Source: Nitrosopumilus sp.
Lineage (GTDB): Archaea > Thermoproteota > Nitrososphaeria > Nitrososphaerales > Nitrosopumilaceae
Length of the DNA stretch: 64,000 nucleotides
Assembly: GCA_965249555.1 (NCBI GenBank)
Contig: OZ252243.1
Coordinates: 1,504,001 to 1,568,000 of the forward strand
Reading direction: 5' to 3'
The position numbers were made by a program, and so were the translations under genes. The number at the start of each line of letters is the position of its first letter. Position 1 is the stretch's first letter. The notes beneath the pieces are model-generated. The model worked only from the letters and a program-made list of their open reading frames with translations. It was not told the origin of the DNA and did not search any database. Positions 1-64,000 of the stretch are shown one piece after another.

Positions 1-3000
1 CTAGCCTGAATATATTATCAATTGCTGCAAGGGATGGAGCAGTAGAGCAACAGCTAACCAAGGACAAATCAGCGTTGTCTTCTTCAATTAATGTCGCATT
101 TATCTTTGCTAATCCAGATGATATGGACGGACCAGAGATAAAATTAATGCCATTACTATAAAGATCTTCAGCTTCAGCTAAAATCACATCAGGATTTTTT
201 TGGGAATCCCTAACGTCTATGGATAGGCGCCAGTCGGCATTGTTTTCTATCAAATATCCATTAAAGTTCGATACTGCTACAAAGGTAGCATATTTCCTGT
301 GGTCCCCTGCATCATCCTGCCTGCCAGTTTCTGGAACTATGGCACCAATGCCAAATACGGTTTTATCAGTTCTCACCCAGCCGTCGGCATCAGATATGCT
401 AGTTGTATGATAAGCGTTAGGTGCATCCAAATCCCCTACAGCATTTAGGGCGTATTGCTTCCCTAATGCACCATCATAAAAAGTGCTAGTATCATCCAAG
501 TCACTTTGTATTGATGTGACATCATCGTCGTGTTCAGTTACCAGGTCGCCAAAAAGTTTCACACTATCATGTACAGAGTTGTGGTATGAATGGTACCTTA
601 TCCCAAAGGGCTGTAATGCGTCTTGCAGTTCCAGTGCAAGAATGTTTGGCTCTATGCCAAATATTACAGAAGTAAAGCTTACCTTCCTAGCAAATTCTAA
701 TGCCTTACTATTCTCCAATATGGTAGGGTCATATCCAATTACTCCAGGTGTATACCATTTTAGATTACCTAAGACACTATCAGCTTCAATATTATCAGCC
801 AAACTAATAAAATGAGAGCTTGCTCCAATAAGCAATACTGCTATTTCAGCATCAGTAGAAGGATCTGCTCCAGTAGTTAGTGTAGTGTAGAATCCTTCCA
901 TACTTGCCACAGCTGCTGAATAATCTTGACCTGTTACTGATAATGGCTGCGCGTTAGTATGTTCAGCAAATAATTCACGATAACCTTCACCCCATTCATT
1001 GTCCAGATAGAAAATTAAAAGTTCAGTCTTTCCATCAGATTCCAAAAGATCTTCCAACACTTGTTTTTCATTTGATATGTCTGGCACCAGCCTGTATATG
1101 CTATCTTTTTCGGCAAGGGATGTGGCAGCAGAGGTGGGAGAGATCAAGATGGCATCGTTACCATCAAAGAATGGCTGTGCTTGTGTAACGGGGGTGCTAA
1201 AAGTTAGTCCTGAAAAATATTTTATCTTTTCATCAATAACGTATTGAGAGGCAAAAACGAAACCGTCATGGAGTACAAACCATGCACGTCTTGTCTGCTC
1301 AAATCCAGTGTAAGGGTCATCAATGGTGTAACTTACCCAGGTACCACCAGTCTGTAAATCAGACAAAATATCTGCAGGGGTCCTGTCAGGTACACCTACA
1401 GATACGGCACTCTTACTAACTAAAGAAGGATATTTGGCATTTGCAACTATCTGATAAGTAGTACCATCAATCACAAATGGGTAAAAGAAATCCTCAGCAG
1501 GATCAAATGATTTATTAATTTCATCAAACTTTTTATCCGTAGAACTAGCATCATATGTGTCAATTGCTTTATTGACTATCGCCTCTAAGATGGGCTGGTG
1601 ACCTGCATCCCCAATAGGTGGGTTGTACCCTGCACCGATAATATGTCCAGAAGGCTCGTGTAATACAAGCAAAGAGCGCTTGATGCCATCACTGCCAGTT
1701 ACAGTATTAGCAAAAGTATACTGCCACCACAACTCTGGAGCACCACTATCAAGTATATCATATGCAGAAGCAAAGTCCCTGTCAGAATTACCTACCAAGT
1801 CATTAGCATTTTGGCCAACTAGATCAGCACTAGTACCATGAGCTATAATCTTACCAGTTTTATCTATAACAAATGGATAAGGGTCTGTAGTATAACCCTC
1901 TATTGAAAATGTTCCAGCAAGAGCATCATAATTGGCTGTGGCTGCATCTATAGTATCCTTTAATGAAGAATAGTAAAAGTCATCGTACGTGCCATCGTAT
2001 AGTGCATTTAATGCAGGTAGTGCACCATTACCAGTGTTTATAGTGTGCAGTTGTATGTCAACATCATCAAAGTTTTGGGCAGCTAGTGCCATAGTTACTG
2101 CAAAGTCATCCTCATAAAAGAAATGATTGTCCAAATCAAGCAATACGCCCACATCAATTATAGTCGAATCATCCACGTACGTCAAAATAAATGTACCATC
2201 AGGAAAATATGTGCCAAGTCGTTCCCATACGCTGTCTTCTATGCCAAATATTCCAAAGTTAGCCTCTTCTAGGTCTCCAAACTCATCTAGTGTGACATCA
2301 CCTAATGCGCCATTATCATTTTCATTTATTGCCTTCTCTAAATCCACTTCTCCATAAATATGACTTGCACCACCAGCTGTCTCTATTGCCAGTCCTATTG
2401 CCCATATGCTGTCATATGCAGAATACACATACTTTAATGGAATATCATCTGGAAATGCATTATCCAATGCTGTTTTTAATGATCTAAATCTTTCAGTGTC
2501 TGATTCAAACTCAAATGTGCATGACCTAAAGTTTGTATCAGATAGAAATTCTGCCATATCTGGGTCGTCTACAAGCTCTTGTTTTTGTGCATCGATATCA
2601 GAGCCTACCCATTGTACCAGCCTGAGTGCAGGATATTTCATAGCTTCTGCTATAAAGTCAGGCGAATGAAATCCGACATAGAGAACAAAAATTCTATCAG
2701 CACCATTTGATCTGATTTGTTCTAGTACTATATCATTTAGATCAGAGACAAGATCTGTAAACTGACCATCACATGTAGGATTGCCATCATCTAGATTAGC
2801 ACAATCTTTGTAGGATAATATGCCGTTACTAGTGTAAATTGCATCAGGATTAGTCTGTTCTTGATATATTGCAGTACCGCCTAGTCCCTCAAATGTCTTA
2901 ACTGTACTATTAGCTAGTCCGCGGCCAAAGGGATCATTGACATAAACAGGGATTGCAATTGTTTTGCCTGAATTATACACTAGATTTGCAATGACTGGCC

Positions 3001-3466
3001 CATGCTTTGAATCACTTGGAACCAAACGATAAATGCTATCAATTACAGCAAGTTCGGGCGCAGTAGAAGAATAGCTGACTAAAGACAATTCAATACTATT
3101 GGCATCAATGTATGTCTTTATAGCATCAACAGAATCGGAACGTGCGGGTCCGGAGATAAATTGTATGTCATTATCTATGAAGGATTTAACTTCTTCTAAT
3201 GATTTATCAGCATCAGAAGCCGTATCCCTAATTTCTAAAACAAGATGCCAGTCTGCACCTTTATCAGACAGATATGCGTTAAAGTCCTCAAGTGCCTTTT
3301 CTATTGCAAGTTTTGCATGCACGCCAATGGATTTAGATGCACCAGTCTCTGGAACCAGAGCCCCAATCTTTACCTCTGTGAGGGGTTCCTGTGCAACAGC
3401 TGGATGTATAAATGCCACACAAATTAGAGCCAAAACAGAAAATAGAAGAAATATGTTGTTATGCAA
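1..3466 (-). CDS. Giant secreted multi-domain protein: signal peptide, three LivK/type-I periplasmic-binding (Venus flytrap) domains and two Cache-like domains; partial, runs off left edge (>1150 aa)
   Basis: Manual translation from TTG at 3466: MHNNIFLLFSVLALICVAFIHPAVAQEPLTEVKIGALVPETG...FISGPARS...YSSTAPELAVIDSIYRLVPSD. The same frame at the window edge reads FISGPSISSGL...SCCSTAPSLAAIDNIFRL. No stop seen, which explains its absence from the ORF track. Confidence 0.85.
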   Translation of the reverse strand, partial: MHNNIFLLFSVLALICVAFIHPAVAQEPLTEVKIGALVPETGASKSIGVHAKLAIEKALEDFNAYLSDKGADWHLVLEIRDTASDADKSLEEVKSFIDNDIQFISGPARSDSVDAIKTYIDANSIELSLVSYSSTAPELAVIDSIYRLVPSDSKHGPVIANLVYNSGKTIAIPVYVNDPFGRGLANSTVKTFEGLGGTAIYQEQTNPDAIYTSNGILSYKDCANLDDGNPTCDGQFTDLVSDLNDIVLEQIRSNGADRIFVLYVGFHSPDFIAEAMKYPALRLVQWVGSDIDAQKQELVDDPDMAEFLSDTNFRSCTFEFESDTERFRSLKTALDNAFPDDIPLKYVYSAYDSIWAIGLAIETAGGASHIYGEVDLEKAINENDNGALGDVTLDEFGDLEEANFGIFGIEDSVWERLGTYFPDGTFILTYVDDSTIIDVGVLLDLDNHFFYEDDFAVTMALAAQNFDDVDIQLHTINTGNGALPALNALYDGTYDDFYYSSLKDTIDAATANYDALAGTFSIEGYTTDPYPFVIDKTGKIIAHGTSADLVGQNANDLVGNSDRDFASAYDILDSGAPELWWQYTFANTVTGSDGIKRSLLVLHEPSGHIIGAGYNPPIGDAGHQPILEAIVNKAIDTYDASSTDKKFDEINKSFDPAEDFFYPFVIDGTTYQIVANAKYPSLVSKSAVSVGVPDRTPADILSDLQTGGTWVSYTIDDPYTGFEQTRRAWFVLHDGFVFASQYVIDEKIKYFSGLTFSTPVTQAQPFFDGNDAILISPTSAATSLAEKDSIYRLVPDISNEKQVLEDLLESDGKTELLIFYLDNEWGEGYRELFAEHTNAQPLSVTGQDYSAAVASMEGFYTTLTTGADPSTDAEIAVLLIGASSHFISLADNIEADSVLGNLKWYTPGVIGYDPTILENSKALEFARKVSFTSVIFGIEPNILALELQDALQPFGIRYHSYHNSVHDSVKLFGDLVTEHDDDVTSIQSDLDDTSTFYDGALGKQYALNAVGDLDAPNAYHTTSISDADGWVRTDKTVFGIGAIVPETGRQDDAGDHRKYATFVAVSNFNGYLIENNADWRLSIDVRDSQKNPDVILAEAEDLYSNGINFISGPSISSGLAKINATLIEEDNADLSLVSCCSTAPSLAAIDNIFRL

Positions 3467-3759
3467 TTAAATTTTAACAATAATAATCTAATATAAAAAT
3501 TTGGGCGATCAGATAACCGATCACTCTATTATTATTATGGCATATTTCACAAAAATAATGGACGAAATTTATTATTTGCAAAAACAATCTCTGATGAATC
3601 ATTGTTAGTATAATTCCAAGAATCTGAAAAACATGGCTGCAAGAGTAAATATTGATGTGTCTGAGAGCAGATGGAATAACTTGTTTGCTTGTGATAAAAC
3701 ATGCGCTAGATGCATACTAGTTTTGCAATCTATCGTGTTTTCAGTTTTTTATAGTTTCT

Positions 3760-4191
3760 CTACATCAGCCCAACAACAAAAAATGGTGCAGACCAAGAGA
3801 AGCTAATAATGACGCCAATAATCATGATCAATTGTGTTTCAAGATCGTTTGGGATATCGTGGCCGTTTGTAAAAACCCCATAAAACGTTGACAGTAAGCT
3901 ATGTATGCCAAAAAAGAGACAAGTCATGCTGAGAATAAAATAAGTGTTTTTCTTGTGTGCAGGATACCTTTTTCTTATTACTAGCACTAGTCCTGCAATG
4001 ATTCCTATAACTGTAAGTGTAATCTGAAAAATCACAGTACGCAAGTTCCAGTCAATATCGCATGTGTCTGTTTGCTCGTTGTACGCATGTGTTAATTGGC
4101 AATCCAATGAAAATCTAGATTCAGCACTGAAACTATCTTGAGGGATAGGCATCATCAAGGCAATTAGGAGGAAAAAGTAAAAAGTTCTCAT
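3760..4191 (-). CDS. Hypothetical membrane protein (signal peptide, small Cys-paired segment, about 3 TM helices), possibly C-terminally truncated
   Basis: ORF track; hydrophobic stretches; ends within a hydrophobic segment. Confidence 0.55.
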   Translation of the reverse strand: MRTFYFFLLIALMMPIPQDSFSAESRFSLDCQLTHAYNEQTDTCDIDWNLRTVIFQITLTVIGIIAGLVLVIRKRYPAHKKNTYFILSMTCLFFGIHSLLSTFYGVFTNGHDIPNDLETQLIMIIGVIISFSWSAPFFVVGLM

Positions 4192-4199
4192 TAGTCAGT

Positions 4200-4794
4200 T
4201 ACCGAAATGGCACCCCCATTTTCCATAGTCCCACATTGATTGGGGTTTGTGATTTTAACAAGATATCTTTTAACACTGAAACATAATGTTTGTGTTGAAA
4301 TTCATCTTCTTCTTTAGTAGTTAATGCATTATCGCGATAGTAATCAATTCCTGAATCTTCAGAATTATCTTTTGTCAAGTATGAATCTGTTACCTATCTG
4401 CAATAATACTATTTTCTTCAAACAAATCCAGAATCTTTTTGTTTTAAACTCTTGATAATTTACTTCTAAATGGGGTCGATATAGTGTGCAAAAAGGTTGA
4501 CTACCAGTCAGTCCACACACCCTCATAGGGTTTCATGATTTTGGTTCAACACCTCATCCTATCCATTTAGATGGCATCTTGCATCATCGATGGCATCTTC
4601 TTACCAAGTACTTACCATCTTCTTGCATCAGACAATGATTCATTTACCAAAACCCTATCAAACTTTTTGATTAGTAAAACATTCTTTTCACTTAGGTCTT
4701 TTTGCATTAATGCAAATGTTCTAAAAATAATTCTGTCATAATTGTATAATTTGATCGAGCCTTTTTCTGATCTCGAAATTTGCTGTTTTGACAT
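4200..4794 (-). pseudogene. Degraded tyrosine recombinase/integrase remnant downstream of tRNA-Glu
   Basis: N-terminal fragment LYNYDRIIFRTFALMQKDLSEKNVLLIKKFDRVLVNESLSDARR resembles thaumarchaeal integrase N-termini; stops and frameshifts follow; a downstream fragment KKNSIIADR recalls box II; lies 45 bp from the tRNA 3' end. Confidence 0.5.
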
Positions 4795-4838
4795 TCTGTA
4801 TATAAAAGAACATGCAGGATATTAAACCAGATGTGTAA

Positions 4839-4913
4839 TGCTCCCATCGGGATTTGAACCCGAGTCTTTGGCTTGAGAAGCCAAAATGCTTAACCGGACT
4901 ACACTATAGGAGC
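4839..4913 (-). tRNA. tRNA-Glu(CTC)
   Basis: Revcomp GCTCCTATAGTGTAGTCCGGTTAAGCATTTTGGCTTCTCAAGCCAAAGACTCGGGTTCAAATCCCGATGGGAGCA; cloverleaf; anticodon CTC. Confidence 0.95.
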
Positions 4914-5017
4914 CTGATGAAAAACAATCTCAATCTCAATTTAAAGGAAATGCTTGAATGAATTTGTAAAATTTTGTGAGTTGCGTCCTTTATAGAAAAA
5001 TCAAATATACCAATTAC

Positions 5018-5902
5018 ATGGATATTGAAAAATTCATAGCAGAAAATGAATTATCTAACTTTCCAGTTGGTTTGGGTGGATGTAGAATTTCTGATTCTCA
5101 TTTTGATTCATGTTCATATGATGTTATTGTGTTTGATGAAAAATCAGAACCAAAAAAAATCATCAAGTCGGGAAACGAATTTGTAACTATTTATCATGCA
5201 TCCTTATCTGAAACTACCTCACAAAAACTTCTTCAATATGACAATTTACAGATAATTCAAGATGAATCATGGGATTTACGGATGTTATTATCTAAAATTA
5301 ACAAAAAACATTCTTTACTCTTTTCTGATTTTGCAAAAAATTCTTTGATTGAATCCATGTTTTATTGTCAAAAAACTAAAGAAGCAATTCAAAACTCTGA
5401 TGTTTTTGCTCCATGTTGGCAAAAATGTGCATCTTACTATTTAGCTGATGCAATATCCTCACTAAACCATCAAAGATCAAGTCCCTCTCATATGCTAGAC
5501 CTACTTCGAAAATTAGAAAAAAGTTCAATCAATGAGCATATCTCAGTTGCCACTCAAACCATTGGAATTGAAAGGGCTACTCCAACTTTGCTTGAACGTA
5601 TGCTAAAATCAACTATTGGATTCTCTGATTTGGTTGAAAAAAATAATCACTCTCAAATTATTCAGCAAAAACATGATTTCTTTGTAGATAATTCAATGCT
5701 TTCTGATTGCTATTTCTATTTTGGATATATCAACAAAGAGAATTTCATCAAAATCAAGAATACTTTGAGCAGAGAGCAAGACCTTATCCATATTCTAAAG
5801 ATTGCCTTTGATATTGAATCTGATTCTAATTTATTATTGCAACAAGCTGAACTTGTCCAGAAATCCTGTAATGACATACTTGAGATTGTATCTAAAGCCT
5901 AA
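5018..5902 (+). CDS. Conserved hypothetical protein, possible nucleotidyltransferase-like N-terminus
   Basis: GLGGCR...SYDVIVFD resembles the hG[GS]...DxD NTase motif; ATG at 5018 preferred to the GTG at 4976. Confidence 0.6.
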   Translation: MDIEKFIAENELSNFPVGLGGCRISDSHFDSCSYDVIVFDEKSEPKKIIKSGNEFVTIYHASLSETTSQKLLQYDNLQIIQDESWDLRMLLSKINKKHSLLFSDFAKNSLIESMFYCQKTKEAIQNSDVFAPCWQKCASYYLADAISSLNHQRSSPSHMLDLLRKLEKSSINEHISVATQTIGIERATPTLLERMLKSTIGFSDLVEKNNHSQIIQQKHDFFVDNSMLSDCYFYFGYINKENFIKIKNTLSREQDLIHILKIAFDIESDSNLLLQQAELVQKSCNDILEIVSKA

Positions 5903-5955
5903 TTTTCTAGCCCTTTGTACCAACCTTTTAAAACAAGTAGGATTACTGGTTTGTC

Positions 5956-6102
5956 ATGGTAGATCAAGCATGTGGATGCGAAGCAGATAGCGGCGATCCT
6001 GATTATGCATGTGATTGTGCAATGCAAGGTCATTGTATATGCAGTGCAGATTGTCAATGTAAAACCGACGTTTGTAAAGAAGCTGTCGGACAAATGTCCT
6101 AA
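5956..6102 (+). CDS. 48-aa Cys-rich metallothionein-like peptide (not in ORF track)
   Basis: MVDQACGCEADSGDPDYACDCAMQGHCICSADCQCKTDVCKEAVGQMS: 9 Cys with four CxC motifs; upstream TTTTAAAA box; downstream T-tract. Confidence 0.7.
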   Translation: MVDQACGCEADSGDPDYACDCAMQGHCICSADCQCKTDVCKEAVGQMS

Positions 6103-6139
6103 AATAGCTAATTACAATCTTATTTTTTATTTTTTAAAA

Positions 6140-6307
6140 TTATTCGTCTTCTTCCTCAAAGCCCCATGATTTTACTAATTCTTTTTGGAACTTGTCTGCT
6201 TGCTTTTCATCTAATGAAAATCCACAATTCTTGTGTGTTGGAACTACAGTCATTCCATCCATTTTGAACTCTACTTCAAACAAGTGTACTTTTGAGCATT
6301 CACACAT
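6140..6307 (-). CDS. 55-aa small protein with CxC...HxxC (not in ORF track)
   Basis: MCECSKVHLFEVEFKMDGMTVVPTHKNCGFSLDEKQADKFQKELVKSWGFEEEDE; normal codon usage; upstream TATA-like box. Confidence 0.7.
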   Translation of the reverse strand: MCECSKVHLFEVEFKMDGMTVVPTHKNCGFSLDEKQADKFQKELVKSWGFEEEDE

Positions 6308-6424
6308 TTCTGAATCCCTGTAAATTTTACTCTATATTTGCTTATTTGAATTACCTGTTGATGAGTATTCTTATTTTATACAAACCTGAATAACGTTTAA
6401 CTAGGATATTCCACAATTATTGTT

Positions 6425-7903
6425 GTGAATCAATTTATTATTGCATTTATGTTCTTGGCTATTCTTTCCAGTTTTGGGTTTTCAAATCTTTCTTATGGTC
6501 AAGGTGCCGGTACAGCAGGTGGTGTTGATGTTGAAGGTTCATGGTATTTAGGTGAGGGTCTAAAAGCTGGAGATTATTTTGAGTATTCTTTGTGTCAAAT
6601 AGATCTTAATGATTGTGCACCTATTAAATTGAAAATGTGGATCAAGGGAACAATACCATATGAATCTGAAACATTGTGGGATGCAAAAGTTGCAATCTTT
6701 GATGGCAATAAGATCATCGTAGGTTCAATGGGTCTTGGGGCAATTTCTCCTGAACCTATAACATATGATAATGATCTTTTTCATTATCATATAGCATTCA
6801 AATCTTCTTTGGCTTGGTTAGGTGCTTTTGCTACTGAAATTGAAGGTGATAGAATTCTTGGTCCCAAAGAATTCAAATCTCCAGCATGGGGAAAGATAGC
6901 CGCAATTGGTGGTGCTCAATTAATTCCAGTCCGAGTAGAAACAATATCTGTTCCTGCGGGAACTTTTGATACGGTTGTTGTTGGTTGGAAGAGTGGTAAT
7001 TGGAATTACGTTTGGATAGTAGATGATTTTCCTTTTCCTGTTAAAGCATTAACTTATGTTTGGGTTACAACAGGTATTCCTCCAATTATGCATCAATACA
7101 CTTTGTTAGATTACAAAGAAAATGTAACAGTTGATCCTTTCAAAGATCTTGTAGAGACGATCTCACAAGAAGAGTTGTTGGGATGCGATACAGAATTTTC
7201 TAATCATGTTGGCAAACATGTTAATACAAACACCAACACTATCCTGATTCAATATAATTATGCTCCAGAATTTCCTATGGAAGGTTGTCCTATTGACTGG
7301 AGAATTAACTTTATGAAGCCATACAATGATGTTGAATTTATTGATCAAGTTCATTATGACATTTGGGTTGTAGATGAGAGTGGTAACATACTGCGCTCAT
7401 ATGCTGAAGACCGTGGACGAAATGACTTGTTTACTGGATTCGGTCAGGTTCATCTTGTTCTTCCAGTAGAAGAAAATGCAGGACTTGTTCGCTATGTCAT
7501 ATTTGTTCATGGTACAGGACCTGAATATCAAGTGCCAGATGCAAAACTTGGTGGATCTACTATTGTAGAAATTCAAATCGATGATAACCCTCTCTTTGAA
7601 TCATCTACACCCAAAGTACAACAACCTATTGAAATCCCCTCATGGATTAAATTCACTACAGGTGTTTGGGTGGATGGAAACTCTTCGGATGCTGAATTTA
7701 TTAACGCAATCAAGTTCCTTATTGAAGATAAAATTATTGTAATTCCGCCAACCGTACAAGGTTTTGATGGGGACTCTTCTGAAATCCCCTCATGGATTAA
7801 ATTCACTACAGGTGTTTGGGTGGATGGAAACTCTTCGGATGCTGAATTTATCAGTGCAATTCAGTTCCTGATTACAGAAGGAATAATGAGCGTCTCTTCC
7901 TGA
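6425..7903 (+). CDS. Secreted thaumarchaeal surface protein with duplicated C-terminal IPSWIK...W module
   Basis: Signal peptide; two copies of EIPSWIKFTTGVWVDGNSSDAEFIxAIxFLI. Confidence 0.8.
   Translation: MNQFIIAFMFLAILSSFGFSNLSYGQGAGTAGGVDVEGSWYLGEGLKAGDYFEYSLCQIDLNDCAPIKLKMWIKGTIPYESETLWDAKVAIFDGNKIIVGSMGLGAISPEPITYDNDLFHYHIAFKSSLAWLGAFATEIEGDRILGPKEFKSPAWGKIAAIGGAQLIPVRVETISVPAGTFDTVVVGWKSGNWNYVWIVDDFPFPVKALTYVWVTTGIPPIMHQYTLLDYKENVTVDPFKDLVETISQEELLGCDTEFSNHVGKHVNTNTNTILIQYNYAPEFPMEGCPIDWRINFMKPYNDVEFIDQVHYDIWVVDESGNILRSYAEDRGRNDLFTGFGQVHLVLPVEENAGLVRYVIFVHGTGPEYQVPDAKLGGSTIVEIQIDDNPLFESSTPKVQQPIEIPSWIKFTTGVWVDGNSSDAEFINAIKFLIEDKIIVIPPTVQGFDGDSSEIPSWIKFTTGVWVDGNSSDAEFISAIQFLITEGIMSVSS
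7630..7851 (+). repeat. 72-bp exact direct repeat (7630-7701 and 7780-7851) within CDS
   Basis: TGAAATCCCCTCATGGATTAAATTC...GCTGAATTTAT identical twice, 150 bp apart. Confidence 0.9.
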
Positions 7904-7954
7904 TATTCTCTACATTCAAATTGATAAAATCTTTCAAAAAATAACGAAGCAATA

Positions 7955-8314
7955 ATGGTAAGCCTTTTTAGATATCCTAAACGCCGTCTGAAAAAATTAA
8001 TCAGAGAAGGTGAATATGTAGAAGCTATTGAATTTGGAAATAGTTTGGAATCTAAACACTCTGTTGATCCTGATTTTATGTCCATCATGGGAGGACTATA
8101 CGTAATTTTAGAAGATTCAGAAAAAGCACTTCCATATTTTGAAAAAGCAGTTCAATTAGACAACAATGATGCTGAAATACTTAAACTCAAAACTAATGTT
8201 CATTTGGATCTGCAACAAAAAGATGAGGCAATAGTTTGTTGTAAGCGAATTATAGAATTAGAGCCAAAAAACTATCAGGCCAAAGAATTACTTGAAGAAC
8301 TTGAAAATATCTAA
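7955..8314 (+). CDS. Tetratricopeptide-repeat protein
   Basis: TPR pattern (ALPYFEKAVQLDNNDAE; AIVCCKRIIELEPKNYQA). Confidence 0.8.
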   Translation: MVSLFRYPKRRLKKLIREGEYVEAIEFGNSLESKHSVDPDFMSIMGGLYVILEDSEKALPYFEKAVQLDNNDAEILKLKTNVHLDLQQKDEAIVCCKRIIELEPKNYQAKELLEELENI

Positions 8315-8323
8315 TTACTAAAA

Positions 8324-8815
8324 CTATTCATTTTTTTTCATCAGGTATACGTTTTCCATTAACCAATCACAAAATGCTGTTACATTTTCATTAAATTCTG
8401 TCCATATGTGTAATGAATGAGGTAAGATGTCAATCTTCCAATTATCTGTAAAGACTCTAACTCCTTCTTTATCTTCATACATGTATGCATCTTCAGTTTG
8501 TATGTCTCCAAGCGTCTCTTTTGCCTTTTGCTTGATTAGTTCCCTATCTATGGGGAATCTCTTTTTGTCATAATCAATAATCAGACTCAAATCTCTTTTC
8601 CCATACATGTCAAATTCATCAATCCTTCCTTCCTTTGGAAAGTTTACTATTAGTTTGATATTGTATTTTTTGCCAACTTCTTTTCCAATCTCTACAATTC
8701 TAGCATATCCCATTCCTTGATTCTTCTTTAGAAGGAATCTGATTTGTGCCAAGTCTCTTTTTAGTTGTGCCTGAAGATCAGATGTCAATTCAGAAAATAT
8801 CATCATTGTATCCAA
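8324..8815 (-). CDS. Hypothetical protein
   Basis: 163-aa ORF, host-like codon usage. Confidence 0.65.
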   Translation of the reverse strand: MDTMMIFSELTSDLQAQLKRDLAQIRFLLKKNQGMGYARIVEIGKEVGKKYNIKLIVNFPKEGRIDEFDMYGKRDLSLIIDYDKKRFPIDRELIKQKAKETLGDIQTEDAYMYEDKEGVRVFTDNWKIDILPHSLHIWTEFNENVTAFCDWLMENVYLMKKNE

Positions 8816-8886
8816 TGGAAATTCCTTTTATAATCATTAATTTCATGTCAGGGTTGGTTTTTTTAGAACTTCGTTTAAGATAGAGT

Positions 8887-9531
8887 ATGGCAATGCCCAT
8901 GGACTATGACGGTATGAGAACTGATGATGCATCAGAGAGAACTGATAATGTTGATGAATACAGACGAACTTGCATTGATTTTATCGAAGATATTTCTCAC
9001 AACTACGAGGAATGGGTTGATTATTACAAATTACCTGAGGATGAAGACAAACGAAGACGTGCAGGAATTCATGCAACCATTACAAGAACAAATGAATGGA
9101 TTGCAAAGGTTGCTCAATCTATCAAAGCAGTTGACGTTGTTATGAATGATGGAATCCAGAAGATGGCAGAATCAACTGCTGGCAAACCCCTTGAGATTGG
9201 AGTTTTTATAAATCACAAATCAAGTTATACTGAAACAAAACCTGGAATCATTGATGTTGTTGTTAAAGCAAGTGGACGAAAGGGAAGAAAAGCAAAACTT
9301 GGATTTCATTTTAAGCATGACAGATTTAGAATAGAATCAACATGTGGCGCATATTTTGATGAAGATAATTTACCAACTGACGAATTCGAAATGTTAGATA
9401 TACATCTAAAACTTCATGCAGAAAATGCCAAACAACGTGATGTTATCTCATTTACTGTAACTGTTAGTGAATTTGAGAATGATGTTGAATTTGACAGAAG
9501 AGGGCATACGACAATAGTTCATCTGGTGTGA
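8887..9531 (+). CDS. Hypothetical protein
   Basis: 214-aa ORF, host-like codon usage, beta-rich C-terminal half. Confidence 0.7.
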   Translation: MAMPMDYDGMRTDDASERTDNVDEYRRTCIDFIEDISHNYEEWVDYYKLPEDEDKRRRAGIHATITRTNEWIAKVAQSIKAVDVVMNDGIQKMAESTAGKPLEIGVFINHKSSYTETKPGIIDVVVKASGRKGRKAKLGFHFKHDRFRIESTCGAYFDEDNLPTDEFEMLDIHLKLHAENAKQRDVISFTVTVSEFENDVEFDRRGHTTIVHLV

Positions 9532-9532
9532 C

Positions 9533-11767
9533 TTAACGTAGAATATCTTCTTCAATATACTCTATGAATTTTCCAGTGTTTTCTAGTTTAATTGAATTGA
9601 TTTCTTCTAGGTTGTTAAAGAAATTCATCTTTAGATATCCCTCAGATGCAGTATACAAGACATCGTCAATATAGAATGTCCTTGCACTTCCCATTCCATA
9701 ATAATGTGAATCATCAGCAGAATGGGTAATTGTTCCTTTAAGATTGAATCCATCTGAACTATCCAAATCAAATACATAGAATCCATTCCAGCGATTGTAA
9801 TCTGGTGCAAACATCTTGGAACTTGAAATTCCATTCAGACTTTCTGCATATCCACTAATTGGAATTGAGAGAACTCCTCTTGTTTTATCAAAGAAGAATG
9901 CCTTGTGGTTGTTTAATGCCTCTGAATATGTAGAACTATCCCCTATGATTACGTCATCTGCAACTTTTGGATTATTGACATCTGCAACATTAAACAATGC
10001 AATTTTAATTCCTAGCTGCTGAACTCTGCCATTTTCCATTTCTTTTGTGTCTCTGCCAATTCCAATAATGTATTCTTCATCATATGGATGCAAATAGTTT
10101 GAAAATCCTGGAATTTTCAACTCTCCTAGAATCTTTGGAGTATCAGTTGACAAATCAATTACAAAGAATGGATCAATTTGTTGGAATGTTACCAAGTATA
10201 GTCTATCATCCATGAATCTAGCAGAAAAAATGCTCTCATCAGGTGCAATTTGGTCTAGTCCGCCTACAATGTTGAGCTGCTCATCTAAGATGTAAACTGC
10301 ATTTGCACGAACAATTCCCTGATATTGTGTATAGTGTTCGGTGGTAGTTGCAACTCTAAATCTATCTCCACTTTGATCCATAGAGAATTGGTTTAACAGT
10401 CTGCCTGGAACTGAACCCTTTGCAGCATATTCTATTTCACCTTCATCAATTGATATTTTATGAATAATTGTTTTTCTTGTCTCTTCTTGGATTTTTGCAT
10501 CATATTCATTTAGTGCATCTCTAATCTCATCAAATAATCCTTCCTTGTCATCTTTGCCCATTTCATTATATGATTTTTGCATTAGTTCTGAGATTTTTAT
10601 CCACTGTGTAGATGAATTCATTGAAGAATCATTCTGAATTATTTTAATTTCATTTTGAATGTCATTTGGCAATAATGGTACAACTACATCAAAGAATCTA
10701 TCACGTGATGAATTCTCGTAAAATCCAAATGGTATATTTTGTTGGTATGTCAAGTAAAAATTATCTTCTGAGACATAAAATGATCCACTGTATCCCATAA
10801 GGAATGTTTCTGAATTTACTGTATCTCCAAATATATCAATTGCAGTTAGTGTGTTAAAATTTGAAAACTGTTCTACATTATCAAAATAAAATGCATCAGG
10901 AGTCATGATCCTAACTGAACTCTCCATAATTACTGGAAGTTTTGGGTATTGATAGTCAATGTTGCTGTTGGTGACAAAGTATGCATAATCTCCAATCATT
11001 CGTGCATCTCTGAAATGACCGTCAATGGAATAATCTTTGAGAATAGTCGGATTCTCTTTATCTGATACATCGATAATTAGTGCATGTGTAACTGAGCTGT
11101 AAGAACGGCGTGGAACAAAGTCAAACTGTGGAATTATCTCATCATCGCTTTGTCCATTGTAAAATATCACTAATCTATCATCATTTAGGAACATATTCTG
11201 GATATACTGTGATTCAATGTCTAATGCAATTTTGAGAATTAATTTTGCAGACTCTGCTGGATATGCATCGATAATTGAAAGTGTATTTCTTGATACAATG
11301 TATACATATTTTGAATCATTTTTGAGATAGTCTGGTTCATCAACGTTTTCAACTTGTACATTTGTAGTTGAATAATCCGAACCGCCAGATTCTGTTTTAG
11401 ATGCTGTATCAAAAGATCCTAATGGCATTCCTCCTGGAGCAGATACTGGAGCACCTATTGTCACAGCCATTTCAGACATTGCAAATGATGCATCAATCCC
11501 AGTGCTTGCCCAACGGTCTCTGTTGTCGTAGAAATGTCCTCCTAGTAATGCCGATGCTTCAAGAATATCCTTTAATTCTTCTTGTGATGATATTTTTTTG
11601 ATATCATGTGTTCCTTCAAAATATTCTGAAACTGATTTATCTACATAAATTATCTCAGGTGTGGGAATTTGTATAACTTGAGGTTGTTGATCATAGTCAA
11701 TTGAATACATTATTCCCACTGTAACTAATACCGAAATGGCAACTGCAATTATAATTTTTGAACTCAT
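9533..11767 (-). CDS. Membrane-anchored secreted beta-propeller domain protein (Beta_propel family)
   Basis: YSTTNVQVENVDEPDYLKND, GRLLNQFSMD, RVATT, LVTFQQIDPFFVIDLS, GELKIPGFSNYLHP motifs. Confidence 0.85.
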   Translation of the reverse strand: MSSKIIIAVAISVLVTVGIMYSIDYDQQPQVIQIPTPEIIYVDKSVSEYFEGTHDIKKISSQEELKDILEASALLGGHFYDNRDRWASTGIDASFAMSEMAVTIGAPVSAPGGMPLGSFDTASKTESGGSDYSTTNVQVENVDEPDYLKNDSKYVYIVSRNTLSIIDAYPAESAKLILKIALDIESQYIQNMFLNDDRLVIFYNGQSDDEIIPQFDFVPRRSYSSVTHALIIDVSDKENPTILKDYSIDGHFRDARMIGDYAYFVTNSNIDYQYPKLPVIMESSVRIMTPDAFYFDNVEQFSNFNTLTAIDIFGDTVNSETFLMGYSGSFYVSEDNFYLTYQQNIPFGFYENSSRDRFFDVVVPLLPNDIQNEIKIIQNDSSMNSSTQWIKISELMQKSYNEMGKDDKEGLFDEIRDALNEYDAKIQEETRKTIIHKISIDEGEIEYAAKGSVPGRLLNQFSMDQSGDRFRVATTTEHYTQYQGIVRANAVYILDEQLNIVGGLDQIAPDESIFSARFMDDRLYLVTFQQIDPFFVIDLSTDTPKILGELKIPGFSNYLHPYDEEYIIGIGRDTKEMENGRVQQLGIKIALFNVADVNNPKVADDVIIGDSSTYSEALNNHKAFFFDKTRGVLSIPISGYAESLNGISSSKMFAPDYNRWNGFYVFDLDSSDGFNLKGTITHSADDSHYYGMGSARTFYIDDVLYTASEGYLKMNFFNNLEEINSIKLENTGKFIEYIEEDILR

Positions 11768-11915
11768 TTTTTCTCCTCACTTTTTTCAGTTATTGTTTTT
11801 TTTGAATACTGTAATTTAGTGATTACTACTATTTTGTAGTTTGAGATAAAAGGTTTAGTGAAATTGAAATTTTACCAAACAATTTACATATGCCTGGTTT
11901 ACTCTATCAACTCTA

Positions 11916-12731
11916 ATGCCTGATGAAATTTCTAACGATGATCTAACTGAAAAAATAAAAATTCTTGCCACCGATGATGAAAAAATAAAGTCCTTCGGTG
12001 AGCTATTTTCAAATGATTCTAGTCGTAAAATTCTTCAATTACTCTTCAACGAAGAGTTGACTGCAACCCAAATTGCTCAAAAGACTGACATTTCACTTCA
12101 GCTTGTAAAATATCATCTTATCAAACTTCAAGATTTGGGAGTGGTAAAAATATCAAAGATTGAAAAAAACTCCAAATCACAAGACATGAAGATTTACTCT
12201 GCAACAAAGTTTAGTATTATTATTGTACCGCCAAAATTTTCAGAAAAAACAAAAGAAAGTAAATTACTTGTTCGTTCATTTAGACATATTTACAAAGTTG
12301 CAGGACTTGGGATTGCAACTGGCATTTCAGGATTGTTTTCATTATCAATGTTGCAACAAGACAAACAAATTTCTGTAGATGATAATGTTGCAAGTGAATT
12401 TTCTTTAAGTGAAGAATCTGCTAAAGCATTTGAAAGGACTGAATCTATTGCAGCTGATGAATCTGAAGGAAATTATATAATATCTTCCCCTGTAACTGAA
12501 TCTATTGCAGCTGATGAATCTGAAGGAAGTTATATGGCATCTTCCCCTGTAACTGAATCTCAGGATTTTACTGATTCTAATTTAGATATTATACCTACTG
12601 CAGGTGATGTGGCTTTTGAAACATTAGTGATGTCTGATTTATTCATTCCATTTATTATAATTACAGGAATTCTTGCTGGACTGACAGTTTACTACTTGCA
12701 GAAATCATTGAAAAATTCTAGTTCAAAATAA
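11916..12731 (+). CDS. ArsR-type winged-HTH regulator with C-terminal TM helices and acidic linker
   Basis: SRKILQLLFNEELTATQIAQKTDISLQLVKYHLIKLQDLGVV HTH; two hydrophobic segments. Confidence 0.8.
   Translation: MPDEISNDDLTEKIKILATDDEKIKSFGELFSNDSSRKILQLLFNEELTATQIAQKTDISLQLVKYHLIKLQDLGVVKISKIEKNSKSQDMKIYSATKFSIIIVPPKFSEKTKESKLLVRSFRHIYKVAGLGIATGISGLFSLSMLQQDKQISVDDNVASEFSLSEESAKAFERTESIAADESEGNYIISSPVTESIAADESEGSYMASSPVTESQDFTDSNLDIIPTAGDVAFETLVMSDLFIPFIIITGILAGLTVYYLQKSLKNSSSK
12438..12560 (+). repeat. 57-bp in-frame tandem repeat (about 2.2 copies; TESIAADESEGxYxxSSPV)
   Basis: Units start at 12438, 12495 and 12552. Confidence 0.9.
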
Positions 12732-12732
12732 T

Positions 12733-13056
12733 TTATGCAGAATCAAGTGTTACTTCGATAGTTACTCTTTTTTCTTTTGCTCTCTCTTCTCCAGGATATT
12801 TTAACTGGGAAATTTTTTTACTCAATTCTTCATCTGTTACCAGCTTTGCTTTTCCTGAAAAAACAAAATCATTATATTCTATTTTGACTTCAGAATTTGT
12901 TAATGCATTTTTGAACCAGTCGCCATCTGGTTTGTGTCTAGAAAAGTAAATTTTTCCCTCATAGTTGACTGCACGAAGCATTACTGAATGCTGTTTTCCT
13001 GAATTTCTTCCCTTTGTGGTGAGAATTGGTCGGAACAAATCTTCCTTTATCTCCAT
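12733..13056 (-). CDS. Split-barrel flavin/F420-dependent nitroreductase-like (DUF385) protein
   Basis: LTTKGRNSGK...DWFKNALTNSEVKI motif. Confidence 0.7.
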   Translation of the reverse strand: MEIKEDLFRPILTTKGRNSGKQHSVMLRAVNYEGKIYFSRHKPDGDWFKNALTNSEVKIEYNDFVFSGKAKLVTDEELSKKISQLKYPGEERAKEKRVTIEVTLDSA

Positions 13057-13144
13057 ACCTGATTTTTTTCTGTCAAGTAATTTAACCCCATTGCAAGAAA
13101 TTTCTGATATCTGGTATGATAAGCAAATCTGTTCATTTCAGTTC

Positions 13145-13597
13145 ATGTCAGTAAAACTAGAAGGAATGCCCACAAAATTTGCAACTGCAGACTCCTTTAC
13201 TGGAAAAAAAGTCATAGACCGAGAGGGAATTGAATATGGCAAAGTCAAACACATACACATTAACCAAGACACACTCACCGTATGTGGTGTGACAATCCGC
13301 CAAGGATTCAACAAATATTACTATCTTTCAAATGACTATATTGACAAATTTTCTGAAGAAACACTACTTCTAAGCAGACCACCTGTTAGAACAAGAATCC
13401 CAGTAGTTGATATCGATCGTCATAAAATTGGCAAAGTAAAGCGATTACACAAACATCCTGATACTAGTGAATTGGAATCAATTGAGGTCTCTTATGGTTT
13501 GATTCACTCTAAGATACTATCAAAATCAGAAATTTGGGGCGTGGGCGAAAAAGTCATTTTAAGAATGACCAAAGAAGAATTCAAAAAAATTGAATAA
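13145..13597 (+). CDS. Tandem PRC-barrel domain protein
   Basis: FTGKKVIDREGIEYGKVKHI and PVVDIDRHKIGKVK; ATG at 13145 (the ORF-track extension overlaps the upstream gene). Confidence 0.8.
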   Translation: MSVKLEGMPTKFATADSFTGKKVIDREGIEYGKVKHIHINQDTLTVCGVTIRQGFNKYYYLSNDYIDKFSEETLLLSRPPVRTRIPVVDIDRHKIGKVKRLHKHPDTSELESIEVSYGLIHSKILSKSEIWGVGEKVILRMTKEEFKKIE

Positions 13598-13632
13598 TTC
13601 TTTTAAACTTTTTTCAAAATAACGTTTTTTGA

Positions 13633-13731
13633 TTAATCTGTTTTTTTAGTACATACTGCACAAACAGGAATTCCATCTTGAACTGTTATTTCGACATTTG
13701 ATGACTGACATTTATGGCAAAGTCCTTTCAT
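13633..13731 (-). CDS. 32-aa zinc-ribbon micro-protein (not in ORF track)
   Basis: MKGLCHKCQSSNVEITVQDGIPVCAVCTKKTD: CxxC...CxxC. Confidence 0.6.
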   Translation of the reverse strand: MKGLCHKCQSSNVEITVQDGIPVCAVCTKKTD

Positions 13732-13802
13732 GAAATGAATTCTCAAAACACTCTTTAAATTTTTTATGAGGATCGACTGAATCAATACTTAGCAATTTAT
13801 AA

Positions 13803-14819
13803 TTGAAAAATGCGATCAAGGTGTTGAATTCAATAGAACTCAAATCACTCACAAAGTCATTTGGAGATGTAATTGCAGTTAATGATATCTCTCTTTCAGT
13901 AAAAAATGGAGAGATCTTTGGATTTTTGGGACCTAATGGTGCTGGAAAAAGTACTACGATAATGATTCTCACTACTTTGTTAAAACCAACATCTGGTCAA
14001 GCTTTGATTTCTGGGTTTGACGTAATGACTAATGCAAAACAAGTACGAGAGAATATTGGATATGTTCAACAAGAGACAACTGTTGATGAGTATCTAACTG
14101 GAAGAGAAAATCTTCTACTCCAAGCAAAACTTAATCATATTCCCAAAAACGAAATCAACAAAAGAATTGACGAACTCTTGGAATTAATTGAACTCTCTGA
14201 GAAACAAGACAAACCAGTTGGTACCTATTCTGGTGGTATGAGAAAAAGATTAGATATTGCAGGTGGCCTTTTGCATAGACCAAAAGTGTTATTTCTTGAC
14301 GAGCCTACAGTTGGATTAGATATTCAAACTCGTAGAAAAATTTGGGAGTATATCAAAAAAATCCATGACGAGTATGAAATGACAATATTTCTAACTACTC
14401 ACTACATGGAAGAGGCAGACAAACTATGTGACAGAATTGGAATAATTGATGGTGGAGAGATTCAGGTAATTGACTCTCCAGAAAACATGAAAAAAGCAAT
14501 GGGAAATGAGGTTATTTCAATTATTTTAGAAGGAGAAAATCGTAATTCTTTCTTATCTGAGATTAAAAAAATTGAATTTGTAAATAAGATAAATGAAGAT
14601 GGATCTAAGATTACTCTTTTTGCATCAAATGGAACTAAAGTAATTCCAAAAATTTTTCAGATTTCATCAGAACTCAACATCAAAATTACTTCTATCTCAC
14701 TCACTCAACCAACACTTGATGATGTGTTCATCTCTTACACTGGACATGAAATTAGAGATGATGATTCTGGGTTCAATCGAAAACGTGAACATGCAAAGAT
14801 GAAGAGGTTACGTGCATGA
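13803..14819 (+). CDS. ABC exporter ATP-binding protein (DrrA-like)
   Basis: GPNGAGKST, YSGGMRKRL, FLDEPT. Confidence 0.92.
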   Translation: MKNAIKVLNSIELKSLTKSFGDVIAVNDISLSVKNGEIFGFLGPNGAGKSTTIMILTTLLKPTSGQALISGFDVMTNAKQVRENIGYVQQETTVDEYLTGRENLLLQAKLNHIPKNEINKRIDELLELIELSEKQDKPVGTYSGGMRKRLDIAGGLLHRPKVLFLDEPTVGLDIQTRRKIWEYIKKIHDEYEMTIFLTTHYMEEADKLCDRIGIIDGGEIQVIDSPENMKKAMGNEVISIILEGENRNSFLSEIKKIEFVNKINEDGSKITLFASNGTKVIPKIFQISSELNIKITSISLTQPTLDDVFISYTGHEIRDDDSGFNRKREHAKMKRLRA

Positions 14820-15601
14820 ATACTTTGATGTATGATACTTGTACAATTTTTTGGCGAGAGTTAAAGAGATACCAAAAATCTAGGAGCGGTGTTTTGATTC
14901 GATTAATCCAACCTGCAATTTGGATTATCGTAATTGGAAATACTTTTTCAGGAACTCAACCATTAATTCAATCCGTTGGTTTTCAGGGAGACTATATTGA
15001 ATTTATGGCACCTGGTGTCATTGTTCTTACTGCAATTTTTACTAGTATCTTTGGAGGTGTCAATACATTATGGGATAGACGATATGGTTTTATGAATAAG
15101 GCGTTAACTTCTCCAATTTCTCGTTCTTCCATAGCTCTGGGAAAAATGTCTGCAATTTCTTTGATATCAGCTTTGCAAGCTAGTTTGATTATAGGAATTG
15201 CTTTAGCAATAGGCGTTACTTTTCCAAATCCCCTTATGATTGCGCCAATTATGGTGATTGTCATTTTGTTTTCATTGGGATTCTCAGGAATTTCTGTAAT
15301 GGTTGCAGCCACTGCAAAGTCTCAAGAAACCTTTTGGGGTGTGATTAATTTTCTTGGAATGCCACTATTCATGATAAGCCCTGCATTATTCCCCTTGGAA
15401 TTATTACCTGATTGGCTTGCAGCACTTGCGAAACTAAATCCTGTTACTTATACCATTTTACTGGTAAGGGAAATGATGACAGGTGTATCTGAAGGTGGAA
15501 TTCCGATATTATTTAGCCTTGGGGTTCTCTTTGTGTTTGTACTTGTAATGATTGGTCTTGCAAGCTATGTGTTTACGCGTGAAGTAAACAAACCATTTTG
15601 A
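14816..15601 (+). CDS. ABC-2 type permease
   Basis: Six TM segments; LPDWL..LAKLNPVTY; ATGA overlap with the ATPase gene. Confidence 0.9.
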   Translation: MNTLMYDTCTIFWRELKRYQKSRSGVLIRLIQPAIWIIVIGNTFSGTQPLIQSVGFQGDYIEFMAPGVIVLTAIFTSIFGGVNTLWDRRYGFMNKALTSPISRSSIALGKMSAISLISALQASLIIGIALAIGVTFPNPLMIAPIMVIVILFSLGFSGISVMVAATAKSQETFWGVINFLGMPLFMISPALFPLELLPDWLAALAKLNPVTYTILLVREMMTGVSEGGIPILFSLGVLFVFVLVMIGLASYVFTREVNKPF

Positions 15602-15671
15602 CATAAAGTTGACAAAAATTGTTACATTTTCAAACTATGGTATGTTTCTCTAATTTTGCCATTATGATTTA

Positions 15672-17264
15672 TTGAAATTAACCCTTGCAGTAATGGCATT
15701 TTCTGTACTATTATTAGCTAATTCTTTTGCACAGAGTTCCTTTGGACTTGGAAATTACGACTTTATCTCTGAATGGGGCTCATTTGGAATTGTAGAACCT
15801 GGACATTTTTCACATCCTCAATTTATTGCAGTAGGTGATGATGGTAGCATCTATGTTAGTGATTTGGGAAACAAACGTATTCAGAAGTTCTCAAGTAATG
15901 GTGAATACATTACTGAATGGGGTAAAAGCGGAAAACAATCTGGAGAATTTCACTATCCATCCGGAATTGCAGTATCTGGTGATTCTGTTTTTGTTGCAGA
16001 TCGTGATCTGAATAGAATTCAAAAGTTTTCACTAGATGGAGAATTTATTATAGAATGGGGCGAAAAAGGAAAACTTGATGGTCAGCTCTTCCTTCCAAAT
16101 GGAATATCTGTACACAATGGAACTGTATATGTATCTGACCCTGGCAATCAAAGAATTCAAATATTTTCTACTGATGGAGAATTTATCTCATCATTTGGTT
16201 CAAGCGGACTTGGAGAAGGTCAATTTCTAAATGTTGTTGGAATTGATGTTGATGCAGATGGAAATGTCTATGTCACTGATAAGGGAAATGGTAAGATTGA
16301 AAAATTCGATGCCAATGGAGAACTAATTAAATCATTTACATTTCGTTCTCTGTATTACGCTTTTTCTCCTGAGGCACTAGCTCTTACTCCAACAGGTGAG
16401 ATGTTTATTGCTAACTCTGCTAATGACAAAATTTTATATTTATCCCAGGATTCTGACTTGAATCTAAATGTGTTTGATCAATTAGGTCCATATTCAAATT
16501 CATTTGATTTTGTTGCTGATATGGCAATTGGAATTAATGGTGAATTACTAGTTATAGATTCTGCAAATCACAAAATTCAATCCTATGAAACTGAATTTTA
16601 TGAAGAACCTGTAATTGTTGAGATTTCTGATGATATTCCTGATGATGTTTCTGATGAGATCATTGAAGAGTCACAACCTGACAAAACAGCGCCTGTAATT
16701 ATCGCTCCAATTTCATTAACAATTGAGGCTACAGATATGCAAACTGTTGTTTCATTTGGCGAAGCTACGGCTACTGATGAAAGTGGAATCAAAGCAATTA
16801 TCAATAATGCTCCAGATGCATTTTCTCTAGGTGTGTCAACAATTATCTGGATAGCTTTTGACAATGTTGGATATTCTTCTAGCGCATTACAAACAATTAC
16901 TGTCAATACTTGTGGGAATACTTATTCTGATTACAACCTAATTGAGGGAACACAAAGCGATGATGTAATTCAAGGTACGGATGGTGATGATCTAATTTTT
17001 GGATTAGCTGGTGATGATGTTATTTCAGGTGGCGGAGGAAACGATTGCATATTTGGTGGATACGGTGATGACATTATTTCTGGAGATGATGGAGATGATA
17101 CAATAAAGGGGAATTCAGGTCATGATATCTTGAATGGGCAGTCAGGCAATGATCTAATTTATGCCAATTCTGATTCTGATACTATTGACGGTGGTACCGG
17201 TATTGATAGATGTTATCCTTCAACTAATTCACAAAGTGATTTGTTGTTAAATTGCGAAGAATAG
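15672..17264 (+). CDS. Secreted NHL-repeat beta-propeller + HYR domain + RTX-type Ca-binding repeats
   Basis: Repeated F.xP.GIAV...YV.D..N.RIQKF; DKTAPVIIAP HYR; GGGGND/GDDGDD nonapeptides. Confidence 0.85.
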   Translation: MKLTLAVMAFSVLLLANSFAQSSFGLGNYDFISEWGSFGIVEPGHFSHPQFIAVGDDGSIYVSDLGNKRIQKFSSNGEYITEWGKSGKQSGEFHYPSGIAVSGDSVFVADRDLNRIQKFSLDGEFIIEWGEKGKLDGQLFLPNGISVHNGTVYVSDPGNQRIQIFSTDGEFISSFGSSGLGEGQFLNVVGIDVDADGNVYVTDKGNGKIEKFDANGELIKSFTFRSLYYAFSPEALALTPTGEMFIANSANDKILYLSQDSDLNLNVFDQLGPYSNSFDFVADMAIGINGELLVIDSANHKIQSYETEFYEEPVIVEISDDIPDDVSDEIIEESQPDKTAPVIIAPISLTIEATDMQTVVSFGEATATDESGIKAIINNAPDAFSLGVSTIIWIAFDNVGYSSSALQTITVNTCGNTYSDYNLIEGTQSDDVIQGTDGDDLIFGLAGDDVISGGGGNDCIFGGYGDDIISGDDGDDTIKGNSGHDILNGQSGNDLIYANSDSDTIDGGTGIDRCYPSTNSQSDLLLNCEE

Positions 17265-17333
17265 ATTATTTCTATATAGTACAATAGACTTTATGTTCAA
17301 ACATATTAATTCTAAATTCTCATTTGAGTACAT

Positions 17334-17963
17334 ATGGGATTGTGGCTATCGTGGATAAAATCCAATGAAACAGAACTCTTAACGATTCTTGATAATTTAG
17401 CAAAAAAAGCAGTTGAAACCTCTGAAGCAGTAGTGGTTTTATTCTCAGATCTAAACAATACTGAACATAGACAAAAAATCCATAAACTTGAAACTGAAGC
17501 AGATGTTTTAACACGTGATATATTTACAGAACTAAACAAGACATTCATCACTCCTCTAGATCGTGAGGACATGCAAAGAATTGCATCAAAAATTGATGAT
17601 GTAATTGATTTCATGGATGGTATTGCTGCAAGAGTATACAGCTACCACATCAATACTGCTCCCCCATACTGTGAAGAAATGGCCAAGGAACTAGTCAAAG
17701 CCACAAAAGAAGTCGAGTATATGGTTTCAAAGCTAAAACACATCAAAAATACTAAAGACATGATTCAACACTGTAGGAATACTAGTGACATTGAACATGC
17801 TGTAGATGATCTGTACAGAGAAGCTATACGAGAACTATTTGAAAGTGATGATGCAATCAAAATCATTAAACTAAAAGATATCTATGAAACAATGGAAACT
17901 GCATCAGACAGATGTGTAGATGTTGCAGATGTCATTGAAGATATCGTTCTAAAATATACTTGA
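17334..17963 (+). CDS. DUF47 / PhoU-like phosphate transport regulator
   Basis: LETEAD...TFITPLDRED...IDDVIDF; adjacent to pit. Confidence 0.9.
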   Translation: MGLWLSWIKSNETELLTILDNLAKKAVETSEAVVVLFSDLNNTEHRQKIHKLETEADVLTRDIFTELNKTFITPLDREDMQRIASKIDDVIDFMDGIAARVYSYHINTAPPYCEEMAKELVKATKEVEYMVSKLKHIKNTKDMIQHCRNTSDIEHAVDDLYREAIRELFESDDAIKIIKLKDIYETMETASDRCVDVADVIEDIVLKYT

Positions 17964-17970
17964 TGGTTCT

Positions 17971-18957
17971 ATGATTGAAATAGCAATAGCTGCAATAATC
18001 ATTGCATTAATATTTGATTTTGTAAATGGATTCAATGATTCAGCCAATTCTATTGCCACAGTTATTGGAACACGTGTTTTAAAACCAATTCATGCAGTAA
18101 CCTTATCTGCATCCATGAATTTTGTAGGTCCTTTTGTTTTTGGTGTTGCAGTTGCTACAACTATTGCAAAAGGAATTGTGAGTCCAGATGACATTACTGT
18201 TTATATGATTATAGGTGGCTTGGCAGGTGCAATTGGTTGGAGTACATTATGTACATATTTTGGATTACCAATTTCTAATAGTCATTCTCTAGTTGGTGGA
18301 ATTATGGGAGCAGGTATTGCAGGATTAGGTTTTGAAACATTAGTTCTTGGTGGTCTTAGTAAAATTTTTACAGGAATAGTCATTGCTCCGATAGGTGGAC
18401 TGATTTTTGGTCTTTTACTTACTGGATTAATAATTACAATATTTGCTAATCGTAGACCTACAGTTGTGAACAAAACTTTTGGTAGATTGCAAATAATTTC
18501 GTCTGCTTGGTTTGCTCTAACTCATGGAGCAAATGATGGACAAAAAACTATGGGAATTATTGTTCTAATTTTGTTTTCAGCTGGAATGATTCCTGAACTT
18601 GAAATGCCACTATGGGTAATCTTTGCAGCTGCCGCTGCAATGGGATTGGGCACTTTCTTTGGTGGATACAAAGTCATTAAAACACTTGGTATGAAAATTA
18701 CAAAACTCAAACCATATCAGGGATTTGCAGCAGAAACTGGAGGTGGATTGATGTTGGCAATTTTTGCCACATTGGGGATTCCTGCAAGTACAACTCATGC
18801 TATTACTGGTACCATTATGGGTGCTGGTGCTGCACGAAGAAAACGTGCCGTGCGTTGGAAGGTAGGTAGGCAAATTGTTTTTGCTTGGATTATTACTATT
18901 CCTGGCAGTGCTGCACTTGGAATTGCATTTACTTATGCGATTCATCTGTTTGTTTGA
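17971..18957 (+). CDS. pit: Inorganic phosphate transporter (PiT family)
   Basis: NGFNDSANSIAT, HGANDGQK, P.STTH signatures. Confidence 0.93.
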   Translation: MIEIAIAAIIIALIFDFVNGFNDSANSIATVIGTRVLKPIHAVTLSASMNFVGPFVFGVAVATTIAKGIVSPDDITVYMIIGGLAGAIGWSTLCTYFGLPISNSHSLVGGIMGAGIAGLGFETLVLGGLSKIFTGIVIAPIGGLIFGLLLTGLIITIFANRRPTVVNKTFGRLQIISSAWFALTHGANDGQKTMGIIVLILFSAGMIPELEMPLWVIFAAAAAMGLGTFFGGYKVIKTLGMKITKLKPYQGFAAETGGGLMLAIFATLGIPASTTHAITGTIMGAGAARRKRAVRWKVGRQIVFAWIITIPGSAALGIAFTYAIHLFV

Positions 18958-19010
18958 TTTTTGCCAATACCTTGGTTTTTATTTCAGCAATTTTTTTTTG
19001 AAATATTCAA

Positions 19011-20096
19011 ATGGAAATTTTACAATTAATACAATCAAATCTTCTTACCCCGATAATTCTGTTCTTTTTGTTTGGAATTATCGCTGCCAGAATAAAGTCT
19101 GATTTAAAAATCCCTGAAGCAATTTCAGAATTTTTACCAATCTATCTTCTTGCAGCAATAGGACTTCATGGTGGAATAGAGATGAGAAATACTGGCTTTG
19201 AGAATATGCTAATCCCCATGGTTGTTGCAATTGGAATTTCGCTTTTGTTTACTTTGAATCATTATCAAATTTTGAGAAGATTAGGAAAATTCAACCTCTT
19301 TGATTCGTATGCATTAGCATCAACTTATGGTGCAGTAGGTGCAGTGACTTTCTCTGTTGGTCTGTCGTTTCTCAAGAACCAAGGTGTCACATCTGAGGGA
19401 TATCTTGCAGCTATTCTGGCAGTATTGGAGCCTGTTGCCTTTATCATGGCAATATTTTTGACAAACATGGCAGTTGCAAAACAAATTCGTGCAAAAAAAC
19501 AGTCTTTCACAAATGATGATGTGTCTGATATTGATATGGGGATGCAAGCAACAAAGACAAAACTTTCTCAAGTATTGCATGAATCAATTACTGGTAAGGC
19601 AATAGTCATTCTACTTGGATGTATTGTTATAGGTTACATAATTGGTGAGGATGGTTTTAGCTCAATCAAAATTGTGTTTGATGGGATGTTTACGGGCGCC
19701 ATTGTTATTTTTATGATTGAGATGGGTATTATTGCTGGTCAAAGACTTGATGATCTCAAAAAAGTTGGTGTTTTTCTTATTGCATTTGCTATAATTATGC
19801 CAACCTTTAATGGAGTTATTGGTGTTTTAGTTGCAACTGCCATGGGATTAAGTTTAGGTGGTGCAGTTATGTTTGGATTGCTTTTGGCTAGTGCATCATT
19901 TATTGCAGCACCTGCTGTATTGCGCAATGCAATCCCAGAGGCAAAACCAAGTCTTTACATTACCTCTGCATTAGGAATTACATTTCCTTACAACATTATC
20001 GTCTTACTGCCTATCATGTTTATTGTCTCATCTATCACACATAATGTAGAAGGATCGATAGACTTATTCCATTACATCACACAGGATTGGATATGA
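19011..20096 (+). CDS. sbtA: Sodium-dependent bicarbonate transporter SbtA family
   Basis: KSDLKIP, YLLAAIGLHGG, YGAVGAVTF, ASASFIAAPA, LGITFPYNI. Confidence 0.88.
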   Translation: MEILQLIQSNLLTPIILFFLFGIIAARIKSDLKIPEAISEFLPIYLLAAIGLHGGIEMRNTGFENMLIPMVVAIGISLLFTLNHYQILRRLGKFNLFDSYALASTYGAVGAVTFSVGLSFLKNQGVTSEGYLAAILAVLEPVAFIMAIFLTNMAVAKQIRAKKQSFTNDDVSDIDMGMQATKTKLSQVLHESITGKAIVILLGCIVIGYIIGEDGFSSIKIVFDGMFTGAIVIFMIEMGIIAGQRLDDLKKVGVFLIAFAIIMPTFNGVIGVLVATAMGLSLGGAVMFGLLLASASFIAAPAVLRNAIPEAKPSLYITSALGITFPYNIIVLLPIMFIVSSITHNVEGSIDLFHYITQDWI

Positions 20097-20395
20097 AACT
20101 CTATAACGTAAAATTACTTACCATCACTTGCGAAATTCTTGCACAAAAAAATATCATTGAAATTTTAAAAAAACATGACATTACTGGATATACAACTTTT
20201 GAAGTAGAAGGAAATGGAGCACGTGGTTTACGTGGTCAAGGTTTAAAAAATGAAAAAAATGCTAAAGTTGAAGTAATTATGAGAGAAGATAAATTATCTG
20301 ATATCGTTGAGGAGATCTCAAGAACAATGTTTGCCAATTTTGCTTTAGTACTTTATGTGAGTGATGTTAGCGTAGTGAGAACTGAAAAATTTTAA
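20093..20395 (+). CDS. sbtB: PII-like regulator SbtB
   Basis: ITGYTTFEVEGNGARG...VVRTEKF; overlaps the sbtA stop. Confidence 0.85.
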   Translation: MKLYNVKLLTITCEILAQKNIIEILKKHDITGYTTFEVEGNGARGLRGQGLKNEKNAKVEVIMREDKLSDIVEEISRTMFANFALVLYVSDVSVVRTEKF

Positions 20396-20691
20396 CAGCA
20401 AGCATCATCCGAACACAGAACTGGAATTTTCTTACTTGTCTTTGTGACATTTGATATTAGTTCTGATAATTGATTGTTTGAGATTGTATACATTGCTTTT
20501 TTTCCTTCATCTCTTGATTTGACAATCCCGCATTTCTTCAATGTTTTTAGATGATGTGACACTAGGGGTTGGTCTTTTTTTAATTTCTTAACAAAATCAT
20601 TTACGCAGAGTTCCTTGTTTTTTTGTAACAATTCTAAAATCTCAAATCTTGTTTCATCACAAATACACTTTAAAAGACTAATTCCATTCAT
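20392..20691 (-). CDS. arsR: ArsR/SmtB metalloregulator with C-terminal CC
   Basis: ELCVND...QPLVSHHLKTLK; C-terminal ACC; divergent from arsC. Confidence 0.85.
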   Translation of the reverse strand: MNGISLLKCICDETRFEILELLQKNKELCVNDFVKKLKKDQPLVSHHLKTLKKCGIVKSRDEGKKAMYTISNNQLSELISNVTKTSKKIPVLCSDDACC

Positions 20692-20719
20692 ATCAATTTA
20701 AATTTATATAAACTGATAT
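20690..20719. promoter_or_regulatory. 11-8-11 inverted repeat, candidate ArsR operator over divergent promoters
   Basis: ATATCAATTTA-aatttata-TAAACTGATAT (1 mismatch) filling the arsR/arsC intergenic gap. Confidence 0.65.
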
Positions 20720-20732
20720 TTATATTATTTCT

Positions 20733-21140
20733 GTGGTTGATTCTGCAAATATTCTATTTGTGTGCGTAGAAAATGCTGGACGAAGCCAAATGGCTGAGGC
20801 ATTTTTCAAAAAATATGCACCAAAAAAATTCAATGCCATTAGTGCTGGAACAATTCCTTCATCTCAACTAAATCCATTGGTTGTTAAAGTTATGAAAGAG
20901 ATTGGAATTGATCTTGATGATCAACAACCCAAATTATTGTCGAACAATATGATTGAAAATTCTTTTAAAACTATCAACATGGGATGTATGGATAAAGAAT
21001 CTTGCCCATCATTATTTGTTAATGATGTACTTGATTGGAATATTTTTGATCCAAAAGAAAAAACATTAGATGAGGTGCAAAAAATTCGTGATACAATTAA
21101 AACTAAAGTAATGAATCTTATTAATTCACTTGAGGAATAA
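20733..21140 (+). CDS. arsC: Arsenate reductase (LMW-PTP fold)
   Basis: FVCVENAGRSQMAE P-loop; MGC...CP; DW..FDP. Confidence 0.85.
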   Translation: MVDSANILFVCVENAGRSQMAEAFFKKYAPKKFNAISAGTIPSSQLNPLVVKVMKEIGIDLDDQQPKLLSNNMIENSFKTINMGCMDKESCPSLFVNDVLDWNIFDPKEKTLDEVQKIRDTIKTKVMNLINSLEE

Positions 21141-21143
21141 CTA

Positions 21144-21827
21144 ATGGTATATTCTAACTTACAAATTTTTATTGTAGAGTTGGTTGGAACTTTTCTTCTT
21201 GTAGTTTTTGCTACTGGTTCAATTGTTTATGATGCTAAAGTATTTGATGGGGGTCTAGGAGTTCCGTTTGCAGCTATTGCACCATTCATTGCATTATTAA
21301 TTGGCGTGTATGCTTTTGGAAAAATATCTCTGGCACATTTTAATCCCGCAGTAACTATTGGTTATTACATTACAGGACATATTACAAAAATTCAAGTGCT
21401 ATATTATTTTGTAGCAGAAATAATTGGTGCACTATTAGGTTCTCTATTTGTTCTAAGTTTTGTTGGAGACAATGCAGATCTTGGTGCAAATGCCCCAAAC
21501 TATGATTTTTCAATATTTATCATATTTCCAGTTGAAGTATTAGCTTCTGCAATGCTTATGGGTGTAATATTTTATGTTGTATATACAAAAGGTTTGAAAG
21601 GATTTAGTGGTGTTGCAATTGGTGGAATAGTAGGTTTAGATATTTTATTTCTGGCATTTATTTCTGGAGCGTCAATGAATCCTGCTCGAGCGCTTGCACC
21701 AGCATTACTATCTACTACCTTAGATAATCTGTGGATATATTTGACTGCACCATTTGTTGGAACAATTATAGCAGCATTTCTATTTCGTGGCAAATTCCAA
21801 GCCCAAAGAGCCTCAAATTACGAATAA
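21144..21827 (+). CDS. MIP/aquaporin family channel (possible arsenite efflux)
   Basis: HFNPAVT and SMNPARA NPA motifs. Confidence 0.9.
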   Translation: MVYSNLQIFIVELVGTFLLVVFATGSIVYDAKVFDGGLGVPFAAIAPFIALLIGVYAFGKISLAHFNPAVTIGYYITGHITKIQVLYYFVAEIIGALLGSLFVLSFVGDNADLGANAPNYDFSIFIIFPVEVLASAMLMGVIFYVVYTKGLKGFSGVAIGGIVGLDILFLAFISGASMNPARALAPALLSTTLDNLWIYLTAPFVGTIIAAFLFRGKFQAQRASNYE

Positions 21828-21852
21828 TAATGAGCCATAATACTGCTGAATA

Positions 21853-23130
21853 TTGTCAAACTCCAAGAAACTATTCAATAATGCCAAAAAAGTGATTCCC
21901 TCAGGCGTTAATAGTCCTGTTAGATATTTTGAACCATATCCATTCTTCACAAAAAAAGCCAACGGTGCATACATTTGGGATGAAGACAATAATCGTTACA
22001 TCGATTTCTGCAATGGCTATGGTGCATTACTTTTGGGACATGGAAGAAAAGAAATAATTCAATCTGTTTCAAAGCAATTATCAAAAGGTACTCTTTATTG
22101 TACTCCCACCGAAGCTGAAATAGAACTATCAAAATTAATTATTGGAAATTTTTCATCCATTGACAAAGTACGATTGGTAAATACCGGTGGTGAGGCTACA
22201 ATGACTGCAATCAGATTGGCTCGTGGATTTACAAAAAAGAAAAAAATAATAAAATTTGAAGGATGCTATCATGGTGCACATGACTCTGTTTTAGTAAAAG
22301 CAGGTTCTGGTTCTGCACATAATGGAATTTCAGTTTCTGATGGTGTACTTGATGATGTCTCAAAAAATACTCTAGTTGTTCAGTACAATAACATTGAAGA
22401 TTTCAAAAAAACAATCAGACAAAACAAAGACATTGCAGGAGTTATTGTTGAGCCAATTTTAGCTAACATGGGCTTAATCTTACCTGAAAAGAATTTCCTT
22501 TATGATCTGAGAAAAATTACTAAAGAAAATAATATTCCGTTAATTTTTGATGAAGTAGTTACTGGATTTAGAGTAGCACCTGGTGGTGCCCAAGAACATT
22601 TTGGAATCAAGCCCGACATTACTACACTTGCCAAAGCACTAAGCAATGGATTTACAATATCTGCAGTTGGTGGAAGAAAAGAGATTATGGATTTATTATC
22701 TCCTGGAGGTAAAGTCTATCAAGCAAGTACTTTTGCTGGCAATCCTATCTCTGTTAGTGCTGCAATTAGTTCTATTAAGACAATTAACAAAATCAAAAAC
22801 AAACTTTATTCAAAACTTGAAAGATTCAATCTGTTATTCACTACAGCCCTAGATGATATGGCTACAGATATGGGAATTCCTCATCAAATCAATTTTGCAG
22901 CATCAATGTTTCAGATTTTCTTTACAAACAAGCCTGTTATTGACTATGAGACATCAAAAAATGCAAATGCCAAAAAATTCCAAAAAATGTTTAACACCTT
23001 ACTAAAAAAAGGAATATTCATTGCACCTTCTCAGTTTGAAGTTGTTTTCTTCTCTGATGCTCATACTGAAAATGATCTAAACAAAACACTTGACGCATAT
23101 CATGCTGCATTAAAATCGGTGAAAAATTGA
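21853..23130 (+). CDS. hemL: Glutamate-1-semialdehyde 2,1-aminomutase
   Basis: PSGVNSPVR, KFEGCYHG, FDEVVTGFR, STFAGNP. Confidence 0.95.
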   Translation: MSNSKKLFNNAKKVIPSGVNSPVRYFEPYPFFTKKANGAYIWDEDNNRYIDFCNGYGALLLGHGRKEIIQSVSKQLSKGTLYCTPTEAEIELSKLIIGNFSSIDKVRLVNTGGEATMTAIRLARGFTKKKKIIKFEGCYHGAHDSVLVKAGSGSAHNGISVSDGVLDDVSKNTLVVQYNNIEDFKKTIRQNKDIAGVIVEPILANMGLILPEKNFLYDLRKITKENNIPLIFDEVVTGFRVAPGGAQEHFGIKPDITTLAKALSNGFTISAVGGRKEIMDLLSPGGKVYQASTFAGNPISVSAAISSIKTINKIKNKLYSKLERFNLLFTTALDDMATDMGIPHQINFAASMFQIFFTNKPVIDYETSKNANAKKFQKMFNTLLKKGIFIAPSQFEVVFFSDAHTENDLNKTLDAYHAALKSVKN

Positions 23131-24062
23131 AGTACATAGTAGGTGCACGAGGAAGTCAATTATCTGTAGCCCAGACAAATTGGGTTATTGCAGAACTAAA
23201 AAAAGTAAACTCTGATTCGGAATATGAAATTAAAACCATTACCACAAAAGGTGATACTGATACTAGACCATTATTTACAATAGACCAAAAAGGAATTTTT
23301 GAAAAAGAGATTGATAGAGCAGTTGCACAAAAGGAAGTAGATTTTGCTGTTCATAGTCTCAAAGATGTTCCTTCAGAAATAGATGACAGTCTTACTTTGG
23401 CTTGTATTCCAAAGCGTGAAGTAGTTAATGATATCTTTATTTCCTCAGATGGCTCAACACTTGAGACCATCAAACCAGGAGCAGTAATTGGAACAAGCTC
23501 ACTTCGACGTGCTGTGCAAGTGATTCAAAAGAGATCTGATGTAATAGTTAAACCAATTCGAGGAAATATTGAAACAAGAATTAGAAAAGCATCAGAAGAA
23601 AATTATGATGCAGTAATACTTGCACAAGCTGGAATCACTCGATTAGGAGTTGATGTAAAGTTTACTCCATTGTCAATTGATGATTTTTCTCCATCACCTG
23701 GTCAGGGTGCAATTGCAATAGTTGCAAGAGCAGATGATTCTCAAACGATTTCAATGCTGAAAAAAATTGAAAATGCAAATTCTAGATTAGAGATTGAAGC
23801 AGAACGTGCTTTGTCAGACTTTGTTGATTCTGGATGCCGATTCCCAGTTGGTGCATATGCAAAATCAAATGGTTCTAAAATGACACTAACTGTAATGGCA
23901 TTTTCTGTAGATGGGAAAAAATCCATACAAGTAAGCAAGACTGGGAACAAAAAAGATCCGAAATCTCTTGGTAAAAGTGCTGGAGAGGAGCTACGTGAGA
24001 AAGGCGTAAATGAACTTGCATTAAATTGGAGAGAAAAAGTGGAGGAATGGAATAAGACATGA
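23127..24062 (+). CDS. hemC: Hydroxymethylbilane synthase
   Basis: GARGSQLS, AVHSLKDVP, GTSSLRR, IRGNIETR. Confidence 0.95.
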   Translation: MKYIVGARGSQLSVAQTNWVIAELKKVNSDSEYEIKTITTKGDTDTRPLFTIDQKGIFEKEIDRAVAQKEVDFAVHSLKDVPSEIDDSLTLACIPKREVVNDIFISSDGSTLETIKPGAVIGTSSLRRAVQVIQKRSDVIVKPIRGNIETRIRKASEENYDAVILAQAGITRLGVDVKFTPLSIDDFSPSPGQGAIAIVARADDSQTISMLKKIENANSRLEIEAERALSDFVDSGCRFPVGAYAKSNGSKMTLTVMAFSVDGKKSIQVSKTGNKKDPKSLGKSAGEELREKGVNELALNWREKVEEWNKT

Positions 24063-24799
24063 CCGGTAAAGTGTATCTTGTTGGAGCAGGTCCTGGAGAT
24101 AGTAAATTAATTACATTGCGAGCAGTTGAGTTACTCAAAAAAGCAGATGTTGTCTTGTATGATAGATTGGTAAGCAAAAAAATTATCTCCATGATACCAA
24201 AATCTGCTAAAAAAGTCTATGTTGGACGAGCAGTAGGAGATGACACAACTCATCAAATTACAACTAATGATTTAATGCTACAATATGCAAAGTCTAAAAA
24301 AAATATAGTTAGACTAAAGGGCGGTGATCCAATAATATTTGGCCGCGGTGGAGAAGAAGCAGAATTTCTCAAAGAAAATAAAGTAAAATATGAAATAGTT
24401 CCTGGAATTACTTCTGGAATTGGCTCTGCAACTTATGCTGGAATTCCTCTTACTCACAGAAAACACTCATCATCAGTAGTGTTTGTTACAGGGCATGAAG
24501 ATCCTGAAAAGAAAAAAGAGATTGTAAAATGGACCAAACTTGCAAAATCTGTTGATACTATTGTGATAATGATGGGATTATCAAGAATTGATATTATATG
24601 CAAGCAACTAATATCTGGTGGAATGGCCAAAAATACTCCAGTAGCTGTAATTCAAAATGGAACTACTCCTAAACAAAAAATGATTAAAGGAACAGTAACA
24701 AACATTGCAAAAAAAATCAAAGCAAACAAGATTACTCCTCCAAGTAACATCATTATTGGTAAAGTAGTTGATTTGTCAGACACTATAGGGTGGAAATAA
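24059..24799 (+). CDS. cobA: Uroporphyrinogen-III C-methyltransferase
   Basis: LVGAGPGD, VRLKGGDP..FGRGGEE, VPGITS. Confidence 0.95.
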   Translation: MTGKVYLVGAGPGDSKLITLRAVELLKKADVVLYDRLVSKKIISMIPKSAKKVYVGRAVGDDTTHQITTNDLMLQYAKSKKNIVRLKGGDPIIFGRGGEEAEFLKENKVKYEIVPGITSGIGSATYAGIPLTHRKHSSSVVFVTGHEDPEKKKEIVKWTKLAKSVDTIVIMMGLSRIDIICKQLISGGMAKNTPVAVIQNGTTPKQKMIKGTVTNIAKKIKANKITPPSNIIIGKVVDLSDTIGWK

Positions 24800-25599
24800 T
24801 GCTTGATGGAAAGACTGTTGCAATTACTCGCTCCAAAGATGATGCTACTGAATTTATTGCACTTGCACAACAGAATGGTGTAACACCAATTCCATTACCA
24901 ACTATTGAACTAGTTAGTAAGGGAGAAAAAATTGTTGATGAATTTTTGGAATCAATTAAACAATACAATCCTGATTATTCTGTTTTTATGAGCTCAAAAG
25001 CAGTCAAACTACTATTTGATACTGCAAAACAGGCTGGAAAGTATGACCAATTACAATTAGCAGTTGCAAATACTATTGTAATGTCAGTTGGACCAAAGAC
25101 CACCACTGCACTTGAGGGTGAGGGAATCAAGGTAAATCATCAACCTACTACATTTTCATCAGTTGGTGTTGGTGAGGAATTTACTAGTATTCATGCAGTG
25201 GGAAAAAAGGTAATCATTCCACGTAGTGGTGCATCCACCCCGTTTCTCAAAGAATTGTTAAACAAGATTGGAATTGATGTATTGGAAATTCATTTGTATG
25301 ATGTATGTGCATTTAGAGATACCACACAATGGAATGGATTCAGAGAATTGTTTTCTCAGAATAAAGTTGATGGTGTAGTGTTTACCAGTGCATCATCAGT
25401 TAGAGGATTCTTTGATATAATGTCAAAAGACTATGAAACAGAGACCTTACTTGACAATCTTGCAAAACTATCTGTAGTATCTATTGGACCATTTACTTCA
25501 GATGAATTAAAAAAATTCAAAGTAAAAAATACTGTTGCAGAAGTTCATACTGTTGCAGGTGCATTTGATGCAATGAAAAACACTTTGACTGTTGCATAA
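24799..25599 (+). CDS. hemD: Uroporphyrinogen-III synthase
   Basis: VAITRS, SVGPKT, FTSASSV, SIGPFT; TAATG overlap. Confidence 0.9.
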   Translation: MLDGKTVAITRSKDDATEFIALAQQNGVTPIPLPTIELVSKGEKIVDEFLESIKQYNPDYSVFMSSKAVKLLFDTAKQAGKYDQLQLAVANTIVMSVGPKTTTALEGEGIKVNHQPTTFSSVGVGEEFTSIHAVGKKVIIPRSGASTPFLKELLNKIGIDVLEIHLYDVCAFRDTTQWNGFRELFSQNKVDGVVFTSASSVRGFFDIMSKDYETETLLDNLAKLSVVSIGPFTSDELKKFKVKNTVAEVHTVAGAFDAMKNTLTVA

Positions 25600-25605
25600 T
25601 TTGAA

Positions 25606-26595
25606 TTATCTATACTCTCCACCACAGTCTCCAATTGTCTCAAAGAGATTGTTTGCTTTTGTTGTAACAGAAGATATTGCCAAAAGATCATCTGAATCTA
25701 ATTTTACATCAAATGCATTGAAATTATCTTTGATGTGCTCTGAAATTCCTAACCTTGCACCAATAATTACTCCTGCCACTGCTGGTCTGTCTAGGATGAA
25801 TCTTGTAGCAACATTTGCAATGCTACACTCATGTTTTTTTGAAATGGTATCTAACGTGCCTAGTAATTCTTGGAATAACTCCCATCCTCCCCATTCTTGA
25901 ATCATGTTGTAATATTTTTGAAGGCTTGCAGTATCAAGGTCTGCTCTAGTTGGCTCATCTGCTTTAAGGTATTTTTCAGAGAAAAATCCTCCAAGCAGTG
26001 TTCCATATGATAATATTTTGATTTCATGTTTTTGGCAAAATGGTACCATGAGTTTTTCTGCTCTTTGGTCTAGTATCGAATATTGTACTTGGTTTGTTAT
26101 TGGTGTAAATCCTTTATCAGTCATTATTTTGACTCTTTCTGTATCAAAGTTTGTTAGTCCCACATGTTTGATCTTTTCTTTAAGAGAAAACAAATGCTCA
26201 ATTACATCCATGTAACTAAGATCATTGTAATCCCACCAGTGAAATTGTACTAAATCTAAAGTGTCTGTATTCATTTTTTGCAAAGACTGGTCAATGTAAT
26301 ACTCTACAATGCTTTTTGACATTGGACCGGGATTTGGAACAAATTTTGTTAGTGCTTGAGTGTTTGCTATCTGATCAGAGTTTAATTCTCTTCCAAATTC
26401 TCCAATGAATGATTCTGCTGGTCCGTAAATGTCTGCCAAATCCCATGTAGTAAATCCATTATTGTGATAGTCAATCATTGATTTAATTGCCATTGGTTTG
26501 TCAATCTGCCCATGAGTTCCAGAGACTTGCCACATTCCATTTAAAATTCTGCAGATTTGTAGATTGTCTGCTAGATTGATAGTTTCTAGTTTCAC
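25606..26595 (-). CDS. Aldo/keto reductase
   Basis: GMWQ, DLADIYG, LDLVQFHWW, GLTNF, NQVQYS. Confidence 0.9.
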   Translation of the reverse strand: MKLETINLADNLQICRILNGMWQVSGTHGQIDKPMAIKSMIDYHNNGFTTWDLADIYGPAESFIGEFGRELNSDQIANTQALTKFVPNPGPMSKSIVEYYIDQSLQKMNTDTLDLVQFHWWDYNDLSYMDVIEHLFSLKEKIKHVGLTNFDTERVKIMTDKGFTPITNQVQYSILDQRAEKLMVPFCQKHEIKILSYGTLLGGFFSEKYLKADEPTRADLDTASLQKYYNMIQEWGGWELFQELLGTLDTISKKHECSIANVATRFILDRPAVAGVIIGARLGISEHIKDNFNAFDVKLDSDDLLAISSVTTKANNLFETIGDCGGEYR

Positions 26596-26726
26596 TGTTT
26601 TTGTTTGAATTTACTTTGTTCTAAACCTTGTTGATTTTACTCAAAAACTAGTATTCTGATATTATTAAGTTCATAGTTTTATAAAATAAAAGTTAAACTT
26701 AATACCCAAAATTTGATACATTACAT

Positions 26727-26963
26727 ATGGGAATATCATTCATCCTAGTTAATTGTGATATGGGACATGAACTTGAGACAATTGCAAAACTCAAAGAGTT
26801 ATGTGATAAAGTGCAAGGAACATATGGCATTTTTGATTTTATTTGTAAATTAAGATATGATGATATGGATTCCTTTGAGAAAACCCTACAAAAAATAAGA
26901 CGAATTGAAAAAATCACACATACAAATACAATTCATACCATACCCGAACAATCATCAAGTTGA
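26727..26963 (+). CDS. Stand-alone Lrp/AsnC ligand-binding domain
   Basis: FILVNC..GHE...GTYGIFDFICKL...IRRIEKITHTNT. Confidence 0.8.
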   Translation: MGISFILVNCDMGHELETIAKLKELCDKVQGTYGIFDFICKLRYDDMDSFEKTLQKIRRIEKITHTNTIHTIPEQSSS

Positions 26964-26991
26964 GCTTAAGTTAGATTCAATTTCCTAGAAT

Positions 26992-27019
26992 TTAGCTCAA
27001 GCTATTTAGCTTTGCCTAT
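26992..27019. promoter_or_regulatory. Two tandem TTAGC-N4-[GC]CTAW boxes upstream of the sufB TATA box
   Basis: TTAGCtcaaGCTAT and TTAGCtttgCCTAT, just upstream of TTTATAA at 27033. Confidence 0.5.
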
Positions 27020-27060
27020 TTTTACTCATGTATTTATAATATAACGGAGTTATTTTCCAT

Positions 27061-28461
27061 ATGGCTACTGAAAATCTTGACATGGATTATTCAAAATATG
27101 ATTTTAAAGACTCTACAGAAATGTATGTTCATCTTAGCAAAAAAGGTCTGTCTAAGAATACTGTCACTGAGATCAGTAAACTAAAAGACGAACCACAATG
27201 GATGCTTGATTTTAGACTACGTTCTTTTGAAATTTTTATGCAAAAACCAATGCCAACTTGGGGTGGCGATCTTACTTCTATTGATTTCCAAAATATCTAT
27301 TATTACATGAAAGCAACAGATAAGGTAGAAAAGAACTGGGATGATGTTCCAGAAAAGGTCAAAAATACTTTTGACAAACTTGGAATTCCAGAAGCTGAAA
27401 AGAAATTTTTGGCAGGTGTTGGTGCACAATATGAATCTGAAGTTGTATATCACAGTCTAAGAGAAGACTTGGCAAAACAAGGAGTTTTATTTTTGGATAC
27501 TGATGCAGCTCTAAAAGAACATCCCGAGCTTTTCAAGAAATACTTTGGCAAAATTATTCCTCCAGAGGACAACAAATTTGCAGCACTAAACAGTGCAGTT
27601 TGGAGTGGTGGTTCATTTATCTATATTCCACCTGGTGTCAAAGTCGATATGCCTTTACAAGCATACTTTAGAATTAATGCAGAAAACATTGGTCAGTTTG
27701 AAAGAACACTAATCATTGTAGATGAAGGTGCAGAAGTACATTACATTGAAGGTTGTACTGCTCCTGTTTACTCTTCAGAATCACTTCATTGTGCTGTTGT
27801 AGAACTAATTGCACACAAAGATGCAAAACTAAGATACACAACAATCCAAAACTGGAGTAGCGATGTTTACAATCTTGTAACAAAACGTGCTTATGCATAT
27901 GAAGGTGCAACAGTTGAATGGATTGATGGCAACATTGGAAGTAAATTAACAATGAAGTATCCTGGAATTTATCTAATGGGTGAGCGAGCATATGGTGAGA
28001 CATTATCAATTGCCTTTGCAGGTAAAGGACAACACCAAGATACAGGCGCAAAAATGGTTCACCTTGCACCAAATACAACTTCTAAAATCACATCAAAATC
28101 AGTTAGCAGATTAGATGGGCGTTCTACTTACAGAGGATTACTTAACGTAGCAAAAGGTGCTACAAATGTTAAAGCCACTGTAAGATGTGATGCATTACTA
28201 TTGGATGATACATCAAAGACTGAGACCTATCCGTACATGGAAATCAATCAAGACGATGCAACAATCACTCATGAAGCAACAGTTGGAAAAATTGGTGATG
28301 AACAAATTTTCTATCTTATGAGCAGAGGATTTACAGAAGAAGAATCACTAACACTAATTGTTAATGGATTCATGGAACCATTCACAAAAGAATTACCAAT
28401 GGAATATGCTGTAGAACTAAACAGACTCATTAAACTAGAAATGGATGACTCTGTGGGATAG
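27061..28461 (+). CDS. sufB: Fe-S cluster assembly protein SufB
   Basis: [43 protein letters not shown]. Confidence 0.96.
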
Positions 28462-28482
28462 ACTCCCAATATTTGATTAACC

Positions 28483-29883
28483 ATGTCCCAAGAAACTCTT
28501 TCAAAACTTAGCACTAGTCATATCCGTGAGATCTCTTCATCAAGAAATGAACCTGATTGGCTAAAAGAATACAGACAAAATTCCTTATCTGTATATGAGA
28601 AATTACCAATTGAAATTTCTCCCTTATACAATAAATACACTGATGCACAAAAAATGGATCCACAACAAGTTTCCTTATCTACATCAACTACTGACACTGT
28701 TCCTAGTTTTCTTCAAAAAAGACTTGGAGAACTAGAAAATGAAACATGTATTATTCAAATTGGAACCAATACATACAGAATCAATATCTCTGATGATCTA
28801 AAATCAAAAGGACTTGTAATCTCTTCTCTTGAAGACGCAATTCAAAACAATTCTGATTTAGTAAAAAAAGCATTAGAAGCATCAAATTCTAATGAAGATA
28901 AATTTACTGCACTAAACAATGCAGCATTTAATACTGGAGTTTTCATTCATATTCCACGAAATCTCCAACTAGAAAAACCAATTCATATCTTATCTTGTTT
29001 ATCTGAAGATGGAATATCTACTATCTCTAGAAATATTATTTTTGCAGATGAGAGCAGCAAGGCAACAATTGTTCAGGAACTATACTCCCCAAAGGCAGAA
29101 AAACAACAAGCATATCTAGAATTACTAAATACAACTCTTGCACCTAATGCACAATTAGATTTCACTACTTTACAGATGATGGATCAAAGCTCAGTTAGTT
29201 TCTGCACAAGAAGAACTGACTTGGCTCAAGATGCAAAGGTTAACTGGTATTCTGGTTTGTTTGGTGCACTATTATCTAGATATAAGATAGAGTATTTTCT
29301 AAACGGACCAGGTTCATCATGTAACGATTCTGAAGTTATCTTTGGAAGCAATGAACAATCATTTGATATTCAAACTAATGTGACTCATGAAGGTAGAGCA
29401 ACTGAAGGTAGAGTTGTAGAAAAATCAATTCTTCGAAACAAATCAAAATCTCTTTTCAAAGGAATGATTAGGATTAAAGAAAATGCAAAAAAATCAAATT
29501 CATTTCTGTCAGGTCGTTCTATTCTACTTGATAAAGATGCAAAGTCTGATTCTATTCCTGGATTAGAGATTCTAACTAATGATGTCAAAGCTACTCACTC
29601 TGCATCTGTCGCCCAAATAGATGAAGAACAACTCTTCTATCTTAACACAAGATGTCTAAGCTATAGTGAAGCTGAAAGAACAATTATTGAAGGATTCCTA
29701 GAACCATTATCAAGAAAAATGTCTTTTCAAGTACGAGCATGGATTGCATATCTGATTGAATCTAAATGGGAAAATAAGGAACTCTCAATTAACACAGATG
29801 AAGAATTAGCAAAGTTTGTAGAAATTGAGGAGACACGCTACAACGAAGACGCCGAAATCGAACAACACTACAAGTATAGGTGA
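28483..29883 (+). CDS. sufD: Fe-S cluster assembly protein SufD
   Basis: PGLEILTNDVKATHSASV, QLFYLNTR. Confidence 0.92.
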   Translation: MSQETLSKLSTSHIREISSSRNEPDWLKEYRQNSLSVYEKLPIEISPLYNKYTDAQKMDPQQVSLSTSTTDTVPSFLQKRLGELENETCIIQIGTNTYRINISDDLKSKGLVISSLEDAIQNNSDLVKKALEASNSNEDKFTALNNAAFNTGVFIHIPRNLQLEKPIHILSCLSEDGISTISRNIIFADESSKATIVQELYSPKAEKQQAYLELLNTTLAPNAQLDFTTLQMMDQSSVSFCTRRTDLAQDAKVNWYSGLFGALLSRYKIEYFLNGPGSSCNDSEVIFGSNEQSFDIQTNVTHEGRATEGRVVEKSILRNKSKSLFKGMIRIKENAKKSNSFLSGRSILLDKDAKSDSIPGLEILTNDVKATHSASVAQIDEEQLFYLNTRCLSYSEAERTIIEGFLEPLSRKMSFQVRAWIAYLIESKWENKELSINTDEELAKFVEIEETRYNEDAEIEQHYKYR

Positions 29884-30197
29884 TTTTTCTGTCTGAATGG
29901 ATAAAAGCTTGTAGTTTGGAGCAGGTAAAAGAAGGTCAGCTTTTTGGATTAACTATTAATGATACAAAAATTCTTCTAGCCAATCTCAAGGGGAAAATAC
30001 ATGCAACTGATCTTACCTGCACTCATGCAAATGCAGATCTTTCTACTGGATTTCTCAGTGAAGAAGGTGTGAGATGCCCATTACATCTTTCTGTTTTTAA
30101 TTTAGAGAATGGAGAACCACAAAATCTTCCTGCAGAAACACCCCTCAAAGTGTACAATGTTAAAATAGATAACAACGAGGTTTACGTAGAGATATAA
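29880..30197 (+). CDS. Rieske [2Fe-2S] ferredoxin
   Basis: CTH...CPLH. Confidence 0.9.
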   Translation: MIFLSEWIKACSLEQVKEGQLFGLTINDTKILLANLKGKIHATDLTCTHANADLSTGFLSEEGVRCPLHLSVFNLENGEPQNLPAETPLKVYNVKIDNNEVYVEI

Positions 30198-30200
30198 AAT

Positions 30201-31445
30201 ATGCAAAGTACACAAACATCTTTTGAAAATTTGAGAAAAGATTTTCCAATTCTAAAGCGAACTGTTAGAGATAACAAGCGCCTTATCTATCTTGACAATG
30301 CATCAACAACCCAAAAACCAAATCAAGTAATTGATTCTATTACTAATTATTACAGAAATTATAATTCAAACATTCACAGAGCAGTATATTCTATAGCTGA
30401 GGAAGCAACTGAAGCATATGAGGCAACCAGAGATAAAATTGCTAATTTTATCAACATAAAAGATCGTCAAGAAATAATCTTTGTTCGTGGAACCACTGAG
30501 GCAATTAATCTTGTTGCATATGCATGGGGCAGACCTCACATCAAAGAAGGTGACATTATTGTTACTACTGAATATGAACATCATAGCAACATTGTACCTT
30601 GGCAACTACTCACACAAGAGAAAGGTGCCAAATTAGAATACATTGGAATGGATGATGATGGAGAATTGATCTTAGATGATCTTGATAAATATCTTGCAAC
30701 AGGTAAAGTCAAACTTGTTACTTTTAGTTTAGTGTCCAATGTTCTTGGAACAATCACTGATGTTCAAAAGATTATTGAAAAATGTAAGGCAGCAGGTGTT
30801 CTAACGCTAATTGATGCTGCTCAAGCAGTACCTCACATGAAAGTCGACATTGAAAAACTCGGATGTGACTTTTTTGCATTTTCTGGGCACAAGATGCTAG
30901 GTCCTACAGGAATTGGTGTTTTGTGGGCTAGAAAATCGGTTTTGGAAACCATGAACCCGTTTCATGGTGGCGGTGATATGATTAGAGAAGTTCACAAGTA
31001 TGAAACAACATGGAATGATTTACCATACAAATTTGAAGCAGGCACTCCAAACATTGCAGATGTTGTAGGATTTGGGGCAGCCATTGATTATCTTACAAAG
31101 ATTGGAATGGATAATGTACGAGAACATGAAGTAGAGTTAACAAAATATGCTATGGAAAAATTATCTCAAGTTAAAGGAATTCATATCTATGGTACAAAAG
31201 ATATTTCAAAACGTGGTGGTGTAATTTCATTTAATTTTGCAGATGTACATCCTCATGATGTTGCACAAATTGTTGACGGAGAAGGTATCGCAGTTCGTTC
31301 TGGTCATCACTGTGCACAAGTCTTGATGGAGAGACTAAATGTTGCTGCAACATCAAGGGCTAGCTTTTACATTTACAATACCACAGAAGACATTGATGCT
31401 CTAGTGAATTCATTAAATAAAGTAGCCAAGGTGTTCAAACTATGA
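30201..31445 (+). CDS. sufS: Cysteine desulfurase SufS
   Basis: YLDNASTTQKP, FSGHKMLGPTG, RSGHHCA. Confidence 0.96.
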   Translation: MQSTQTSFENLRKDFPILKRTVRDNKRLIYLDNASTTQKPNQVIDSITNYYRNYNSNIHRAVYSIAEEATEAYEATRDKIANFINIKDRQEIIFVRGTTEAINLVAYAWGRPHIKEGDIIVTTEYEHHSNIVPWQLLTQEKGAKLEYIGMDDDGELILDDLDKYLATGKVKLVTFSLVSNVLGTITDVQKIIEKCKAAGVLTLIDAAQAVPHMKVDIEKLGCDFFAFSGHKMLGPTGIGVLWARKSVLETMNPFHGGGDMIREVHKYETTWNDLPYKFEAGTPNIADVVGFGAAIDYLTKIGMDNVREHEVELTKYAMEKLSQVKGIHIYGTKDISKRGGVISFNFADVHPHDVAQIVDGEGIAVRSGHHCAQVLMERLNVAATSRASFYIYNTTEDIDALVNSLNKVAKVFKL

Positions 31446-31885
31446 GTGGCAATGCAGATATTTACCATGAGATGATTGTTGACTATTCACGAAATCCTAC
31501 AAACTATGGAAAGCTTGAAGATCATGATGTAATTTTCCATGATTCCAATCCATTATGTGGAGATAGTATTGATATTGCTATGAAAATTGATGACAACAAA
31601 GTTACTGATATTAAATTTGATGGAAAAGGTTGTGCAATTTGTATGGCTTGTTCTTCAGTTTTAACTGAAATAACAAAAGGCAAGAGTCTTGATGATGTAA
31701 GAAAAATTGAGAAAAATGACATATTAGGTGAGCTAGGTCTTGAGCATTTACAAGCTGTCAGAATAAAATGTGCTTTACTTTCACTTAAGGTACTCAAATC
31801 TGCTCTTTACACCTATCTTGCAGATCATCTTGATGATGCTCAAGATGTAGATAGATTAAAAGAAGATGCAGCAAATCTCTACTAG
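31442..31885 (+). CDS. sufU: SufU/IscU-type scaffold
   Basis: NPLCGD, GCAIC, RIKCALL. Confidence 0.92.
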   Translation: MSGNADIYHEMIVDYSRNPTNYGKLEDHDVIFHDSNPLCGDSIDIAMKIDDNKVTDIKFDGKGCAICMACSSVLTEITKGKSLDDVRKIEKNDILGELGLEHLQAVRIKCALLSLKVLKSALYTYLADHLDDAQDVDRLKEDAANLY

Positions 31886-31886
31886 T

Positions 31887-32234
31887 ATGAGTGATTTTGT
31901 TCCTGTAACGCCAATTGTGCTTCAAATAAGAAAAATTATCTTTGAAAAATTCAATGATGTTGATATTAAATTTACAAATGATGAGATTTTTGAGATACTC
32001 AAAGAAAACAATGACATTGATCCCTCTTGGATAATTGATGATGTTGAATCCTTTTTCAACGAAATTTGTGATTCTGGCCTTGCAAGAAACATTGCACAGA
32101 ATTTTACCACAATTTGGCTAAAGCTATTTGATCCTGTTGAAAAATTTCATTGCAATGCTTGTAATCAGGATATCTATCTTGGAGCATCTGAAAAACGAAT
32201 TTGTTCTAATCCTTCTTGTAAATCTTCTGTTTAG
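31887..32234 (+). CDS. Hypothetical protein with C-terminal Zn ribbon
   Basis: CNAC...CSNPSC; ATG at 31887. Confidence 0.7.
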   Translation: MSDFVPVTPIVLQIRKIIFEKFNDVDIKFTNDEIFEILKENNDIDPSWIIDDVESFFNEICDSGLARNIAQNFTTIWLKLFDPVEKFHCNACNQDIYLGASEKRICSNPSCKSSV

Positions 32235-33453
32235 ATCTGTATTTTATTGCAGCATCTTCAAGTGCTTGAATCATTGGCAACTTTTCTCCTGTAAGATAAA
32301 GTACCAATGCACCACCTGCAGTACTAGTATGATTAATTTTATCTGCTAATCCTTGTTTTTTTAGTGCACTATTCAAGTGCCCACCGCTAACAATTGTTGT
32401 TGCCATAGAGTTTGCAACTGAATTGAGTAATCCTTTTGTCCCAAAGCTGAAATTCTCTTTTTCAAAAAATCCTGCAGGTCCGCTAATAAACACAGTTCCT
32501 GCACCTGAAATTAATTTTGAATAATACTCTACAGTCTTTGGACCCAAATCATAAATTTTATCACCTTTACCCGTCTCTCTTACATCCATCTCAACTCTTT
32601 CTCCATCTTTGTCAATTGCAATATCTATCGGTGTGGCAAAAACATCAGGATATTCACCAATCAATGCATGAGCTTTTGCTACGACCTCGTCTTCTCTTTT
32701 GATACCAAGAGAAGATTTGATCTTGCCTTGTGCACGCATAAACACATTAGCAATCAATCCTGTTAATAGAACATGGTCAGCACGACCATTTTGAATCAAT
32801 AATTTGATTGCCTCGAGTCTATCTGGTATTTTTGAGCCTCCAAGAACAATCACATGTGGTGCTTTGGCAACAGTCATTATCTCATCTAAATTTCTAACTT
32901 CTTTTTCAACAATTCTTCCTGCACATGCAGGCAAAACTTGTGAAAAACCAACAATTGATGGATGTGTTCTATGAGCACTTGGAAACGAATCCAATACACA
33001 AAGATCAAATAATTTGGATAAACGACTAACCATAATTGTTTTAGCAGAATTTTCTGGTGTAAATTCGTAATTTTCTTCAGCACATAATCGAAGATTATCT
33101 AAAAGTAGAATGTCTCCATCCTCTAGATTCTTGATGGCATTTTGTGCAGCTTCGCCAATTACATCTTCAACATATTTTATTTTTTTATTCATAAATTTTT
33201 CAAGAACTTTTGCATGTTTGTCCATTCCAGTATAGTCTTTATTTCCAACTCTACCTTGGTGTGATGCGATAACTACCTTGGCGTCTTTTAATGACTTTAA
33301 AGTTTCAGTGGCTTCTTCAATTCTTTTAGTACCTATAATTCCCATTGTTTCTGGATCGATTGGACAATTCATGTCAACTCTCAAAAAAACAGTCTTACCT
33401 TTCAGGTCAAAATCATCTAATGTGAGCACCTTCACGATTTTTCTATTATGCAC
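32206..33453 (-). CDS. pgk: Phosphoglycerate kinase
   Basis: RVDMNCP, SHQGR, LLDNLR, SAHR, STAGGA. Confidence 0.95.
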   Translation of the reverse strand: MHNRKIVKVLTLDDFDLKGKTVFLRVDMNCPIDPETMGIIGTKRIEEATETLKSLKDAKVVIASHQGRVGNKDYTGMDKHAKVLEKFMNKKIKYVEDVIGEAAQNAIKNLEDGDILLLDNLRLCAEENYEFTPENSAKTIMVSRLSKLFDLCVLDSFPSAHRTHPSIVGFSQVLPACAGRIVEKEVRNLDEIMTVAKAPHVIVLGGSKIPDRLEAIKLLIQNGRADHVLLTGLIANVFMRAQGKIKSSLGIKREDEVVAKAHALIGEYPDVFATPIDIAIDKDGERVEMDVRETGKGDKIYDLGPKTVEYYSKLISGAGTVFISGPAGFFEKENFSFGTKGLLNSVANSMATTIVSGGHLNSALKKQGLADKINHTSTAGGALVLYLTGEKLPMIQALEDAAIKYRSKQKIYKKD

Positions 33454-33576
33454 TTGGTTAAATTCTTTGAGCCGATCAGAATTATTTTATCAAATCTTAT
33501 TTCTAAACGGTGATTTACACTTTCAAAACTTATGTATTGATAAAAATTAAAAGCTACGTACTTGAGGTTTAATTAA

Positions 33577-34245
33577 TTGCAAAATTGGCTTTTTGATATC
33601 AGGTCGCGTTCCTTTGTATTGCTAACTGTTTTGTTTCTCATTCTCTCGGCTTTGGTATACTTTGAAGTAACTGAAAGTTTTGATCAAAGTATAGTTTTGG
33701 GTTTCTCTCAAAATGTTGGAAATCCAACATTAGACACCATCATGCAATATGTCACAGAAAGTGGTGAGGTTTTGTGGATGTTGGCATTTGGAATTGTACT
33801 GTTAGTTATTCCAAAAACCCGTAGAATTGGAATTACCCTAATGATTCTGATTGTGATTTCGACATTACTTACTGGCTACATTAAATGTGGAATTGATAGG
33901 GACAGACCTGATTTTGAGTATGAGGGTTCACCATTTCCTGTAGAAATTAGTCGTGATACATACGCGTTATTTTGTGAGGGTGGGGCTAATGCATCATATC
34001 CTTCTGGGCATGCAGCCAGATCCATGATATTTGGAATAATCTTGGGTTATGCTCTATCTGAACGATTCCCACGCGGTGCATATTTACTATTTCTATATCC
34101 TGTGATGATTTCAATTAGTAGGATCTATGTTTTACAACATTATCCTATGGATGTCATTGGAGGTGCCGTTATTGGAATAATGCTTGCTGGAGTGATGGCC
34201 AAGAGAACAAAACTTTACAAACTTTTTGATAAATCAAAAACCTAA
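33577..34245 (+). CDS. PAP2-family phosphatase
   Basis: K...RDRP, SYPSGH, SRIYVLQHYPMDV. Confidence 0.9.
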   Translation: MQNWLFDIRSRSFVLLTVLFLILSALVYFEVTESFDQSIVLGFSQNVGNPTLDTIMQYVTESGEVLWMLAFGIVLLVIPKTRRIGITLMILIVISTLLTGYIKCGIDRDRPDFEYEGSPFPVEISRDTYALFCEGGANASYPSGHAARSMIFGIILGYALSERFPRGAYLLFLYPVMISISRIYVLQHYPMDVIGGAVIGIMLAGVMAKRTKLYKLFDKSKT

Positions 34246-34545
34246 TTCTGTCAAAGAAGTATTACTTATCAAAACTATTGCATAATGATCTTCATCGTGG
34301 TGATAAGTCCAATATTTAATATCTCGAATTTCATTTTTTTGTCCGAGTCCTTGTGTTACTCCTGTAGTCACTGTATATCCAATTCTTTTTGCAAGTTTTG
34401 ATTCTTTTGGCATTAAGACCTTGAATCCTTCTTTTCTGTTTTTAAATCCAAGTTTTATCATGTCCTCAACTGCTCTTAATGCGTCTTTTTCATCTTTTAG
34501 ATCATATGTCTTTGATATTGGTAAATCTTTTGGGTGAAAGTCCAT
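34234..34545 (-). CDS. Hypothetical protein
   Basis: 103-aa ORF, host-like codon usage. Confidence 0.65.
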   Translation of the reverse strand: MDFHPKDLPISKTYDLKDEKDALRAVEDMIKLGFKNRKEGFKVLMPKESKLAKRIGYTVTTGVTQGLGQKNEIRDIKYWTYHHDEDHYAIVLISNTSLTELGF

Positions 34546-34665
34546 GGTTTTAATAAAATCTCTTAACTAATATTTTTTAAAAAATGATTTATGAGATATT
34601 GGTAATTTCATTAGTTGTGTTGATTATAGTTAATTGTACCATACTTTTCAGGCGAGGATACAAAG

Positions 34666-34869
34666 ATGAGTTATAAACAATTAAAAAATCATACACTCAT
34701 CAATGCAGATTATCGGGATGTTCAAATACCAGATGCAGACTTGATAATATCAGATCCTCTATTCCAAACAACAGACCTTGGTTTTGATAATGCTGTGGAA
34801 GGTGATTCTTTTGACGAAGCAAAAAAAAATTCTCAAAAAAATCCAAAACTTGGAGATGGTGTTTGTTAA
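34666..34869 (+). pseudogene. N-terminal fragment of an N4/N6 DNA methyltransferase
   Basis: LINADYRDVQIPDADLIISDPLF matches a degenerate DLIxTDPP[YF] motif IV; truncated at 67 aa. Confidence 0.55.
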
Positions 34870-35156
34870 ATGAACCGGAACCAGAGAACAATAGAATGAT
34901 TAGAATAGTTCACAACAAAAAAGAGGGATACGATATTTTAATTGACAGAACAAGCAAATGGGGAAATCCATTTGTTATTAGAAGAGATGGCACACGCAAG
35001 CAGGTGATTGCAAAGTATGGTAGATGGATTCTAACACAACCACAATTAATCGCAGATCTGTCTGAACTAAAAAACAAGGTTTTAGGATGCTGGTGCCATC
35101 CCAAAGCATGTCATGGTGATATTCTCAAGGAACTGGTGGAGACAAGAAATGATTAG
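34863..35156 (+). CDS. DUF4326 domain protein (phage-associated)
   Basis: IDRTSKWGNPF...LGCWCHPKACHGDIL. Confidence 0.85.
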   Translation: MLNEPEPENNRMIRIVHNKKEGYDILIDRTSKWGNPFVIRRDGTRKQVIAKYGRWILTQPQLIADLSELKNKVLGCWCHPKACHGDILKELVETRND

Positions 35157-35370
35157 ATGCAATAAAATATGTGCAAAGTATCACTCTACCAGATTCTCTG
35201 ATGGCACAAACTATGGCAAAAACAAAAAAAGATGTAGTTTATGTAACATTTACATCACATGGAAGGGAACTTGTTGTCCTTGTTGTAGAACAAGACTGAG
35301 AACCAAGCCCAAAAATAATATGTTGAAACAAAAATATCATGACAGAATGAAGAGAGTGTTTGTTAAATGA
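35149..35370 (+). CDS. Small Cys-rich Zn-finger protein
   Basis: CNKIC...RCSLC...CCPCCRTRLRTKP. Confidence 0.65.
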   Translation: MIRCNKICAKYHSTRFSDGTNYGKNKKRCSLCNIYITWKGTCCPCCRTRLRTKPKNNMLKQKYHDRMKRVFVK

Positions 35371-35391
35371 CCTGGAAACAAAAAATAGAGG

Positions 35392-35703
35392 ATGCAAAAA
35401 AGTCTGGTTACTTTACCAAGGAAGATCATACCTACGCTGCAAATTGGGACTTGTGCAATTTTCGAAAGACCAGAAGTGATGAAACTAAGTAAAGAGTTAG
35501 ATTCCAAATTGTTAACATCAGAAGCACACAGACTTGGTTGTGAGTTTGATAATGCAGTATGTAATAATCTTCCTCACATAACAGGATATATTCTAGAAAA
35601 TATTCAAGATTTGAAGACGGTGTTTAGAAGTAATAATCATCCAAGCATGGCCAGAAGAAATTCGAATAAAAATTCAAAAATTAAAGAAGGTGTTTTACAA
35701 TGA
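35392..35703 (+). CDS. Hypothetical virus-like protein
   Basis: ORF track; ATGA-coupled to the next small ORF at 35700. Confidence 0.45.
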   Translation: MQKSLVTLPRKIIPTLQIGTCAIFERPEVMKLSKELDSKLLTSEAHRLGCEFDNAVCNNLPHITGYILENIQDLKTVFRSNNHPSMARRNSNKNSKIKEGVLQ

Positions 35704-35985
35704 GTGATGGATTAGGACCCTGGATTAACATCTTGAAAGTTACCATTGCTTCAAAAAATGTAAAACCACAAGACATGGTATTCACCATTGTAAATGGTGA
35801 CATAATTGAGGAAACAAAAATGACTGAATCATACGAGAAATGGGTTGACTAGGCAACAAAAAACATCCAGAGAGAGATGTTAGAGTGGTATCAAACCCCA
35901 AGAAAGGGCTGGAATACGGAAATCAGAGAAGGGTAACAGATAATGAAACTTTTTAAGGAATTACCAATCAGAGAAATCATAAACC

Positions 35986-36076
35986 CGTCAGGGGTGGGAT
36001 TTGAACCCACAAAACCGAGGTTATCGATCAAGAGATTTTCAATCTCACGCAATAGACCAAACTATGCGACCCTGAC
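35986..36076 (-). tRNA. Serine-type (long variable arm, G73) tRNA gene with a GAA anticodon; degenerate tRNA-Ser or atypical tRNA
   Basis: GTCAGGG/CCCTGAC acceptor stem, intact T arm GTGGG-TTCAAAT-CCCAC, anticodon arm TGAGA-TTGAAAA-TCTCT, variable arm GATCGA-TAACC-TCGGTT. Confidence 0.8.
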
Positions 36077-36199
36077 GAGTTTAGTTGTTCTTTGATGATT
36101 AAAAAGATGATGTCAAATACAAATCAATTAGAACGTAACAAAATATTTTGACATTTCAACAAAACACACAAGAATGAGAGAACATAGATTGTTCCTACT

Positions 36200-36451
36200 G
36201 TGGATGAAATGATCAGTTTTCGTTCCAGAATATTTTTGTTTGTTGCCTCATTTTCCCCAATGTGGTTTATTTTGATTGGATCTTATCTGATTGATAATCA
36301 TGATGTAGTTACAGTGCTTGTATCATTTTTGATAACACTTGGAATAATTGGATGTATCGTATATTCCTGTAATGTATTTGATAGATACCGTCAAAGCACA
36401 AACATGGAACCAGTAAGACCAGAATATCTAAGAGATGTAACACACAAATGA
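36200..36451 (+). pseudogene. Two-TM membrane protein fragment, possibly a truncated KwaA-like defence protein
   Basis: LFVASFSPMWFIL...TM2...LRDVTH then stop; the family resemblance is from memory only. Confidence 0.35.
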
Positions 36452-36544
36452 TTTAAGCGATCATGATTGGTTAATTTTCTTTACTTCCAAGTCAAATCCT
36501 AATCATATTAACAATTTAACCGACTCTCTTGGTTTGATTCAATC

Positions 36545-37423
36545 GTGGTATCATTAGAAAAATTAGTAGTTCAACTACGTCAAAATAAACAGGAAGCAAC
36601 AAAACTTAGGAAAAAAGCTGAAAAACAACTACATGAAATACGTTCTATTGAAAGACGTTCTTCTTCAGGTCTACATTCTATAGATAGAAAAATAGAATCT
36701 GAACGTGAAGATGTTTCTGATACCTCTGAAATTCTTACTCGCAAAAACTCTCAATTAGAAAGCATTGGAAGATTAGTTGCTGCAGCAGAGGAGCGATTAA
36801 CACGAGAAAAAGAAACAATTGAGCAAACTGAACAAGAGATTGAATTCTCAGAAAATCCTGAAGAAAAACAGAATGCAGAGTCTAGATTACGATCTTTAAA
36901 TGACCATGTTCAAGAACTAATTTCTGAGATTAAAAGCAGGCAAAAAACTGCAAAAAAGATTTTAGATGATTCTACTAAATATGCTGATATTAAATCAAAA
37001 ATTACATCAAAAATCCAAAAACAATCAAAATCAAAACCATCCTTACATGAAACCTTGGTAACTAGCCACAAAGCTGCTGAAAAGTTTGTAAAAGAATTAG
37101 AAAGACAAACCAAAGCCGAGGATCATGCTAAAAAAGCATTAGAAAAAGTATCTGTAAAATTCCAAGAATTCTTGGCAAAAAAACGTGCAGCAGCTAAAAA
37201 TGCACTAGCTAAAAGAGTAGCAGCTGCCAAGAAACGTGCAGTAGCCAAAAGAGTAGCAGCTGCCAAGAAACGTACTGCAACTAAAAAGAAAAAAGTAACT
37301 AAAAAGAAAGCAACAAAGAAACGTACTGCAACTAAAAAGAAAAAAGTAACTAAAAAGAAAGCAACAAAGAAACGTACTGCAACTAAAAAGAAAAAAGTAA
37401 CTAAAAAGAAAGCTAGACGTTAA
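36545..37423 (+). CDS. Coiled-coil protein with Lys/Ala/Thr-rich histone-H1-like tail
   Basis: About 210-aa heptad-rich region followed by (KKRTATKKKKVTKKKAT)x3. Confidence 0.8.
   Translation: MVSLEKLVVQLRQNKQEATKLRKKAEKQLHEIRSIERRSSSGLHSIDRKIESEREDVSDTSEILTRKNSQLESIGRLVAAAEERLTREKETIEQTEQEIEFSENPEEKQNAESRLRSLNDHVQELISEIKSRQKTAKKILDDSTKYADIKSKITSKIQKQSKSKPSLHETLVTSHKAAEKFVKELERQTKAEDHAKKALEKVSVKFQEFLAKKRAAAKNALAKRVAAAKKRAVAKRVAAAKKRTATKKKKVTKKKATKKRTATKKKKVTKKKATKKRTATKKKKVTKKKARR
37265..37413 (+). repeat. 51-bp tandem repeat x about 3 encoding the basic tail
   Basis: Units at 37265, 37316 and 37367. Confidence 0.9.
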
Positions 37424-37470
37424 TTTTTGAAAAACAAAAAGAATTTAAAATTAAAGAAACTTTTGATTTA

Positions 37471-37782
37471 TTAAGGATTAATATCCATCTTGCCAAATTT
37501 GCCTTTGGTTAGAGATACGTCTCCTTTGAACTCATTGGTGTATCCATTTGTAATGACAATTTTGTCTCCAACATTTACTGCTTTAATATCGTCACCCCAC
37601 AATGTGAGTTTCATTTGGTCATCTTCGGTTTCACCATTAGCAATAACTGCATCACAGACATCAATTGTTCCGCCGCTTTTGAGATTTACAGTTCTTGGAT
37701 CTCCTTTACTTTTAACTTCAGCTTCAACATTAACACCACTTCGCATTTTTTTTGCTTCTGAAATTGGTATGAATTCTGACAT
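37471..37782 (-). CDS. Single OB-fold ssDNA-binding protein (SSB/RPA-like)
   Basis: VNVEAEV...KLTLWGD...VITNGYTNEFKGDVSLTKGKFG. Confidence 0.85.
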   Translation of the reverse strand: MSEFIPISEAKKMRSGVNVEAEVKSKGDPRTVNLKSGGTIDVCDAVIANGETEDDQMKLTLWGDDIKAVNVGDKIVITNGYTNEFKGDVSLTKGKFGKMDINP

Positions 37783-37902
37783 GTATTTTTAGATCAAATT
37801 CACACAATTATAAGCTTTGTTAAAAAATCTAAAAAGAACAGATCAATTTTTGATATTTTCATAATAGTAATTGAAAAATATCGGTCATTATCAAATCTCA
37901 TT

Positions 37903-38003
37903 GCAGAGGTATCGAAGCCCGGTCAACCGAGAGGGACTCAAGATCCACAAAATAGGAAATCCCTTCTCTTAGGAGTTCGTGGGTTCGAATCCCACCCTCT
38001 GCA
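37903..38003 (+). tRNA. tRNA-Leu(CAA) with 16-nt intron at 37/38 (37943-37958)
   Basis: GCAGAGG/CCTCTGC acceptor stem; AGGGA-CT-CAA-G[intron]A-TCCCT; long variable arm. Confidence 0.92.
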
Positions 38004-38061
38004 CTAAACTTTAATCAAAACTATGATATTTCTAAAATTTTAGTAATTCTGTGACTAGTGT

Positions 38062-38169
38062 CTATACTTTGGAAACAGAGTGACTTGAGATTTGTTTATG
38101 TATTTCAGCCACATTTTCGTCCTTAAATGATAGATTGCATCTAAAACACTTCCAAACTACCTCTGGCAT
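38062..38169 (-). CDS. 35-aa C2H2-like zinc-finger micro-protein
   Basis: MPEVVWKCFRCNLSFKDENVAEIHKQISSHSVSKV: CxxC-x12-H-x5-H; ATG at 38169. Confidence 0.7.
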   Translation of the reverse strand: MPEVVWKCFRCNLSFKDENVAEIHKQISSHSVSKV

Positions 38170-38355
38170 GGTTATATATAGGCACAAATCACTTATAAGG
38201 ATATTGGATAATTGATCCATTTTGTTACAATACATGATCATTGTTTGGAAAAACATGTAATTTTTTTACTTTTTTAGATCATAATGAGTTTTTTCCATGA
38301 CTAGCTCTTCAATCCAAGGATTTAGAAACAAAAAAAGCAACATTATCTTAGAAAG

Positions 38356-38976
38356 ATGTTAGATATTTTTGAAATTTTTGGGCAATATTCGTATTTTGGA
38401 ATTTTTCTTGTTCTGATTGGTGTAAATGCTTCACCTCTTTTGATGCCACCTAGTTGGATCATCTTGACATCATTTTATCTTCTTGATCCTAGCTTGAATG
38501 TTATTCTTCTTGCTGTAGTAGGTGCAACTGGAGCAACTATTGGGAGATTTTTTCTAAAAAAAATTAGTGGTTATTTTAGACGATTTGTTGCAGAAGAGCA
38601 AAAATCTAATCTTGACATGATTGGAGATTATCTTAATCATAAAAGATATGGTTATGTTATCGCCTCTTTTCTATTTGGTGCTACTCCGCTTCCAAGTAAC
38701 ATGTTGTTTATCACCTATGGATTAATGCGTGCCAAGAGTGTTGGAATCTATATTGGATTTTGGTTTGGCAGAGTCCTTTCTTATATTGTTATGATATATT
38801 TTGGAAATGCAGTCTTGACACCCTTTCTGGAAATCTTCGAGGACCGTCTTACTGGAATTTTATTAATTGATGGTGTTGGAATTGGAGTGGTTGTTCTTTT
38901 TGCATCAATAAACTGGACCATTTTAATTACTCAGAGAAAGATAAAGTTTGTAAAACCAAAACTGTGGAGATTCTAA
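38356..38976 (+). CDS. DedA/VTT-domain membrane protein
   Basis: GATGATIGR, FGATPLPS, FWFGR. Confidence 0.75.
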   Translation: MLDIFEIFGQYSYFGIFLVLIGVNASPLLMPPSWIILTSFYLLDPSLNVILLAVVGATGATIGRFFLKKISGYFRRFVAEEQKSNLDMIGDYLNHKRYGYVIASFLFGATPLPSNMLFITYGLMRAKSVGIYIGFWFGRVLSYIVMIYFGNAVLTPFLEIFEDRLTGILLIDGVGIGVVVLFASINWTILITQRKIKFVKPKLWRF

Positions 38977-39597
38977 ATGAAAGTTCTTGATTCTTTAAAG
39001 AAGGAAGTAAAAAAAATTATGAAAAATGATTCTGCACACGATTTTGAGCATACTATGCGAGTATACAAAAATGCTCAAAAAATCTGTAAAAAAGAAAAAG
39101 CAAATGAAAAACTAGTTCTAAGTGCTGCATTGTTACATGATATAGCCTCGTATCCTAAATCTGACAAACGCTCAAAAACATCCTCAATTAAAAGTGCAAA
39201 AAAATCAAAAAAGATACTCGAAAAACTTTATTTCACTAAAGAAGAAATTATAATAATTTCTGATGCAATAAGTGATCATAGTTTTTCACGAAACAAAATT
39301 CCTAAAACCATTGAAGGGCAAATACTTCAGGATGCTGATAGGCTAGATGCATTAGGGGCGATAGGGATTGCTAGAGTTTTTGCTACTGGAGGCTCACTAA
39401 AAAGACCATTTTACAACATTGATGATCCTTTCTGCAAAAGACGAGTTCCTGATGATCACACTTGGACTGTTGATCATTTCTTTGCAAAATTATTAAAACT
39501 AGAGTCATTAATGAACACAAAATCTGGAAAAGTAGAGGCAAAGAAGCGAACTAGAATACTAAAAGAATTTTTGAATCAATTAAAACAGGAACTTTAG
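38977..39597 (+). CDS. HD-domain phosphohydrolase
   Basis: HDFEHTMRV, AALLHD, QDADRLDALGAIGIAR. Confidence 0.9.
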   Translation: MKVLDSLKKEVKKIMKNDSAHDFEHTMRVYKNAQKICKKEKANEKLVLSAALLHDIASYPKSDKRSKTSSIKSAKKSKKILEKLYFTKEEIIIISDAISDHSFSRNKIPKTIEGQILQDADRLDALGAIGIARVFATGGSLKRPFYNIDDPFCKRRVPDDHTWTVDHFFAKLLKLESLMNTKSGKVEAKKRTRILKEFLNQLKQEL

Positions 39598-39905
39598 CCA
39601 TAATCAACATATCTGTCATATCGCCTTTCAGTCTCTTCATTTTCTCCTGACATTATCTTCGTATATGCATCCTTTTTTCTAAATTCAATATACCTACAAA
39701 TTGTTTCAAATTCTTTATCATTTGGATAAGCATCAAAGACTGGCTCTACCATCTTAAAATATTCAAGAACTTTTTCTCGATATTCTTCTCTGGTAGGTTT
39801 TTTGATTCCTTTCATTCTGAACCAAATTACTGCCCACGCTGAGCCTACAACATGTGGTAATTGGTCAAACGCTCTTTGAATTTCATAACGTTCATCGTCC
39901 CTCAT
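39594..39905 (-). CDS. Hypothetical protein co-transcribed with hemB
   Basis: ATGA overlap with the hemB stop. Confidence 0.7.
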   Translation of the reverse strand: MRDDERYEIQRAFDQLPHVVGSAWAVIWFRMKGIKKPTREEYREKVLEYFKMVEPVFDAYPNDKEFETICRYIEFRKKDAYTKIMSGENEETERRYDRYVDYG

Positions 39906-40882
39906 GATTCTTGAAGAAACTTTGAAGCTGATTTTGCAAAATATGTTACTATCATGTCTGCACCTGCTCTTTTAATAGAATAAAGAATCTCCTCTGTGAT
40001 GTCTTTCTCATTTACATAACCTAACTGTGATGCAGCTTTGACCAATGCATATTCTCCAGAAACACTGTATGCTGCAACTGGAATGTTAAATTTTCTTCTA
40101 GTTTCTGCAATTAAATCCAAGTAGGATAATGCTGGCTTTATCATTACGATGTCTACTCCTTCATTGATGTCTGTTTCAACTTCAAGCATTGCTTCTCTAG
40201 CGTTTGTGTATGGAACTTGGTATGTCTTTCTGTCTCCAAACTTTGGTGCACATTCTGCAGCATCTCTAAATGGTGCATAAAAGTTTGAACGATGTTTAGC
40301 TGAATGCGACATTATTGAAACATCAGTGAATCCATTTTCATCAAGTGCCTTTCTAATTGCACCAACTTGACCATCCATCATTGCAGATGGTGATACTGTA
40401 TCTACTCCTGCTTTTGCTTGGCTGACTGCAATCTTTGCAAGTGTATCAAGACTAGTATCATTATCCACCTTGTCTCCTTGAATTATTCCACAATGACCAG
40501 TTGATGTAAATTGACATAGACAAACATCTGCCATTATCACAATTTTATCTCCAAAATTTTGTCTTATCTGAGTAATTGCTTTTTGGACAATCCCGTTATC
40601 ATCAAATGCAGAAGTTCCTGCTTCATCTTTTTTAGTTGGAATTCCAAAAAGCATGATTGCAGGAATTCCTAAATCACTAATTGTTCCTACCTCATCATTA
40701 ATGTCATCTAATGGGAGTCTTTCCATTTCTGACATTGATTCTATCTTGATTCTAGTCTTTAGATCTTCTTGAACAAATACTGGACAAATGAAATCCTTTG
40801 AAGAAAGTGTGGTTTGCTGCACTAATTCTCTCATTTTCTCTGATGTTCTCAGTCTGCGAAGACGTCTAGATGGAAATGACAT
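39902..40882 (-). CDS. hemB: Porphobilinogen synthase
   Basis: RLRRLR, DVCLCQFTSTGHCG, SPSAMMDG, MIKPA. Confidence 0.95.
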   Translation of the reverse strand: MSFPSRRLRRLRTSEKMRELVQQTTLSSKDFICPVFVQEDLKTRIKIESMSEMERLPLDDINDEVGTISDLGIPAIMLFGIPTKKDEAGTSAFDDNGIVQKAITQIRQNFGDKIVIMADVCLCQFTSTGHCGIIQGDKVDNDTSLDTLAKIAVSQAKAGVDTVSPSAMMDGQVGAIRKALDENGFTDVSIMSHSAKHRSNFYAPFRDAAECAPKFGDRKTYQVPYTNAREAMLEVETDINEGVDIVMIKPALSYLDLIAETRRKFNIPVAAYSVSGEYALVKAASQLGYVNEKDITEEILYSIKRAGADMIVTYFAKSASKFLQES

Positions 40883-40913
40883 ATCAGAAATTCTCTTTGG
40901 GTAAGATATAATC

Positions 40914-42179
40914 CTAGTCTGCCTGATTCTGTTTTTTATAGTCAAATAGTTTGCTTGCCAACTCCACTACATCAGGATTGCCTTGCTCTGATGCTTTTCG
41001 TATATTGTTCATTGGAGTTGAAACAATGCTTTCAACAACTGCCTTTGTTAATTCCTCAATAATCTTGATCTTTTTCTCATCTTTTTCACCAAGCATTTGA
41101 AGTGCTTTTTGTAATTCTTTTTCTCTAAGATTCTCTATCTTTTTGAATACTTCTTTTACCAGTGGTTCTGCATCCAGTCTTTTCATTGAGGCTTCTAATA
41201 CAGTTACTTCCTCGTTAATTATATTTTCAATGGTTTTGACCTTGTTTAATCGCGCCTTCATGTTCTTTTCAACCATCTCTGCAATTTGGTCGAGATTCAT
41301 CAATTTTACTCCACCAATAGTTGCAACTTTCTCATCAACTGTTCTTGGATTTGATAAATCTAAAATCATCATTCCATTGTTTTTGTCTTTCATAGCGTCC
41401 ATAATTTTTTCATGTGTTACAAGAAAATATGGTGCAGTTGTTGCCACAAACAACACGTTATAATTTTCAAATCCTGAAAGAACTTCTTCAAATTTGATTG
41501 GGGTTCCGCCCATTGTCTCACAAAATGCCTGTGATCTTCCAATGGTTCTACTTGCAACATCAAATGCATATCCTCTTCTTTGTAATGATTTTGCAACTAG
41601 AGTGGACACTTCCCCCGTTCCAATTAATAAAATTCTCTTTGTCTTTAATTCATCAATGTTTTCTTCTGCAAGTTTTACTGCCATGGAGCCAACTGAAATT
41701 CCGCCACGACCAATTCCACTAGAATTTCTAATTCTAGTTCCAATTCTAATTGCTTTATCAAATAAGGTGTTGAGATGTTTTCCTGACGCTTTTATCTCTC
41801 TAGCAGAAGTAATGGAATTTTTTATCTGGCCTAGAATCTGCTCTTCTCCTAATACCATGGAATCTAATCCTGATGTTAATTTTAACAGATGATGTAGTGC
41901 CTCTTGGTTTTCAACAAACTCCATATTTTCATCAAATGTCTCTTCTTCTAGTCCAGTAAGTGATGCCCATGTTTTCTTGATTTTATCTAGATCATATGTT
42001 TTTGATTTACCAAATAATTCAATTCTGTTGCATGTTTGAATAATTACACATTCATCTAGTCCTGAATGCTTTTTGAATTGCTCATATGCATTTTCCATAT
42101 TTTTTATTGTGAACTTTTCAAGAATGTGGATTGGTGAATTACGAAAAGTTACACGTGCATTGATGATATTTTGATTCAT
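40914..42179 (-). CDS. hemA: Glutamyl-tRNA reductase
   Basis: QTCNRIE, SGLDSMVLGEEQILGQ, DLSNPR. Confidence 0.95.
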   Translation of the reverse strand: MNQNIINARVTFRNSPIHILEKFTIKNMENAYEQFKKHSGLDECVIIQTCNRIELFGKSKTYDLDKIKKTWASLTGLEEETFDENMEFVENQEALHHLLKLTSGLDSMVLGEEQILGQIKNSITSAREIKASGKHLNTLFDKAIRIGTRIRNSSGIGRGGISVGSMAVKLAEENIDELKTKRILLIGTGEVSTLVAKSLQRRGYAFDVASRTIGRSQAFCETMGGTPIKFEEVLSGFENYNVLFVATTAPYFLVTHEKIMDAMKDKNNGMMILDLSNPRTVDEKVATIGGVKLMNLDQIAEMVEKNMKARLNKVKTIENIINEEVTVLEASMKRLDAEPLVKEVFKKIENLREKELQKALQMLGEKDEKKIKIIEELTKAVVESIVSTPMNNIRKASEQGNPDVVELASKLFDYKKQNQAD

Positions 42180-42829
42180 TTCCACTTCCTCAATATTGTG
42201 ATGGCTTGCCTTTCGGCTTTTTTCAACTGTCCGTCTTTTATTAACTGTTCAATCTCTTTGTCAGCCATGATGCTCTGAAGATATTTTTTTCTCCGAGTTT
42301 GAGTGTGTATACTTTGTTTTGCTAGTTTTCTTGCGATCTGTTGGATCTTAATTTGAGCAATGTCTTCTTTTGTGATGATCTTTTTGAATATTTTCTCTGA
42401 TTGAATTCTAATCTTTTTTGACATTGCTGGACTGCGACCCCCTGTAAAAATTGCAATTTGAATCATATTTTCAAAATCAATTATTGCAGGATTTGAAAAG
42501 TCGCTGTCTTCTGGATTATCAGAACTATATACAATAATGTTCTTTCTTTTTGCACTGTTGATGATTTTTTGATTTAGTTTTTTATCATTGGTGGTTGTGA
42601 TGATGATGTTTGGTTTGAATTTTGAAATAAATTTTGTATCTTGAATTTTTTGTTTTTTCAATTTAATCTTCTTTGTTTTTACCAATTTGTTAATTTGTGA
42701 GTTAATTGAATCACTAATTATTAGAATATCACAATCTTGTTTTAACAATGAATTGATTCTTTTTTCTGCCTCATTTCCGCCACCAATAATCACTACTGTT
42801 TTGCCGTGAAGATTTAGATCAACTATCAA
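42176..42829 (-). CDS. Precorrin-2 dehydrogenase / sirohydrochlorin ferrochelatase (SirC/Met8p-like)
   Basis: IIGGGNEA, DNPEDSDFSNPA, IAIFTGGRSP. Confidence 0.88.
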   Translation of the reverse strand: MIVDLNLHGKTVVIIGGGNEAEKRINSLLKQDCDILIISDSINSQINKLVKTKKIKLKKQKIQDTKFISKFKPNIIITTTNDKKLNQKIINSAKRKNIIVYSSDNPEDSDFSNPAIIDFENMIQIAIFTGGRSPAMSKKIRIQSEKIFKKIITKEDIAQIKIQQIARKLAKQSIHTQTRRKKYLQSIMADKEIEQLIKDGQLKKAERQAITILRKWK

Positions 42830-42932
42830 CGATCAAAAAGACTAGAGTTTCTATTTATGTATTAAAAATCAATGCGTAAAATGCCAGCTACATTTTTAAT
42901 TGAATGTACAAGTTATTGACATATTGACTTCT

Positions 42933-43949
42933 ATGGATGAATTAGATAAGGAACTTCTCAATGAAATTCAATGGACGTTTCCACTTGTAACCCGACCTTT
43001 TGATGCTATTGCTAAAAAATTTGATACTACTCCAGAAATTATCAAAGAGCATCTAAATAATCTGAAAGAAGTTGGCATTCTGAGACAACTAAGTGCAATT
43101 TTTGATACCAGAAAACTTGGTTACACAAGTTCTCTTGTTGCAATGGAGATTGAACATGATAAATTAGAACATGTTGCAAATCAAATTAATCGTCATCCCG
43201 GTGTTAGCCATAATTATGAGCGTGAACACCAGTTTAATCTTTGGTTTACTTTGGCTGTTCCGCCTGGTGCAGATTTGAAGACAGAAATTGACAAATTCAA
43301 TGTTCTCAAAGGAATCAAAAAGGTACGAATACTTCCTACACTACAACTATTCAAGATTGGTGTAAAGCTTGACATGGTAGATGAAAAGAAACACGAGATT
43401 GCACCAACTGAAGAAAAAAAAGAGATTAAAAATATAAAATTTGAACCAACTGAAGACGATAAAAACTTTATTCGTGAATTACAAAAAGACATGGAAATCA
43501 TTGATGAGCCATTTGTAAAGGCTGCAAAGAATCTAGGAATTACTGAAAATGAATTGTTTGAAAAAATGAAACACTATGAAGACAATGGGGTGATGAGAAG
43601 ATTTGCAGCAATCTTAAGACATAGACAAGTTGGATTTACTGCAAATGGAATGATAGTTTGGAAAGTTCCTGAAGATAAAATATCTGAAGTTGGAGAAAAG
43701 CTAGGAGCATTTCCTCAAGTTAGTCATTGCTATGAGCGACCTACATATCCTGATTGGCCATACAATGTATTTTCAATGATTCATTGTAAAACTCAAGATG
43801 AAGCACATGAGATGGCAAAGACAATACAAGACCAAATCCATGTTCCTGAATACGACATTCTCTTTAGTTCACGTGAATTCAAAAAAGTACGAGTTGAATA
43901 TTTCGTAGAAAAATCCTTTTCATTCGAAGAGACTATACCTGCTTCTTAG
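42933..43949 (+). CDS. ahbAB: Fused siroheme decarboxylase AhbA/AhbB (NirDL-type, Lrp/AsnC fold)
   Basis: FPLVTRPF, VSHNYER...NLWFT, ANGMIVW, VSHCYER...WPYNVFSMIH. Confidence 0.88.
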   Translation: MDELDKELLNEIQWTFPLVTRPFDAIAKKFDTTPEIIKEHLNNLKEVGILRQLSAIFDTRKLGYTSSLVAMEIEHDKLEHVANQINRHPGVSHNYEREHQFNLWFTLAVPPGADLKTEIDKFNVLKGIKKVRILPTLQLFKIGVKLDMVDEKKHEIAPTEEKKEIKNIKFEPTEDDKNFIRELQKDMEIIDEPFVKAAKNLGITENELFEKMKHYEDNGVMRRFAAILRHRQVGFTANGMIVWKVPEDKISEVGEKLGAFPQVSHCYERPTYPDWPYNVFSMIHCKTQDEAHEMAKTIQDQIHVPEYDILFSSREFKKVRVEYFVEKSFSFEETIPAS

Positions 43950-44284
43950 AATTCATTCTCATCGTGTCCAACAATATGTTCTGTACAAAAATACTGATCA
44001 TTCATGTTACAATAGTATAGAGAATTCCCACCGCATACTTTGCATGGGGGTTTTTCATCTTGCTTTGATAGTTTTGTATGATATATCTTACTTCTGCTAG
44101 TGATGGCTGAATCTTTGTAAATTCTTGTCAGATTTGTATAGTATTCTAGTTCTACTGGGTTTAGTGGCTGTTTATTTTTGATTTTTTTAATAATTTTTTC
44201 CCATTTGTCGTACTTGCCAATTTTGGCAAGCTTCATTCTCTCTATAACTTCAAGTGTTTTTTGTGAATCAATTGGAATGTCCAT
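43946..44284 (-). CDS. Hypothetical protein with C-terminal B-box-like Zn finger
   Basis: CKVC...C...FCTEH...H. Confidence 0.65.
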   Translation of the reverse strand: MDIPIDSQKTLEVIERMKLAKIGKYDKWEKIIKKIKNKQPLNPVELEYYTNLTRIYKDSAITSRSKIYHTKLSKQDEKPPCKVCGGNSLYYCNMNDQYFCTEHIVGHDENEF

Positions 44285-44291
44285 CTGGTGT

Positions 44292-45290
44292 TTAATTTGC
44301 TTGAGGTGTTGCCTTTAATTCATACGAAGGCCATGTATTGTACAACTCTTCAATCTCTTTCATATCTGAGTTTGAAATGTATCCCCCTTTAGTCATTTCA
44401 ACATAATTGATTATTTCTTCTTCACTTACCATTGTAGGAAATACTGATGCAAATCCTTTCTTTGTCATGATGAATTTCATCGCCAATTCTGTAATGGTTA
44501 ATTCATTTCTTTCTGCAATTGATCTTATCTGCTCAACTTTTTCTAATGATGCCTTAATCCATTCTCCTTTTCTTACTGATCTGTGATCCTTTTCATCAAT
44601 TTTGGTATCTGCATTTACTTTTCCTGTTAGTATTCCTGATGCTTCTGGAACTCTAACTAGAATTCCAACATTTTTTTCTTCAGCTTTTCTCATCAATTCA
44701 TTTCCAGGAGTTTGCTCTAAGATATTGTAAACTGTTTGAACTGCACTGAGATTTGGTCTATCCATTGCCTCTAAACCTTCTTGTGTCCAACCAATTGCAG
44801 GGCCTAGTGCTACTTGGTATGTTTTGATGGATTCATCTGCAACAAAACTATCAAGCACATTAAAAATTGAATCATCTCTTATGTGAGTTAGTTTTGGATT
44901 ATGCAAACCATACATGTCAAGACGGTCTGTTTGTAATCTCTCTAAACTATTTCTTAATGCCTTTCTTGTAAAGTCTTCATCAAATTTCTGCGGAAGCTCT
45001 GTGTGTCCAATTTGCTCTACACCTTCAAAATCATAACCATATTTTGTAGAAATAACAATCTCATCTCTCATGTCTTTGAAAACTTCACCAATTAGTCTCT
45101 CACTTTTTCCTTTACCATACATATCTCCTGTCTCAAAAAGATTAATTCCTAAATCATATGCTTTTTTGAGCATTCTTTTTGCTTCATCTTCTTCAATTTT
45201 CTTACCCCACCAATCAAGCGCAATGGCCCATGCACCAAATCCTAATTCTGATACTTTGATGTCTGTTTTTCCTAGTTTATTGTAATTCAA
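44292..45290 (-). CDS. Aldo/keto reductase
   Basis: VSELGFGAW, GDMYGKGKSE, STKYG, SLERLQTD. Confidence 0.9.
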   Translation of the reverse strand: MNYNKLGKTDIKVSELGFGAWAIALDWWGKKIEEDEAKRMLKKAYDLGINLFETGDMYGKGKSERLIGEVFKDMRDEIVISTKYGYDFEGVEQIGHTELPQKFDEDFTRKALRNSLERLQTDRLDMYGLHNPKLTHIRDDSIFNVLDSFVADESIKTYQVALGPAIGWTQEGLEAMDRPNLSAVQTVYNILEQTPGNELMRKAEEKNVGILVRVPEASGILTGKVNADTKIDEKDHRSVRKGEWIKASLEKVEQIRSIAERNELTITELAMKFIMTKKGFASVFPTMVSEEEIINYVEMTKGGYISNSDMKEIEELYNTWPSYELKATPQAN

Positions 45291-45407
45291 TTCTCTGTCT
45301 CCATTTGAAATTTCATCATTTATGTTTATCCGAGATTTTCATCATTGATTGTTGAGTATTATACGGAAAATATTTTGATTGTAGTTTGAATAATTTTTGT
45401 GAAAAAT

Positions 45408-46082
45408 TTAGCCCATACTTGTAATTAGCGGGATGATATCCTTTTTGACACATACAATCATCGGAATGTCATTTTTTACATATGTAGATACTTGAGTTTC
45501 TCTCAAATCCATGATAAGGTCTTGGAAATCTCTGATATCATCTACTTCAAATGCTAACATGAAATCCTCATCATGAATTCCAAAGGAGTATGTTGTGTTT
45601 AGTATTATTTGTGGATATTTTTTACTCACTCCTATATGCTCATCCATTATCTCTTGGCGTTTTTCTTTTGGTAATAGATACCACTCTCTTGTTTTAGTAA
45701 ATGGATATACTATTACGTGTTTTTTCGGTTCGGTTCCTGATAGAAAACCAAGCGCTTTTTGTTCTTGTACATATAGTGATGGTCGTGTACATGACAAATA
45801 TGTCCTAGATGGTATGATGTATTTTCCAAATACTGTTTTGTATAATTTTTCAATTACTATTTGAATTTCATCAACTGTTTTTGCAGCAAACCAAAACATA
45901 AAGTCGGCATCATCTCTTAATCCTAGATTTGAATAAGACCTAAACATTATTCCTGAATTTTTAATTATATTTTCAACCTCTTTTGCAGATTCTTCTTTTG
46001 CCAAGTCTGCCATCCATCTCCATTTGGGATCAACTTTGAAAAATGAGAAATTAAAATAATATTGATCATTGTCTTCTGACAT
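45408..46082 (-). CDS. Chlorite-dismutase-superfamily protein, likely coproheme decarboxylase (ChdC/HemQ-like)
   Basis: YPFTK...WYLL...IMDEH...TTYSFGIHDEDF...DLRETQ. Confidence 0.8.
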   Translation of the reverse strand: MSEDNDQYYFNFSFFKVDPKWRWMADLAKEESAKEVENIIKNSGIMFRSYSNLGLRDDADFMFWFAAKTVDEIQIVIEKLYKTVFGKYIIPSRTYLSCTRPSLYVQEQKALGFLSGTEPKKHVIVYPFTKTREWYLLPKEKRQEIMDEHIGVSKKYPQIILNTTYSFGIHDEDFMLAFEVDDIRDFQDLIMDLRETQVSTYVKNDIPMIVCVKKDIIPLITSMG

Positions 46083-46128
46083 GTTTTCTCCAATTTTGAA
46101 ACCCTATTTAAACAAAAAACTAAATTCT

Positions 46129-46341
46129 CTATTGTAGAATCTCAATAATTTTCTGTTTAGATTTGTGGCCTGATTTTATATGTACAAGTGCAGTTGATAC
46201 TCCAAAATATTTTGCCAATTTTTTGATGATTTCTTTATTAGCTTCTCCTTTGATTGGTTTTGATTTTATTCCAATGTTAATTTGATTGTCTTTGATTTCG
46301 AGAAATTCTTTAGAAAATTCCACTTTAACTTTGTAAATCAA
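46129..46341 (-). CDS. DUF167 (YggU) protein
   Basis: PIKGEANKEIIKKLAKYF...IKSGHKSKQK. Confidence 0.85.
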   Translation of the reverse strand: MIYKVKVEFSKEFLEIKDNQINIGIKSKPIKGEANKEIIKKLAKYFGVSTALVHIKSGHKSKQKIIEILQ

Positions 46342-46375
46342 TAGTTTTTTGAAAAAATGTTTTATTTAAATTTGA

Positions 46376-47146
46376 TTAGGCTGTTTGTTTTATGACCCAC
46401 TCATAACCCTCTGCTTCTAGTTTGTCTGCAAGGGTTGCATCACCTGTTTTCATGACTTGTCCTTCTGCAAATACATGTACATAGTCTAGTTTGTCTAAGA
46501 ATTTTAGAATTCTAGCATAGTGTGTAATTATGATTGTTGTTGCCTCTTTTCCAGAAACTTGACTGATTGCTTTTGCTACTGCTTGAACTGCATCAATATC
46601 TAAACCTGAATCTGGTTCATCTAAAATTGCAATCTTTGGTTTTAGTACTGCCATTTGCAAAACTTCTGCACGTTTCTTTTCCCCTCCAGAAAATCCTTCA
46701 TTAAGATATCTTGATAGAAATTCTTCTTTCAATCCTACTTTAGCTAAATTCTCTTTTAGATATTTTTGAAACTCTCTTACTGTAATGAAGACTTCTCTGT
46801 CGTCTCCTTCAAGTGCTTTACTTAACGAGTTGTAAGCTGTTCTAAGAAAGTGAGAAAATCCTACACCTGAAACTTCTGTTGGATATTGAAATCCTAAGAA
46901 TAATCCTTTCTTTGCTCTCTCATCTGCCTTTAAATCTAAAATGCTCTCACCATCAATCAAAATATCTCCTTTTGTAACTTGATATTTTGGATGTCCTAGT
47001 AATGTGTAAGCTAGTGTACTTTTTCCTGAACCGTTTGGTCCCATGATGGCATGTACTTCTCCAGGACCTGTCTTTAGATTGACTCCCTTGAGAATTTCTT
47101 TGCCTTCTCTTGTTACATGAAGGTCTCTAATTTCTAATACTGCCAT
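46376..47146 (-). CDS. sufC: Fe-S cluster assembly ATPase SufC
   Basis: MGPNGSGKSTL, FQYP, NEGFSGGEKKR, DEPDSGLDIDA. Confidence 0.95.
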   Translation of the reverse strand: MAVLEIRDLHVTREGKEILKGVNLKTGPGEVHAIMGPNGSGKSTLAYTLLGHPKYQVTKGDILIDGESILDLKADERAKKGLFLGFQYPTEVSGVGFSHFLRTAYNSLSKALEGDDREVFITVREFQKYLKENLAKVGLKEEFLSRYLNEGFSGGEKKRAEVLQMAVLKPKIAILDEPDSGLDIDAVQAVAKAISQVSGKEATTIIITHYARILKFLDKLDYVHVFAEGQVMKTGDATLADKLEAEGYEWVIKQTA

Positions 47147-47187
47147 GTTGCGCTGTATTTCACTTCAATATATAATGCCGACGAAAT

Positions 47188-47201
47188 TTAGCTAATCCTA
47201 A
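47188..47201. promoter_or_regulatory. TTAGC-N4-CCTAA box upstream of the sufC TATA box
   Basis: TTAGCtaatCCTAA, about 12 bp upstream (minus sense) of TTATATAT. Confidence 0.5.
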
Positions 47202-47246
47202 CAGTAATTCTTGATAATAAAATGAAAAAGGGGGGGGGGTGTAATG

Positions 47247-48197
47247 TTAGGCCAGAGTTGGTCTCAAAGTGATTTTGAGTTTGTAACATGTTAGAATCTC
47301 TTTACATCTATTTCTGATAGTGACCTCTGTGACGCCTGCAACACTTGAAACGTCTCTTTGAAGTACGTTTTGTCCCAGTAGGACTGATGCGACATACAGA
47401 TATGCTGCTGCAATTCCATTTGGTGCCTTTCCATCTGAAATGCTACTATCTTTGGTTTTTTCTGCAATTTCCAAGGCTAGTCTTTCAACTCTAACCTCAG
47501 TTTGTGTCATGTTTGCTATCTTTGAGATGTATTTGTCCATGGTTACAACTGGGGCAGTTAATTGTCCCATTTCCATTACCATGGTTCTATAGTATCTTGC
47601 TGCAAGTTTTGTTTTTGATTTAACATCTTTTGCTGGACAAATTCCTCGACAAATTTCTTCTAGTGATCTTACTACTGCACATTGTTTGCATGCCATGTAA
47701 ATTGTAGCAGCTGTAATACTAACTACTGTTCTTCCCTTCACATCAACATGTCCATCCAAGTTTCTGTATATCATAGAAGCAGTTTCCAACACATTCTTTG
47801 AAAGACTAAGACCATCACATGTCTCGCCCATTTTTGCTAAAACATTTGCAAGTCTTCTTTCTTTTGGTGAGGAAACTCGTATTCTCTGTTGCCATTTTCT
47901 GAGATTGTGCATTTGATTTGCAACTTCGTGGTTGATTGTTTTTCCACTAAAGTCCTTTGCACTAATTGAAATCTCAGTTGTTATTCCCAAGTCATGTTGA
48001 GAATAAGTTGTTTGTCCGGTTGCTCTTGCTAATCTCATTTTGTCTTCAAGATTCGAACTAATTGTTTCTGGACCACTATCTGCAATCTGATCAGCGACTA
48101 CAACGCCACAACCAGAGCAGATTATTTCACCATTCTGCATGTCATCAACTAATGTTGATTTACATTCAGGACAGTTTTGGGTTTCTAGTATGTTCAT
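47247..48197 (-). CDS. tfb: Transcription initiation factor IIB (TFB)
   Basis: CPEC...CSGCG Zn ribbon; LRKWQ; GVTEVTIRNR. Confidence 0.95.
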   Translation of the reverse strand: MNILETQNCPECKSTLVDDMQNGEIICSGCGVVVADQIADSGPETISSNLEDKMRLARATGQTTYSQHDLGITTEISISAKDFSGKTINHEVANQMHNLRKWQQRIRVSSPKERRLANVLAKMGETCDGLSLSKNVLETASMIYRNLDGHVDVKGRTVVSITAATIYMACKQCAVVRSLEEICRGICPAKDVKSKTKLAARYYRTMVMEMGQLTAPVVTMDKYISKIANMTQTEVRVERLALEIAEKTKDSSISDGKAPNGIAAAYLYVASVLLGQNVLQRDVSSVAGVTEVTIRNRCKEILTCYKLKITLRPTLA

Positions 48198-48463
48198 TTT
48201 TTTCTTCTCCTAAATTTTTTTGGTGTACTTACAGGAGATTGTTCAGATGCGAAAACACTTTTGCCAATGTATTTTTTGATATTATTTGTTAACGGAGTTG
48301 CTGATGCAAATGGTCTACTTACTGGACCAATCAGTTCCATTACTTTTGCAACTCTAGTTCCTTTTCTGTCACAGAGTATTTGTCCTTCAACTAGTTTGTC
48401 TGATAGCTGAATGATTACCCTGCCACTACCGGCTAGGTGCATTATTTCGCCTACCTCCTGCAA
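48194..48463 (-). CDS. gar1: H/ACA RNP protein Gar1
   Basis: VAKVMELIGPVSRPFAS; conserved position upstream of tfb. Confidence 0.8.
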   Translation of the reverse strand: MQEVGEIMHLAGSGRVIIQLSDKLVEGQILCDRKGTRVAKVMELIGPVSRPFASATPLTNNIKKYIGKSVFASEQSPVSTPKKFRRRKK

Positions 48464-48536
48464 TTAAAGATTATAACATGATATTCTTATCATATACTTC
48501 TGTCAACTTTACTTTAGCTAAGAGCTAGATTTGATT

Positions 48537-48836
48537 TTATTTTGACTGTTTTGACCTTTTTAAAATTAGTTTTTCAGAAATTTTGTCAAGTATTATTGTC
48601 TTTGAGGATCCTTTTGGTAAAACAACATATCCTGACCTAACAAATGGTCTTTTTGGAAATCGTACCTTGTCATTTGATTCTGTAATTTCAAATCCTGCAG
48701 CTTTTGTTGCATCAATTAATTCTTTTAATGAAGGATCAAAAACACATTTCTTTAATCCTGCTCTTCTCCCTTTTGATTTTTTTAAATTCTTGTTGAAATA
48801 ATCCAGCCAGATTACGACATGTTCGTAATCTTTCAT
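48537..48836 (-). CDS. srp19: Signal recognition particle protein SRP19
   Basis: VIWLDYFNKNLKKSKGRR...FPKRP...GYVV. Confidence 0.85.
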   Translation of the reverse strand: MKDYEHVVIWLDYFNKNLKKSKGRRAGLKKCVFDPSLKELIDATKAAGFEITESNDKVRFPKRPFVRSGYVVLPKGSSKTIILDKISEKLILKRSKQSK

Positions 48837-48837
48837 C

Positions 48838-49221
48838 TTATTCTTTTAGTAAGACTGCGTTAGCTATTCCGTTTTGTCCTGGTCTAGAAACTATTCTACA
48901 TTTACCTTCTTGTATTTCTAGTATGGCGCCTTTTGTAATAATACCGCGTCTTTTATAATCATTGTTTGTAGCATTATCTAAAACTTTGAGGATTTTTGTT
49001 TTCTTGACTTTGGCATCTCCTGAAGATAAGTTAACAAAATCAATTGATTTCAAAGCTGTCTTTCTATTCTTTCCACGTACGTGTCTTGTTATTGTCACTT
49101 GAGCTCCATTAACTGGTTCATTCGGATATCTGTCAGTTTCATACTTTCGTCTAATTCTAAGTGGATGTCTTCTTCCTCCAGTTATTTTACTAGTTGCTAA
49201 ATTCTCGACGCACTTTCTCAC
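48838..49221 (-). CDS. rps8e: 30S ribosomal protein S8e
   Basis: KITGG...RRKYE...IITKGAI...SRPGQNG. Confidence 0.93.
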   Translation of the reverse strand: MRKCVENLATSKITGGRRHPLRIRRKYETDRYPNEPVNGAQVTITRHVRGKNRKTALKSIDFVNLSSGDAKVKKTKILKVLDNATNNDYKRRGIITKGAILEIQEGKCRIVSRPGQNGIANAVLLKE

Positions 49222-49287
49222 AAAACCTTGTCTGAATTACTCTAATTTATACAAAACGCAAAAAATTAGCCTTGGATTCAAATCTGT

Positions 49288-49866
49288 TTAGTTTAGTTCT
49301 GTAACAATTTGAGGAGTTGGATTTGTTTGTGTCATATTTGCTGTTTTTCTAATTTTGGAGAAAAGTCTTTGTTTTAGATCTTCTGCATCTCCTTGAATTC
49401 CAAAATATTTTTGGAACTTTTCTGATGTTGTGTAAATTTTCAATCTCCCGACATTTTGATGACTGATGTAATCTAATTGTCGTAGTTCTTTTAGATGTGC
49501 ATAAACTCCTGTTCCTCTCACTTCAACTAATTGTCTTGATGAAACCGGTTGCTGAAATGCAATATATGATAATGTCTTTAGTGCCGCATTTGGAAGAACA
49601 GGTTTTGAAGCATATTTTTTTACCGTAGCACTGTATTCTGGTTTTAATTGAAATACATATGATTCATCTGGAAGTATGACCACTTCAAGTGCTTTGAATG
49701 CTGACTTTGTCTTTTTCATAATATTGTTGAGTAATTCTAGTGTCTTTTTTCTTGATTCTGTGCCTGAGGCTCTGATCAAGTCTTCTACCCTGAGAGGTCT
49801 GCCTGCTGAGTAAAGCGCTGCTTCAATTCTTGCTGTTGCCTCATCCATGTTCACAATTTTAGTCAA
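49288..49866 (-). CDS. scpB: SMC-Scp complex subunit ScpB
   Basis: IEAALYSAGRPL, LKTLSYIAFQQPV, VRG, F.KYFG. Confidence 0.9.
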   Translation of the reverse strand: MTKIVNMDEATARIEAALYSAGRPLRVEDLIRASGTESRKKTLELLNNIMKKTKSAFKALEVVILPDESYVFQLKPEYSATVKKYASKPVLPNAALKTLSYIAFQQPVSSRQLVEVRGTGVYAHLKELRQLDYISHQNVGRLKIYTTSEKFQKYFGIQGDAEDLKQRLFSKIRKTANMTQTNPTPQIVTELN

Positions 49867-49919
49867 TTATCTATCACTCCTCTGAAATCTAGTTAAAGAA
49901 ATCTTTTCTCCATAATTGA

Positions 49920-50597
49920 TCAGTTTGTTAATTCCTCTTTTATTACAGTAATTTTGATATCATCTTCGATTTGTTCAAGATCTACCTTTTGGTCTCTGGC
50001 TAAAAATAATATTGCAAAGAAACACCTAATTGAATCTGTTTGATCAAGATCTGCAATAATATCTTGAAGCAATCCAAATCCAGTTAATGAAATTTTTTTC
50101 ATAACCAAATCTTCGTATTTCCCAATGATACTTTCAAGTGAAATAAAATATTCTTGAAAGTCGGGAGCTTCAATTGGTTCAATCTCTAATCGTGTATTTC
50201 TTCTTGATTGAGGATTTGCAATTGTACCTATTAGATTTTGAAGCAATCCCAATAAATCATCTAATGAAACTGGATATGTTGATTCATGCCTAAATGGGAT
50301 GTCAATTAATTCAATATCTACATCTGTTCTTTGGTACATTGGTTTTTTCTCCATTGCCGCTCTTTGTAATGCAAAAATGCTCTCAACTTTCATTCTATAA
50401 ATTAATGATGATGATAGTGCTGCCATTCCTGCAACTTTGAAATCCTTTTTACCTGATTTTTCTAGGATTTTTATTAATAAATTTAAAATTTGAATCAGAT
50501 CAATATCCCAAACGTCTTTTTTGGAAACAGATGAGGGGCTAAATAGGATATTTACTGGATCTTGAGAAATACTATTTGGAGTTTCTGACTCGCCCAT
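49920..50597 (-). CDS. scpA: SMC kleisin ScpA
   Basis: DVWDIDL, FFAILFL...VDLEQ; upstream of scpB. Confidence 0.85.
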   Translation of the reverse strand: MGESETPNSISQDPVNILFSPSSVSKKDVWDIDLIQILNLLIKILEKSGKKDFKVAGMAALSSSLIYRMKVESIFALQRAAMEKKPMYQRTDVDIELIDIPFRHESTYPVSLDDLLGLLQNLIGTIANPQSRRNTRLEIEPIEAPDFQEYFISLESIIGKYEDLVMKKISLTGFGLLQDIIADLDQTDSIRCFFAILFLARDQKVDLEQIEDDIKITVIKEELTN

Positions 50598-50691
50598 ATG
50601 ATAACTTTTATCATATTCAATAATATCTAAGGGCTCTATTTTTCTCTCACTTCCAGTCAACTCTTATATTGTTATGACAAAAAATTAGCCT

Positions 50692-51768
50692 ATGAAATCT
50701 GCTAGAATCACAGGCCCAAATGAGCCTCTTGTTGTATCAGAATTTGAGACCCCTGCCCCTCAAGGAAATCAGGTTCTAGTTAAAGTAAAATCTGTAGGTG
50801 TTTGTCATAGTGATTTACACTTGTGGGAAGGTGGATATGATCTTGGGGATGGACAATTTATGAAAGTTACAGATAGAGGTGTAAAATACCCTGTAACTCC
50901 TGGGCATGAAATTGCTGGCACTGTTGAAGAAATTGGTGATAGTGTTTCTGGAATATCAAAAGGAGATAAAGTCCTAGTCTTTCCTTGGATAGGTTGTGGA
51001 GAATGTCCTGCATGTAAAGTGGGAAATGAAAATCTATGTGATACTCCTAAATCAATGGGTGTTTTTCAAGATGGTGGATATTCTGATTATGCTTTAGTTC
51101 CTAATTTCAAATATCTGGCAAAACTTGATGGTGTTGATCTAGACTCTGCAACTTCGCTTGCTTGTTCTGGACTTACCGCATACAATGCTGTCAAAAAAGC
51201 AAATGCTAATTCCCCAGAATTTCTGTTGATAATTGGAGCTGGTGGTTTAGGGTTGATGGCAATTCAAATCGCAAAAGCAGTAACTAAAGCTAAAATCATT
51301 TGTATTGATAATGATGACAAAAAATTTGAAACTGCCAAAAAGATGGGTGCAGATTTTGTTGTAAATACTAATGTAGTTGGATCTGTGTCTTCTGGAACCG
51401 GAAGTTCCACCGAAAAAATTATTTCTATTTGTAATGGTAAAGGACCTGACAGTATTATCGACTTTGTAAATGCTCCTCAAACTGTGAAAACAGCATTGGC
51501 AGTTTTACGAAAAAGAGGAAATCTTATACTTGTTGGACTTTTTGGAGGCTCTCTTGAATTATCCCTTGTGACCATCCCTCTCAAATCCATTACTATTCAG
51601 GGTGCTTATACTGGTAACTATGATGACATGGTTGAATTAATAGAGTTGGCAAAAAAAGGTGTAATAAAACCAGTCATATCAAAAAGATATGCCCTCGATG
51701 AGGCAAACACTGCCTTGGAAGATCTCAAAGCACGAAAAATTATCGGTCGTGCTGTGATAAATCCATAG
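50692..51768 (+). CDS. Zn-dependent alcohol dehydrogenase (MDR family)
   Basis: GVCHSD, PGHE, CGECPAC...ENLC, GAGGLG. Confidence 0.92.
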   Translation: MKSARITGPNEPLVVSEFETPAPQGNQVLVKVKSVGVCHSDLHLWEGGYDLGDGQFMKVTDRGVKYPVTPGHEIAGTVEEIGDSVSGISKGDKVLVFPWIGCGECPACKVGNENLCDTPKSMGVFQDGGYSDYALVPNFKYLAKLDGVDLDSATSLACSGLTAYNAVKKANANSPEFLLIIGAGGLGLMAIQIAKAVTKAKIICIDNDDKKFETAKKMGADFVVNTNVVGSVSSGTGSSTEKIISICNGKGPDSIIDFVNAPQTVKTALAVLRKRGNLILVGLFGGSLELSLVTIPLKSITIQGAYTGNYDDMVELIELAKKGVIKPVISKRYALDEANTALEDLKARKIIGRAVINP

Positions 51769-51877
51769 TTTGATTTATCATTACAAAATCTTATAAAATA
51801 AAAACATCAAATATTGATTTCAAACGTAAATTGTGAAATTGCAGTTACCCATCTTAAAAACAAGCAATTCATTACTG

Positions 51878-52625
51878 CTAGGTTATTCTGAAATAGAATG
51901 ATTCCATTCTTTCATCAAATCGTACTATAGTATTTGCAGCATCTATCATTGCGTTACGTAACCATGCAGAACCCCTCTTTGTTATTCCGCCTCCCCTGTG
52001 CACATCTGCGCTGTCCCTGTGCGATGGTGCAAGTCCTGCATATGAGACCAGTTTTTCTGCTGTTGCAAATCTGCTGTTGCAAATCTGCTGTTGCAAATCT
52101 GCTGATGTCAACTATCTCTGAAATTATTGTCAATGCCGTGACATAGTTTATTCCAGGAATGGTCACTAGTCTTGTTTTCCCATCCTCATTGCTGCCATCT
52201 TTGTCTCAATTGTGCTGATCTGTTTTTGCGGCATATCTATGGTGTCAAGATATGCATCCATTGCCATTCTGTCAACCTCACTCAGATTAATTTCATGCAA
52301 CCATCGTACTCCTTTCTGCGAGAATGTCTTTGTGGGTGTAATCATATTTTGCAAGTATTGCATAAATCATGTTTTTGTGTCTTGAGACACTTTGCACGCG
52401 ATTCAGTCTGGTTCTTACCAGACTGTATAGTCTATATGGTATTTTTCTGGTACAAATGATTCATACACCATGTCTGCTCTTAGCAAGTCTGCCAATACGT
52501 CTGAATCAAGTTTGTCGTTTTTTAGCTTTGCCTGTGCAATTATCTTACTTCTTTCTGGATTCCCGTTTTATTGTTGCAACACATTTTATTTTGTGAACAT
52601 CAATTCCTATACTGATAACTATATG
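51878..52625 (-). mobile_element. IS110-family transposase pseudogene (copy 1; frameshifted, 3'-truncated)
   Basis: ISIGIDVHK (DEDD first Asp), LLRADMV, MTIPGINYVTALTIISEI, RFATAEKLVSYAGLAPS...SA...GGITKRGSAWLR in broken frames. Confidence 0.88.
52056..52104. repeat. 14-bp tandem repeat x3.5 (TCTGCTGTTGCAAA) frameshifting the transposase
   Basis: Units at 52056, 52070 and 52084. Confidence 0.9.
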
Positions 52626-52810
52626 TGAATACAAAAAGAAGTAATTCAGATAGCATAGGAAATGAACCCAAGTCCAGGAGTCGTAATCCATCATCCCCAT
52701 GGAAAATTTGCATCTCAGTATTGTGTAACAGGCACGAATTTCAATTCATAGAAGATCCGTATTTCTGTATCCCCTATAAATTTACAGAACCTTATTTGAG
52801 AATCAAAAAA

Positions 52811-54214
52811 CTATTTCCAAATTGTAACAATAGTTGATTTTTCCACGTTATTTCCCTTGCTATCAAATCCTTTGGCAGATATTTTGTAAAGACCTTCAGA
52901 GGCGGCATCGCCGTCATTTTTTATTTGATTCCATGAAAATTCTACCTTCTCTCCAGGTTCCAGATGGGACTCTGCCTGCATACTCATAGGCCTATATATG
53001 ACTATTCCAGACAGGTCAGTGATCATAAGACCATGCGATGAACTAGAAAAAGTCAGCAGAGTGGTTCCAGAATTTGCAATTTGAATTTTTATCTTCTCAT
53101 TTTGCTTAAAAACAGATTTTTCAGTAACTATAGAAATTGAAGAGCCCTCGACAAAAATTTGAGCGGGGACATCACCATCACTTGGAATTGACGGGGTGAC
53201 CTTATGATGAGGCATTATATGGGAATTCGCATAATCTACATAAGGGACAAATTGTTCATCTGGTTCCAAATCTTCAAGCTCTCTAGCTTGGGCCCTACTT
53301 GGCTCAAATTCAGACAAAGTAACAATGCCGTCATCAATGGATGTGTATACCCTAGCAGCATTATCAGCGTATGGTTGTAGTGTAGTCGCATGTACTGTAA
53401 AAGATCCAGAATCATATTTGAGATAATCAAGATTTTCTCTATCATGTATATCTGAGGCAAGATATATGACAGGTTCGTTGATAGTCATTTGGAAAGTTGT
53501 TGGGTTGCCATCAAAAGTCAATCCAGTCAAGTTGTGAGAATAGACCTCAAATGGCGGATAATAATGCTCAAGGATTGTCTTTCCATAGTAAGACAGATCA
53601 GTACCAGAAAGATCGTAATTTGCATGAGATTTAATAGAGTATATCTCCCAATCAGCAATATAACAGAATGTATCCCATAATTCTCGGGCATTGTCAAACT
53701 CTGTTCTATATGTTTCATTATAATCATCTAGTTGTTGCTGTGTCAGTTCAAATGAGGATGTTACAGTAACATCAAAAGTCTGACCAATTTGAACCCTGTC
53801 AGGTACCTGTAATGATATGGAACTTGGCAAGACGCATATCGGTATGGGATTTCCAGCGCCATATAGTTCTCCAACACCAGCTGTGGAATTATCAAATGTG
53901 TCTAGTGAGTTTGATTGTATAGTTATTGTTTTAGATTCCATACCATTTGATTTTAAATCAGACGCATTACTGACTGTCTCAACTTTGACAAATCCCATGT
54001 CTGATAATTTTTCAACAGAACCTTCATTTACACAAGCTGGAGTGTTTCGTGGCGATTCCATCAATACTTTATCATCACTGCATTGGATTTCATCTATTGG
54101 TATTCCCGAACTGTATTGTTTGAATGGTGATAAGATTTTTGTCTCTGCAAGTGCAGGCATTATGCCTATTACGACTGTTATGACTAACAGTCCAAGCAGG
54201 GTCATTTTAATCAT
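52811..54214 (-). CDS. Secreted protein: thaumarchaeal SPxKQ/Cys N-terminal module, unknown middle, C-terminal Ig-like (BsuPI-like) domain
   Basis: Signal peptide from ATG 54214; SPFKQYSSGIPIDEIQC...PACV; LEPGEKVEFSWNQ...GLYKI. The ORF-track ATG (54289) lies inside the IS end. Confidence 0.7.
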   Translation of the reverse strand: MIKMTLLGLLVITVVIGIMPALAETKILSPFKQYSSGIPIDEIQCSDDKVLMESPRNTPACVNEGSVEKLSDMGFVKVETVSNASDLKSNGMESKTITIQSNSLDTFDNSTAGVGELYGAGNPIPICVLPSSISLQVPDRVQIGQTFDVTVTSSFELTQQQLDDYNETYRTEFDNARELWDTFCYIADWEIYSIKSHANYDLSGTDLSYYGKTILEHYYPPFEVYSHNLTGLTFDGNPTTFQMTINEPVIYLASDIHDRENLDYLKYDSGSFTVHATTLQPYADNAARVYTSIDDGIVTLSEFEPSRAQARELEDLEPDEQFVPYVDYANSHIMPHHKVTPSIPSDGDVPAQIFVEGSSISIVTEKSVFKQNEKIKIQIANSGTTLLTFSSSSHGLMITDLSGIVIYRPMSMQAESHLEPGEKVEFSWNQIKNDGDAASEGLYKISAKGFDSKGNNVEKSTIVTIWK

Positions 54215-54283
54215 CAATCCGTTTGGCAAATCATTTCTATTAAGTAGTATCCAGCTTGGTTGATGGAAATGTTTCAAAGTTTG

Positions 54284-54905
54284 ATCCATGTGAATTGTTT
54301 TTATACATTTCCTACTTTTTTGCGTCCCGAGGCATAGCCTTCGCTAGGACATATTCGCAGTTATCAACCGAGGCTTGTCCCTCAACATATAAAACGCGAC
54401 TTGCAGTCCTAACTGTAATTCTGTACAAATTCTCTTCTCTCTTTTAGCATCCAGTAAATCACTCGCAGGATATTTGATGATGCAGCAACTATATCTTTTG
54501 ATGAGCCTCTCTTCTTTTTAATGCGATTGTAAAATTTTGTAATGTCACTGTTCTTGGCATGTATTGTATGAGAATGAACGCATTGGATAAGGATCCATCG
54601 TACCGTCATGCTTCCCCTTTTGGTTATACGGTCATGGTGTAACCGTGTCTGCAGAATTTCTAACTGATGGCACGACTCCGACATATGCGCATAACCTGTG
54701 AGAGTCATTGAATCTCCCATACGAAATCGTCTCCAACCCTACTGAGGATACTTACTAGCATGCTTTGCTGAATCAGGACATCTCAGATATGCCTTGCATC
54801 TTATACTTTCGCTGTGTCAGTTCATGATTTTGTGTATAATACACTTTCAGAGTTAGCATGTGCCCGGATTGTTGCAAGCATCCTGTCTTGCAGCTGCCAC
54901 CTTTG
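54284..54905 (-). mobile_element. IS110-family remnant (copy 2): transposase C-terminus plus internally deleted downstream non-coding end
   Basis: CAYVGVVPSVRNSA, RITKRGS..VRWIL, FYNRIKKKRG...ILRVIYWMLK; end sequence shared with copy 3. Confidence 0.85.
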
Positions 54906-54924
54906 TTTTCTCCTCTTTGCAATT

Positions 54925-55238
54925 CTGAAATCTATCTTTTTGAGAATGGAAAGGACGCTGTAAAAGGATGTAAGAAACTATTTTCTAAAAACAAAGAACC
55001 TGTGGTTCTTCTTGATATGGGACTGCCTGATCTTGAAGGTGATGTTGTTGCAACAAAATTACTCGAGGATAAATTGAATTTACAGATTGCAGTTATCACT
55101 GCTGATGAAAAAACAACCACACGTGTTAACAAAACAATCAGTACTGGCGTATCCGCATTTATTCAAAAACCATTTACACTTGATAAAGTCAAAAAAGCAC
55201 TAGATATTGCAGAATCTGAATATTCTTTATTACAATAA
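54925..55238 (+). pseudogene. Response-regulator receiver domain, N-terminally truncated by the IS remnant
   Basis: VVLLDMGLPDLEG, IAVITA, FIQKPF present; first beta-strand/acidic pair replaced by IS-derived sequence. Confidence 0.7.
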
Positions 55239-55728
55239 AAGCAAAGACATGTTTAGTATATTGGCATCTTTGATGTCAATCTCATTGATTCTATAATCAA
55301 TTATCTCTTCTGAAAACTTTTCTACAATTTTCTGTGATGTGTTTGCTTTTTCAGAATCGACTTGAATGATTACTAACATGTTCCATTCTCCTTCCATGTT
55401 TGCTACTAGAAGATAATTATCCAATTTTGTAATGAACTCTCTGATAGAATCTTTTACTGCTTCAAGGGACTGATGGTTTTAGTTTCATCAATATTGCTTG
55501 ATACTTGTTAATTCCAGATACATCTGTCAGAACCGCTTTATACCCTTTAATGATTCCACTTTTCTCAAGTCGTTCCATTCTTCTTCTGATTGTTCTATCT
55601 GAAACATCATGACCTGATTTTGTTAGTTCTGATGCAATTTCTTTTGATGGTGTTCTAGCATTGTTGTTGAGAATCTCAATAATCTTTTGATCAACTTTGT
55701 CTAGATTTGACCATGCATCTTCACTCAT
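55230..55728 (-). pseudogene. Lrp/AsnC regulator split by a frameshift near 55462
   Basis: HTH part LDKVDQKIIEILNNNARTP...IIKGYKA ends KPSVP*; another frame continues LEAVKDSIREFITKLDNYLL...GEWNML. Confidence 0.75.
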
Positions 55729-55797
55729 ACTACACAAAAGTTCTAATGCTTTTTGTATTTTTGGTTGAATTTTGCCCACATACCATTTAGGGTTGGC

Positions 55798-56361
55798 CTA
55801 ATCTTCTAAAATCCAACCTGATTCTAAAATTTGCTGATCTTCTTGTTCTCCCACTCCTGTTGCAAATCTCCAAATAAATGATGCATTCGTATTCATTTTT
55901 TCTTTAATCTTTAGAAGTGACTCTATTTCGGAATTTAGATTTTGATCTGCTGTTCCATGTTCTTTACAAAACTTGCATTTGGTATCTAATGTAATTGGTT
56001 CATTTTCAATTAACGGATAAGTCATACATGCAAGTGGTCTGTCTTTGTAAATTTTGCATGGAAATCCACCATGTGGTGATTTTTTTCCACTATTTGTATC
56101 TAAGAAAGGACATGTGTTTCCATTTTTTTCAATTCCCATCAATTGATATGCCAAAATTTTTGTTGGAGCTGAATTTTTGTCCTCAGAAATCCCAATTCTT
56201 GGAAAAATTTTGATCTCTAATTCATTTAATTTTGCTAATTTTTCTATTCGTTCTTTTTCTTCAGGAAGAATTAGCACTCCTATCTTTCCAAATTTCTTAC
56301 TTGGATAATATTCCCTTTCAATACAACATTGAGAACAATCTTCTATGCACCTAAATTCCAC
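55798..56361 (-). CDS. YkgJ-family (CxxCxxCC) putative Fe-S/Zn protein
   Basis: CIEDCSQCC, CPFL, CKIYKDRPLACMTYP. Confidence 0.85.
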   Translation of the reverse strand: MEFRCIEDCSQCCIEREYYPSKKFGKIGVLILPEEKERIEKLAKLNELEIKIFPRIGISEDKNSAPTKILAYQLMGIEKNGNTCPFLDTNSGKKSPHGGFPCKIYKDRPLACMTYPLIENEPITLDTKCKFCKEHGTADQNLNSEIESLLKIKEKMNTNASFIWRFATGVGEQEDQQILESGWILED

Positions 56362-56470
56362 AGATTAGTTTTCATTGTAATAGATAAAATTCCTTGTGTA
56401 TTGTGATGTACTGGAATTTGACATAATCAAAAACCCTATCAGTTATATGTTTACAATGCCAATTATCCTC

Positions 56471-56782
56471 ATGGGTAAGCGCCAAGTAAAAAATGAAAGT
56501 GCTCTTAAAGAGATCCGTCTCCCTGAAGAAGGCGAACTTTTTGGCAGGGTATTGAAAATGCTTGGAGGTGAAAATGTCATGATAAAATGTGCCGATAATG
56601 TTACCCGACGTGGTAGAATTAGAGGTAAACTAAAGAGAAGAGTTTGGATTAGAGATAATGATATTGTGATTATTGCACCTTGGGATTTTAAAGAAAATGA
56701 ACGTGGTGATATCATTTGGAGATTCACTCTACCTCAAGTGACATGGTTAAAGGAACAAAATCACATTCCTAAAGATTTCTAG
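56471..56782 (+). CDS. eif1a: Translation initiation factor aIF-1A
   Basis: GRVLKMLG...IRGKLKRRVWIR..DIVIIAPWDF. Confidence 0.95.
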   Translation: MGKRQVKNESALKEIRLPEEGELFGRVLKMLGGENVMIKCADNVTRRGRIRGKLKRRVWIRDNDIVIIAPWDFKENERGDIIWRFTLPQVTWLKEQNHIPKDF

Positions 56783-56853
56783 CCTATCTCGTTTTTGACT
56801 TGGTCTGTTTTTAATAACTTACTTAATATAGTGATTAATTATTTGGAAATCAA

Positions 56854-57045
56854 ATGGAACAAGGCACCGTAAAGTGGTTTAACCGTACTAAGGGCTTTGG
56901 TTTTATCGAAAGAGAAGATGGAGACGATCTGTTTGTTCATAAATCAGACGTTGACGGATTCATCAACGAAGGCGATAAAGTCGAGTTTGAAGTAGGCGAA
57001 GGTCAAAAAGGACCTGCAGCACAAAAAGTCAAAAAATCAGAATAG
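56854..57045 (+). CDS. csp: Cold-shock protein
   Basis: GTVKWFN..KGFGFI...LFVHKS...GQKGPAA. Confidence 0.95.
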
Positions 57046-57153
57046 GCATAGAATTTTTTAATTTAAGATTTCTTTTGTTTTCTTAAATCAGTCTATCTTT
57101 TTATTATTTTTCACAACCTTAAATTTACTAGAATACACATTTAATTTCATATT

Positions 57154-57762
57154 ATGACTCAAAGAAAAAATATACCCGAATGGGATTCATTCTATAAAGA
57201 AAATAAAGTAGAAGAAATGCCATGGTATGAAAAGAATCTTGATTCTGATTTAGAATATCAAATAAATTCCATGAATCTCACTAAAGGAAAATTTTTAGAT
57301 CTTGGTACTGGTCCTGGGACTCAGGCAATTCAATTAGCTAAATTAGGTTTTGAATCCACAGGAGCTGACATATCAAAAAATGCAATAGACAAAGCCAAAC
57401 AACTTTCAAGTGATGTAAATTTTGTTGTAGATGATATACTAAACTCTGCATTTCCAGATGATTCATTTGACTATATTTTAGACAGGGGCTGTTTTCATGT
57501 ATTTGACCCAGAATTAAGAGAAAAATATCTAAATCAAATTAAGAGAATCTTGAAAGATAATGGGACATTGTTTCTAAAAGTCATGAGTATTGAAGGGAAA
57601 GGCTTACCTGATGATGAGGGACCGCAGAGATTTTCACAGCAAAAAGTTCTAGATACATTTGAAAAAGATTTTGAAGTAGTAGAAATCAAACCAACTGTAT
57701 ATTATGGAACACTTGACCCATTGCCTAAAGCACTATTTGCAGTCATTAAACAAAAGATCTAA
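57154..57762 (+). CDS. Class I SAM-dependent methyltransferase
   Basis: LDLGTGPG, FDYILDRGCFH. Confidence 0.88.
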   Translation: MTQRKNIPEWDSFYKENKVEEMPWYEKNLDSDLEYQINSMNLTKGKFLDLGTGPGTQAIQLAKLGFESTGADISKNAIDKAKQLSSDVNFVVDDILNSAFPDDSFDYILDRGCFHVFDPELREKYLNQIKRILKDNGTLFLKVMSIEGKGLPDDEGPQRFSQQKVLDTFEKDFEVVEIKPTVYYGTLDPLPKALFAVIKQKI

Positions 57763-57810
57763 TCATAGTAAGATTATTCATTCAAATCTTGGCAATGCAA
57801 ATCCCAATGA

Positions 57811-57957
57811 TTAATCTTCTTCGTCATCTTCAGGTTCCTGCATTCCATCATCTATTACTTTTAATGCAAATGCATCTGGAACAAAATCAAATGATACATC
57901 TGACGTTATTCCAATTGAAAGAACAACAGGAATAATGAAAATATTGTTAAATCCCAT
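57811..57957 (-). CDS. 48-aa ORF (signal-peptide-like start, acidic tail); possible remnant
   Basis: MGFNNIFIIPVVLSIGITSDVSFDFVPDAFALKVIDDGMQEPEDDEED. Confidence 0.4.
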   Translation of the reverse strand: MGFNNIFIIPVVLSIGITSDVSFDFVPDAFALKVIDDGMQEPEDDEED

Positions 57958-58081
57958 GTTGATATGATTTGGTAATTAAATTAGAAGGTTAGATATGTAA
58001 TCTTTTTTTTACGGATTTTTCTAATCTAGATACGCTCATATACAAAATTATGAACTTCAAAAAAGCTATATTGAGGTTGGG

Positions 58082-58186
58082 ATGGTTAAAAGAATTCAAT
58101 GTCCATATTGTGAAAAATATATCGCAGGAGAAGGATTTTTGCAAAGACACATCAAAACTGTCCACAAACTAAAATTAACTACATAG
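58082..58186 (+). CDS. 34-aa C2H2 zinc-finger micro-protein (not in ORF track)
   Basis: MVKRIQCPYCEKYIAGEGFLQRHIKTVHKLKLTT: CxxC-x12-H-x4-H. Confidence 0.65.
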   Translation: MVKRIQCPYCEKYIAGEGFLQRHIKTVHKLKLTT

Positions 58187-58210
58187 TTACAATAAGCGAT
58201 GAATTTTGAA

Positions 58211-58354
58211 TTATTTTATACCTTTACGTATTGCCTGATTTATCACTCTGGAGAAACTTACAGATTTTGGTGAATCCCTTATCTGTCTTGATTGTCTCTC
58301 ACGTAATTTCTTAAAGAGATCATCATCAAGTACTATGGTGATACGTTTCCCCAT
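58211..58354 (-). CDS. 47-aa ribbon-helix-helix (CopG-like) protein (not in ORF track)
   Basis: MGKRITIVLDDDLFKKLRERQ...SVSFSRVINQAIRKGIK. Confidence 0.75.
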   Translation of the reverse strand: MGKRITIVLDDDLFKKLRERQSRQIRDSPKSVSFSRVINQAIRKGIK

Positions 58355-58516
58355 GATGTAATCCATCACTTCATACATTTTAAGTTGTTCGTTTTTTTAT
58401 TGTAACTGATTATCCTTCATAATTATATGTAAAATTATTTTGCGTGATCAATACATAATTTTCTATAATTCAAACTTACAAATTTTAAATCAATATTTAA
58501 TTCCCAGAAAATTTTG

Positions 58517-58643
58517 TGGTCCCGTGGGGCGGAATTGAACCACCGACAACCCGGTTTCTGTATGCCTGATATGCTGCTATTTGGTCAGCCATCTAAAGCC
58601 AACAACTACAGCCGGAAGCTCTACCAGGCTGAGCTACCACGGG
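58517..58643 (-). tRNA. tRNA-Tyr(GTA) with 50-nt intron (58556-58605) and encoded CCA
   Basis: CCCGTGG/CCACGGG acceptor stem (C1-G72, archaeal Tyr); TCCGG-CT-GTA-G[intron]A-CCGGG. Confidence 0.92.
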
Positions 58644-58754
58644 ACAAGGAAAACGAAGATCTATACTATTAAAAAACTATCGTAGGTGGGTTTGTCAATT
58701 TGATCGTTATAACGTACTATACGCATAAATACTCTTGACAGATTTTTAAGCTTA

Positions 58755-59366
58755 ATGTCAAAGCTAACATTATCTTATTCTGGTTATGTTGTTGCTCCCT
58801 ATTTGCATACTCATAGATCTATTGAACTTAAAGAAACTTGGATTAATTCAAAAAATATTGAAAAATTATTTTTTGTTACCGGCACATTTTCTAGTGAAAG
58901 CAAACCATACTTTTCTGATTCTACTAATCATTATCTTCTAGCTAAATTCAAAGATAGTGAACTGACATCACAAGATCTTGCTATGTATAACCAAGAAAAG
59001 ACTTCTTTTGTATTTAATATCAAAGATGATCTCTTCAAAAGAGAAGTTAAAGGCGAAACTAATTTTGTTTCAGTATACTATCTAGAGTATGGAGAAGATA
59101 ATGAAGACCTCCAAGTAATTGCAAACCTCTTGATAAAAAGAGACAAAATTGAGAAAGCTGGACTGGGAAACATGAATACCCGTTGCTTAAATCCTTCAAA
59201 GTTTACATTTCCATACTCTGAAAATATTGTAGTCATTGAAGTTGCAAGTGAAAAGAGTCATCAAAGTCTACAGAAATACTGCGAACAAACACGACGTGAT
59301 GTTAACAGAAAAGGATTAACATTGACTAACTTGATGAGTCTCTCCCTTCTTGATCAACTAAAATAG
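58755..59366 (+). CDS. Conserved hypothetical protein
   Basis: 203-aa ORF, host-like codon usage. Confidence 0.7.
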   Translation: MSKLTLSYSGYVVAPYLHTHRSIELKETWINSKNIEKLFFVTGTFSSESKPYFSDSTNHYLLAKFKDSELTSQDLAMYNQEKTSFVFNIKDDLFKREVKGETNFVSVYYLEYGEDNEDLQVIANLLIKRDKIEKAGLGNMNTRCLNPSKFTFPYSENIVVIEVASEKSHQSLQKYCEQTRRDVNRKGLTLTNLMSLSLLDQLK

Positions 59367-59399
59367 AAAAGTTAAATATTCGAGCAAAAACTGTTTTGC

Positions 59400-59816
59400 A
59401 TGAGCAAGCCATCTGATCTCGGTTCTTTGAAAATAGGTTCTTACATTCTATTACCACATTCTGATCAACCAAGTGGCGAACCATGCAGAATTGTTGAATA
59501 TGATACATCAAAACCAGGAAAACACGGTTCAGCAAAAGCACGAATTGTTGGACAGGGAATTTTTGATGGTCAAAAAAGACCTCATGTAGGACCAGTTAGC
59601 ATGCAAATTCACATCCCGTTAATTAACAAAAAAGTTGGCCAAATCATTTCAATTAATGGTGACGTCATACAAGTAATGGATTCTGAAACATTTGAGACAA
59701 TTGATGTATCTATGATTGACGATGAAGTTAAAGGCAAATTAGAAAATGGGCAAAATGTAGAATATTGGGTTGTAATGGATAAAACTAAAATAATGAGGAT
59801 TAAAAGTATTACTTGA
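59400..59816 (+). CDS. eif5a: Translation factor aIF-5A
   Basis: TSKPGKHGSAK hypusine motif. Confidence 0.96.
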   Translation: MSKPSDLGSLKIGSYILLPHSDQPSGEPCRIVEYDTSKPGKHGSAKARIVGQGIFDGQKRPHVGPVSMQIHIPLINKKVGQIISINGDVIQVMDSETFETIDVSMIDDEVKGKLENGQNVEYWVVMDKTKIMRIKSIT

Positions 59817-60028
59817 TAATAACGCATTTTATCATACAGTCAACTCATCCTAAAACTGATCATTTTGTAAATATTTGATGATAATATGGATCTAACAACA
59901 CAAACATGTCTTCATGATTCATAAAGAAATGTCAGATGCTCAATGATACATATACTAGAACAATTTCAAAGTCAATTCATGGGGTGCAGGGAAATCTGTG
60001 TACAATATAAGGCAAAAAAACCGTATGT

Positions 60029-60395
60029 ATCCATGTGAATTGTTTTTATACATTTCCCACTTTTTTGCATCCCAAGGCATAGCCTTCGCTATGGAATGCT
60101 TTCAAACAAAAGATGACGGACATGTATCCATACGAGGTCTGTTCCTCAATGCTATCTTCATCCCTTTGTCAGGATTATTCGCAGTTATTACCCGAGGCTT
60201 GTCCCTCAACATCTAACACGCGACTTGCAGTCCTAACTGTAATTCTGTACAAATTCTCTCCTCTCTTTTAGCATCCAGTAAATCACTCGCAGGATCTTTG
60301 ATGATGTGGCAACTGCGGCCTTTGATGAACCTCTCTTCTTTTTAATGCGATTGTAAAATTTTGTAATGTCACTGTTCTTGGCATGTATTGTATGA
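60029..60395 (-). mobile_element. IS110-family remnant (copy 3): last ~55 codons of transposase plus full 204-bp downstream non-coding end
   Basis: HTIHAKNSDITKFYNRIKKKRGSSKAAVATSSKILRVIYWMLKERREFVQNYS, nearly identical to copy 2; shared terminus AATTCACATGGAT. Confidence 0.85.
60040..60232 (-). ncRNA. Candidate IS110/IS1111 bridge (seek) RNA
   Basis: Two stem / internal-loop / GAGG..CCTC hairpin modules plus a 3' hairpin, folded by eye downstream of the transposase stop. Confidence 0.5.
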
Positions 60396-60878
60396 TTCCA
60401 TTCAACTGTTGTATGCAATTAAGATATTTTCAGGTTTGTGTTATTAATGATTTTGACATATTATACATATGGAACCACTATCAGTAATCATGAAACAGCG
60501 TGATGATACTTTTTGCTGGAACAATGTTTGCTTTAATTGTTCTACACTGTACATCAGGGAGATGAAGATACAACAGGGATTGTAATTTGTTTGATCTGTT
60601 AAAGTATGTGTTAGGGGCAGAATACCCAATCACCTAATTCAAAATGCCTCAAAGTAAAGATTCTGAACAGACACAAATTGTATAGTTTTGGTGATCTGTA
60701 TGCAGAAAAGTTCATGCATAAAACTCATAGACTCATACCTCCATATCACAATACAATGACTGAACTCTTTTCAAAGCTTTTATAAATTATAAATAATTCT
60801 GTTGCAATATGAACAAAGTATTATTCTCTGCGTTAATGGGTGGAGTGGGCTTGGCCTCATTTGTCATATAACTCACCC

Positions 60879-63800
60879 TTGCAGGCAATTATCAGGTACC
60901 CATTTCTCTGCCTCGTATTTGCGGCACTATTTGCCATATCACTGGTCCTTGGGAGTGCCGAGGCCACCCAAGTCACCATCACACCGCTAACTTATGTAGA
61001 TGGTCAGACGGCAATTGAGCCAGGCTCTTTTAACATTATAGTGGATGACAGCCTTCGTCTAACTACGACCTTTGTTCCGCGGCAAGCCGGTGATTGGAGG
61101 ATTACGTCTGATGGTTTTGATCCTCTTGATGGCAGTGTTACTCAATCTGAGGTAAATAATAATGCACGTTTAGGGGATTTTAACAGACAACTGAGTATTG
61201 GTTTTGAGGACGATATCGTTCTTTTCTTCAAACCCAGTGGGGCTAGTGAATTTGCAAAAGTTGCAAGTGGAAACGTGGGGATTGTTCCTGATCTACCTGT
61301 ACTCAGGGTGGTAGGTGTCACTCCGACGTCTATAACGCTTGAATGGGATGATGTGGATGGTGCCCGTGGATACCATTTATTCATAAATGCAGTCGCACAT
61401 ATTACCACTGATCCATCAATCACTTTTGATGAATTAGATCCTGGAACAGAGTACTCTATTGCTGCCATAACAACAACAATTGGTAGTAACGCTATTAGTG
61501 CCAGATCTGCTCCGTTGGATGTAACCACATTGGCTGTAACTCCCTTGTCTGCAACAATAACTTATGCAGATGACCAGACGGCACTTGCCGAAAACATTTT
61601 TGCCGTTATACTGCCTTCCCCGGGAAATGCGGTAAATGTGTGGATTTCACCGCTAGAGAAGGGCACACTTAGATTTGAATCTAGTAATATTGGGAAGAAT
61701 GTCCCGGTTGCTTCAGGTGTGGATCAGACTGTTGCAAGGCCGCTGCCTCATGGTGATGATAATATTGTCATTTCATCAAGCGGTACAGAAGTTGCAAGGA
61801 TATCTATAACGACTGAGCTGGATCCTGATGAACCAGTTTATGCAGAAGAGCAGACGGCAATCCGGGAAGGCTCTTTACGTTATGAGCCGGTTGTAGATGG
61901 TAGCAGCATAAGTGTGAACTTTGTGCCAACAGACGCCGGCAACTTTGTATTTAGATATGGTGACTCTACTTCCACCTCTATTATTAATAAGTTGGGTGCA
62001 GAAGTAACAGTCGGCCTCCCCGTAGGTCATGATTATGATGATGACGTTATCATTGAATTCGGCGGCGTAGAAGCTGTAAGGATGCATGTAACGACCCCGT
62101 CTGAAGACGGTGTATCAATCCAAGCAGGCTCGTTTGTGGTTGTTGATACGATAAATGCAGACGCATTACGCGTAGAATTTGTACCGTTAAAGGAAGGCAC
62201 ATTTACGGTTACGGCAGGTGATACAAGTGAGACAGTTGACGTCTCAGCTGGGGATGTATCGGAATCAACACCAAAAGGGACTGAAATAACAGTCGGGTAT
62301 GAATTTGATGATAATGTCATCCTTTCATTTGGAGGCAAGGATGCTGCAAGGATACATGTGACGACCGGACCCACACCACTCGTACCTTCAGCGCCATCGC
62401 TTAGAATTACAGGTACCACTCATGACACTGTAACGCTCTCATGGGATGCAGTACATCGTGCCGACACCTACACCCTGACCCGAACCCTTGGAAGCAACCC
62501 TGCTGTAACGGTGCTATCTGGAATCGCTGACCTGACTTTTACTGATAAGAACCTGGCTGCCGAAACCGATTACACGTATTCCCTTACGGCGATAAATTCT
62601 GTCGGGCCAAGCGAACCTTCCGAGGATACTGTAACCACTGATGCTGCCCCAACTCCACCCGATACCCCGACACTTGTAGCGGGAGTAACCACCCATAATA
62701 CCGTCAGCCTCTCATGGGACGAACCGACCGGGGCCGACAGCTACATACTGACCAGGACTGCCGGCACGGTGATAATTGAGATACCGGTAACTGGGGGAAC
62801 GCACACTGACGATGCTTTGAAATCTGGAGTACAATACACCTATTCCATAAGGGCAGTGTCTGCAATTGGAGCCAGTCCAGATTCTAATGATGTCATCGTA
62901 ACCACGATTCCAGTACCCATAACACCTACCACGCCAACTTACACGGACGGCCAGACTGCAATCGATGAATCCTTTGGCATTATCCTGCTTGGCGATGGCA
63001 CGGCAGGGGTATTCTTTGATGCCACCGATGACGGAAAATATCATGTCGGGTGGGGAGCAGAGACTAGTACCCCTATTACTTACGAGGATGGCTACAGTGC
63101 ATATGTCGTGATTCCTATTGGCGACTATGCCGGCGTTGTCATCTTGTTCTTTGACGATAACGAGGTTGCAAGGCAAGTGGTACCTGCCGTGATAAGCCCG
63201 ATCAAAGACGGTACCCTGTCAGTCACTGATGATGCAGACGGGATCATAACCGTATCACTTACGCCGGCATTTGCCGGCACGTTTTCTGTCAGCACCAATT
63301 CCCTAGAGTCTGAAAAAATTCCCGGCGTACCTGATACCCAGATAGATATTACCCTGGATGTCGGACATGGCTTTGCCGAGGATGTCCTTGTCTCATTCAA
63401 TAATATTATAGTTGCAGGGATATTTGTAACGACCGTCCCTGATGCCCCGGCGCTTGTTCTGGGGCCCGTCACCAGCACCAGCATCACCCTCTCATGGAAT
63501 TCGGTGGATAATGCCGATAGATACACCCTGACCAGAACCGCTGATGGCACTGATGTAATAATAGTATCAGGCAACGTATTGACTTTCACTGATGAGGGTC
63601 TTGCTGCCGGAACCAATTACGTGTATGCCATTACGGCGACAACTCCTGAGGGCAGAACAGGCGCTATATCTGCAGAGCTTGCAGTTGATATTGGCTCTGC
63701 TGCAGAATCCTTTGGCGTCATAGTGGACGGTGATGGTGCATCCGTATCCTTTACACCGCTAGTACCTGGCGATTTCACGATTGGATACGGCGATGATTCA

Positions 63801-64000
63801 GCCAATGATGTTACCATCTCTGTCGCGACTGGCAAGTTGTCTGCAAAACTAACCACGATAAAGGTCGGCTATAATTTTAACGGCCCGGTCACCCTCTCCC
63901 TTGATAATGATATTATTGGCAGGATATTGATAGTCACCGAGCCTCCTCCTACCACGCTTGATGCAACGGCAGTCACCGATACGAGCATCACCCTTGCATG
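60879..64000 (+). CDS. Giant secreted fibronectin type III repeat protein with interspersed unrecognised beta-rich repeats; partial, runs off right edge (>1040 aa)
   Basis: TTG start MQAIIRYPFLCLVFAALFAISLVLGSAEA; FN3 motifs (TSITLEWD...LDPGTEY; TVTLSWD...LAAETDYTY; SITLSWN...LAAGTNYVY); frame stays open to 64000; visibly GC-richer than the core. Confidence 0.88.
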   Translation, partial: MQAIIRYPFLCLVFAALFAISLVLGSAEATQVTITPLTYVDGQTAIEPGSFNIIVDDSLRLTTTFVPRQAGDWRITSDGFDPLDGSVTQSEVNNNARLGDFNRQLSIGFEDDIVLFFKPSGASEFAKVASGNVGIVPDLPVLRVVGVTPTSITLEWDDVDGARGYHLFINAVAHITTDPSITFDELDPGTEYSIAAITTTIGSNAISARSAPLDVTTLAVTPLSATITYADDQTALAENIFAVILPSPGNAVNVWISPLEKGTLRFESSNIGKNVPVASGVDQTVARPLPHGDDNIVISSSGTEVARISITTELDPDEPVYAEEQTAIREGSLRYEPVVDGSSISVNFVPTDAGNFVFRYGDSTSTSIINKLGAEVTVGLPVGHDYDDDVIIEFGGVEAVRMHVTTPSEDGVSIQAGSFVVVDTINADALRVEFVPLKEGTFTVTAGDTSETVDVSAGDVSESTPKGTEITVGYEFDDNVILSFGGKDAARIHVTTGPTPLVPSAPSLRITGTTHDTVTLSWDAVHRADTYTLTRTLGSNPAVTVLSGIADLTFTDKNLAAETDYTYSLTAINSVGPSEPSEDTVTTDAAPTPPDTPTLVAGVTTHNTVSLSWDEPTGADSYILTRTAGTVIIEIPVTGGTHTDDALKSGVQYTYSIRAVSAIGASPDSNDVIVTTIPVPITPTTPTYTDGQTAIDESFGIILLGDGTAGVFFDATDDGKYHVGWGAETSTPITYEDGYSAYVVIPIGDYAGVVILFFDDNEVARQVVPAVISPIKDGTLSVTDDADGIITVSLTPAFAGTFSVSTNSLESEKIPGVPDTQIDITLDVGHGFAEDVLVSFNNIIVAGIFVTTVPDAPALVLGPVTSTSITLSWNSVDNADRYTLTRTADGTDVIIVSGNVLTFTDEGLAAGTNYVYAITATTPEGRTGAISAELAVDIGSAAESFGVIVDGDGASVSFTPLVPGDFTIGYGDDSANDVTISVATGKLSAKLTTIKVGYNFNGPVTLSLDNDIIGRILIVTEPPPTTLDATAVTDTSITLA

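Follow-up and report, generated by a model that had tools for sequence, protein, structure and literature searches.

Two Cache-type units predicted within a split flytrap domain of a Nitrosopumilus multidomain protein

Introduction

No extracellular modules for ligand binding are commoner in prokaryotes than the Cache and periplasmic-binding (PBP) folds, which are normally studied as receptor inputs or as partners of transporters. A gene at the left edge of the stretch of Nitrosopumilus sp. DNA analysed here (64,000 nucleotides, in the following: the window) appears to combine both folds, one within the other. This raises the questions whether an insertion of Cache units into a flytrap domain is real, whether the protein is a sensor, any output domain of which would lie outside the window, as considered in a preliminary description of the sequence, and which role such a protein may have.

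Results and Discussion

Gene and complete protein

The gene is located on the minus strand. It starts at window position 3466 and ends 1151 bases beyond the left edge (G000:C1:1502850); the rest of the gene was taken from the genome, and the full open reading frame comprises 1538 residues (Table 1). All peptides quoted in the preliminary description were recovered in this one open minus-strand frame: IIDVGVLLDLD at 2129-2161, ALNALY at 1997-2014, YPFVIDKTGKIIAHG at 1835-1879, WWQYTF...LVLH at 1658-1729, IIGAGY at 1625-1642, YPFVIDGTTYQIVANA at 1436-1483 and WVSYTI...FASQY at 1241-1339. The strings with which the flytrap was said to resume are present as well (1196-1225 and 1079-1147), but lie just past the end that had been given for the arrangement.

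Table 1. Features of the gene in the window (positions are those of the window)
Feature	Position	Strand	Residues	Basis or remark
In-window part of gene	1..3466	-	1-1155 of 1538
Putative signal peptide	3392..3466	-	1-25	TTG start, hydrophobic core, AVA/QEP; read by eye
PBP1, complete type-I binding domain	2171..3382	-	29-432	ANF_receptor, Peripla_BP_6, phmmer to 4n0q
PBP2, N-terminal piece	1985..2170	-	433-494	Strand 1, helix 1, strand 2, helix 2
Cache unit 1, sCache_2 type	1619..1984	-	495-616	Pfam score, model, pocket residues
Cache unit 2, sCache_2-like	1226..1618	-	617-747	BLASTP to unit 1, fold
PBP2, C-terminal piece, strand 3 to domain end	359..1225	-	748-1036	Peripla_BP_6, superposition
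PBP3, start	2..358	-	1037-1155 of 1037-1420	Remainder and tail left of the window

The domains follow each other in the order signal peptide, three flytraps of the LivJ/ANF type (PBP1, the split PBP2 and PBP3) and a tail of 118 residues. The protein is presumably secreted and very acidic (pI about 4.1), and its small C-terminal domain is closed by a Cys pair. According to Kyte-Doolittle analysis residues 1-19 form the sole hydrophobic segment, and no membrane segment follows the putative signal peptide in the complete protein. The orthologues possess an N-terminus of the same kind. Over the whole protein the Pfam families ANF_receptor (PF01094) and Peripla_BP_6 (PF13458) score 146.1 and 122.5 bits, respectively (over cut-off). 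PBP1 matches ANF_receptor (51-410, E 1.8e-42) and Peripla_BP_6, too, and its phmmer match to the Leu/Ile/Val-binding protein 4n0q (E 1.1e-9) aligns over both lobes. NCBIfam gave a partial match to a LivJ subfamily only (70.1 bits, cut-off 477 bits).

Receptors typically use Cache and PBP domains as their input modules, and a transmembrane sensor with its output domain beyond the window would be in line with this. The fetched remainder of the gene argues against it: it holds the third PBP and the tail (residues 1415/1416-1538), for which neither a Pfam match nor a usable Atlas match was obtained, and Pfam and NCBIfam scans of the complete protein revealed no family of the MCP, kinase or cyclase kind. 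At the gene itself there is no evidence for a downstream exon-like continuation or trans-splicing. An artefact, i.e. a chimeric assembly or fused genes, is opposed by a frame open across 1538 codons in a genome that is a single contig (99.97% completeness), and by the recurrence of the nested layout in a paralogue, on the chromosomes of two Nitrosopumilus MAGs and among proteins from metagenomes. The probability of either, transmembrane sensor or artefact, is close to nil. Of the earlier wording "sensor or scavenger", the signal-transducing sensor thus finds no support, because there is no output domain and no hydrophobic segment after residues 1-19, whereas a scavenger or binding protein is compatible with the complete sequence.

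The split flytrap PBP2

PBP2 is split after helix 2 by about 250 residues (495-747), and the fold picks up at strand 3. The insertion site thus belongs to lobe I, where a loop connects helix 2 with strand 3. The C-terminal piece matches positions 68-319 of the 343 positions of Peripla_BP_6 (E 7e-4, 19.8 bits, cut-off 31.7), and the first 67 positions, which it lacks, are the share expected of the piece before the insert. The N-terminal piece scanned alone (residues 433-500) showed no Pfam match. It is homologous to residues 724-790 of P0128, an uninterrupted relative with the same type of PBP2, in which these residues continue directly into the remaining domain, with a linker of 5 residues at the insert site. 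Because the C-terminal piece scores beneath the cut-off and the N-terminal piece has no match, the assignment of PBP2 rests on the fold and on P0128. When the three PBP units were first aligned with MAFFT, the N-terminal piece fell into a gap, and the boundary is not based on this alignment.

Shallow alignments (13 and 21 rows) underlie the predicted structures discussed here. In the model of residues 430-1036 (pLDDT 85.9, pTM 0.81) PBP2 is predicted to adopt a complete two-lobed alpha/beta type-I fold, the N-terminal piece contributing E6-14, H23-34, E40-48 and H53-62 (DSSP). The model superimposes on the leucine-binding protein 4n0q_B with Z 30.8 and an rmsd of 2.9 (320 of 345 residues aligned; model 6..604, chain 23..367) and on 3td9 with Z 30.5 (323 of 350 residues). 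Since the C-terminal piece has 289 residues only, the N-terminal piece must take part in the superposition with 4n0q_B. Both flanking halves thus model as one type-I PBP, and the domain-in-domain layout of the preliminary description is borne out by the profile break at 68, the P0128 linker and the superposition. Neither of the two outcomes named beforehand as refuting it, inserted units without a Cache fold in the model and flanking halves that do not reassemble, was observed. We therefore consider it highly probable that two tandem sCache_2-type units reside within PBP2 and that its halves still form one whole flytrap. The PBP and Cache folds are both well known; their nesting, a Cache inside a flytrap, is unusual. 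Full-text searches of the literature outside subscription journals yielded no paper on these archaeal proteins or on a binding protein with a Cache domain nested inside it.

The inserted Cache units

A relationship between the two inserted units had been noticed before and is well above chance level (BLASTP: 86 residues, 35% identity, E 1e-9). A match to Cache domains had been called established. Unit 1 taken alone reaches 25.8 bits with sCache_2 (PF17200, E 1.2e-5, gathering cut-off 25); in the scan of the whole protein the score is 20.2 bits, beneath the cut-off. Unit 2 scanned alone has no Pfam match, and the word is too strong for these scores, because unit 2 can be counted as a probable Cache by homology to unit 1 and by its predicted fold only. 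Unit 2 exhibits phmmer matches to array proteins, e.g. P0009, in which sCache_2 scores 562.9 bits in 13 stretches.

The insert model (pLDDT 92.6) consists of a helix (H2-21), five strands and short helices, a pattern repeated in the second unit and corresponding to a predicted sCache_2 fold. As expected for Cache folds, it superimposes on 4k08_A (Z 11.5, rmsd 3.1, 125 of 144 residues, model 121..251), 4exo_A (Z 11.2) and 3ub6_A (Z 10.2), which PMC5062169 names as structurally related to PscD, a carboxylate sensor of the sCache type. A search of PDB sequences with the single sequence of the insert yielded chance-level matches only (cytochrome c-550, E 0.17, and a sugar kinase), so that a profile search was needed; its top two matches were PscD (5g4y, E 0.0011) and 4k08 (E 0.014).

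In PscD the carboxylate is contacted by Y90, H103, Y143 and K156 (PMC5062169). Unit 1 has the equivalents of all four residues (Y530, H543, Y583 and K596; the first 15 residues align ungapped), and these are kept in 11, 10, 11 and 10 of 13 nested sequences, respectively. Three of the four are kept in unit 2 (Y662, N676, Y713, R726) if Arg is counted for Lys. Its His position is occupied by Asn, and His is present there in only 3 of 13 relatives. The aromatic residues sandwiching the ligand differ from those of PscD, the Trp being replaced by Phe/Phe in unit 1 and by Phe/Ile in unit 2.

A dCache domain also has two PAS-like modules in a row, and this reading of the insert was rejected. In dCache one stalk helix serves the distal and the proximal module, whereas each unit of the insert has its own helix (H2-21; H125-146 and H149-157). 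The dCache chains 6mni_B, 3lif_B and 6pzj_A cover one unit only (108-115 residues, model 123..253), and the Pfam dCache_2 profile matches unit 1 with its last third only (positions 191-291 of 298).

Relatives and evolution

The superfamily is patchy and was seen only in the archaeal family of the source organism itself, the Nitrosopumilaceae. Its members mix PBP with Cache_2 modules, which stand in tandem, are nested or form arrays of up to 16. Besides the uninterrupted relative, the insert may comprise one, two or three units, a single Cache unit being present at the PBP2 insertion site in at least 5 further proteins; the order PBP then Cache occurs, too (e.g. P0101, P0134). Alignment A1 comprises the query and 12 relatives that were chosen because of their nested layout and are 28-76% identical to it; the insert occupies the same site in the query and in all 12 relatives. 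When genome contigs were scanned, the single protein found no relative and the smaller alignment A3 found two loci.

Compared with the orthologues, dN/dS is 0.13-0.55 in every domain, i.e. the protein is under purifying selection. Between the two paralogues of the source genome the values are 0.3-2.1 per domain, which could reflect relaxed constraint as well as diversification. Among the related proteins, 155 were mapped, and 83 of these consist of Cache units only (1-16 per protein, at least two in 82 cases). Nearly all are without a membrane segment beyond the N-terminal signal; 2 C-terminal and 4 internal hydrophobic segments were detected.

Several of these observations would also suit a structural or adhesive surface protein, in which the modules serve as rigid blocks or make contact with a host, particles or the S-layer and the pockets are vestigial. 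Relatives with 8-16 successive Cache units fit such a protein as well as they fit binding, the number of pure arrays and the scarcity of membrane segments agree with it, and some relatives contain FN3, Ig-like, NHL or SdrD-B modules. The two paralogues diverge strongly in their amino acids. Furthermore, sponge-associated Thaumarchaeota are reported to be enriched in Cache domains, for which surface recognition was suggested (PMC7848895). However, a full set of carboxylate contacts in unit 1, conserved in most nested relatives, is unexpected for vestigial pockets. The low orthologue dN/dS in every domain and the alignment of PBP1 to amino-acid-binding proteins across both lobes likewise argue against a structural or adhesive role, which we regard as unlikely.

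Genomic neighbourhood

We compared 18 kb around the gene, its paralogue and two orthologues. None of these four loci contains ABC permease or ATPase genes, and no receptor, kinase or chemotaxis gene adjoins any of the four genes. The conserved neighbour in this comparison is a binding-type protein (SBP_bac_3), which is missing beside the copy in the window.

The protein might be the substrate-binding component of an ABC importer of the LivHMGF type, as its flytraps are closest to Leu/Ile/Val-binding proteins and the genome possesses one LivH/LivM-type (BPD_transp_2) permease pair. This pair is located at 585.9-587.7 kb, about 900 kb from the gene, and has its own binding protein of 422 residues directly upstream (583.3-584.3 kb). 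Given this distance, the lack of transporter genes at the compared loci and a size and form unusual for a transporter partner (three flytraps, two Cache units and a tail), a role as importer component appears very improbable.

Another explanation is a soluble co-receptor that docks on a separately encoded membrane receptor or transporter, the binding protein and its Cache partner being fused here. Models for this are LuxP with LuxQ and AibA/AibB with the sCache_2 receptor TlpB, and non-covalent pairs of binding protein and Cache sensor are described as an established signalling mode in a review (PMC8050422). The solved structure 5ERE, a single chain made up of a type-I PBP together with PAS-like/Cache modules, points in the same direction. 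Against this stand the lack of receptor, kinase and chemotaxis genes next to the four genes and the fact that the neighbour conserved elsewhere is another binding-type protein. A co-receptor is thus a rather doubtful explanation.

Comparison with known systems

5ERE is Dret_0059 of Desulfohalobium retbaense, by title a signal-transduction protein (Wu et al. 2017, Protein Sci 26:857; cited in PMC8694187). It superimposes on the PBP2 model with Z 29.1 (308 residues, chain 32..353), and its Cache part on the insert with Z 9.0 (chain 353..593). In 5ERE the Cache modules come after a complete PBP, whereas in the present protein they are inside lobe I (profile position ~67/68). Moreover, the present protein has no membrane or output part and contains two further flytraps.

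PscD (5G4Y), Adeh_3718 (4K08), the Vibrio structure 4EXO and TlpB (3UB6) have the fold of the inserted units in common, an N-terminal helix with a PAS-like sheet. The sequence similarity of the insert to these sensors is weak but top-ranked, and unit 1 shares the carboxylate contacts of PscD. In contrast to the sCache_2 chemoreceptors, the units are nested and in tandem and have neither flanking membrane helices nor coupling to an MCP or kinase; instead of lying between two receptor membrane helices with a cytoplasmic output, they are flanked by the halves of a PBP.

Binding proteins of the LivJ/LivK type and ANF/class-C flytraps belong to the same family by Pfam, sequence and fold. The present protein differs from both in having three copies per chain, one of them cut by 250 residues, and no adjacent transporter. 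For the insertion itself, there are parallels in the isoleucine indicator NeIle (9jti, 8z0g), which carries a foreign module in a loop of an intact periplasmic-binding fold, and in the ionotropic glutamate receptors, whose channel interrupts a type-II binding fold. Among the Foldseek chains listed, 9jti is the only one spanning nearly the whole 607-residue model (585 columns, rmsd 15.5), and because of this rmsd the likeness is one of layout only. In both parallels the insert is the output (fluorophore or channel), whereas here it is predicted to be a module of the ligand-binding type.

Proposed role

Our main reading joins the nested architecture with a role of the protein in soluble capture of ligands at multiple sites; taken together, we assign it a probability of roughly 0.6. 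For the capture role taken alone the chances appear about even. Receptors hold a Cache domain between two membrane helices, and its two ends should therefore be on the same side, so that a loop can take up such a domain while the host fold stays intact. The loop that follows helix 2 and leads to strand 3 would lie at the N-terminal edge of the sheet and face away from the cleft. As the insertion would thus be remote from the cleft, the flytrap and the Cache pockets should act as separate binding sites.

Unit 1 would most likely bind a small carboxylate or a carboxyl-bearing compound, because it keeps the Tyr-His-Tyr-Lys set of C2/C3-carboxylate sensors. For unit 2, binding of carboxylates with altered specificity may apply, and the flytraps seem, judged from sequence and models, to resemble branched-chain amino-acid binders most. 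The protein may capture and retain ligands in soluble form in the space under the S-layer and perhaps pass them to transporters or receptors encoded elsewhere. Capture rather than signal transduction of its own is proposed because there is neither a membrane anchor nor an output domain.

A more far-reaching version takes the Cache-in-flytrap module as a natural allosteric device, comparable to biosensors engineered by domain insertion, and, at the same time, the chains of sCache_2 units without output as an extracellular capture layer for organic acids. Small carboxylates in the Cache pockets would then modulate how the host flytrap closes or how tightly it binds, or the flytrap would act on the Cache units, and chains of up to 16 sCache_2 units might retain 2-oxo acids of the pyruvate kind. 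For the removal of hydrogen peroxide, ammonia-oxidising archaea of the sea depend on such acids. We consider this combined version a long shot.

Significance

The protein and its relatives depart from the usual contexts of the Cache and PBP folds in three respects: they use both without any output domain, they combine them freely, in tandem, nested and in arrays of up to 16 units, and they belong to a lineage, Nitrosopumilus and its kin, with little classical signalling machinery. The nested form represents a natural splice of one ligand-binding domain into another, with both folds kept. Since the superfamily contains an uninterrupted relative and forms with one, two and three units, it would be a useful model for the evolution of domain insertions, and the nested module may serve as a scaffold for the design of sensors. 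The use of organic compounds by ammonia-oxidising archaea is debated; if the pockets do bind carboxylates and amino acids, the protein would point to a capture of organic solutes by these organisms.

Gene and domain layout

The gene under study is one long minus-strand open frame, which starts with TTG at position 3466 of the window and crosses its left edge. Completed from the fetched left flank, it encodes a protein of 1538 residues (P0002); the genome comprises 2.23 Mb in one contig, and the G+C content of the window is about 34%. The peptide strings quoted in the preliminary description are real and all lie in this one frame, but two of them are located just left of the end coordinate assigned to them there. 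Pfam searches with the whole protein gave ANF_receptor (E 1.8e-42, 3 stretches) and Peripla_BP_6 (E 4.2e-35, 4 stretches), as well as sCache_2 and dCache_2 matches under their cut-offs. The residue boundaries of the parts, with three type-I Venus-flytrap domains (PBP1-3), are our own mapping (Table). P0002 is very acidic (pI 4.14; Asp plus Glu 15.9%). Its C-terminal domain of 118 residues has a cysteine at its start (C1423) and at its end (C1537) and gave no Pfam and no Atlas match; it is kept in the orthologues and is also present in the related proteins P0038, P0040 and P0070.

Table. Parts of P0002 and features of the window, of neighbouring loci and of related sequences
Feature	Location	Remark
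Signal-like N-terminus	P0002 1-25	
PBP1	P0002 29-432	
PBP2, N-terminal piece	P0002 433-494	
Cache unit 1	P0002 495-616	
Cache unit 2	P0002 617-747	
PBP2, C-terminal piece	P0002 748-1036	
PBP3	P0002 1037-1420	
Tail	P0002 1421-1538	left of window
Upstream gene	window 3760-4191 (-)	directly upstream, same strand; 143 residues, hydrophobic stretches, weak DUF matches below cut-offs
tRNA match	window 35986-36076 (-)	91 bases
tRNA match	window 37903-38003 (+)	101 bases
tRNA match	window 58520-58643 (-)	124 bases
Right end of window	window 60001-64000	G+C up from about 0.33 to 0.41-0.50
DDE transposase gene	L004:7114-8130 (-)	locus around the window's copy; about 5.9 kb to the left of the window and 4.7 kb past the stop of the gene
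Paralogue	L005:7683-12854 (-)	G000:C1:719683-724854
SBP_bac_3 neighbour of paralogue	L005:5732-7696 (-)	
SBP_bac_3 neighbour of orthologue	L012:11332-13401 (+)	
SBP_bac_3 neighbour of orthologue	L013:11404-12036 (+)	
One Cache plus PBP in giant frames	G052:C1:1692067-1693353, 2082948-2084252, 776323-777588	
One Cache plus PBP in giant frame	G041:C1:1715025-1716263	
Repeat in related protein	P0006 526-980	part of PBP2 N-terminal piece plus Cache unit 1

Insertion of the Cache pair into PBP2

Three agreeing lines of evidence confirm that the Cache pair is an insertion within PBP2, and the nesting proposed from the sequence is thus borne out. Scanned alone, the C-terminal piece of PBP2 matched Peripla_BP_6 at profile positions 68-319 of 343 (19.8 bits, below the cut-off). 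The missing first 67 positions correspond to strand 1, helix 1, strand 2 and helix 2, and in the model these four elements lie in the N-terminal piece; this piece alone gave no Pfam match. Furthermore, P0128, a protein from the search of representatives, has a PBP2 of the same kind without Cache units, its pieces (724-790 and 795-1078) having only five residues between them. For residues 430-1036, AlphaFold (pLDDT 85.9, pTM 0.81; 13-row alignment) predicts that both pieces form one flytrap. Over its entire chain, the leucine-binding protein 4n0q_B can be superposed on this model (Z 30.8, rmsd 2.9, 320 of 345 residues, model positions 6..604), and these 320 aligned residues exceed the 289 that the C-terminal piece holds. 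With Foldseek alone the alignment extended over no more than about 306-313 columns, approximately the length of that piece.

At rank 2 of the Foldseek search with the same model was the engineered isoleucine indicator 9jti (also 8z0g; 585 columns, rmsd 15.5). Here a foreign domain has been placed within a Leu/Ile/Val-binding protein, giving the natural nested layout an artificial counterpart.

Identity and ligand pockets of the inserted units

Unit 1 alone reached 25.8 bits with sCache_2 (cut-off 25), and its assignment as a Cache domain is sound. Unit 2 alone had no Pfam match; here the assignment, which we consider good, comes from fold and homology. The two units share 35% identity over 86 residues (E 1e-9), and P0009, one of the relatives whose units match unit 2, scores 562.9 bits with sCache_2 in 13 stretches. 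In the model of residues 495-747 (pLDDT 92.6; 21-row alignment) the same arrangement appears twice: a long helix, then a sheet of five strands with short helices. When this model was searched against 48,161 PDB representatives, sCache-type chemoreceptor sensors ranked top, with moderate Z values obtained from a predicted model: 4k08_A (Z 11.5, rmsd 3.1, 125 of 144 residues), 4exo_A (Z 11.2) and 3ub6_A (Z 10.2). Cytoplasmic PAS domains followed closely (Z 8-10), as the superfold would predict. For a profile built from seven two-unit sequences, the two best matches among 177,635 PDB sequences were PscD (5g4y, E 0.0011) and 4k08 (E 0.014). In PMC5062169, 4k08, 4exo and 3ub6 are named as structural kin of PscD. 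A reading of the insert as one dCache domain was rejected: dCache chains cover just one of the two units, each of which has a helix of its own, so the pair represents two single Cache units. The observation of two Cache-like units nested in a Venus-flytrap domain is confirmed.

In the carboxylate sensor PscD, the ligand's carboxyl group is held by Tyr90, His103, Tyr143 and Lys156, between Trp92 and Trp145 (PMC5062169). According to the HMMER alignment, these six positions correspond to Y530, H543, Y583, K596, F532 and F585 in unit 1 and to Y662, N676, Y713, R726, F664 and I715 in unit 2. Among 13 nested sequences (the query and 12 relatives picked for this layout), unit 1 retains the Tyr, His, Tyr and Lys in 11, 10, 11 and 10, respectively. 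For unit 2 the Tyr positions are kept in 13/13 and 12/13 and a basic residue in 12/13, with His in only 3/13. Judging from the contact residues, a small carboxylate is the putative ligand of unit 1.

Relatives and distribution

The few close homologues form five clusters, all with the insert. Among 1.84 billion representatives searched, 743 proteins matched at E up to 0.001; the best 150 of them were mapped together with P0002-P0005 and P0008. Of these 155 proteins, 15 have the nested layout with two units (three in P0006), 83 are pure arrays of 1-16 Cache units, 44 contain flytraps only and 13 are mixed. At least five mixed proteins (P0039, P0055, P0070, P0079, P0109) carry one Cache unit at the same PBP2 site; in other mixed proteins, Cache units lie ahead of or behind a complete flytrap. 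Hydrophobic segments among the 155 are N-terminal in 109, C-terminal in 2 and internal in 4. The repeat in P0006, which yields its three units, looks like an internal tandem duplication crossing a domain boundary. P0009, P0010, P0018 and others are secreted and consist almost wholly of sCache_2 units, without membrane segment or output domain; the largest array has 16 units in 2099 residues by our mapping (13 stretches by Pfam). The nested form with one Cache unit was also found within open frames of 3034-5609 residues, which would encode giant extracellular proteins.

Of 151 genomes in the family, 26 (the source genome among them) contain the Cache pair; it is present in 7 of 27 genera, one genus having 19-30 matches per genome. 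Matches span the whole nested unit in 7 of 301 genomes of the class, again including the source, and cover unit 2 plus the C-terminal piece in 2 more; all are confined to the window's own family, and at E up to 1e-20 nothing matched in 120 genomes drawn from 14 other families. Among genomic relatives with titled records, the closest two are chromosomes of Nitrosopumilus sp. MAGs.

Paralogue and genomic context

About 780 kb away, the genome carries a paralogue whose 1723-residue product is 82% identical. An additional stretch of about 180 residues at its N-terminus contains an FN3-like match. Rough dN/dS values per domain, from our own Nei-Gojobori script, were 0.13-0.55 and 0.17-0.36 against the orthologues in L012 and L013, and 0.31-2.14 against the paralogue, the latter at low dS (0.02-0.29) and with small counts. 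Amino-acid divergence between the two copies is high relative to synonymous change. The paralogue values are consistent with a recent duplication in which the protein changed fast or constraint was relaxed.

Relatives of the DDE transposase (81% and 64% identity) are also encoded close to the orthologues in L012 and L013, and the element may be linked to duplication or movement of the big gene. Beside the paralogue and both orthologues, the downstream neighbour is conserved and overlaps the big gene's stop (654-689 residues; type-II binding fold by SBP_bac_3, 208 residues over 117 profile positions); it is absent beside the window's copy. Elsewhere in the window, the tRNA matches are longer than a plain tRNA, suggesting intron-bearing archaeal tRNA genes; combined with the G+C content of about 34%, they indicate archaeal DNA. 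At the G+C-richer right end of the window no rRNA was detected by Rfam at gathering scores.

The idea of an output domain beyond the window is not supported: the rest of the protein consists of the third flytrap and the tail, and residues 1-19 of the protein are its sole hydrophobic stretch. No receptor or transporter genes flank the window's gene, and the only LivH/LivM-type permease pair of the genome lies about 900 kb off, with its own binding protein of 422 residues. Full-text searches of literature outside subscription journals gave no description of the nested Cache-in-flytrap layout. The closest solved combination is Dret_0059 (5ERE), whose PBP and Cache-like modules stand in tandem, whereas they are nested here. 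P0002 is best read as a secreted protein with several putative ligand sites, built from known modules.

What the first reader, a model, noticed from the sequence alone, without database searches (positions are those of the whole stretch)
60025..60232. Candidate archaeal bridge/seek RNA in the IS110 downstream end
Seen: downstream of the transposase stop (minus sense) the 204-nt end folds into two parallel modules. Module 1 is TCGCG[tgttagATg]TTGAGG-gacaag-CCTCGG[gtaATaac]TGCGA. Module 2 is ACAAAGGGATGA[agatagcATt]GAGG-aacaga-CCTC[gtatggATacatgtccg]TCATCTTTTGT. A GCATTCCA...CATAGC-gaag-GCTATG...TGGGATGC stem follows. The 10-mer ATGTATCCAT in loop 2 (60122-60131) recurs exactly across the element end/flank junction (60025-60034), and all four loop strands carry AT, the dinucleotide at which the two IS copies stop matching. 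Established: IS110/IS1111 recombinases use a structured ncRNA with target- and donor-binding internal loops, downstream of the ORF in the IS1111 group. Inference: a thaumarchaeal RNA-guided recombinase guide with an AT core.
Basis: partly seen in the sequence, partly recalled or inferred. Interest (0 to 1): 0.85.

Follow-up and report, generated by a model that had tools for sequence, protein, structure and literature searches.

The report
Archaeal IS1111-type bridge RNA remnant
The flagged stretch is the intact guide-RNA end of a broken jumping gene in an ammonia-oxidising archaeon. Many related copies show that its loops match the DNA next to where each copy sits, as expected for the known RNA-guided IS110/IS1111 recombinases.

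Summary
Window 60028-60239 (minus sense) is the 3' non-coding end of a 5'-truncated IS110-family element of IS1111 type. It encodes a two-loop bridge/seek RNA.

- **Structure:** stems covary across 68 distinct relatives. 20 of 22 pairs show compensatory changes, and 95.6% of cells pair against 85.2% when shuffled.
- **Target loop (module 1):** it is about 6-fold more variable than the rest of the RNA end in this genome. It matches each copy's flanks: right side 7.06/10 against 4.91 permuted, left side 3.82/7 against 1.73, each 0 of 20,000 permutations.
- **Donor loop (module 2):** it is nearly invariant within the genome and tracks changes in the element's right end across lineages.

- The core is TA, not AT.
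- The loop-2 closing helix supported by comparison is GGAUG/UGUCC, not the long stem drawn.
- The window copy has lost all but about 53 codons of its recombinase gene, and its guide does not match its own flank. It is a fossil or, at best, an orphan guide.

The genome holds at least 21 RNA modules but only 3 intact 331-aa recombinase genes. The main guide class targets the terminal inverted repeat of an IS66-family element. No RNA data were available. This is a new member of a known kind.

The parts
60231..60237 (-). P1 5' strand (sense GTTAGGA). It contains the recombinase stop codon TAG at 60233-60235.
   Evidence: RNAalifold helix 1; in A3, 7 of 7 pairs show changes on both sides.
60219..60223 (-). 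P2 5' strand (sense TCGCG), the outer helix of the target-binding loop.
   Evidence: Helix 2: 97.9% of cells paired, 4 of 5 pairs with double changes. The conserved G-U pair fixes the transcribed strand.
60209..60218 (-). Target-binding loop, 5' strand (sense TGTTAGATGT). Its reverse complement should read the second core base plus the right flank (RTG-like).
   Evidence: Hypervariable among 19 copies, pi 0.346 against 0.054 for the rest. Covaries with right flanks. This copy's own flank matches only 4 of 10.
60193..60208 (-). P3 hairpin (TGAGG-gacaag-CCTCG).
   Evidence: Helix 3: 3 of 3 modelled pairs with double changes.
60184..60192 (-). Target-binding loop, 3' strand (sense GGTAA-TA-AC). 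It has the same sense as left flank + core TA + the first 2 nt of the left end (handshake-like).
   Evidence: Left-flank matches 3.82/7 against 1.73 permuted. The last two nt equal the first two nt of the left end in 19 of 22 distinct guides.
60179..60183 (-). P2 3' strand (sense TGCGA).
60168..60174 (-). P1 3' strand (sense TCCTGAC).
60159..60163 (-). P4 5' strand (sense GGATG), the closing helix of the donor-binding loop.
   Evidence: Helix 4: 99.1% of cells paired, 4 of 5 pairs with double changes in A3.
60148..60158 (-). Donor-binding loop, 5' strand (sense AAGATAGCATT). Its reverse complement partly matches the start of the left end. The same 9-mer recurs inside the left end of intact copies.
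   Evidence: Invariant in 19 copies. The left-end-internal copy covaries in 13 lineages, 5 of 20,000 permutations.
60134..60147 (-). P5 hairpin (GAGG-aacaga-CCTC).
   Evidence: Helix 5: 2 of 2 modelled pairs with double changes.
60123..60133 (-). Donor-binding loop, 3' strand (sense GT-ATGGA-TA-CA). This is the last 5 nt of the right end + core + 2 handshake-like nt.
   Evidence: The 7-mer equals the right-end junction in 27 of 39 distinct pairs, with matched variants ATGGATA, ATAGATA and ATGGGTA (sequences).
60118..60122 (-). P4 3' strand (sense TGTCC).
60067..60099 (-). Third hairpin (GCATTCC..CATAGC-gaag-GCTATG..GGGATGC).
   Evidence: Present in the MFE fold. The YAGCG-tetraloop-GCYAT core is visible in relatives. 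It was not modelled in R1.
60043..60050 (-). A/T box (sense TATAAAAA) starting 21 nt before the core. Candidate outward-facing archaeal TATA box.
   Evidence: A TATA-like hexamer starts 19-22 nt before the core in 13 of 17 lineages, some with 53-56% GC. Its function is inferred.
60033..60040 (-). Right subterminal inverted repeat (sense ATTCACAT). Its partner ATGTGAAT lies in the left end of intact copies.
60028..60034 (-). Right-end junction: last 5 nt of the element ATGGA (60030-60034) + core TA (60028-60029). The flank CATACGG... continues from 60027 downwards.
   Evidence: 29 right junctions compared.
60236..60395 (-). Remnant of the recombinase gene (last ~53 codons). Homology to the full element begins at element position 963.
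54284..54935 (-). Second remnant. It holds the 3' part of the same IS from element position 820, with a ~79-nt deletion that removes the donor-binding loop. It is preceded by ~200 nt of the 3' end of another IS110-type element.
   Evidence: The RNA model scores 51.8 bits at 54306-54415.

Best explanation
Window 60028-60239 (minus strand) is the right, non-coding end of a 1333-bp insertion sequence of the IS110 family, IS1111 type. It encodes a bridge/seek RNA that starts at about the recombinase stop codon.

**Architecture of the RNA**
- An outer helix P1 encloses the target-binding internal loop (P2, loop, P3).
- A donor-binding internal loop follows (P4, loop, P5), then a further hairpin.

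**How the loops read DNA**
- In each loop the 3' strand has the same sense as the DNA to the left of the crossover plus the TA core, so it would pair with the bottom strand. It ends in two nucleotides that match the partner expected after strand exchange (handshake-like).
- The 5' strand is complementary to the top strand to the right of the core.
- The target loop therefore specifies left flank-TA-right flank. The donor loop specifies the joined ends ...ATGGA-TA-AC(T/C)AT... of the excised circle.

**How it would work**
- A 331-aa DEDD/serine recombinase, intact in 3 copies elsewhere in the genome, would use the RNA to insert the circle at the matching site.
- The commonest guide in this genome reads GGTTGA-TA-CATAC. 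That sequence is the tip of the terminal inverted repeat of an abundant IS66-family element.

**Shown or inferred**
- Shown: the anatomy, stem covariation, guide-to-flank and guide-to-end covariation, and protein family membership.
- Inferred from the experimentally studied bacterial relatives: that the RNA is made, binds the recombinase and directs recombination.

The window copy lacks the recombinase gene and the left end, so it cannot transpose on its own.
For: **Protein**
- An intact copy has PF01548 (E 2.9e-25) + PF02371 (E 1.6e-21).
- It scores 225.6 bits on NF033542, 'IS110 family RNA-guided transposase', cut-off 140.
- It matches the IS621 recombinase 8wt6 at E 1.5e-13, with the Ser of the SG motif aligned.

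**IS1111-type anatomy**
- 8-bp subterminal inverted repeats.
- 208-nt downstream against 129-nt upstream non-coding region.
- 331-aa protein.

**Structure**
- Unbiased MAFFT + RNAalifold on 13 lineages (41-100% aa identity) gives P1-P5, with 12 of 22 pairs compensatory.
- 95.8% of cells pair, against 87.6 +/- 0.9 shuffled (0/500) and 31-46% when slid.
- On 68 distinct model-aligned sequences, 20 of 22 pairs are compensatory.
- Model R1 hits the window at 60100-60239(-) with 112.6 bits, E 1.9e-24.

**Target loop**
- In this genome, 21 copies carry 10 guide classes. Self match to the right junction is 7.10/10 against 6.22 +/- 0.20 permuted (1 of 100,000). The own class is best or tied in 13 of 21.
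- Across genomes, 31 distinct guides score 7.06/10 against 4.91 +/- 0.20 (0 of 20,000). For 19 of 31, no other flank scores higher.
- On the left side, 22 guides score 3.82/7 against 1.73 +/- 0.25 (0 of 20,000).
- Guide positions are about 6-fold more variable than the rest: pi 0.346 and 0.328 against 0.054.

**Donor loop**
- It is invariant or nearly so within the genome: pi 0.000 for the 5' strand, 0.015 for the segment holding the 3' strand.
- Across lineages it changes together with the right end (ATGGATA, ATAGATA, ATGGGTA).

**Fit to published work**
- The order of strands (top-strand match 5' of bottom-strand match) is the order reported for IS1111 seekRNAs (PMC11187229, sections read).
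- Handshake dinucleotides are described for IS621 (PMC13626964, passages read).

**Host:** an archaeal amoA is present at E 1.5e-117.
Against: - No transcript evidence could be obtained, so expression, RNA ends and processing are unknown.
- The window copy's own guide does not match its right flank: 4 of 10, with other classes reaching 6. Its left junction is lost.
- In this genome 8 of 21 copies match another guide class better than their own.
- Left-flank matches are strong in only about 2 of 8 full copies read by eye.
- The donor-loop 5' strand matches the start of the left end only weakly and discontiguously. The longest match is 4-6 nt in most lineages: 4.62 against 4.02 permuted, 95 of 20,000 permutations as high.
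- The serine motif reads SA rather than the SG/TG described for the family.
- Rfam 15 has no match here at E <= 1.
- R1 does not recognise the closest haloarchaeal or bacterial homologues tested, 0 of 3 loci at E < 2.9. Homology of the RNA to the characterised bacterial seekRNAs therefore rests on architecture, not on sequence.
Confidence: 0.9

Rival explanations
1. The window copy is not just a fossil. Recombinase-less RNA modules like this one are kept and used in trans by the few intact recombinases, as a dispersed set of alternative guides.
For: - At least 21 RNA modules but 3 intact recombinase genes in the genome.
- The window module still scores 112.6 bits, against 108-123 for the others.
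- 8 of 21 copies sit at sites that fit another copy's guide class better than their own.
- The flank of copy 1839383 fits a guide seen in another genome of the genus, L051.
- seekRNA and bridge RNA work in trans in bacteria (PMC11187229, section 12 read).
Against: - Decay of the recombinase gene with a still-recognisable short RNA is also what recent neutral decay gives.
- Overall divergence of the RNA end outside the guides (pi 0.054) is not clearly lower than that of the whole element, which is 90-97% identical in full-length alignments.
- Guide/flank mismatches can equally be mutations after insertion.
- No expression data.
Confidence: 0.25
2. The region acts only as DNA or as an ordinary structured 3' UTR. 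The internal repeats of the end sequence are extra protein-binding sites for the transposase, and no guide RNA is involved.
For: - The donor-loop 3' strand is simply a same-sense copy of the right end, and the 5' strand is a same-sense copy of a segment inside the left end. Repeated protein-binding sites would look like this too.
- No transcript has been shown.
Against: - Repeated binding sites do not explain module 1. Its loop strands vary between copies and follow sequence outside the element on both sides.
- They do not explain 20 of 22 compensatory base pairs.
- Conserved G-U pairs are meaningful on one strand only.
- The protein family is experimentally RNA-guided (PMC11208160 and PMC11187229, passages and sections read).
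Confidence: 0.04
3. The fold and the repeated 10-mer are chance features of an AT-rich IS end.
For: The single-sequence fold is only moderately better than shuffles: z -2.65, 2 of 200 shuffles as good.
Against: - The 10-mer is expected 0.25 times per window.
- The architecture recurs in 26 of 151 genomes of the class, in 5 of 12 families, with covariation.
Confidence: 0.01

Closest known systems
IS1111-group seekRNA / bridge RNA (ISEc11, ISPa11, ISKpn4; Siddiquee et al. 2024, PMC11187229; predicted for 93.0% of ISfinder IS1111 elements by Durrant et al. 2024, PMC11208160)
   Same: - The guide RNA is encoded downstream of the recombinase gene.
- Subterminal inverted repeats are present.
- The protein has about 330-350 aa.
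- The segment complementary to the top strand lies 5' of the one complementary to the bottom strand.
- The two matches overlap at the insertion point.
- The preferred target is the end of another mobile element. The comparison with IS4321/IS5075, which target Tn21-family inverted repeats, rests on a title seen in a reference list.
   Different: - The host is an ammonia-oxidising archaeon.
- There is no detectable RNA sequence similarity: Rfam gave no hit, and R1 does not hit the haloarchaeal or Sphingobium homologues tested.
- The donor-binding nucleotides lie in a simple internal loop. Durrant et al. report a multi-loop for many IS1111 members.
- The core is TA.
- The serine motif is SA.
- An A/T box suited to an archaeal promoter sits 19-22 nt before the core. 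In bacteria a -35/-10 promoter is assembled at the circle junction.
IS621 bridge RNA (IS110 group; Durrant et al. 2024; Hiraizumi et al. 2026, PMC13626964)
   Same: - Two internal loops, one for the target and one for the donor.
- Each loop reads both DNA strands around a shared core dinucleotide.
- Two handshake nucleotides pair only after exchange.
- Pairing of the right-donor guide is discontiguous.
- The recombinase aligns to 8wt6 (E 1.5e-13).
   Different: - In IS621 the RNA lies upstream in the left end, and the 5' loop strand pairs with the bottom strand.
- Here the RNA lies downstream and the strand order is reversed. This equals the IS621 geometry viewed with the DNA rotated by 180 degrees (my inference).
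- The core is CT in IS621 and TA here.
Haloarchaeal IS110-family elements (e.g. ISHvo9 of Haloferax volcanii pHV4)
   Same: These are the closest proteins in the plasmid collection, at 32-37% identity over 97-100% of the length. They are archaeal hosts.
   Different: The RNA model built here finds nothing significant in the two haloarchaeal loci tested; the best E is 2.9. Their RNAs, if any, were not examined further.

Membership tests
IS110 family (DEDD + Ser recombinase) | N-terminal DEDD RuvC-like domain (PF01548) and C-terminal PF02371 domain | tested here: met
   The intact genomic copy has PF01548 at E 2.9e-25 and PF02371 at E 1.6e-21, and NF033542 at 225.6 bits against a cut-off of 140. 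The window copy keeps only the last ~53 codons, 22.7 bits, below the cut-off.
IS110 family (DEDD + Ser recombinase) | Conserved serine in the G--P----S(G) motif | tested here: inconclusive
   The sequence reads GVVPSVRNSA. The Ser aligns with the SG serine of IS621, but the next residue is A, not G. The motif description comes from PMC11187229, section 6.
IS1111 group | Subterminal inverted repeats of 7-17 bp | tested here: met
   ATGTGAAT lies 5 nt inside the left core and ATTCACAT lies 3 nt inside the right core. Equivalent repeats were found at a 6-7-nt match in 11 of 17 relatives.
IS1111 group | The longer non-coding region lies downstream of the recombinase gene | tested here: met
   208 nt downstream against 129 nt upstream in the 1333-bp element.
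IS1111 group | The recombinase groups phylogenetically with IS1111 members | not tested
   No tree with ISfinder reference proteins was built, and reference sequences were not at hand.
Bridge RNA / seekRNA | Conserved secondary structure with two internal loops | tested here: met
Bridge RNA / seekRNA | Target-loop strands are complementary to both strands of the insertion site and covary with it | tested here: met
   with 0 of 20,000 permutations for each side. This is not met by the window copy's own right flank, 4 of 10.
Bridge RNA / seekRNA | Donor-loop strands match the element's two ends around the same core | tested here: met
   Right end: the 7-mer is identical in 27 of 39 distinct pairs and the variants covary. 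Left end: only weak and discontiguous, 95 of 20,000 permutations as high.
Bridge RNA / seekRNA | The RNA is transcribed and binds the recombinase | not testable with these tools
   No RNA run was listed for this sequence.
Bridge RNA / seekRNA | The RNA is required for, and programs, recombination | not testable with these tools
   This needs an experiment.
Any Rfam family | Match to a curated covariance model | tested here: not met
   No Rfam 15 hit at E <= 1 in 53500-61500 apart from a tRNA.

The most novel reading that the evidence does not exclude
In these archaea the guide has become partly uncoupled from the recombinase. A genome keeps many recombinase-less RNA modules with diversified target loops: at least 21 modules, 10 right-guide classes and 3 intact enzymes here. 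The few intact enzymes use these modules in trans, so the IS family behaves as a multi-guide system that retargets rapidly. Its targets include the ends of competing elements, namely the IS66-type inverted repeat here and the left end of a sister IS in genome G177. The conserved copy of the donor-loop 5' strand inside the left end would then act as a decoy or switch that controls donor recognition or recombinase mRNA translation.
Probability: 0.2. Interest if true: 0.7.

Novelty: new member of a known kind. Interest (0 to 1): 0.45.

Why it matters
Bridge/seek RNAs have been studied experimentally only in bacterial elements. This family is compact: a 331-aa protein and an RNA core of about 140 nt. 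It is widespread in ammonia-oxidising archaea, in 26 of 151 genomes of the class sampled, a group that to my knowledge (recalled) still lacks genetic tools.

One genome provides a natural series of retargeted guides with their insertion sites. That series is a ready-made specificity data set, and a starting point for a programmable recombinase native to archaeal transcription and an AT-rich TA core.

It also adds well-defined archaeal IS110 recombinase-RNA pairs to the discussion of a link between IS110 recombinases and archaeal Nop5/C-D box RNPs (bioRxiv 10.1101/2024.06.21.599552, passages read).

For annotation, the locus itself is an ordinary IS remnant.

Tried and rejected
**Searches and tests that gave nothing usable**
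- Similarity of window 59950-60700 to phage records: no match.
- Rfam at E <= 1: only a tRNA.
- Expression: the look-up of sequencing runs listed no RNA holder. The 4 rows are of unknown kind and kept as contigs. Nothing can be said on expression, and read laying was not used because contigs cannot show RNA ends or rare circle junctions.

**Readings I dropped**
- My first model of the right end was ...GGATACA + core TA. It needs a 2-nt deletion or a wrong core in 6 of the 29 right junctions. The end ...ATGGA + TA fits 27 of 29.
- I first took repeat 'X' for a MITE. It is the right end of a 1.41-kb IS66-family element.
- I tested whether the seven copies carrying 29 nt of that element's inverted repeat on their left are moved by the IS66-type transposase. 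The one full copy checked has no 8-bp target duplication (by eye). This is unresolved.
A 3' partner for GGATGAAG exists in several relatives (by eye), but it is not the consensus helix.

**Literature**
- 'bridge RNA' + 'nitroso*' gave 2 papers, both irrelevant by title.
- IS110 + nitroso* + archaea gave 10 papers, none on guide RNAs by title or abstract.
- None of the 15 listed combines bridge or seek terms with thaumarchaeal terms.
- Supplements of the bridge RNA and seekRNA papers, which list predicted RNAs per ISfinder element, were not seen. They may already include archaeal members.

**Rows dropped before counts**
- started from 88 model hits. 68 had a parsed right junction, 53 were distinct, and 31 were distinct guides. 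Some regex misparses (e.g. L086, L089) stayed in and lower the observed score.
- On the left side, 41 rows had a recognised left end, 36 were distinct, and 22 were distinct guides.
Full report
**What is at the locus**

- The only coding remnant upstream is a 61-codon ORF (60233-60418, minus). Its last ~53 codons match the C-terminus of an IS110-family recombinase.
- A second, more damaged copy lies at 54284-54571 and lacks ~79 nt, including module 2.
- The 10-mer ATGTATCCAT occurs only at 60025-60034 and 60122-60131 in the window. It is expected 0.25 times.
- The RNA-sense strand folds into the drawn modules: -59.5 kcal/mol, z -2.65.

**The element in its genome**

The window belongs to a 2.23-Mb single-contig genome that encodes archaeal AmoA (E 1.5e-117).
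- BLAST with the 401-nt end finds 19 near-full 3' ends plus 16 fragments.
- Three copies carry an intact 331-aa ORF.
- Aligning them defines a 1333-bp element, counting a TA at each side.
- The left end reads TA-ACTAT-ATGTGAAT... and the right end reads ...ATTCACAT-GGA-TA. This gives 8-bp subterminal inverted repeats, 129 nt of upstream non-coding sequence and 208 nt downstream.
- TA is present at 21 of 21 left and 27 of 29 right junctions. Two right junctions have TC.
- The protein has PF01548 + PF02371, passes NF033542 'IS110 family RNA-guided transposase' (225.6 bits), and aligns to the IS621 recombinase (8wt6, E 1.5e-13), including the serine.
- The window copy starts at element position 963. 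Copy A starts at position 820.

**Structure across relatives**

A protein search of 201 genomes of the family found relatives in 33 genomes and 10 of 27 genera.
- In 17 lineages with 41-100% protein identity, the sequence downstream of the stop codon shows the same layout.
- MAFFT plus RNAalifold on 13 of these 17 predicts five helices, and 12 of 22 pairs are compensatory. The four with large insertions were left out.
- The helices are P1 (which starts in the stop codon), P2, P3, P4 (GGAUG/UGUCC) and P5.
- Pairing is 95.8% against 87.6 +/- 0.9 in shuffles (0 of 500) and 31-46% when partners are slid.
- A covariance model built from this alignment (R1) finds the window copy at 112.6 bits and the deleted copy at 51.8 bits. 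It also finds four lineages not used to build it.
- R1 finds matches in 26 of 151 genomes of the class, in 5 of 12 families.
- On 88 hits (68 distinct), 20 of 22 pairs show changes on both sides, and 95.6% of cells pair against 85.2 +/- 0.4. That alignment is fitted to the model, so it leans towards the structure.
- Conserved G-U pairs place the RNA on the recombinase strand.

**Module 1 is a target-binding loop**

Among 19 copies in this genome the two loop strands are far more variable than the remaining 197 columns: pi 0.346 and 0.328 against 0.054. The donor loop is invariant or nearly so, at 0.000-0.015.
- The reverse complement of the 5' strand reads the right junction. Examples are copy 282100 (10 of 10), copy 533292 (10 of 10) and copy 710309 (9 of 10).
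- Over 21 copies in 10 guide classes, the mean self match is 7.10 against 6.22 +/- 0.20 when flanks are permuted (1 of 100,000). The own class is best or tied in 13 of 21.
- The 3' strand has the same sense as left flank + TA + AC. An example is GGTTGATAAC in copy 709347.

The pattern repeats in two other genomes.
- In G177, eleven copies of one lineage carry the guide ATAATTACAA and sit at TA-ATTA(C/T)A. A variant guide with one changed base sits at TA-ATTTCA.
- In G019, the guides ...GAC... and ...GAG... go mostly with GTC and CTC flanks.

Over all lineages:
- 31 distinct right guides score 7.06/10 against 4.91 +/- 0.20 (0 of 20,000). For 19 of 31, no other flank scores higher.
- 22 distinct left guides score 3.82/7 against 1.73 +/- 0.25 (0 of 20,000).
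- The last two nucleotides of the 3' strand equal the first two of the left end in 19 of 22, including AC-to-AT changes.

**Module 2 is a donor-binding loop**

- Its 3' strand, GT-ATGGA-TA-CA, is the last five nucleotides of the element, the core, and two nucleotides that equal the start of the commonest right flank (CATAC).
- Across lineages the 7-mer changes together with the right end (ATGGATA, ATAGATA, ATGGGTA). It is identical in 27 of 39 distinct pairs, and some of the misses are parsing errors.
- The 5' strand is complementary to the start of the left end only discontiguously (GCTATCT against (A/G)CTATAT). This resembles the discontiguous RDG-RD pairing reported for IS621 (PMC11208160, passage read). 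The signal is weak, with 95 of 20,000 permutations as high.
- Unexpectedly, the same strand recurs in the same sense inside the left end, 31-43 nt from its start, and covaries there in 13 lineages (7.0 against 5.63 +/- 0.32; 5 of 20,000). I have no tested explanation for this.

**Comparison with the literature**

- Here the order is reversed. That is what Siddiquee et al. report for IS1111-type seekRNAs, whose RNA also lies downstream of the gene (PMC11187229, abstract and sections 6, 9 and 12).
- Handshake dinucleotides that pair only after strand exchange are described for IS621 (PMC13626964, abstract and passages).
- Here the corresponding bases match the post-exchange partner and not the pre-exchange one, which would favour insertion (inference).
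- Durrant et al. predicted bridge RNAs in 93.0% of ISfinder IS1111 elements, and 662 archaeal IS110 recombinases were catalogued in a 2024 preprint. The kind is therefore known.
- I found no paper that links bridge or seek RNAs with ammonia-oxidising archaea. I could not see supplementary tables.

**Targets and context**

- The commonest guide reads GGTTGA-TA-CATAC. This is the tip of the terminal inverted repeat of a 1.41-kb IS66-family element (PF03050, E 4e-41; 8-bp target duplications). All 31 right ends listed for that element read GGTTGA|TACATAC.
- Copy 709347 is a clean insertion there, and 11 of 21 left junctions lie in that element.
- In G177, a sister lineage is inserted in the subterminal repeat of another lineage's left end in 4 fully fetched loci, and in 5 more seen at locus edges.
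- An A/T box starts 19-22 nt before the core in 13 of 17 lineages, some with 53-56% GC. This fits an outward archaeal TATA box that would read across the circle junction into the left end and the recombinase gene (inference).

**Verdict**

The finding is real and correctly interpreted as an IS1111-type bridge/seek RNA, with three corrections: the core is TA, the donor loop closes with a different helix, and the locus is a remnant. It is a new archaeal member of a known kind. The natural guide diversity in one genome, and the unexplained left-end copy of the donor guide, are the parts worth following.

Noticed in passing
G000 contig C1, e.g. 80050-81490; not in the window: A 1.41-kb IS66-family element (442-aa transposase, PF03050 E 4e-41). 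Its terminal inverted repeats read GTATGTATCAA, it makes 8-bp target duplications, and at least 31 copies were found; the 10 aligned are ~98-99% identical. The tip of its inverted repeat, GGTTGA-TA-CATAC, is the site read by the commonest guide of the IS studied here.
   Followed up: partly
window 54572-54935 (minus sense), plus five other places in the genome: In 6 of 7 copies that begin at element position 820, the 3' 514 nt of the IS is preceded by the same sequence, which is the 3' end of another IS110-type element ending ...TTTCGTATGGG. Either that element targets this site in the recombinase gene, or one chimera has spread. Two copies share the same left truncation point.
   Followed up: partly
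left end of intact copies, e.g. L004:570-579 (element positions 33-41); absent from the window copy: The 5' strand of the donor-binding loop (AGATAGCAT) recurs in the same sense inside the left end. It covaries with the loop in 13 lineages and forms an imperfect inverted repeat with the first nucleotides of the left end.
   Followed up: partly
window 60043-60050 (minus sense): A conserved A/T box with a purine-rich stretch just upstream lies at a fixed distance from the right end in 13 of 17 lineages. It may be an outward archaeal promoter that fires across the circle junction, or into the flank when the element is integrated.
   Followed up: partly
G000 C1 left junctions at 94802, 1239983, 1247675, 1854326, 2071120, 2194382, 2210592: Seven copies carry 29 nt of the IS66-type inverted repeat directly left of a variant left end (TAGC instead of TAAC). 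At least the two full-length ones end in TACATAC on the right, so the unit has 9-bp inverted termini and unique flanks. No 8-bp duplication was seen in the one full copy checked.
   Followed up: partly
G177 loci L082-L085 and the edges of L071, L073, L074, L076, L077: One IS lineage is inserted in the subterminal inverted repeat of the left end of a sister lineage. Both of its loop strands match that site (AACTA-TA-TGTGAA).
   Followed up: partly
window 58520-58643 (minus): A tRNA match (46.2 bits) spans 124 nt against a 71-position model, so it probably contains an intron.
   Followed up: no
window 60840-63998 (plus): An open-ended ORF of more than 1053 aa with internal ~90-aa repeats starts ~800 nt from the IS remnant. 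It looks like a large repetitive surface protein.
   Followed up: no
window 54858-55238 (plus): A receiver-domain-like ORF abuts the second IS remnant and appears truncated at its N-terminus by it (read by eye only).
   Followed up: no
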